From contig NC_133619.1 in NCBI RefSeq assembly GCF_048593235.1, positions 227,492,454 through 227,556,453 on the forward strand: a DNA stretch of 64,000 bases, given 5' to 3'. The stretch is from Sminthopsis crassicaudata (taxonomy: Eukaryota). Positions 1 through 64,000 of this stretch are shown piece by piece (position 1 is the stretch's first letter; the number at the start of each line of letters is the position of its first letter). The position numbers were made by a program, and so were the translations under genes. A model generated the notes under the pieces. It was not told the origin of the DNA. It saw only the letters and a list, made by a program, of their open reading frames with translations, and searched no databases.

Positions 1-13569: not shown

Positions 13570-13611
<42 letters not shown>
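13570..13611. repeat. (AC)n microsatellite
   Basis: About 20 AC units, directly visible. Confidence 0.97.
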
Positions 13612-13614
<3 letters not shown>

Positions 13615-16318
13615 GCCAGAGAGAAAGAGATGGAGAGACAGGACAGAGGGAAAAAGAGGCAGAAAAAGCTCTAGCAAGTGTATGGGATAAGACATAGAGA
13701 CTGATAGGTAGAGTATTGGAGTGGGGTGGTATTTATGAGATTAATGTCAGAACTTTTCACCCTGCAACTGTCCACAATATTAATAACCAAAATGGATTTT
13801 AGAAGGCATTAAGGCAAAAGTGATTGAGCTACTGCTGGATGCTAATATTCCGTTCAAGAAAATTGGTTTTAGATAGTGAAGTGGCCACTTCCCCTATCCT
13901 CATCTTCTTCTTGTTATCTGAGATTGAAGAAAGGCATTTTTTTAAATTGTCTTATTTCTTTATAATACCTGACTTAATTGTACTTTAACACGAATTTACT
14001 CTAGATAAAAATGTGATCAATTATAGCTTATTTATTTGTGAATAGTGGATTGTAAATATGGAAACAGTGAATGGTGTTGGTATATATGCTAAAATGAATC
14101 ATCCATAAATTTGAATACTCATTGAGTGCCCAGGAGCATCATGAGATAAAATGATAATGATTTATTAATTGTTATAAATGTCTCAAAGTAGGTAAAGCTA
14201 GATTCGGAGATTTTGATTTCAAGTGAAAGCAGATTAGTTGCCCTTGCTAGCTGGTAGGAACTAGTCTGGCAAGTCATGCTTCCTTCTCCATTGTTAACCT
14301 GCTCTCATACGTGACAGAGAAATCTTGCAGGAGGGTGGAATCAAGAGCAATGACTAGAGGGTAGGTCATGCTGGGGGAGGATGGGGGTGAGACAGAGACA
14401 GCACAAAGGATCAAGATGGAATAGGTTATTAGAAAAGACAAGGTTTTAAGAAGTTGTTAAACTCTGGAAGCTTGGCTGGTCAATAAGGTAGAACAGCTTC
14501 AGAATAGCTGCTGACTGCTTGTAAACAATGGCAACAGACAGTCATGTAGTTCTAGACAAGTGGAGAGAGAATGGCTCATTTTAATTAAAGGCATCTAACA
14601 GCCTCTGAGTCAAAGAGGCAGAACTTCAGTGAAAGACCCTATAAAAAATAGCTCACCAACGTATTATGTGGGAATTAATCATGGAAAGTGACACAGTCAT
14701 TCATATAAACAGCAACAGTGTTAGCAACTTTATACATATGCAGACACTATATTTATATATAAATATATGCATATATGTAATAAATAGCCAGAATGTTTTA
14801 CATGTGGTTCAATGAATGCATATTAATAGATTATGTTGATTCATTATTATAAATTACCATTATAGAAACCAGAGCAAAATGCTTTGCAAACTCTTTAAAT
14901 ACCCTTAGTGCTGGATTTTCTATATCATTCTCTTCATTGAAAAAAATTAAATATATTTGTCTGGGAGATTCTGCAATATTTCCACATAATTGAGCATTTT
15001 TATTGCCCTTTCATTAAAGAATTGGCTTGAAAAGAGTAGCACATATTGAGGTCAATGAAGTGTAATAAAGTTCTAAAATATAATAATCTCTGCTGCTTTG
15101 GAGAAGATATATCAAAATTTTCATTTTTTAAATAAAATACACCATTGTAAAACTAGTTTCAATATAGAGAGGTGCTGCATATTGTTCAACTTATGAGATG
15201 ATAATTTACTTCTAAGATCGTTTTACTAATAAGTAATAGGTAAGAGCAATATAAAGGAATTAGATGAGACTACTGGTTGATAAATGACAGAGAAAATAAT
15301 TTAGGACTATAAATAGCACAAGTATCTCAGGCATAAAAAAGATTTATTTTATATAGAATGTATGAACTAGTCACTTTTACATTTTAACTCTTATAACCTA
15401 TAACATAGCACTAATCTTCTGGGCCGGTTTCAATCTCAAGAGCTTCACTCTAAAATAACCTCCTTTTTGAAGGGGGGCTCATATCAACATACAGGATTTC
15501 CTCTGGGAAATTCAAAATTTGGCCCATGCCTACATCTCCAAAAAAGAAAAAAATTCCCATGTTAGCCTTCAGGCAAAGAATATATCAACTATAGCACAGG
15601 ATTTATTAACTCTGACCAAAAAAAAAAAATGGACCTAAACCCATTAATGTTCAAACTAATTCTCCTTTCTCCTCCTTATTCTGGAGTCCTATTTGGTCCT
15701 TCAATCTTATAGTCAATAAAGAAGTATATGAATTAGTGGGATAAATATTTTAATTTTTATATGGTTTCATTTCATTTTGTGTTAGCAGTTGCCATCTCTA
15801 TGTATTACTACTCAATACTTGCTGACTCAGAGAGTCTGTCCTTGAACAGATGAAACTGGATTGAGATGGTTTCCTCATCTTTAACTAGTTTCCTGTCAAT
15901 TCAGTGCTGGACTTATTTTTTCTTTTGGGCCATTTATATGTCTTCCATTGCTTTCTTTGGTTATGTTTTGTTGTGGTTGAATGGAATGAATTCTTCAAAA
16001 GGCTTTACAGATTTATGTTCATCACCTGATCATATTTTAGTTGCTTTAATATCTTGTCTCCAAATTTAACAAAAAATAGTATATTGTTTTCCATAACATA
16101 TCAAGACTATTTTGGGTACAAAAATCAAATAATGGCCAATAATTCTTAAATGTCAACTACATACAAAAGGTGCCAAAATAAATACACAAAAGTCTAGAGA
16201 ATAAATATAATGCTTTGGGGTTTGCCTTCATTATTATATGTTGAATATTTTATAAATTTCATGGATTTCATTTAATCTAGCAGATAAGAATGCTTTGGCT
16301 TCGATAGAAAATGTCTAA

Positions 16319-16439
16319 GAGGCAGCTAGGTGGCACAGTGGATAGAGCACCAGCCCTGAAGTCAGGAAGACCTGAGTTCAAATGTTATCTCAGACCCTTA
16401 ACACCTCCTGGCTGTGTGACCCTGGGCAAGTAATTTAAT
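16319..16439 (+). mobile_element. WSINE1-type CORE-SINE running into an assembly gap
   Basis: ggcagctaggtggcacagtggatagagcaccagccctgaagtcaggaagacctgagttcaaat...ctgggcaagtaatttaat, then N. Confidence 0.92.
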
Positions 16440-16591
16440 NNNNNNNNNNNNNNNNNNNNNNNNNNNNNNNNNNNNNNNNNNNNNNNNNNNNNNNNNNNNN
16501 NNNNNNNNNNNNNNNNNNNNNNNNNNNNNNNNNNNNNNNNNNNNNNNNNNNNNNNNNNNNNNNNNNNNNNNNNNNNNNNNNNNNNNNNNNN
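16440..16591. other. Assembly gap (N run)
   Basis: Run of N bases. Confidence 1.
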
Positions 16592-17721
16592 AAAGCAGAC
16601 TTTAGGGAAATATCAGTACTCGTAGATATAAACTTAAATGAATCAAGAAGAGAAAAGAATACAAGGAAATATGCTTCTTAACACCTCAGTAACTGCTAGG
16701 GATGTTACTGTGGCTCTTGGTTTGGGGAAAGCAAGCAATTCAATTAAAGGATCATTCATGCTTATGCTGAAACAGGATCAGTCTTTCTGAAGGACAAGGG
16801 GAAAATAAAATTGAAAAAATGACAAAAAAATCTAAGGAATGACAAATTATTATTGTCAAAGAGTCCAATTATTCCAGATAACACAAACAAAGACCTTTAG
16901 GGAGATATGGAATCTGGAAGGACAGTTGCTGATTTTTTTTTTACAGTGTAGGATAAGCTACTTGAACTTGGAAGAATGGAAAGACTAGCACTACTCAAAA
17001 AGTCCCAGATGCTATCAGTTGCTATGAAGAAAAGAAAAATGCTTTTGAAGGGAAAAACAATACCAATAATGCAATATTGAAGATTGGGGGGAAAGTTCTT
17101 CTTTTGATGTTCTTCTTTTGTTTTCTTTTTTCAATACATCACTTAACAAATCCATTTTTTTTAAAGAAGTCCAGGTCAACTTCTAAAATCTGAGTAAGAT
17201 CTTAATTGGAGTAAAAGAATTTCATACTTTTAACTAGTTTTATCTTCAATGAAGAAATGCAGAATCATTGATATATTAAGAAGGACAATTTTTCTGAAAT
17301 AGAAATTTCCAAAAAGCAATAGACTAATACAATATGATCTTGTACTATATCATTTCATAAAAGTTTAAGAAATATATCCAAGAAATATAGGTAAATATAA
17401 TGAGATATACTTCAATGATCTGGGAACTAGCTTTGCTTAAAAGCCACTAAAAAGATACATGTTGAAATAAAGGTGATATTTGGAAAAAATGGATTTTTCA
17501 TCAAAGATGTATTTCATATTTCATATTAAAAAATATTCATGATGAAGAATTAATGAATCCTGTCAAAACCTTATGAACTCAATGCCAAATTATGTAAAAC
17601 AAGTGATCATAGTAAAAGTCATATTGTATATGAGAATTTTTCTAAAGAAATAAAAGTCTGTAAGGCTTTTAAGTTGATAAATGTATTTTATCCTGTCCAA
17701 GTTAATTTGCACATCAATGTA
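16592..17721 (+). mobile_element. Decayed Tc1-family (Tc1/mariner, DDE) DNA transposon with near full-length transposase pseudogene and probable 3' terminus
   Basis: Colinear, stop- and frameshift-riddled blocks: NTSVTARDVTVALGLGKAS (16680), RIIHAYAETGSVFLKDKGK (16748), RNDKLLLSKSPIIPDNTNKDL...TV*DKLLELGR...AMKKRK (16835-17038), EDW-KVL..D (17079-17108), IDILRR..KFPKSNRLIQYDLVLYH (17267-17353), G-TS...KPLK (17423-17452), SCQNLMNSMPNYVKQVIIVK (17558-17617). Followed by AATAAA at 17649 and a ...gcacatcaatg-TA end at 17719-17721. Confidence 0.8.
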
Positions 17722-20559
17722 CCACCAAAGTTGAAATTACCCAGAGTGGGAGACCATATTAGATGGGTAGAAAGGAAACCTACCCTCTGTTGATCACCAA
17801 CTGCCCCAAAGGCACATAGGATCCTACAGACATATAATCCCCTGCTAATGTTGAGCTTCCACCCATTTCCAACAAGTAGAAACAACAATAACAAAAACAA
17901 CAATAACTAGGGGTTGCAAATGATTCAACTATTGCTTCCCATTATCGGACAGTACACACACATGGGCAAGGGAAGAGTTTGCTCCTCTTTGCAGAGACAT
18001 TGTCACTAACTGTTCCTCTGCCCCTACTCCCATTTGGTATAAGCTCTCAGAATTATCTAAAACTCCAGTGCATCCACAGGCAGTTTTGTCATTTCCAGTG
18101 CTCTGACACTATTTTCTACCTCTGTGCCATCTCTGGAGCCCTGTTGTTTCTCCTCTCCTGAGGCCATATGGTTCTCTGATATGCATAGTTCCATAGAAGG
18201 GCCACCTGGTTATGTTGGCTTCCTTCCAGGGAGCTGTATGTCACACCATCTTCCCTCAGCCCATTTCAGCTCTGCTTCTCATATTGCAAAAGACCAAACC
18301 AAGGATTTAGCTCAGATATTAACTTCTTCAGCAATGAGGTGTTAAATGAGTGATAATTACCAGTGAATTTTTATCATTGAAGTTACCATTACTATAGGAG
18401 AAGGGGAGAGGGTTCAAAAGCATTCAAGATGAGGTCAAAACTAATTCACATTCTTTCAAAAACAAATGCCAGCGCTAGAAGAAAGGTATCAATAATAAAG
18501 AGTTAATCTTCTCAAGAGAATTTCACTTCTTTAAGTTAATAAAAGGGGAATCCAGAAGGGCTTCAACAAGTTTATCTTGGATTGATACCACACATTCATT
18601 TTGCATTGTTTTTAAACAAAAGTTTCTTTATTTGGTGAGAGAGACAGAAATTAAATTCTTGTGAAATGGTTTTATCTGTATAGGGAAATGCTATTTTATA
18701 GCAAAACTGTGTCCATTTAAAGCTTTGCTTCAATTTTTCACTGTTTAAGCTCAATAAATCTGAGTGCCAAGTCTCCAGATTTGTAAATGGCTATTTCAAA
18801 ATTCAAGCAGTGATTTCCAATTGAATAGAGACTAGGTAAGAGGCTAACTGTATAAAAAATTCTGTCTTTGAACAATTTCCCTGGTCTTCTGAGATTCATT
18901 GAAAGAGGATTTCATAGCCCTAGGAATGATATCATTTACATTATGCAGTTCAAAAATGCAACTATAGAGTTTTCTCATGTGATGTATTTTTAAAACAGAG
19001 ATTATTGGATTTCCATAGATAATTTATTTTCGTCCAGTAACAAAATCAAGCACTTAACATGGGTGCAGTTTAGAAAAGCATCCAACTATCTCTCCTGGAA
19101 ATAGTATTCCTTAAGTCTTCAGGGAAAAAATAATAAATTAATCCTGGCATCCATTTATATTGAGCTTAAATGTGTGGTATGTGTCCTCTCTGCATGTCAT
19201 CATGCCATTTGCAATCTTACTTTTTAAACATTTTCAGTATTCTTGAAGCTAAAAGCTCTGTCTTCTCAGCCTGTCTGAGGATTGGACCCAATTCTCAGGG
19301 TCTTCTCTTTCTTTTGTTCAGTGCTGTTCCCTAGAAGATTGTGATGTTCCTGGACTGGTAATGGGGTTAGTGTTACTAATCCCATGCTGCTCCATTCCTC
19401 CAAACTGTAGAGAGGAGAGGAAGATACCAGGAAGAGAGGAGGATACCAAACTGTAAATGGTTGCTGGAGAAACAAAATGCTACCAGCCTTTTCATTCTTT
19501 TTCAACCACTCTAACCTTGTAATTTGCACAGAACAAAGGATTATTATGGGTTAGGTTAAAAGATTAAACTTTTCAGTCACTAATGCTTACTATCTTATGA
19601 GACCTCTGGCTAAAAAGTTTAATCTTTTAACCATTATATTTCTTTATCCTATGTAAATTATAAGTCTCTCTCTCAGACTTAGTTTCTTCATCTGTAAAAT
19701 GGAGAACTTGAATTCATAGTCTTGAAAGTCATTTCCAGTTGTAAATGTATGAGCTTCTCATCTTCAGCACATTTCTTGTTTCTTTTTCCTTTTTAGGAAA
19801 TGAACTCTGATGATCTTTAATGTAATTAAGAAATATAATAAAAATAATGAAGTCAATTTTTAGCTATAATTCATATAAGAATAGAAAAAGAGATTCAGAG
19901 GAGAGTTCAAAGAGCAGATATGACTTTAACCTGAACATCCCTTACCTTCTCTGAGAAGATTGAGAGGAATACCTTCCTAACGATTAGCTAAAAGAAAATT
20001 TCATGGCCTTTGAGTGAAAGAACTGAAAGCTGATTGAACATTAGAATCATTGGTTGAATGAATGATCGAGAATTACAGTTTTCTACCAAAGAAGAGAGGC
20101 TTATCACTAGAGTACCATGTATTATGTAACCCTGACAATAGCTACATAGCTTAGGATTCCCTAGAGTAGAGATAAAATGTCTAGTAAAGTGCAATAAAGA
20201 GCAGTGCCTAGAAAAGAGCAGACCCCCCCAAAACAGTGGGATAACATCATCAGAAGAGATCAGCTCTACAATATGTGAGATATGAGTTCATAAAGAATTC
20301 ATTTCTTGTGCATTCACTTTTCCATGAGAGTGCCCTGAGTACAAATGTTCCTTATGCATATGCTTCATGTGTGATTTCCATGCCAAGCTTTCAATCTTCC
20401 ATTGAGAAAGTATCAGTGAGGAATTCTAGAAGTAAAAAAATAAGGGGAAAATATTAGTGAAAATTATATTTATGTTGTTATACCAATATTATAAACTATT
20501 ATAACTGAAAATTAAATTGCTTTCTCTGGGCTTTGTATACTCTTCAAAACAAATGTGAT

Positions 20560-21100
20560 CTCAAAGGATATGGACAGATAATTTTCAGATGAAAAAATTA
20601 AAACCATCTATAGTTATATGAAAAAATTCTTGGAATTATTTGTGATTAATGCAAATTAAAACAACTCACCTCATACTTATCAGAGTGGCTAAGATAATAG
20701 AAAAAGAGAATGATAAATGTTGGAAGGAATGTGGGAAAAATGGGACATTAATGCATTTTTTGGTGGAGTTTTAAACTGATCTAACCTTTCTGGAGAGCAA
20801 TTTGGAATTATGTACAAAAACTATGCAGACCCTTTGATCTAGCAGTGTTATTACTGGTACCTTGGTCCCCCAAGGATTTTACAAAGAAAGGAAAGGGATC
20901 CACATGTTCAAAAAAGTTTGAAGCAGCCTTTTTAATGGTGGCAAAGAATTGGAAAATGAGTAGATGCCCATCAAGGGGGAATGACAGAATAAGTTATGGC
21001 AAATGAAAGTAAATGGAATATTATTATTTTACAAAAAATGATTTTAGAAAGGTCTAAAAAGATTTACATGAACTGATTCTGAGTGAAGCAAACAGAACAG
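20560..21100 (+). mobile_element. L1 ORF2 C-terminal fragment (decayed)
   Basis: aatgcaaattaaaacaactc...gataaatgttggaaggaatgtggga...ctggagagcaatttggaa...ggaaagggatccacatgt; homologous to the other L1 copies in the window. Confidence 0.88.
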
Positions 21101-21270
21101 AGACAGTCAGACAGAGAGGGACGGAGAGACAGAGACAGATGGAGAGATAGAGAGGGACAGAGAGACAGACAGTCAGACAGAGAGGGACGGAGAGACAGAG
21201 ACAGATGGAGAGACAGACAAACAGACACAGACACACAAAGGCAAAGAAACACAGAGAGATATAGAGACAA
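21100..21270. repeat. AG/AGAC-rich tract containing two copies of a 66-bp-period unit
   Basis: acagtcagacagagagggacggagagacagagacagatggagaga starts at 21103 and again at 21169. Confidence 0.9.
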
Positions 21271-21289
21271 AGATTTAAAGCTCTGTCTA

Positions 21290-21615
21290 GTTCTAAATCC
21301 AGAGTTCTCTAATGGAAATTATTGCCTTCTCTTTTCTAGTATTTGGAAGGGAAAGATCTTCTGTAAATAAAGGAATAAGAGATTTAAGAAAAGAGTACAG
21401 AATAGAGCTGAAGTAGGTTATCAGGGGATCAATAAGGGGAAGATAAGAAAGTAACCGTTGGAAGGATGGTATTCTAGGAAAGACCTGGGAGACAGAGGTA
21501 ATAAAAGTCATGGTTAGGATGAAGACAAGAGATTACAATCAGAATTTCAGAGTTTATAAACATGGATATGGAGCATTTGTGGGTGATGACAAGATCAATG
21601 GCTCTACTATGTCTC
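21290..21615 (-). mobile_element. L2 fragment from the endonuclease-coding region
   Basis: Minus strand encodes RAIDLVITHKCSISMFINSEI and is homologous to 24430-24520 of the long + strand L2. Confidence 0.75.
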
Positions 21616-22176
21616 TTTAATCTAGTGTGTATGTATGTTTTAATATACTTATTTTTATACATCAATGTTGCTTTTCCATTTAAAATGTAAGCTTTTTGAA
21701 GGCAGGGAATGTTTGGATTTTTCTTTGTATCTCAGCACTTAATACAGTGCAGGTTTCACATAACATTTAATCAATATTTTTGAGAAAATACATTAAAATT
21801 ATTAATAAAAATATTTTTCTCATCTGATCCAAAGAGACTACATAGGCTCCTGTGCCTGTCATTTTTTCCTCTTAAATCTAATTCTGAAAGGACTTGTAGT
21901 AGCATTAATGTGCTCACATATCAAAAAAGGAGTGAGACTCACAGAAGCCTAGATTTAGAGTTGAAAAAGACCTTGAAGGTCATCTGTCCAACCTCCTCAT
22001 TTTATTGATGACAAATTTGAGATCCAAAGAGGTTAAACAATTTATTCAGAATCATACAAATAGCTAAGGAGCTAAGACAAAGAAAAGACTTTGTCACACA
22101 TAATATGTCAGGAAAATGCTGTAGATACACTTTGGCTGGATTTTTAGAAAACCTTCTGACAGACTCCCATGCTATT

Positions 22177-22315
22177 NNNNNNNNNNNNNNNNNNNNNNNN
22201 NNNNNNNNNNNNNNNNNNNNNNNNNNNNNNNNNNNNNNNNNNNNNNNNNNNNNNNNNNNNNNNNNNNNNNNNNNNNNNNNNNNNNNNNNNNNNNNNNNNN
22301 NNNNNNNNNNNNNNN
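22177..22315. other. Assembly gap (N run)
   Basis: Run of N bases. Confidence 1.
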
Positions 22316-22419
22316 AATAAGCATTTAATTAGCACCATCTATGTTCCTGGTACTGTACTAAGTGTTTTTCAAATATGCCATTTGATTCTCACAATAAATC
22401 TAGGTAGGAACTAGATTAG

Positions 22420-22634
22420 ATAAATAGTGTACTAGAGTCAGGAAGACCCATGTTAAAATCTACCTTAAATACTAGCTGAGTGAATCTGGGCAAGTAATTT
22501 AACTTCTATTGCTTTCAGTTTTCTCATGTGTAAAATAGGGATAATTATAGTATCCAACTCACAAAGTTACTGTGAGGACAAAAAGAAAAAAAATTGAAAA
22601 TTACTTTGCAAACATTGAAATATTTTATAAAATG

Positions 22635-22635
<1 letters not shown>
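22420..22635 (+). mobile_element. MIR, followed by a (CAT)n run at 22636-22667
   Basis: agagtcaggaagaccc...ctgggcaagtaatttaac...tcagttttctcatgtgtaaaataggg...gtgagga. Confidence 0.75.
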
Positions 22636-22667
<32 letters not shown>

Positions 22668-22905
22668 GTTCATTCATTCTTTCAATTGTGTCTGACTCTT
22701 CATGTCCTTATCTGGGATTTTCTTGGCAAAGATATTAGGAATGCTTTATCATTTCCTTCTCTAGCTTATTTTTATAGATGAGGAAACTGAACAAATGGGG
22801 TTAAATTACTTGCCTAGAGTCACACAACTTGTAATTTAATTCATGAATATGAGTCTTCCTGACTCCAAATCCAGCATTCTATCTATTGAGCCACATCTCT
22901 GCTGC
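22668..22905 (-). mobile_element. MAR1-like SINE
   Basis: gtgtctgactcttcatg...ttttcttggcaaagata...catttccttctc...atagatgaggaaactga...gtcttcctgactcca. Confidence 0.8.
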
Positions 22906-22994
22906 TTATTTCTCCTACACCTCCTTGCTTCTCTTTCTTTCCACTTGTTCTCCCTCCTCCATTTTCTTCTCTTATTCCCTTCTCCTCCTAATCA

Positions 22995-23620
22995 TACAAT
23001 TAAGGGGGTTTGAAACAGGCTGAATAAACAGATCTGAAAAGTAATCATTAATGAATCATCAATTGAATTTGAAATGAAGTCTCTAGTAGAATGCCCCAGG
23101 GATCTATGCTTGGTTGGCTTTTTACCATTTAAAATTTTCATTAGTCATTTAGTCAAAAGAATAGAGAGCATACTTAACAAACATACTGATAACATCAAGT
23201 CAGGAGGGATAGTGTTAGATGACAGGTCTAAAAGATCTTGACATGCTTAAATTTTGACCTCTATATAATTAGGTGAAATTCATGCATTTCATGCATAGAT
23301 GTCTTATTATGTGTGGCTATTAAAAGTTTCATTTAACAATGAGAAAGCATAATTAGAAAGCAATTTGGGAACAATTTGGATATATTAATGAATCTCAAGT
23401 TCAATATCAGTCAAAAGAATGATGTGGCAATCAGAAAAGTCTCGTGACCTAAGAGTGTACTATACGGTATAGTATCTTAGATGAAGGAAGTAAGAGCCTC
23501 ATACTGGGTCCTAATCATATCACACTTTCAGGATTATGGGGTACTACATTTATGGAAGGACATTGACAAAATGAAGATCATCCAGAGGATGATGAATGGA
23601 ATGATAAAGAACTGATATTA
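22995..23620 (+). mobile_element. CR1/L3 LINE, RT region (5' part of a split element)
   Basis: MPQGSMLG at 23091 (the VPQGSVLG motif); TDNIKSGGI (the FADDTKLGG motif); ggacattgacaaaatgaagatcatccagagg. Confidence 0.8.
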
Positions 23621-23629
23621 TCTTTATGT

Positions 23630-26600
23630 GTGCCATTCCCTGCTCTCTAGCTATCTCCTCCAGCAGCTTTCTTCCCTCCTATACTAGAGTCTATGTTCTA
23701 GAGGTGGTAGTCTTTTTATTTCTAAGACTTCTGCCTTTGGACCCACCTTTCTAGTATCTTCAACCTTCCCTAAGCTGCATTCCTGACTTTTTGGACTTTC
23801 TCAACTACCTCTTCACAGCAGTTTTCTCACTCTGGAAGTTCATTCTGCCTCTACCTCCTACCCATGTAGAAGTGCACTTCATTCTTAATCTCCCACTTTG
23901 CCCCTTGGCCCTTTCTCTGATTGGTTGAATCCTTCCAGAACCTCCATTTTAAGGAAAGTGTCCAGCCATTTTTAATTCTTCTATGGACACTGCTCCTGAA
24001 TTTCTGGACTTTGTCTCTGTACTGTGACTTCTCTCCCCCCCATTTCCTTCCATCAGCTCCTTCTCTTCTTCCTCCTCATTCACTCAGGTCACTGATCAAA
24101 GGGAGCTCTCCCTTCTCCCTTCATTATTACTTTCAGGTTGTTCTTCCATCACCATTAAACAATAATCTCTCCTTTTTAAAAAGTTTATTCTGTACTCATT
24201 TATCACATAATCAGTGATACACAACAGATAACTGTTATCTGTGAACCTCTAGGATATTCTTCCTTTTTCAATGAGTTAAGTGCTTGGCTCTCACAGTCTC
24301 TCTCCTCCCCAAAATCTGCCTATATATCCATGCATATTGATACTCCCTTAAATACCTTAATTTATCAAAACTGCTGCATTCATTTTTCATGACATTCTTC
24401 CAGCCCACCAGAGATACACATAGAAGTTATACCATTGATCTTGTCATCATCCACAGTGCTTCACATTTATGTTTATGAACTCTTAAACTCCTTTATCTGA
24501 TGGTAATCTGTTGTCATTACAACTCTCATTCTGCCTTGCAAATCTAAACCTTATTCATCATGCTACCCATGACTTTCATTTATCTCCCAGTTCTTTCCTA
24601 AGATACTATCCTTCTAATGTTTACATTTTCTTTCCATTCCCATCTTGATCCCTTCCTAGAAGATCACTTCAGCTCTACACTGTCCTCCTTTCTTGAATTT
24701 GTTATTCCTTTATTCTACAGATCTCTCTCTCTTCCCAATCCCAGGCTTGGATAACTTCCACTCCTTCAATCTTACTGTCATGCTGATGAACAAAGCTGCA
24801 GAAAATGACAAAATTTTGTTGACTTAAAACAATTCAAGTTTATATTACATAGTATTAACTGGGCCCTAACTAATGCAAGACAATTCTTTTATATCCTCTA
24901 ACAGACTTACCATCACATTTACCACAGTGGCTTTTTCAAATCCTTTCATCCCTTGCCAAGCCTCCCACAGATTCCTTTCTTCCTACACTCTCAGCTAAGA
25001 ACCTTTCCTCATATTTTACTAAAAAAAAAATGAGGCCATCTGCAGAGTTCTCTTCCCTGTTCTTCATTTAACTTCACTCAAATGCTTTCTGTCACAGTTT
25101 CCTCCTTCACTCTTGTTTCACATGAAGTGGTGGCCCTTCTCTTTGCCAAAGCAAACCAATCTACCTGCACAAGTTATCCTATTCAATCCTGTCTTCTTCA
25201 GCATATTGTCTTTTCTATTATACATGCTTTCTCATCAATCTTCAGTTGTTCTGAATCTATTGGCTGCTTTCTTACTATTTATAGATGTATTTAACCTCAA
25301 AAAACCCTTACTTGAGTCATCTTTCCCCTCTAGATGTCATCATTATAGTTCTTCCTTTTGTGGCTAAACTCTTCTTTTTCTTCTAAACTACTTCATTTTT
25401 GAAATTTCCTCACTTTGCAGTCTGCTTTCACTTTCATCATCCAACTGAAATGCTTTCTTTAAAGTTATTAATGAACTCTTAATTGTCAAATCTGGTGACC
25501 TTTTCTTAATCCTCATTGATCATAGCATTTGACACTATTCAGCACCTTCTCTTTGGTACTGTCTTCTCTCCAAGTTTTGTGACAGTCCTTTCTTCTGCTT
25601 ATCTCTGTCTAGTTGGTGAATTTTCATTTGGGTTATGCTTACTAACTAGATATACCTCAAAGCTCTGTCCAGGGCCCTCTTCTCTCTCAATATTGTTGAT
25701 CTAATTGTGCGGAAAATTCTCAGATTTACTTGTCCAACATTAACTTCTTTCTTTATCTCCCAAATTTGGCATCTTCAATTCCAGATATCTGGTACTTGAT
25801 GTTCTATGGACATCTTCAATTCAACATGTCAAAACCTAAACTCATTATCACTCCTTCCCCAAAACCTTGCTCAATTTTTAACTTTCCTATGACTGTTGAG
25901 GATCCCACCATCATCGTTTGGGCTTGAAAATTAGTGTCATCCTTGATTCCTTATGTTCTTAAATGCCCTCCCACCATAACTAATTGGTGGTCAAATTCGA
26001 TTATTTTGACTTATTAACATCCCTGTTTTATCCCTCCTCTGTTGTGTTTCTACCCTAGCTCAAACTTTTGCCATGGTACATGTAGACTATGGTTATAGTA
26101 TTCTGGTTCATCTTGGTACCTGTAGTCTCTTCTCACTCCATTCTATCAGCCATCAAATATGATCTTCTTAAAATGTAGGTTTGATTTCTTTTCCTCTAGA
26201 TCTATTCTCTAAATGGCTTCCTGTTTTCTCCAGAGTCAAATATCAAACTCTCTATTTGATTCTTAAAGACATTCATAACCAGACTCCTTTCTAACTTTCC
26301 ATCTTATACTTAATTCCCCTCTGTAGACTTTGTGATACAGTTAAAATAGGCTCTTTGCTTTTCCTCTCATGACAATACCTCTTTGCCTTCTTGTCTACTC
26401 CTTGCTTTATTTGGCTTCCTGAAAGTTGCAAATAAGCCTCACATTCTTATAAAAAAGGCTTTCCCAGTTCTATTTATTCTTAGTGTCTTTTCTCTGATAT
26501 TACCCCCAATTTATTATTTGTATACTTTGTACTTAGTTGCTGGCTTGTTGCCTCCTCCATCAGAAAATGAGTTTCTTTATGTTTGTTTTTCCTTTCTTTC

Positions 26601-26650
26601 TATCTTCAGAGCCCATTACAATGCCTAATAGATATTTAATAAAAGCTCCT
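23630..26650 (+). mobile_element. Long (~3 kb) L2 LINE covering endonuclease, RT and 3' UTR
   Basis: THRSYTIDLVI (24416) and SDGNLL endonuclease motifs; AKANQSTCTSYPIQSCLL; AFDTIQH; IPQSSVQGPLL (25652); CAENSQIY, a decayed YADD (25706); LQFNMSKPKLII; L2 tail near 26550-26650. Confidence 0.88.
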
Positions 26651-26889
26651 ATTGACTGCTCCTGGATGGGGGTGTTACATAATCTAACTAACTATTGCTT
26701 CACACACTATCCTTGCAATTTTTGGGTTGAACATGCTCATACCTTTGCAGACTTCTCTATGCATATTGGCTCCCTCAGTCAAATATAATTCTCTTGAGGG
26801 CAGAGACTACCTTTTGTATTTGTATCATAAGCACTTATTATGGGTACTTGACACATAGTAGATACTTAGTGCATGCTTTTTCATTTATT

Positions 26890-27225
26890 CTATTGGAGAA
26901 ACTGGTTATTTTAACCTGGAGTTTAGCTCTGATAACTGTATTCAAGTATTTAAAGAGCTGATCTGTAAAAGAAGGATTAGATTTTATTTGTTTATTTTTT
27001 GTTTGTCACCAAAAGATAAAAAATAAGAACAATCAGTATGAGTTGCATAAAACCTAGTTAAGGAAAAAATCAAGAATAGGCTTCCTAATTTAATAGATCT
27101 AAGTTTTCTAAGAAAATGGAACATGATCACTTTGGGAGCATATTATAAGCATAATCTTGTTCAAGTTTATAGGTCAGATGAGATATCCCAAAAGGTCCTT
27201 TCAGCTCTCATGTTCCATGAGTCAA
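26890..27225 (+). mobile_element. CR1/L3 3' end (continuation of the element at 22995-23620)
   Basis: ggagaaactggttattttaacctggag...ttcaagtatttaaagagctg...gaaggattagatttt...ggtcctttcagctct..ccatga. Confidence 0.75.
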
Positions 27226-28439
27226 TGACATTTATGTTCCTATATGCATAAATAAATGTACACAATTAAACACACATGTATGTACTCTCAAATCACACAA
27301 TTTGTGCACAGATTTGTTTCATACATTATTTTTCTCTTTTTACTTGTCTTCCTTCACTTATATCATGTTTCTAAAGGCATTTTTAAGGTCTCACTTTTCC
27401 TTTTCATCTTGGCCTTTGTCCCCTGGTATTTGTGAATCTGACTTTTTCCCTTTAATATGCTGGTGGGCCTAGGTCTCCTTTGGTTGATTCTTGGAAATGT
27501 AACAACAAGGAGCTGTCCAGATATGTATGAACAGAGAGCAGAAAGGTAAAAATAGGAATTTTAAAAGAGTGATAAAATTCCCAGGTATATTGAGTTAGCA
27601 TTTTTTACTATTCCTATAACTTTGTAGGAGGCATCACTTTTGTAATATATGTAATATAGCCATGAAAAGGGACCATTTGTTACATAGTAAAAGGTGCAGA
27701 TCATCTTTCATTTCTTTTTTACAAATACATTTTTTCTTAAGCACCAATGATGTTGGTATAATGTTCCTATTTTTGTTCCTTGGGAAGGGAAAATGCAATT
27801 GAAGGTCAAGGAAGAACATTTTCTCACTTGAGATTCTGAGCAATATTCAGATCCCATAATTGCTGTTCTCTCAACAGCAACATTAAGGGCTTCTGTACCA
27901 AATCGTAGTTTATTAAAATTCTGCTTAGGTGTATTAATTCTGATTTCCTTCTGTGTGAGAGGTTAATTGAATCTTGAAGGATAAGGACAGTAGATGCAAA
28001 TTAATGATGAAAAGTCAGGCAAGGAGGCCACAATATTTATAGCCAAGTAACATATACCTTGAAGGGCCATTTTAAGAATATTGATTATTTGAAAGGATCT
28101 AATTCTTTGGGCTTTTCCCTCATTATTGAGGTGCCTGCTTTTTTGAAATAGGTTTGACTTTGATTAAATAGTTGAACATTTTTTTATTCATAAGACTCTG
28201 TTTGCACTGTGGCATAGGCTGTTCACCATTCAATAGTCCTTCACTGCTCTCTATGTATGATTAAACATTGACCTAGTATGCATGTGGTAGAGACCGAAGC
28301 CAAGACAGTTGAAAGAGAAACTCAGTTTGCTTTCCATATAAGTCTTTTTGAGGAAGACATTTCAATTCCTTTGTAGTCCTTTTAGTAATAAATCACCTAC
28401 CTAGAAGTTTTAAAGCAATCTTTTGTTGATATTTTCTCT

Positions 28440-28843
28440 TTCTTATATCACCATAGTATCCCATAATGTCTTTTATTTCCCCATCCAAGAGAGCTATCAC
28501 ATGTGACAAATAGTATATTTTTTAGAGAAAAAAAAGTCAGCATAACTTATAGATACATTGAAAAAGTCTGAAAACTGGTGAAATGTGTACACCAATGGAT
28601 TTTCTCAAAAAGGAAGATTAGCGATGTCTATTTTATCTTCATTTGAGTCCTACTTGATCTTCATAATTTTGTTATATTTACTTTTGATTTTTTATATGTC
28701 ACATTTCTTTCAATTTATATTGTTGTAGTTACTGAATATACTTTGTTTTGCTGATCTTTCCATACTTCTTTTCATTCACCATGCATTATTTCTTATAGCA
28801 CATTACATTAATATACCATAATATAGTTGGCTATTCCCCAAAT
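28440..28843 (-). mobile_element. Old L1 3' end
   Basis: ccccatccaagagagctatcacatgtgacaaatag...taccataatatagttggctattcccca is the reverse of the L1 ORF2 C-terminus and 3' UTR. Confidence 0.65.
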
Positions 28844-29660
28844 ATGGGACACTAATACATTGTTGGTGGAGTTGTGAAAGAATCCAGCCATTCTGGAGAG
28901 CAATTTGGAACTATGCCCAAAAAGTTGTCAAATAGTGCATACCCTTTGACCCAGCATTGCTGTTATTGGGCTTATATCCCAAAGAAATACTGAAGAGGGG
29001 AAAGGGACCTGTATGTTCCAAAATGTTTGTGGCAGCCCTTTTTATAGTGGCTAGAAACTGGAAGATGAATGGATGCCCATCAATTGGAGAATGGTTGGGT
29101 GAACTATGGTATATGAAGGTTATGGAATATTATTGCTCTGTAAGAAATGACCAGCAGGATGAATACAGAGAGGCTTGGAGAGACTTACATCAACTGATGC
29201 TGAGTGAAATGAATAGAACCAGAAGATCGCTGTACACTTCAACAACAATGTTGTATGAAGATGTATTATGATGGAAGTGGATATCTTCAACATAAAGAAG
29301 AGCCAACTCACTTCCAGTTGATCAATGATGGACAGAGGTAGCTACACCCAGAGAAGGAACACTGGGAAGTGAATGTAAATTGTTAGCACTACTGTCTATC
29401 TACCCAGGTTACTTATACCTTTGGAATCTAATACTTAACGTGCAACAAGAAAATTGGATTTACACACATATATTGTATCTAGGTTATACTGTAACACATG
29501 TAAAATGTATGGGATTGCCTGTCATCTAGGGGAGGGAGTAGAGGAAAGAGGGGAAAATTTGGAAAAAATGAATACAAGGGATAATGTTATAAAAAAATAC
29601 TCATACATATATACTGTCAAAAAATTTTATAATTATAAAAGAAAAAAGAAAAAAAAAGAA
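28844..29660 (+). mobile_element. Relatively young 5'-truncated L1 with well-preserved ORF2 C-terminus, 3' UTR and poly(A)
   Basis: ORF 28957-29271 LLLGLYPKEILKRGKGPVCSKMFVAALFIVARNWKMNGCPSIGEWLGELWY...; G-rich 3' UTR tract; A-rich tail. Confidence 0.95.
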
Positions 29661-31504
29661 CTTTATCCATTGTGCCATTTTGATGCCATCTTAAAACACT
29701 GGACCAATAATCTTGTATTGTAATACACTATGAAGAAAAAGTTTTTGAGAGAATTTCTTAAGATACAGACCTCTGTGGAAGTTTTAGTTCTAAACAACAC
29801 CTGGAAAACACAAACTTCAACTATTGTATCTTAGAGCCTTTCTTAGCACGGTCTTATAACAGAAATCCAGATGGGTATTTACTGTCATTTCCAGGGGTCA
29901 GGAGGTATCATTTAGGAGACCCTGTTGTTCTATGGAGCCACAAAGGTATCTTAATTGTATCATTTTTGCATTTAAGTAAACATTTTCCATTGCAATTTCA
30001 AGTTTTAGCGTTACCACAGACCGCCTGTGAGTTAGAGAATGTAGATTCAGACATTTATAGCTGTCTCCTGTTGGTATTTCTTTTTTTCAAATGCTGTTTC
30101 TCCTTCTACTGCTGTGTTCTTTAGTTCTGTGTCTTAAAATCCAGATTAGTTGATCAAAAATTCCTCTTTAGGAATTGAACTAGAGCCTACACCTGTCTGG
30201 GATCTTCTGTGAAACATTTAAAGGCACATAAAAGAACTGATTAGAAATAAGTATGGACAGGATGTAATGAGTTCCAGATGTCAAGAGAGAAAAAAGCAAG
30301 TTCTAAATGTTAGTTTATTCTAGGTGGCTCAGCATATATGTTGACTCTTTTTCTGATAAAGTAATCTTTAACTTCAATACATTTGAATAGCAAATTTTCT
30401 CTACTGTAATTTTCTCTCTAAAGAAAAAAAATGCTATAGTTTTAGCTGGTATAAAATGTATGTGTATATGTTATATAGCTTTGATGGGATTAATTAATTG
30501 CTTACAGAATTTAGACTTTGTGAAGAAGGGTTTATGCTACAATATTATTATAATTTATCTGTAGGTTTTGTATCAAAAGAAAAAGACAAGAACATCTTAT
30601 CATGAAGTATTTTGATAATTCAATCACTAAGCCTTTGGCTATGTTCTGAAAGGCACATATCTTTTAGCAAATTCTTCTGTTAAACCCTACAACAGTGAAA
30701 TTCTAATGTAAATTCTTTTAGGAAAATGTGTGGAGTCATTCAGGCAGGTTAACATTAGTTTTAATAATTTTTTCTTTTAATTTGTTTGAAAGGATTATTG
30801 TATATAGCATGTATTTTTTTTATCTCAATGTAATGATAGAAATGGTGGTAGAATATGAATCTGATTAGTATTTAGTATATTAATTTATTCACATTTTCAG
30901 TATATTTTATGATCTTTCTAACAATAATATAAAATAGGATTTTTTTATTAGATCAAATGTTATATCAGTGAAAACCATGAATGTTAAGTGATTTGTAAAA
31001 AGAAAATCCAGCATACCAATGACAGAATAAAAGATTTCTTCTTTGAAGTCTTTAAAAACTTAAAACCAATATGTTCCATATTCTTTCTGCATTTCTCAAA
31101 TAAGGATGAGAAGTCTGGAAATTGTTTAGACTTTATTTTTGTGGCATAGTAGTTCTACAATGTGAATTTTAAAGTTCTGAAATTTCTTATGGATTGAAAT
31201 CACCCTTAAAAGTTTGAAAAATCATTTGATTTATTGCTCTAAGTCTCAAAAACTAATTTAAAAATACCTGGAATTGGTATTACTTAACACATTGAACTAG
31301 AGTGTTTTTAATGAGTATTTGGCATATTACTTTTCTCTTAATTAAGATGAAATTTTCCTTTATAGAAAAATTCCACAAATATTTTGTTTTTGAGGATAAT
31401 AGATTAATAACTACTTCATATGCTAATCTGAGGTAGATGAAGAATGCTATTTTAGTGGTCCAGGTGGTTCACTGCAATTTGACCAGGGGAAAATTATAGG
31501 ATAA

Positions 31505-32070
31505 AGGCTCGGGAACTTGGCTTCAAGTTTTGACCTTTTCATTTAACTACCTATATAACCATGGGCAAATCACTTGAACTTTCTGCACTTCTTATTCTTC
31601 ATCTTTAAAATGAAAGTGTTGATTCTGATGGATGTGGCTCTCTTCAACAATGAGATGATTCAGACCAGTTCCAATGATCTTGAGATGAAGAAAGCCATTG
31701 ACATCCAGAGATAGAACTGTAGGAACTGAGTGTTGTTCACAATATATAGCATTTTCACTCTTTTTGTTATTGTTTGCTTGCATTTTATTTTCTTTCTCAT
31801 TTTTTCTGGTTTGATTTGATTTTTGTGCAGCAAGATAATTGTATAAATATGTATGCATATATTAGATTTAACATTATTTTTTTCTACCATGTTTAACGTA
31901 TGTTGGATTACTTGCCATCTAGGGGAAGGGGGAAAATTGAAACACAAAGTTTTTCAATGGTTAATGTCAAAGAATTATCCATGCATATATTTTGAAAAAT
32001 AAAGTTTTAATAAAAAAAATAAAATAAAATGAGAGGGTTGGAGTAGATGAACTTATAAACCTCTATTTTT
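31505..32070 (+). mobile_element. MIR interrupted by an L1 3' UTR (31622-32025) with target-site duplication
   Basis: taaaatgaaagtgttg (31606-31621) and taaaatgagagggttg (32025-32040) flank the L1; MIR sequence resumes afterwards. Confidence 0.85.
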
Positions 32071-32701
32071 GTTGACATATTCACAATTTTCCCAGTCACC
32101 TTTATTAATAGTGTTGGAGTTATTCTTAATTCTTTGTTTTCCCTAAATTCCCATATCCAATTAGTTGCAAAGTTTTCTTATCTCCTGTCCATTTACAAAG
32201 CTACTACTCTCATTATGTACTGGCCAGAATTTATCTTATTTAAAAAGTGATAAAAGATCATATCTTCCTTACTTATTTCCATTCTTTTTTTATACCAGAG
32301 GTTGATATGTAACGACAACATTGATATTCCTAAAATGCAGATTTTTCTATGTCATTTTCTCAGAAAGCTTTAGTGGTACACTATTGAATAAAATACAAAA
32401 AAGAAAAAAATTAACCTGGAATTTAAAGCCTTCTATCATCTCACTTCCATCTGCCTCTACAGTTTTTATATCACTAAATATAAAATATAATTCAATTTAA
32501 AATTCAATAGTTTATATTCTAGTAGAATGCCATCATATCTAGAGTGAATTTTAAAAATATTTTGCTTGTTTCTTAGAATTCGTATCTTACATCAAAATAC
32601 AATTAAGATTCTACTTCTTGCTCATGACTTTTTCTGATGGTTCCAATTTTTATTCCTACCTATTAAGAATATGTGGTTTTACTTTAATTGTTACTGTAAT
32701 T

Positions 32702-32940
32702 TGTAATGTTTAGGCTAGTTTTCTGGAGGTCCTTTGGATGGGCCTTGGGCTCAGCAGAATAGACACCACAAGAATGGTCAAGAATAGAGTCTAGATTCTT
32801 TCTTCTGGCCCACTCTTGATCTTAGTGCAGGAGGCAGCACAGCCACCAAGAGGCTGGTCAAAGATAGAATGTCTATCTTCCAGTCCTTGTAGGCCCTTAT
32901 ATACCTTATTGTAATTACATATTACGGCATTGAACCTACA
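32702..32940 (-). mobile_element. Putative ERV solo LTR (239 bp)
   Basis: TGTA...TACA termini; TATA box (tatataaggg on the minus strand, 32894-32903); internal direct repeat; GC richer than the flanks. No TSD match seen. Confidence 0.65.
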
Positions 32941-33714
32941 TCTTGACTCTGAAGACAGTTCTATATCCATTTTAAGTATCCACTATATATTCTTCCTCTG
33001 TGTGCTTTTTTAGGAATGAGGCAGTATTCCAAGAACATCGTTAAGAGTACTAGAACCATATATTAGTTCATGTTCAATTTTGGGGCAAAATGAAACACTT
33101 ATAAGTCATTGAACAATTAACATAAAGAAATTTAGTTAGTTCAAAGAGCAAGAATATGAGACAAGATTAAAGTGGTTCTTCTATTGATTAAATTTTCTTT
33201 GTATTTGTTTGAAATAGGGCAGGTGAGCTGTACTATTTTGAAGGAATTTCACATATCCAAGTTGGATAGGCTCTGACTTCATGTGAGATCAACCTTTTTT
33301 GTTTCTGGGTGACAGCTGCTATAGCAAAGGAAGAAGGATCAGCTTTGTTCTCTATTAGTGAAAACTAGAACATTAAATTTAATGTTTTTGGAACCACTTA
33401 TTCAACCTAATAGTTTATTAGTACACAAGATAGTAACCTTTCATACAAATTAATTCTTTTCCTTGGCATATACATTCACATATACATACATACATTTCTT
33501 ATAAAGCAAAATTTTGGAGTATGGAGGGTCTTCCTGTGAGAATGGAATATTCCTAGTAGGAAATATATATTCACTAATGTGGATGTGTAACTTGTGTTAG
33601 ACAATTGTTTGGAGAACAGAAGAATTAAGTGACATGCCATTATTATGTAAATTCTCATAATTTCCTTTTTATTTCTTCAGGAGATGATCTATTTTTAAAA
33701 ATTAGCACTGGGAT

Positions 33715-33738
33715 GTGTGTGTGTGTGTGTGTGTGTGT
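33715..33738. repeat. (GT)n microsatellite
   Basis: Directly visible. Confidence 0.95.
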
Positions 33739-33739
33739 T

Positions 33740-34420
33740 CAGAGTTTTGTGCAATTTTCTTCTATTATTTCTTGCATTATGGCATTCAAGGTTTTTTCGA
33801 TTTGTCATATTCTTTTGGCAAGTCTATAATCTTTAAATCTTTGCAAGTCAGTCTTAGAGATCAATGTTTTTTTTTAATAGACCATGTTTTCTTTTAAAAA
33901 TATTGATTTTTTTTTGCTTCTCTTTTTATAAAATGTACTTTACTCCTGTCTTGTACATTTCCAATCAGTTGTTTTGCTTTTATTGGGGAGGGTGATATTT
34001 GCCATTGTGGATTCAGGTTTTTCTCTTCTCCCCAATATTTCTTCTGTTCAGGTGAAAATCCTATTTTCACAATTCAGTAATTCCATGATTGGGAAACTTC
34101 AAGGGTCCTTTTCCTCCCCTGTTGTTTATTCATTTCCCTTTGCTTGCAATATATTTATTCAAAGATATTTGTATTCATTTAGGCCATCTATAGACCATAT
34201 TTCTATCTGTTATTTATCTTCCCTGTTGGTTTATATGCTGGTGTCCAAGGTTTTAAACAATTTCTTTCTCTTGAGGTCTTAGGTCATCTTCATCTTCTCT
34301 CCTTATTTTTCTCTATTGCTCACTGTTGCTCTTTCTTTTTTGATAGGAATTTCTTCTATGTCTGGACTTTAGCCTCTTTCCATTCACTTTGACGCTTTTC
34401 TGCATTCTTCTATCTCCACC
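33740..34420 (-). mobile_element. Decayed L1/HAL1 ORF1 fragment
   Basis: The minus strand near 33740-33850 gives frameshifted blocks like KII-LP-EYDK and KTLNAIMQEII, resembling L1 ORF1 RRM NLRIIGLPE...KSLDIIFQEII. Confidence 0.55.
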
Positions 34421-37400
34421 TCTGTGGAAGTGGGAGTGGGGTGGGCAGAATTGAATTCTATTGATTGTTGTCTTAAAAAGGAATAATATGATCCATTACT
34501 ATCATTATTGTAGTTACTATTTTATAAAGTTTCCTATCCAAAGCAAGAGATTCAATCAAATGACAAATTTCTGAGAAGAGAATGATACTCAAATGATTCC
34601 TCAAAGTTTTTGTTTGCATGAAGGTAGAAACACATTATAATATTATTGATATACAGCAAACTTCTAAGAACTGACATTTTAAAGTTTTAGAATATTTTTA
34701 TAACATAAACACACACATAGAGGTTACACTCACAAGTCTGCTTATGAAAAGATTTATTGGCTGTTCAAATGCAGGAGCTGTAGGCCATGCAGAGTTGAGA
34801 TATGTTGTTTACTCCTATTATTTTTCTTAAACATTCAGAATTTTCTTCAGAATTACTTTGCTTTACATTTTTTCTTGGGTTCTCAATCTTGGAATATAAT
34901 ATACTGAAATAAATCATTTGTAGTGAATAATTTAAAGTTTATTTCTGGGCAACAGCAGACCAAATTCATAAGAAACCTAGATCATTTTTATATGAAAATT
35001 TATTGAAATGAAAAAGGAAAATATCACTATGTACATTACTGCTACTTATCAAAATGATCATATTGCCTTTAAAACTGGAAAGCTATCACTCCAATTGAGA
35101 TGAAATAGATAGTATATATCTCTTGGAAAGAAAATTTAACTTCAGATACACTTCTTAGTTCATTTATCTTTCTATCATGTTTTGGAAATAATTGAAGTTA
35201 GAGTACCCTGCTTTCCATTACTAATTTGTGTACATTATATAATACAGAGATATGAACAATGCAGGCTTATACTGCATTACTATTATAACATGGAAATTAA
35301 AGGACACTTAACTTGTCTCCATGAAAAGTACTTTCCTTAGAAATAACTATTTCTGCTTGAAGTTTAATTGTATATATATATATTTACAACATCTGGCACT
35401 CATATTTTCTTCTGAACATGTGGTATGCAGTTGTGGATTGTCAATACAGGAAAACAAGAAACCTATGTTTTAAGCTGGCTGAAGATAACTTTTCTTATGC
35501 CATAATTAATTCTGAATCTTTCCTCCAAATAAAAATGTCAATAACTTTCAATGACAATTCCTATGAACATTTAACATTTAGAGAATATTCCCTAGTTTTA
35601 TTAGGTAGCATATATATCCTTCTAAACAGACAGTATTGAAAGGCAATAGGAGATACTCTGACTCCAAAAATCAATATTAAGCTAATTTTTTCTTCCTCAC
35701 CATTTTCAGTCAGATGTTTTATGCTTTAGATATTTATTTTCTTAACCAATTTATAGAACAAGATCCATTGAAATTCTCCCTAAGTGGTCTGTAAAGAATT
35801 GGTTAGCTATGTTTCATATATAATGGGAAATATTTGTTTGTTTTAACACCATTGTTATACAAACACATTTTAGAAAAGATGATGGATTCTCTAGAATACT
35901 AAAAAAAGGTAAATTTGAAAAAAAATATAGCTTTATTTCAAAAATGAAATCATAGTCTTTAAAACACTTTAAAGATGAGATTCATTAAAACAATAAAATG
36001 AAAATATCAGTGATCACCTTTTAATTTTAAAATAAGTTGAAGCATATTATACTTTTCTATGATTAATTTTCAAAAATAAGTGGCTAAGACATTTAAATAA
36101 AATGTAAGATATTTTGAATAGTTTATAATTCACACCAAGAAAGAATATTTGAATATTTTGAAAACTATGTTTTAATCTGCTTTCAAATACATATTTGAAC
36201 AATGTGGAATGTCATTAATTTGGATATTCCTTCCATCTTAATGATATGATTTTCAATATCATCAGTGATGAGGTAATAGAAAAAGGAAGAGGGGATATTG
36301 AGAATCATAGACTTCTTAGATTATCTACAAATACATATTATCTACAAAAATAAACTGGGATTTTTGAGGTTTTAATTGCAGTGGACAACCAAATCTGTAG
36401 CATGGTGATATGGTTTCTTCTAAAGTAGCAAAAATTGAGAGTTCTGACAGTGTTTATACCTTCAGTAGACAGAAGTAACTAAATTGACAACCTAGTGGGA
36501 TGTTTAATAAAAAAAGGAAAGTACCAGATGATGTGGTTCTTGTCTGTAGCAAGTTAACCTTTCTTATTTGGCCTGCTGTGGTTCACCAATGCTACTAAAA
36601 TCTGAAGCAAGAAAATTTGAAGACTGACTGAGGTCACTGTCTTTTTAATGCAAATCTACAGAAATTATGCTTAGTTATGAAAATAGATGACAAAATAAAT
36701 AGATAATAATGAGTATTTAGAACATTTATTGAGATCTTAAGATATTCCAGTGACTATATTAAATAATGGGGATAGAAATATAAGCAAGACAGTTCTGTCC
36801 TTAAAGATATAATATTCTAATGGGATAAGACAACATATCAAAAGGGAGCTGGAAAGTGGAGAGTGAAGGAGAAGGTGATTAAATAATACTTTAGGCAACA
36901 TATGGTTACAAGGTGGTGCCCTTGAAATTGATATCATGATAAACTTGATGTGGAAAACAGTGGAATGGGGTCTTACTTCTTTGTGTTTTAGTTTAACAGG
37001 AAAGCAATATACATTGGAAAAATTAAGAAAAAGAAGTACTTTACCTTTTAGAAATTCTATAGGGCAGATAATACTGATCAGTAACACTGACAAATCTCAA
37101 AGACATAATAAGTGAACAAATGAATAATTTCATTATATGCCAATAACTTAAACAAATGTCCTCAGTTATAGGCAAGTATTTCATACTAATTTATTTAGTT
37201 TTTAGTCAATTTTACACAGTATGACTGTCACCTTTAAGTCATACAAAAGTGTGTGGCCAATCAGAGCAATTATAAAAACAAAAATCAAATATATAAAGAA
37301 ATCTCTTTTTTCTTAAACGGGAATATATAAAATTGCGATAGGAATTGACATTATTAATTGCATTTTCAAGTGAAAGTAGTTTATTTACCAATATAGGTCA

Positions 37401-39254
37401 ACTTCTTTTCAAAAACTTATAGTTTTAGGAATTTACTTAAGGACTGAGATATTAGATTACTTGTCCATATTGACACAGTGAGATTTGAACCAAATCTCTG
37501 GTTTCTCTGGTTTTGAGACCAACCCTGTTTCCATTTTTCTGTGAGATAATATAGACAAAGAGTTATTAAAATTTGAAGACTGATTGAGGTCCCTGGAAAG
37601 TCCATTTAATGCAAACCTACAAAAATTATGTCTACTTTAATATGAAAATGACAAAATCTACAGATTTTCAAATAATCCTGAAAAGATTGACAAACTTATG
37701 TTGAATTACAAAAATAATTTTTAATATGACATCATTAAAACAGACCAACTATAGTAGAATAGTAGTTTAAAATATATGTATATATTTGTATATGTGTATG
37801 TATACATATCTGAATATGTAAGTAATAATAGATAATATATAATATGAATATATATAAACATATAAGTGGTAACTTAAAATATATAATCATTATAAATGAA
37901 ATGCATTATCCAATAATATTTAACATAAAAGGTAACATAATTTTAGAACATACACATAGCAATATATTTGGGAGCCATAGTCATAGGAAGAACCAAAAAC
38001 AAGGCAGAACTCTCAAGAAATTTTCCAAAAAGTAGGTACTATATACTGTCTTGACAGAAGCAATTTGAGAAAATTATTATAGCTCTAATGAAAGGAAATG
38101 AAAGATCATATCAAGATCTAGAGCTGAAAACTTTATTGCCATGTGACTCAGTTAAAGGAAAGCAATCTTAAAAATATAAGTGTTAGAAACTTCATATGAC
38201 TTTAATCAACAATGAAGGGAAGTACAATTATTAAGGTAATATACAAAGAAAAAAAAGTCAAAACCAATTACAAACTTTAAAGTATGGAACTATATAGAAT
38301 CTTTCCCCAAAAATAGGATATAGAAAAATTTTGGTCATGTATAGAATACCAATTATTTTAATACAACAAAAATGTTAGTTGGTTCAAACAAGAAAAAGAA
38401 AGCTTATTCAATATTAACATAATGAATTCTGGGAAAGTTCTGTCAAGAAAGGCGATTGAAATTCTAGATTCCCTTTAAAATTAGAAACTAGCAGAGCCAG
38501 ATAAAACTCATAATCATTGGCTTAAAAACTATCATTGCTCAGTTTTGCACTCATATCTATTGTTAATACATGAAATTAATCTGTCTAGTGAGAATGACAG
38601 AGTAATTAGTGTCCATATGAATAACAATTTATGTATAGAGAAAAACCCTATTTAAACATGGTACCAATATAATTCAAGAAAATACATGTAAAACACAATC
38701 TTCTTTTAGGAAGATAGCTTAATACCATTATGATTCTATGTAGCTTCAAGTGCTTTATCATCTCTTCTAAATAAAAATAATTGTAGTTTCCAAAGTTAGA
38801 AGGTAGAGAGACCAAAGCCTTTAATAATATGTATGGCATCGAGATATATGTGTCCACCAAAAATACATTGTGACTAGCTCCTTCATCTCATAAAGTGTTT
38901 TTCCAATGATGCAAAAATGTCATTGTTGATAAATGTAAAATCCTCAATTTATAGCAAGGAACTGCAAGTTTTTGTTTGAGTTTAAAGGTCACACTGAATC
39001 AACACATGAAAGCAATACCTACAAATGCCTTGATTTCTTCATAACAAGATAAGTTTAATGCAGATATATATTAAAGAGAAAGCTATGGTTGAACATTTAA
39101 AAAGGTGTATAGCCATTCTGAAATCAAAGCTGAATAAGAACATGTTCAATATTTGACACATAATACTACTCTAAACATATGTTTGTAGAACTATAAACTG
39201 TTCCATAATTGATTTGAAAAATAATAAGAATCCATACAATATTTTTTCTTTTTT

Positions 39255-52065: not shown

Positions 52066-53773
52066 CTGGTACATAGCAGGCATCGAATTGATTGATGAAG
52101 GATACTAAAATTAACGACTTATCCTGTGCAAATTTAATAAAAAAAAAAATTCTAATTTGCCATATTTGAAGTCATATTTGAGAAACATGTTTTCCTTTTA
52201 TATAAATCATATCTGTAGAAGAAATTGATAATTGATACATTAAGTTTCCAGATGTATATACTAAAGAGAGTATTTGGATGGGAGACAGTAAATCTAGATT
52301 CTAATGATAACTCTACTTCTGACTAGCTATCTGACTTAAGGAAAGTAATTTTACTTTTGCTATACTTTAGAATAACGAAATTGAACTAAATGTTCTCTAA
52401 AATTTTTTCTGGATATGTTTTATAAGTTGAAATGTTACATCTTGGTACTTATGGGCTATAAGAATTTGTGTCCCTTTTACATGCATTTGACCATTATGAG
52501 ACAAGGGAAATCATTCTAGAATTCATGACATTTGGAAGGGAAATTGATTCAATACTATATCTAAATAGTAACTATAGATCATTAGACTACATTAAAAGTC
52601 TGGTTTTTTGGTATAAAAGTAGATGTGATAGTATGCATTCTCTGGCATGTGATTTTGGACACAACTCATGGAAAGAATAACATCTCTCTACTGAACTAGC
52701 AATGTTTATTTTTGATAATGATATTTGAATATAAGCCATGTAATATTTTGTTAAATGGGGGAAAATTCCTTCCTTGTTTTCTTCAAAACTGTTAATTGAT
52801 GAAGTCATACCCTTGAAATCTTATTAGTGATAGTAATTTATTTGTTATTTAATATCAGAGACCTAGAATGGACTTTTAGCTAAATCATGATAGTAGAAAT
52901 TTAGTGAATTATATTGTTCAAAATTATTATTCTGGAGATTGTAAGAAAGGAGCTACTTATGTCATTGACTAAAAAATCATAGTCTTTTAGGGAACACCAC
53001 CTTCTTATGTCATATGTCCAGCTTCAAACAGAATATAAAAATAAAAAAGACAGCTTGTCAGAAGGGACAAGGAAGTCCTTCACAAAACAAGTTAGAATCA
53101 AATAAATACTGCTGATCAATGGAATAGCACTGTGCATACAGATTGTAGTCTATCTCTAGTGCCTGGATTAGTGCCTATTGCTCAATAGATGCTTAATAAT
53201 ATGTTGAATTGAAATATTCATTTCACAATATTACATGTTAATGCTAAATTTAATTTTAATTTTTTCAAGAGTAAATGTCATAAAAGTTGTCATAAAAGAA
53301 TAAAAGATTCTATATATAACAAGCATAAAATCCAAGTGATGAAAAGAGCTTTAAAGATCATTCAATCTTTTGGTTACCAAATACTTGTCTTCATACCATT
53401 GCTTATTCTTAGTGGTGTTTCATTAGGAAAAATATTACGATCCAGGGCCCTGCCTTCCTAAAACCCCAGAGTCAAAGAGTTTTAGATATTTCTGTATTTT
53501 AATATCAGAGGTGGGATTTGTACCAAGATTTTCTTTATTCTAAGCTCAGCAACTCCATTTCCTTTGTTATACTTATTTTATATGTGAGGAGATTGAGGAT
53601 CAGATAAATTGAATGACTGATTAGTTGCAAGTGTGATTTTAGAACTCAGGTTCTTCATGCCATATATTTAATACCCTACTTGATCATGTTGATGGTATTC
53701 ATTTCAAGAAGACCATAAATAGGACCATTTTAGGACATTATTGTTATAAGGCACTCACAATGAGGGAACTTCC

Positions 53774-54068
53774 TCCACCACAGAAGATTCATAGCTATTC
53801 TTTAATTTGTCATCTTAAAGACTTGACTGAGATTAATCATTAAATATTTAACTCAGGATTACTAAGCAGAGATAAAACTTAAATGAAGTCCACCTGACTC
53901 AAAGTTCTTTTCTTTATCCACCACAGAAGATTCATAGCTATTCTTTAATTTGTCATCTTAAAGACTTGACTGAGATTAATCATTAAATATTTAACTCAGG
54001 ATTACTAAGCAGAGATAAAACTTAAATGAAGTCCACCTGACTCAAAGTTCTTTTCTTTATCCACCACA
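53774..54068. repeat. Perfect tandem duplication, 2 x 143 bp plus 9 bp
   Basis: Units start at 53774 and 53917 and are identical base for base; tccaccaca recurs at 54060. Confidence 0.97.
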
Positions 54069-54598
54069 TTTAAGTATAATATAAATAATTATAGGCCAAA
54101 TGCTAATAAATTTTGATGTATCACCATTAAATGGTAGAAAACTTAATTTACAAATCAAGTATTTATTTTTATCTTTAACAAATATATTAGAATTTTCCTG
54201 ACAGGCTCCATTTCACATCTAATAGACTACTAAAATCTCTTTTAGGATAATGGTAGGATTTATTTTTATTTGAATAGTAATTTCTGTTCCATATCACTCT
54301 TTATAAATATATTTATTTTTGGCCTTACAACAATCATATGACTTTAATATTTAAGAAAATATTTTTAATCTTTAATAAAATATTATCTCCATTTTAAAGA
54401 TGAAGAAGCTGCAGAGATCAAAGTTTGTTAGGACCTACCTACCAGCCTGGAAAACTTCAAATGCAAACTAAATTGCAGAGGCTAAACATTAGAAAGTTGG
54501 CCATTTGCCACAACAACTCAGGATGATCATTTGCGAAGGCATGGAAGAGTAGCACTTTGCATCAATGGTGGTATTAATCTCATTGATCAATCAATCAG

Positions 54599-54740
54599 TT
54601 TTTTTTTTTTTTTTCAATTCCCGAGGCAATTAGTGTTAAGTGACTTGCCCAATGTTCAAAGTCAGATTTGAACTCAAGTGAACTCAGGTCCTTCTGACTT
54701 TAGGGCAAATGCTTTATCTACTATGCCAGCCAGCTGCCCC
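54599..54740 (-). mobile_element. Diverged CORE-SINE (WSINE1/MIR-like)
   Basis: Poly-T, gaggcaattagtgttaagtgacttgccca...gatttgaactca...cagctgcccc. Confidence 0.75.
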
Positions 54741-56589
54741 TATATCATGAAGACTTGAAATATTGTAGTACAAATTCCAAAAATTCATATATGTTACACT
54801 GAATACACACTATAGAATAAGTGGCTGATTTAAATGTAATAAATTATAATGTGAGGAGAATAAAGAGATGATGATGTGTTTTGAAGGAAGAAAAATACTC
54901 CACTGTATTTAAAGTCAAAAGACTTCCAATCATAACTGCTTAAAACACAGAGAGATAATATAGTAGAAACAGTGCAAGGTTTGGAGCCAGGAAGACTTGA
55001 GTTCAAATCTAGCATCAAACATTTATTTTGTAACCTTGGGCAAATTCCTTATGGATGTTTTGAGAATCAAATAAAATTGTATACACACATATGCCATGTA
55101 TATTTACACATGTTGCTTATTACATATGTACTATAAACATTATATATGTACGTATATCTACATATCTAGACAGTGTCTGGTACATAGTAGGTACTTAATA
55201 AATATTTGTTTTCTCCATTATTTCCTATTTGAACTTGGGCCATCAACTATTCAACTAAAAAACATTTACAAAGCACATACTAATGCTAGACATTATGCTA
55301 TGTTCTAGAGATGCCAAGACAAAAATGAGATAATTTCTACTCTCACAGAGCTTATATTCTGAGAGGAAAATTATTGAATTACTTTGTGCCTTAGTTTCCT
55401 TATTTCTAAACTGAAAGTATTGTATTAAATAATCTTTAAAGCCTGAGATTTAAGTGATAGCTTTCAATATTGAGAATTTAAAAAAAAAAAAAAAAACAAC
55501 TTGGGTAATCAAACCACATCCATATCTGGTTTGGGCTAATTGTTCCATTACTTTATAGATGTAGACTATGTTTAATATTAAAAAAACAAACAAACAAACA
55601 GTAGGTTAATGCTACCTTCTTTTATACTAGATTTCTTGGCTCTCACTTATTTTTTTAAAACTATTTTAGAACATTTTTCTTATCATGTTGTTAGAACTAC
55701 ACTTAAAAAATTCTTCAGCAGAAGATAGATTTTAGAAACCTAATTTGTCCAAGAATAATGAAAAAGCCTCATAATTTACATAATGAAAAGCATATCAAGT
55801 AGTGATTGGATGTACACATCTGGTTATGAAGTTGATGATATGTGTTGTACAAAAGTAGACTCTAATGAACTTGTACCAGCTTTAGTTGTTTGTGCTGCTG
55901 GGATCCATCTGCACACAATTACATACACCAGAGAGGTTGAGTTACTTCCAATCAAGTGAATCCAACTAACCCTAATGCAAAGCAGATGGAAGCTTTCTTA
56001 ACATGCAAATTGCAGGATTATTGTACATCATAATTAAAGAGAGATTTTTAAATGAAGAAATTTGAACTGACATAGCCCATGATGCTCATTACATTAGATT
56101 AAGGCTGTTGGTTGCTGAATGATATCCAAGATTAAAACCTTTTAGAAGAGGATTTGGACCCTGGGATTTACTGCTGATGAGTTCAGATTTCTTCACCAGC
56201 TACAGTATTTATTATAGTTTTATTTACTGTAAAAGATTATTGCATTGGAGTGCCATGGGGAATGGTCTATTTCTAGAATGCAGAGATGGTTCTTTGTGAG
56301 TTGAAGAAAGCGATCAGTCTTCTTATTTTTTCTCTGTTAAAAATTTGTCAGAAGTAAAGCATATTAATCACATAAATTACTCTCTATCCCTTAATTTGTA
56401 CTACCCATTTTCTTACATGATGAAGTTCTATTCCCTGTAACTCCTAACGTAACCCCCCACTTGATATCATACTGACAAAAGAGGAATTGGTTTATACTTG
56501 GAGAAAAGAGGAATTGGGATCCGAGGACAAGGGGAAGAAGATGAAAGTAGTCTTTAAAGCTTTCTTTCAGGTTTTGCATATGGAAGAAG

Positions 56590-56790
56590 GATCCAGTTCC
56601 TCAGGCTTGGTCCTTGATTAGACACCTAAGGATCAATGGGTTAAAGATGCAAAGAGACACATTTAGGCTTGAATTCAGGAAAAAGTAGCTTAAAATGGAA
56701 TGGGCTGTCTCAAAAATTGTATGGCTTTCTCCTCATTACACATCTTTAAACAAATACTTATTGGGAATGTTGTTTTATTTCTTATTTAGT
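56590..56790 (+). mobile_element. CR1/L3 3' fragment
   Basis: ggatcaatgggttaaagatgcaaagagacacatttaggcttgaattcaggaaaaa...aaatggaatgggctg. Confidence 0.65.
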
Positions 56791-56804
56791 TATGGATAGG
56801 GATA

Positions 56805-56960
56805 TGCTGGAGCCAATTCATATTATAACAATCACCTTATAATCCTATTGTTAAATTTTTTTCATGTATTTATATTTCAGAATTTGACAAAAAGCACCAA
56901 ACATGATTTAATCATTTTGTTGACTGTCCAGACCTAACAACTAATTAGCCAATTACATGT
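56805..56960. mobile_element. Possible non-autonomous hAT-type DNA transposon remnant
   Basis: gggatatgctggagccaattc...attgttaaatttt resembles the ends of mammalian hAT MITEs as recalled; not verified. Confidence 0.3.
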
Positions 56961-57539
56961 TGATTTTCTGCAGTCTCTTTAATCAATATTTCATTTCATT
57001 CTAATCTTTTACCCATATATATCTTGTTTTCTAGAACAGTAATTCACAAACATTTTTATTCAAAAGATATTATTAAGAAATTGAATGTAAACTGAGAATT
57101 ATGTTTCATATTGGCAGCATTTTAAGTCTATCAGTAGAATCTTAAGAAGTAATAGTACACTCTCTTCCTGAACATTAACTTATGTGAACTCATTATTAAT
57201 CTGCACTAAGACAACTGGAAACAATAGTTGTCAAAAGCAATCCTACTATTAAAAAATGACCCCTGAGAAAGAGTGGCTGTCGAGATACTACTATTTCAGA
57301 TTTATGAATCAGTTCAATATTTTAAAAACAATGAGTAAAGCAAAGGGTTTACCATGACATAGACTGAGCTTTGTGTCAGATACTTTAAATAATAAAATAT
57401 TGATATTTGGAGATCACTTTTATTAGGGGAATTGACTATCATTTGATTTAAGATTAGCTCTTTCTTAGCTCTTACCTTTAACATGTTTTCCTCTTTAAAT
57501 GCTCACCTTAACTAAAGTCACACAGATTGTTTTAATTGA

Positions 57540-57821
<282 letters not shown>

Positions 57822-59049
57822 TGAGGGGAGAGAGACAACACTTACTATTCACATAAAACCTCAATTTGCTTCTCTTCATTCAAGGTACTTCTTACTATAG
57901 ATGTAATTGATATCACATGCTGAAGGAGTAATACATGGAATCAAAGGAAGAGATAATATTGAAGAATGGAAAAAAAAAAAACAAAACTTAAATGCTAGTT
58001 TAATTCTTTATGTTGTGGTAGATGGAATTAGAGTTAGAAGACCTGAATTTGGGCCTTGAATTGTAGGATCTCAATCTAATTAGGGCTGAAAGAGAATTTA
58101 GATATTCTATCCTTTACATTTGAGTTAACTGAGATCCAGGATAATTTGGGTGACTTACCCAACATCATGCAGATAGAAATGACAGGAGCAGGATTTAAAT
58201 CTGTAAAGACAGTCCTAACTCTGTGACTGTGGGGCCACTTCCCTCCCTTTTGTAGGCCTTGATCTTTTCATCTGTAAAATGAGAAAATGGAACTGAGATA
58301 CTTTAAAGTATCTTCCTGATCTGTAAAATTATGTTTCTGTGACAAAACTGTAAAAGGATAGTATCTGAATAGCAGCAATTATTGCCTCTAAGAGCCATGT
58401 TACCTTAAAAGTCAAATTGAAACCTACAGTACAAGATTGGTTGGACTAGTGAATTTAAATTTGGTAATTTGTCTTATAACTCTTTCATTTCTGTTCATTT
58501 ATACTCTTCTCACCCCAGAGGATCTGAGATGAATGAGTGTGAGATGCATATTCCCAAACTACTTAATGTGAAGCAGCCAACAGATCATAAATCTCGACTA
58601 AGTACTTTCCTTGTTTCTGCATGTTTCTTAAAGTATCGATGGCCCACCTGGATGGCAGTGCTCCAGACGTTTATCTTAATATCGCTTCCTTGTTTTTCCC
58701 CCCTTGTTGATGAGGAAAGCAAAATAATTTTTCCCCTTAATGTTGTTAAATGGGCTACCAGCTGTGTGAAAATAAATGGAAGGGAAAAAAAATACATTTT
58801 GAATATGGAGCTGATTCATGATTTTTTTTCACAGCTAGAGTGAATTCTCTGCACTTATTCCTATAGATTATTTTTAAAGTTCTCTTCAAATTTTAGTTGG
58901 TAGTGCAGGTTTTTTTTTCTGTCTCCTCTAATAACTATAGAAAGATTTTTGATATGAATTTTTTAAACGAACAAGTTTCTTTGCTCAAAAACATTATATT
59001 TGAAAAATACGGGATAAATACTTTTAGTATTTAACATCTACAAAAGAGA

Positions 59050-59660
59050 GAAAATGGCTGAAAGCTATCTATTCCAACTCATATGCCCAAGATAATACTC
59101 ATTCAAAATATCTTACAAGTTATCTGTTAGGCTTATAGACTTTCTATGAATGAAAACTAACTACTTTCCTAAGTCAGTCTATTATATAGCCTAAATTTAC
59201 TTTTGTGTGTAACTTCATCCATTGGTTTTAGTTTTGCCCTCTGGGTTCAAATAAAACAAATCTCATCCCTTTTCATGGCTGCAACATCTCTCTTAAATTT
59301 GTAGAATAAATATTTTTAGTTGCCTCAATTGATCCTCATATGACATGGATTAAATAAAGGTCCTTCACAATTTTGATTGTCTTCTTCTGGAAATACTACA
59401 ACTCATTAATGTTCTTTCTAAATTCTGCTATGAAGAACTGTCTGTAAAACTCCAATTGTGTTCTCACAAAGGCATTGCATATTGAGGCTTGACTATTTCT
59501 GGTCACTATCTCTAAATTGCCCTTAATTTTATTAGCTTATTTGGCTGTTCTATTTTTATTGTGGATTTAGTGATCATTCAGTACACTAAAAACTCTGATA
59601 CATTGTTTCAGACAAACTACTTTCTAACCTTGCTTTTGTATCTTGAACTTGTTTATCTAT
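59050..59660 (-). mobile_element. CR1/L3 fragment
   Basis: cttcatccattggttttagttttgccctctggg...tcctcatatgacatgg...cttcttctggaaatact is reverse-strand CR1 ORF2 3' sequence. Confidence 0.7.
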
Positions 59661-60443
59661 GTGTATGCAAGTGATATCTGTAGATAGTGTACATCCATAC
59701 ATGCATTTATTGACACTTCTCTAGCTTCAAGTTGTATTCAGGAAAGATAAAATCTCTAGTTCTGCATTCAAGTAGGAATGCCTATGTGCCCTCTTTTATC
59801 TGTGACTTCTATTGAAATAGTTAACAAATATTTTTAATAAAATTTTTAAAAGATTTTTTTGTATTTCAAAGAAATATATCTATCTTTTGGATAATTAAAC
59901 AAGTACATACCTACAAGTCAGTGGTTTTTTTATATCATGGATTTATTTGGCAGTTTGATGAAAACTATATTCCTTAGACTTTTTTTCAACACATAAAATA
60001 AAATAAATAGGAATACAAAGGAATATAATTATAAGATTTTAAAAAGAGGTTAAAGGTCTCAGATTAAGAATCCCTGCTACAAATGAATGCTCTTAGGAAC
60101 CAGACATAGTTGAAAACCACTGCCAACCAAATTGATTTCTTGAAATTCAAATGAATCCCTGGTCGTTCTTAGAAATGTAGGAATAAAATTTCAATTAAAA
60201 GTAGAACTTACATGCTTTACATAATATTTTTGCATATTCAGCTAGGGATATTTTGTGGAGGAAAAGCATAGTTAGTATCATCGATAAAGACAATGTTAAG
60301 GAGCAGACATATTGAATTATCTTAGTAATTCTTTTTTGAACTCTCTCTAGGGTAGGCTATGATTTGTAACATATTTCCTCTGTTACAACTGTGATTAGAT
60401 AAACAAAAATATAAATTCATTAGTTATCATATAGAATAAATAT

Positions 60444-60500
60444 TATATATATATATATATACATACATACATATGTATGTGTATATATATAATTATATGT
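60444..60500. repeat. (TA)n/(TACA)n/(TATG)n simple repeat
   Basis: Directly visible. Confidence 0.85.
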
Positions 60501-60998
60501 ATAGGAAAATCCACAGTTTTAAAGTTTCTGATTTTATTTTTAATAGGAAAAACTTATCTTCCAATTCATGAATTCATGCTTCTAGTCTTGTCTCCAATTT
60601 AAAAATAAATACTTTATAGATGTATCTTATGAGCATTTTTATTTAAAATAAATGAAATAACATCCAAATATTAAAAAAAAAAAACCCTTTGTTTTAGAGG
60701 TCTTGTTATGAAGCATCTATACTTCAGTGTTTTTTTTTTTTTTTTTTAACAAGTTCTTGATAAGAAGTATCAATAACATGAATTCAACTGACTCAATTTT
60801 CCCCCTGGGAAGTTCTGCAGTCCTAAGATTTCCTTTGATCTCTGACCCCAGTTTCTATAATTGAGCATGATTAGAAGTATTTACTTAGAAGGTCAAAGGT
60901 TTTACAGGTCAAGACTGAGGTGCATCAGCCAACTGGTGGGTGGATGTCTGAATAAACCCAATTGACATGCCAGAATAAAGAGTCTGTGTGTGATATGA

Positions 60999-61145
<147 letters not shown>

Positions 61146-63689
61146 TAGTGTTGATTTCCTGCCTCTGACACTCACCTTCATTTCGGGTCACATGTGGAAT
61201 TCAACTTTGTCCTCTTAGTGTTTTATGTTTATAGATTTCCAACAGGTGGGCATTCTGTATTTAGCCATTCATTTTTGCATTGGGAACACATCTATTTGAA
61301 GTTGCCATGCAAATTTCTAATGGAGGATGTTTTCTTTTATCTGTAAGGAGCTTGATAGAAATCGAAAGGAGGTTTAATGCCCAAATCTACCAACCCAAGT
61401 CTTCATTGAATAAACTAAATCTTAGAAGCAATTTCAGTGAATCAAAATGAATCAAGATTGATTTGGGAAGAATACATTTTAATTTTAGTCAGATAAACAC
61501 TCATCACTGATTTTATAACTATCCATCATTTTAATTTATATAAAAGCAATACTACCATATTATTTCCTGATTTGGATTAATAATATTATTCAGAATATAA
61601 ATTTTAAAAGTATTTTGGTCCCTTCTGTTCAATCATTTTACTTAATTCCTTATCTGTAATAATTATCTTACAAACTAGTAAACAAATTATTTTTTAATAT
61701 TACATTTAAGAATTGGCTGAAAGAAGATTTGTTTAGTCTGTTACTCTGTGGCAAGCACAAGAGAACATCAGGTCCCTTCACACAAATTCCCTGCTGCTCA
61801 ATCTATACTACCCTGAATTGATTATGCGACCATCTGGATAGGTCATCAAGATACAGTTGTTAGGCCAAATACAGCCATAGACTCAATTGTATTGTTTGTA
61901 GATTGCTCAAGACTTACCTATTTTAATTGTTCAAAATTTTTTTTCAGTGCATGCCAAATTAATAGTGAAAAGTATAATTTTAATTTGCATTACTGCAAAT
62001 AATGCTGTGCCTTAGATTATGAAAACATTTTGGCTGCCTAGTTTATAATACATTGGAGAAATCACTTGATAGGAAAAAAAAATCCTTAGGAAAGATTTTA
62101 GCATTCAGAAAACTTAATTATGTTGTTCTATGCACAGTTTCTGTCAATTACAATTATATACCATGTATATAGTACATGTATTTTACTTGTAATTGATACA
62201 ATTTAAAACTGGGGGCTTAATATAGCATGAGAGATGGATGAACTCTTTCTAAAAACAGCAACATAGAAGAATAGATATACTTTTATTCAGAAAATGTAGG
62301 AAAAGAGTGGAAATGGGAGAAATACATTTTTCAAGTAGGAAAAAGACTTTTAGTTAGATGACTACCATTAATATCAAGCAGACTTGAATGTTAGTCATTG
62401 TTTAAGAAGAATAAGTATGTGATTTAGGTGCTTTGCATAATTTATATGTAAGAGTAAAATAACTGGTTGAGATGGGGAAAATGGCAATAGAAAAATATTA
62501 TAGGACATTTTATATCTATAATGATAGATTCGATATAATCTTAACAATTCTTTAGTAAAAATTAGTATTGTCTAATTACCTGTGTGAACAATATGAACTG
62601 ATCATCATAGAACAATTCTATACCTTTGTCCATTGGAAAAGCAGCAGCAAATTATCCTGCTTTATATGCACAGAGAACCACATCTGTCACACAATGTCTT
62701 AATGATCTGGTAATGTAATGAAGGCATTATATTCTGAATTCAATAGATTTGGCAAAATGTTGCTTACCTCAGTTTAGTCCTTTGTAATTTTCTAATCTCC
62801 AACGAATTGTATGAGTAAGCACTTGTCATGTAGTATAATTTCCAGAAAACCTTTACTGCTCCAAAAATTTTTCATCAGTTTTCTGTTCTTCGTCATTCCA
62901 ATATTTGAGTTATGTTCCTTTTGCTTAAAACCCAACCCTTGTTACCTTTTAGAGTATAAGAATCTTTAAGAATTAATTTTTCATCATATGACTTTATGCC
63001 ATACAAAATAATTTATAATGTGTCATTCATGAAAATATGTTTGGATATAAAATAGGATGGAAGGGAGAAGGAAGATAATAAAATAGTTTTGTCTACTTTG
63101 TAATTTCGCTTATCATAAGCAAACAGCAAGCTAAATGCAAAATGACAAAACTAGGATCTGAAATGGATATGAATAATCTGGAGTAATAAAAATTAGATTT
63201 ATCTTTATGAAATGTTAATCCCCAATAAAAGCTTAAAAAACCCCAAGCAACCATATTGCATAGCACAGAATTGAGATAATATTGTTATATAGTAGTGACT
63301 CTGAAAAAAAAGAAAAGAGTATTTTAGTGGATCTAGGGTTAGTATGTGATACAATATGTCTGCCAAACAAAACAATCATGAAACTACATTTTTAGTATTC
63401 AGAAAAAGGGAGATGAAATTTCCTAATTCATATCAATGATCATTTCAAATCAGGTATATTGTTTTCAGGATTCAATCCCATATTTTAAAAGAATAATGCT
63501 TTAATATATGTCATGTAAATATTGTAAGAATGTTGAGGAGATTCAACACATCATTTTTAATCCAATTAAACTGGCATCTTTTTTTATTCCTCACATACCC
63601 CATGCCATCTCCTATCTTTGTGCCTTTACATAATATAAATCATTATGTAAATTCTAAATGTTATTGTTATAAAGAGAGCTACAACAACT

Positions 63690-64000
63690 TTTTTTTTTTT
63701 TAAGGTATCATAAGGTCAGAGCTATACATCAGAAGTATTAAGCAAATGTAAAAGGTTTGGGCATAGAACCTTGGAGTATGCAACAACAACTGGAAGGTTC
63801 TTATGTAACTTAAGGAAAAACTTGATGAGGGCTTGAGTTAGGATAGTTGTAATATAAATGAAAAGGAAGACATTTATCGTAGAGGCAGGATCCACAAGGC
63901 TTGGGAACTGGTTGGAATTTGAGAAAGAGAAAGAAAAGAGTTAGAGATAACTTAACATTTTAACCCTGAATACCTGGAAGAATAAGTGGAAGGATATATT
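63690..64000 (-). mobile_element. L2 fragment
   Basis: Purine-rich L2 reverse signature (ggcttgggaactggttggaatttgag...agagttagagataac...ttttaaccctgaatacctggaagaat). Confidence 0.55.

What the first reader, a model, noticed from the sequence alone, without database searches (positions are those of the whole stretch)
16592..17721. Hidden near-full-length Tc1-type transposase fossil in a marsupial intron
Seen in sequence: about 1 kb (roughly 16620-17630) carries, in the correct order, decayed matches to every part of a Tc1 transposase. These are the first HTH (TSVTARDVTVALGLGKAS), the linker ETGSV..K.KG, the second HTH in one continuous frame over 16835-17038 (RND.LLLSKS...TNKDL...TV..KLLELGR...AMKKRK), the first catalytic D region (EDW.KVL..D, 17106), the second D region (FP....Q.DL...H, 17336), the SPDLNPIE-equivalent block (17423-17452) and the C-terminal CQNLMNSMPN.VKQVI..K. 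A poly(A) signal and a CANTG-TA-like end follow at 17715-17721. Established knowledge: mammalian Tc1/mariner elements are mostly mariner and Tigger/pogo, and true Tc1 (DD34E) elements are rare and mainly short non-autonomous copies. Inference: this is an autonomous-length copy of an ancient Tc1 family, possibly acquired horizontally, that may be under-annotated in marsupials. The D-to-E spacing reads 37 residues as it stands, but indels make it unreliable. The 5' TIR was not identified and may lie in the gap at 16440-16591.
Basis: partly seen in the sequence, partly recalled or inferred. Interest (0 to 1): 0.75.

Follow-up and report, generated by a model that had tools for sequence, protein, structure and literature searches.

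The report
Decayed Tc1-type transposon gene fossil
About 1 kb of AT-rich non-coding DNA is most likely the dead, heavily mutated remnant of a Tc1-type cut-and-paste transposon gene, an ordinary kind of genomic fossil in which only the two ends of the gene can still be recognised statistically.

Summary
I tested them against two profiles of real Tc1 transposases that I fetched with the tools.

- **C-terminal block (17552-17608, +):** it is the single best hit of the whole 64-kb window in six frames (hmmsearch E = 0.04-0.05; the next hit is E > 4).
- **N-terminal block (16674-16783):** this first helix-turn-helix plus "RIIHAYAETGSV" ranks 5th to 26th of 1126 tiles. It lies on the same strand, in the right order and at the right distance from the C-terminal block.
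- **Whole-length alignment:** a frameshift-tolerant alignment lays profile positions 6-343 on 16631-17631 at 44-46 bits. Shuffles give 22-23 ± 3.4 (0 of 350 reach it) and the best natural tile gives 35-39.
- **The middle:** the second HTH, both catalytic D regions and the SPDLNPIE block are not above chance on their own.

Pfam, PDB and tblastn searches of the inter-stop pieces find nothing significant.

Verdict: a near-full-length Tc1-like transposase fossil with about 15 frameshifts and 16 stops, evolving neutrally (confidence about 0.85). The DD34E spacing, the TIRs, horizontal transfer and under-annotation are all unsupported. One marsupial genome paper already reports the TcMar-Tc1 repeat class. 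Other first readers of this scan noted Tc1 fossils elsewhere in this genome; I did not check those.

The parts
16631..17631 (+). Remnant of a Tc1-type transposase coding region (about 333 codons). On the best path: 318 matched positions, 15 frameshifts, 16 stops, 25% identity to the profile consensus.
   Evidence: Frameshift-tolerant alignment to two Tc1 profiles. Score 44.4-46.5 bits against shuffles 22-23 +/- 3.4 (0/350) and natural tiles with maxima 35-39. Reversed DNA, complemented DNA, reverse complement and reversed profile all give 15-28 bits.
16674..16783 (+). First helix-turn-helix and linker: LLNTSVTARDVTVALGLGK..NSIK, one frameshift, then RIIHAYAETGSV (ETGSV is identical to the profile consensus).
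   Evidence: Sub-profile 1-60 ranks 26th (35-sequence profile) and 5th (95-sequence profile) of 1126 tiles at the expected place. Alignments.
16913..17041 (+). Putative second helix-turn-helix (SGRTVADFFFTV*DKLLELGRMERLALLKKSQMLSVAMKKRKM), one frame with one stop.
   Evidence: Aligned to profile positions about 95-132 in every full-length path. Not above chance alone: rank about 100-220.
17073..17100 (+). Putative first-D neighbourhood: NIEDW, a frameshift, then GKVL. The catalytic D itself is not recognisable.
   Evidence: Aligned to 'tvedW kkvi' of the profile. Not above chance alone.
17330..17353 (+). Putative second-D motif QYDLVLYH (Q.D....H spacing as in FQQDNDPKH of reference P0093).
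   Evidence: Not above chance alone (sub-profile 210-270).
17429..17452 (+). Not statistically recognisable.
   Evidence: One search shows the string. Sub-profile 265-315 ranks 484-604 of 1228.
17552..17631 (+). C-terminal hallmark: NESCQNLMNSMPNYVKQVI, one frameshift, then HSKSHIVY. It aligns to '..L..SMPrR..aVi kakGg.tkY', the end of Tc1 transposases.
   Evidence: Top hit of the whole window in hmmsearch with both profiles (E 0.049 and 0.037; next best 4.4 and 7.6). 27.5 bits against shuffles 15.3 +/- 1.8, max 23.7 (0/300). Rank 1 of about 1470 tiles. 12 of 18 residues identical to P0022.
17632..17721 (+). Possible 3' untranslated end of the element. The end point is not established.
   Evidence: A+T-rich block ends near 17740. 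Summed contig depth is 9-15x single copy in 17567-17717 and 1x from 17718 in both species. No terminal inverted repeat confirmed.
16320..16591 (+). High-copy SINE (16320-16439) running into the masked gap 16440-16591. It bounds the remnant on the 5' side, so the 5' end of the element is not readable.
   Evidence: depth in the millions for 16208-16509.

Best explanation
Window 16631-17631 (+) is the neutrally decaying remnant of the transposase gene of a Tc1-type (Tc1/mariner superfamily) cut-and-paste DNA transposon, preserved at about full coding length. When alive, the element would have encoded a roughly 340-aa protein. That protein has a bipartite helix-turn-helix DNA-binding domain that recognises the element's terminal inverted repeats, and an RNase-H-like DDE catalytic domain that excises the element and reinserts it at a TA dinucleotide (established knowledge of the family; inferred here, not shown). 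It inserted before organisms A and B diverged. It has since accumulated about 15 frameshifts and 16 stop codons, and a SINE inserted at or near its 5' end. It now has no coding capacity and shows no sign of constraint.
For: - **References.** 35 metagenomic ORFs carrying WPxxSPDLNPIE were fetched, and eight checked with Pfam were all Tc1 transposases by DDE_3, seven of them also by HTH_Tnp_Tc3_2. 95 representatives came from a 1.84-billion-protein search.
- **C-terminal block.** It is the best hit of the whole window in six frames with both profiles, E 0.049 and 0.037. Against shuffles it scores z 6.4-7.0, and it is rank 1 of about 1470 tiles.
- **N-terminal block.** It ranks 5-26 of 1126 tiles. 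It lies 807 nt upstream of the C-terminal block, where the profile predicts about 825 nt.
- **Full-length collinear path.** 44-46 bits against full shuffles 22-23 +/- 3.4 (0/350) and natural tiles at z 6.1-6.5.
- **Partial shuffles.** With the C-terminus kept and the rest shuffled, 0/200 and 5/150 reach the real score. With both ends kept and the middle shuffled, 0-12 of 150 do.
- **Single references.** P0093 scores 67.0 against shuffles 35.4 +/- 5.2 and a natural-tile maximum of 46. P0022 scores 49.5 against 25.3 +/- 3.7. 25 of 95 references have z > 2.
- **Direction controls.** Reversed, complemented and reverse-complemented DNA and the reversed profile give 15-30.
- **Mariner control.** Three mariner sequences (Pfam Transposase_1) give z -0.7 to 0.4.
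- **Related species.** It holds the 3' end and flanks at 5.6-7.6% difference, and the element is no better conserved than its flanks.
Against: - No standard tool gives a significant hit. Pfam finds nothing on 19 inter-stop pieces of both strands. PDB phmmer, the ESM Atlas and tblastn with 35 Tc1 proteins (best E 0.6 in the region) also find nothing significant.
- The window-wide E-value of the best block is only about 0.04.
- The central 250 codons, including all three catalytic residues and the SPDLNPIE motif, are not above chance alone.
- Significance of the upstream part depends on gap parameters: z is 1.7-2.2 with cheap gap extension.
- With a decayed-codon model, the N-terminal half is only z about 2 against natural tiles.
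- My alignment scores come from a home-made dynamic programme, calibrated only by shuffles and by tiles of this one window.
- No TIRs, TA duplication or second copy could be shown.
Confidence: 0.85

Rival explanations
1. Chance resemblance: A+T-rich non-coding DNA that happens to contain one good 19-residue match to the Tc1 C-terminus, plus weaker motif look-alikes that the reader's eye and a permissive aligner chain together.
For: The best block has a window-wide E of only 0.04. Pfam, PDB and tblastn give nothing significant. The middle segments rank no better than random tiles. Permissive parameters let natural tiles reach 35-45 bits. An unrelated spot (9057-9086) gives the window's best hit to the first-D sub-profile without any coherent neighbourhood.
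Against: Two independent segments stand out on the same strand, in the right order and within 2% of the expected spacing. The full path beats all 350 full shuffles, all 243 natural tiles and four direction controls. The middle adds score beyond shuffled middles. Several single references give z 5-8.
Confidence: 0.1
2. A fossil of another branch of the IS630-Tc1-mariner group (mariner, Tc2, pogo/Tigger, or a DD3xE/D sibling family) rather than Tc1 in the narrow DD34E sense.
For: The catalytic triad and its spacing cannot be read. Only general Tc1-like references of unknown hosts were available, and the best-matching ones are metagenomic or fungal. Sibling families such as DD35E-DD38E share the same end motifs (established knowledge; PMC7731502 describes DD38E as a sibling of DD34E/Tc1).
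Against: The two recognisable blocks (ETGSV linker; L..SMP.R...VI..K...Y end) are consensus features of the HTH_Tnp_Tc3_2 + DDE_3 proteins used here. They are absent from the mariner C-termini seen, and the three mariner sequences give no signal (z -0.7 to 0.4).
Confidence: 0.04
3. An exapted or still functional derivative (regulatory element or domesticated gene fragment) rather than neutral junk.
For: None found. The 3' 150 nt has extra copies in both species, which could mean many things.
Against: No ORF longer than 50 aa, with 16 stops and 15 frameshifts on the path. Divergence from the related species within the element (7.6% over 17580-17882) is not lower than in the flanks (5.6-6.8%).
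Confidence: 0.01

Closest known systems
Tc1-like transposases (Pfam HTH_Tnp_Tc3_2 + DDE_3), e.g. the metagenomic representatives P0093 and P0022
   Same: Collinear over the whole protein length (positions 5-338 on 16634-17631). Shared ETGS linker after the first HTH, and a shared C-terminal E.C..L..SMPN.VK.VI...K...Y (12 of 18 identical to P0022).
   Different: The window copy is broken by about 15-17 frameshifts and 9-16 stops. Catalytic D, D, E and WPxxSPDLNPIE are not recognisable. Identity along an optimised path is only about 25-32%.
TcMar-Tc1 repeats annotated in marsupial genomes (Antechinus stuartii: 7,165 pieces, 0.05% of the genome; PMC9631953) and TcMar-Tc1 protein fossils in human (PMC9004415)
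   Same: Same class of object: old, dead Tc1-type DNA-transposon remnants in mammalian non-coding DNA.
   Different: I could not test whether this copy belongs to one of those annotated families, because no Dfam or Repbase library is available here.
Sleeping Beauty / fish Tc1-like elements
   Same: Same protein architecture. The best references carry the Pfam HTH_SB domain weakly.
   Different: The 3' end of the window element shows no above-chance similarity to the SB terminal repeat taken from PMC6446368 (score 8 against a window mean of 7.1 +/- 1.4).
mariner transposases (Pfam Transposase_1)
   Same: Same superfamily and same overall size.
   Different: Three mariner sequences give no signal on the region (z -0.7 to 0.4). 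Their C-termini (..RWQ..ID..G.Y) lack the SMP.R...VI motif that is the region's best match.

Membership tests
[quoted passage not shown] | N-terminal bipartite (paired-like) DNA-binding domain: HTH1, linker, HTH2 (Pfam HTH_Tnp_Tc3_2) | tested here: inconclusive
   HTH1 plus the ETGSV linker ranks 5-26 of 1126 tiles at the expected place. HTH2 ranks about 100-220, which is not above chance. Pfam finds nothing on the pieces.
[quoted passage not shown] | DDE_3 catalytic domain with a DD34E triad | tested here: inconclusive
   Sub-profiles 155-315 are at chance level. D at 17336 and a K at 17450 where the E would stand read as 37 residues apart, but several frameshifts lie between them, so the spacing is unreadable.
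[quoted passage not shown] | WPxxSPDLNPIE motif around the catalytic E | tested here: not met
   Only SFA*KPLK is present (2 of 8 identical). Sub-profile 265-315 ranks 484-604 of 1228. Decay could explain this.
[quoted passage not shown] | C-terminal L..SMPrR..aVi.akGg.tkY end of the protein (consensus of alignment A1 and of the 95-representative profile) | tested here: met
   17552-17631. hmmsearch E 0.037-0.049 window-wide, rank 1 of about 1470 tiles, 0/300 shuffles.
[quoted passage not shown] | Protein length of about 340 aa with conserved order and spacing of domains | tested here: met
   Profile 6-343 lies on 1001 nt (16631-17631). The N- and C-terminal blocks are 807 nt apart against about 825 expected.
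[quoted passage not shown] | Terminal inverted repeats (CAGT-type ends) flanked by a TA target-site duplication | tested here: inconclusive
   No convincing inverted repeat. The best partner for the 3' end is 15/18 at 15642-15659, without a TA beside it. No similarity to the SB terminal repeat. The 5' side is interrupted by a SINE and a masked gap.
mariner family (Pfam Transposase_1) | Similarity to mariner transposases | tested here: not met
   z -0.4, -0.7 and 0.4 for three mariner sequences. This is a small sample, and two of the three are partial.

The most novel reading that the evidence does not exclude
The copy belongs to an old Tc1 lineage of marsupials that is not yet in curated repeat libraries. 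Its 3'-terminal 150 nt survives in about ten further copies per genome in two species (possibly short non-autonomous derivatives). Genome-wide copies could then date an otherwise undocumented invasion of the marsupial or therian germ line.
Probability: 0.15. Interest if true: 0.3.

Novelty: already known. Interest (0 to 1): 0.12.

Why it matters
It matters little beyond annotation. If correct, it is one more dead DNA-transposon copy of a class that standard pipelines already report in a marsupial genome and that protein-fossil searches report in human. It is useful as a worked example of how far such a fossil can decay. About 25% identity to the family consensus remains, and Pfam, PDB and BLAST are all blind to it. 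Even so, the fossil remains detectable through two end motifs with conserved spacing. A family-level consensus could help date DNA-transposon activity in early marsupials, but nothing here suggests function, recent activity or horizontal transfer.

Tried and rejected
- **Pfam.** hmmscan of 19 inter-stop pieces on both strands at E up to 10 gave no family.
- **PDB.** phmmer against PDB with the 42-aa and 35-aa pieces gave nothing.
- **ESM Atlas.** The 42-aa piece gave no usable hit.
- **tblastn.** 35 Tc1 proteins against the window gave no significant HSP. The C-terminal block recurs in 7 of the top 40 at E 0.6-2.2.
- **Read-through searches.** None were sent to the tools, because they take no protein read through a stop.
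- **Window-wide amino-acid background.** Rejected, because G+C-rich tiles then score spuriously high.
- **Forward (summed) scoring.** It falls in the linear regime and is mostly driven by composition. It agrees only weakly.
- **Decayed-codon (HKY) emission model.** It picks out the N-terminal half at z 5.3-5.5 against shuffles, but only z about 2 against natural tiles.
- **Sleeping Beauty terminal-repeat similarity at the 3' end.** This was a lead from memory. Tested against a primer sequence from PMC6446368, it is no better than chance.
- **Inverted repeats around the element.** Only short A+T-rich pairs were found. The 15/18 candidate at 15642 is weak.
- **Second copy in the window.** None at the DNA level. 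The 'second candidate' at 8743-9306 is incoherent.
- **Lineage of the best references.** They are metagenomic or fungal and therefore uninformative.
- **Gentles et al. 2007 on opossum repeats.** The paper is not held.

Full report
**What is there.** Window 16592-17760 is 70% A+T and has no ORF longer than 50 aa on either strand. On its 5' side the stretch is bounded by the masked gap 16440-16591. A very high-copy SINE (16320-16439) runs into that gap. I left the gap as it is.

**Standard searches see nothing.** The tools here do not accept a translation that runs through stops, so I searched the inter-stop pieces apart.
- Pfam found no family for 10 + 9 pieces on both strands, even at E up to 10.
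- phmmer against PDB found nothing for the two best pieces.
- The ESM Atlas gave no usable hit.

**Getting references.**
- I scanned metagenome contigs for the DNA pattern encoding WPxxSPDLNPIE.
- From the resulting loci I took 35 full-length ORFs. Eight were checked with Pfam: all carry DDE_3 and seven also HTH_Tnp_Tc3_2, so they are real Tc1-type transposases.
- A profile of 30 of them was searched against 1.84 billion representative proteins.
- 95 single-domain representatives of 325-362 aa gave a second, deeper profile.

**Tests with unmodified tools.** hmmsearch of either profile was run against all 4043 six-frame inter-stop pieces of the 64-kb window. In both cases the top hit is the same: 17546-17650 (+), aligned to the last conserved block of the protein. 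The E-values are 0.049 and 0.037, and the next best pieces have E 4.4 and 7.6. tblastn with the 35 single proteins gives no significant HSP. The same block does recur at the correct query position in 7 of the 40 best HSPs.

**Frameshift-tolerant alignment.** I wrote a local profile-to-DNA dynamic programme that allows frameshifts and stops.
- With strict penalties it returns only the C-terminal block (NESCQNLMNSMPNYVKQVI). That block scores 27.5 bits against 15.3 ± 1.8 (max 23.7) for 300 dinucleotide shuffles, and against a maximum of 20.3 over 304 natural tiles of the window.
- With pseudogene-like penalties (gap open 4, gap extension 1, frameshift 3, stop -1 bits) it lays profile positions 6-335 (6-343 with the second profile) on 16631-17608 (17631).
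- That path scores 46.5 and 44.4 bits. Full shuffles give 22.2 ± 3.3 and 23.2 ± 3.6 (0 of 350 reach it). 243 natural tiles give 19.9 ± 4.1 and 20.8 ± 3.9, with maxima of 39.1 and 34.8.
- Reversed DNA, complemented DNA, the reverse complement and a reversed profile score 15-28 bits.
- The path has 318 matched positions, 15 frameshifts, 16 stops and 25% identity to the consensus.

**How much of the gene is really recognisable.** I cut the profile into seven parts and ranked every tile of the window on both strands.
- The C-terminal part is rank 1 of about 1470 tiles.
- The N-terminal part (HTH1 plus RIIHAYAETGSV) is rank 26 and rank 5 of 1126.
- The five parts between them (second HTH, first D, second D, SPDLNPIE) rank 98-604 of about 1100-1230. 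That is chance level.
- The two recognisable blocks are 807 nt apart, where the profile predicts about 825 nt. They lie on the same strand and in the right order.
- Keeping the C-terminus and shuffling everything upstream reaches the real score in 0/200 and 5/150 trials. With cheap gap extension it is 9/200 and 5/200.
- Keeping both ends and shuffling only 16801-17544 reaches it in 0, 2, 1, 12 and 0 of 150 trials for five references.
- The middle therefore contributes, but weakly. 'Decayed matches to every part' overstates what can be shown.

**Single references.** Among the 95 representatives, 25 have z > 2 against shuffles.
- P0093 scores 67.0 against shuffles 35.4 ± 5.2 and a natural-tile maximum of 46.
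- P0022 scores 49.5 against 25.3 ± 3.7. Twelve of 18 residues are identical in the C-terminal block.
- Both carry HTH_Tnp_Tc3_2 and DDE_3. DDE_3 ends before the C-terminal block, which explains why Pfam is blind to that block.
- Their sources are metagenomic, so they say nothing about lineage.

**Specificity.** Three mariner sequences were fetched from contaminated bacterial assemblies and confirmed as Pfam Transposase_1. They give z -0.4, -0.7 and 0.4, and their C-termini lack the SMP.R...VI motif. This is a small control, but it points to Tc1 rather than mariner.

**Ends, copies and age.**
- No terminal inverted repeat could be shown.
- A lead from memory, that the 3' end resembles the Sleeping Beauty terminal repeat, failed when tested against a published primer sequence.
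- The best partner for the 3' end is 15/18 at 15642-15659. It has no TA beside it, and the 5' leader it implies would be implausibly long.
- There is no second copy in the window.
- Contigs of public runs were laid at 80% likeness. Most of the element sits at about 1-3x single-copy depth, so there is no young multi-copy family.
- The bin 17567-17717 is at 9-15x in both species and drops to 1x from 17718.
- A related species (organism B) holds the 3' end and both flanks. The difference is 7.6% inside the element and 5.6-6.8% in the flanks. The insertion therefore predates that split and evolves neutrally.

**Context in the literature.** The Antechinus genome paper lists 7,165 TcMar-Tc1 pieces, 0.05% of the genome (PMC9631953). 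A protein-fossil survey lists TcMar-Tc1 fossils in human, four of them pre-amniote (PMC9004415). Two other first-reader notes in this scan report Tc1 fossils elsewhere in this genome; they are unchecked leads. I could not compare the copy with Dfam or Repbase.

**Verdict.** This is most likely (about 0.85) a dead, near-full-length Tc1-type transposase gene and an ordinary genomic fossil. DD34E membership, the TIRs and TA duplication, horizontal transfer, under-annotation, 'intron' and 'marsupial' were either not testable or not supported here.

Noticed in passing
window 16208-16509 (SINE readable at 16320-16439, then masked gap to 16591): Very high-copy SINE. Summed contig depth is in the millions in both species, and thousands of loose ends begin at 16321-16324. 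It bounds the 5' side of the Tc1-like remnant.
   Followed up: partly
window 17567-17717: Summed contig depth is about 9-15x single copy in organisms A and B and falls to 1x from 17718. The last 150 nt of the remnant therefore have paralogues at 80% likeness or more. These may be short derivatives sharing the element's 3' end.
   Followed up: no
window 9057-9086 (+): WSQEDWSTVLL is the window's rank-1 match to Tc1 profile positions 100-160 (the W..EDW..V block before the first catalytic D). The neighbourhood does not align coherently, so it is probably chance.
   Followed up: partly
window 15642-15659: CATTAATGTTCAAACTAA matches the reverse complement of 17700-17717 at 15 of 18 positions. It is a weak candidate for a 5' inverted-repeat partner (z about 3) with no TA beside it.
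   Followed up: partly
window 21076-21542 (+): The translation is a TERQRQ-like simple repeat. This low-complexity DNA inflates scores against K/E/R-rich protein profiles.
   Followed up: no
window 1-64000: The window has 40 ORFs of 75 aa or more. I scanned ten of them (99-149 aa) and none has a credible Pfam domain, so no exon was recognised and the 'intron' context could not be confirmed.
   Followed up: partly
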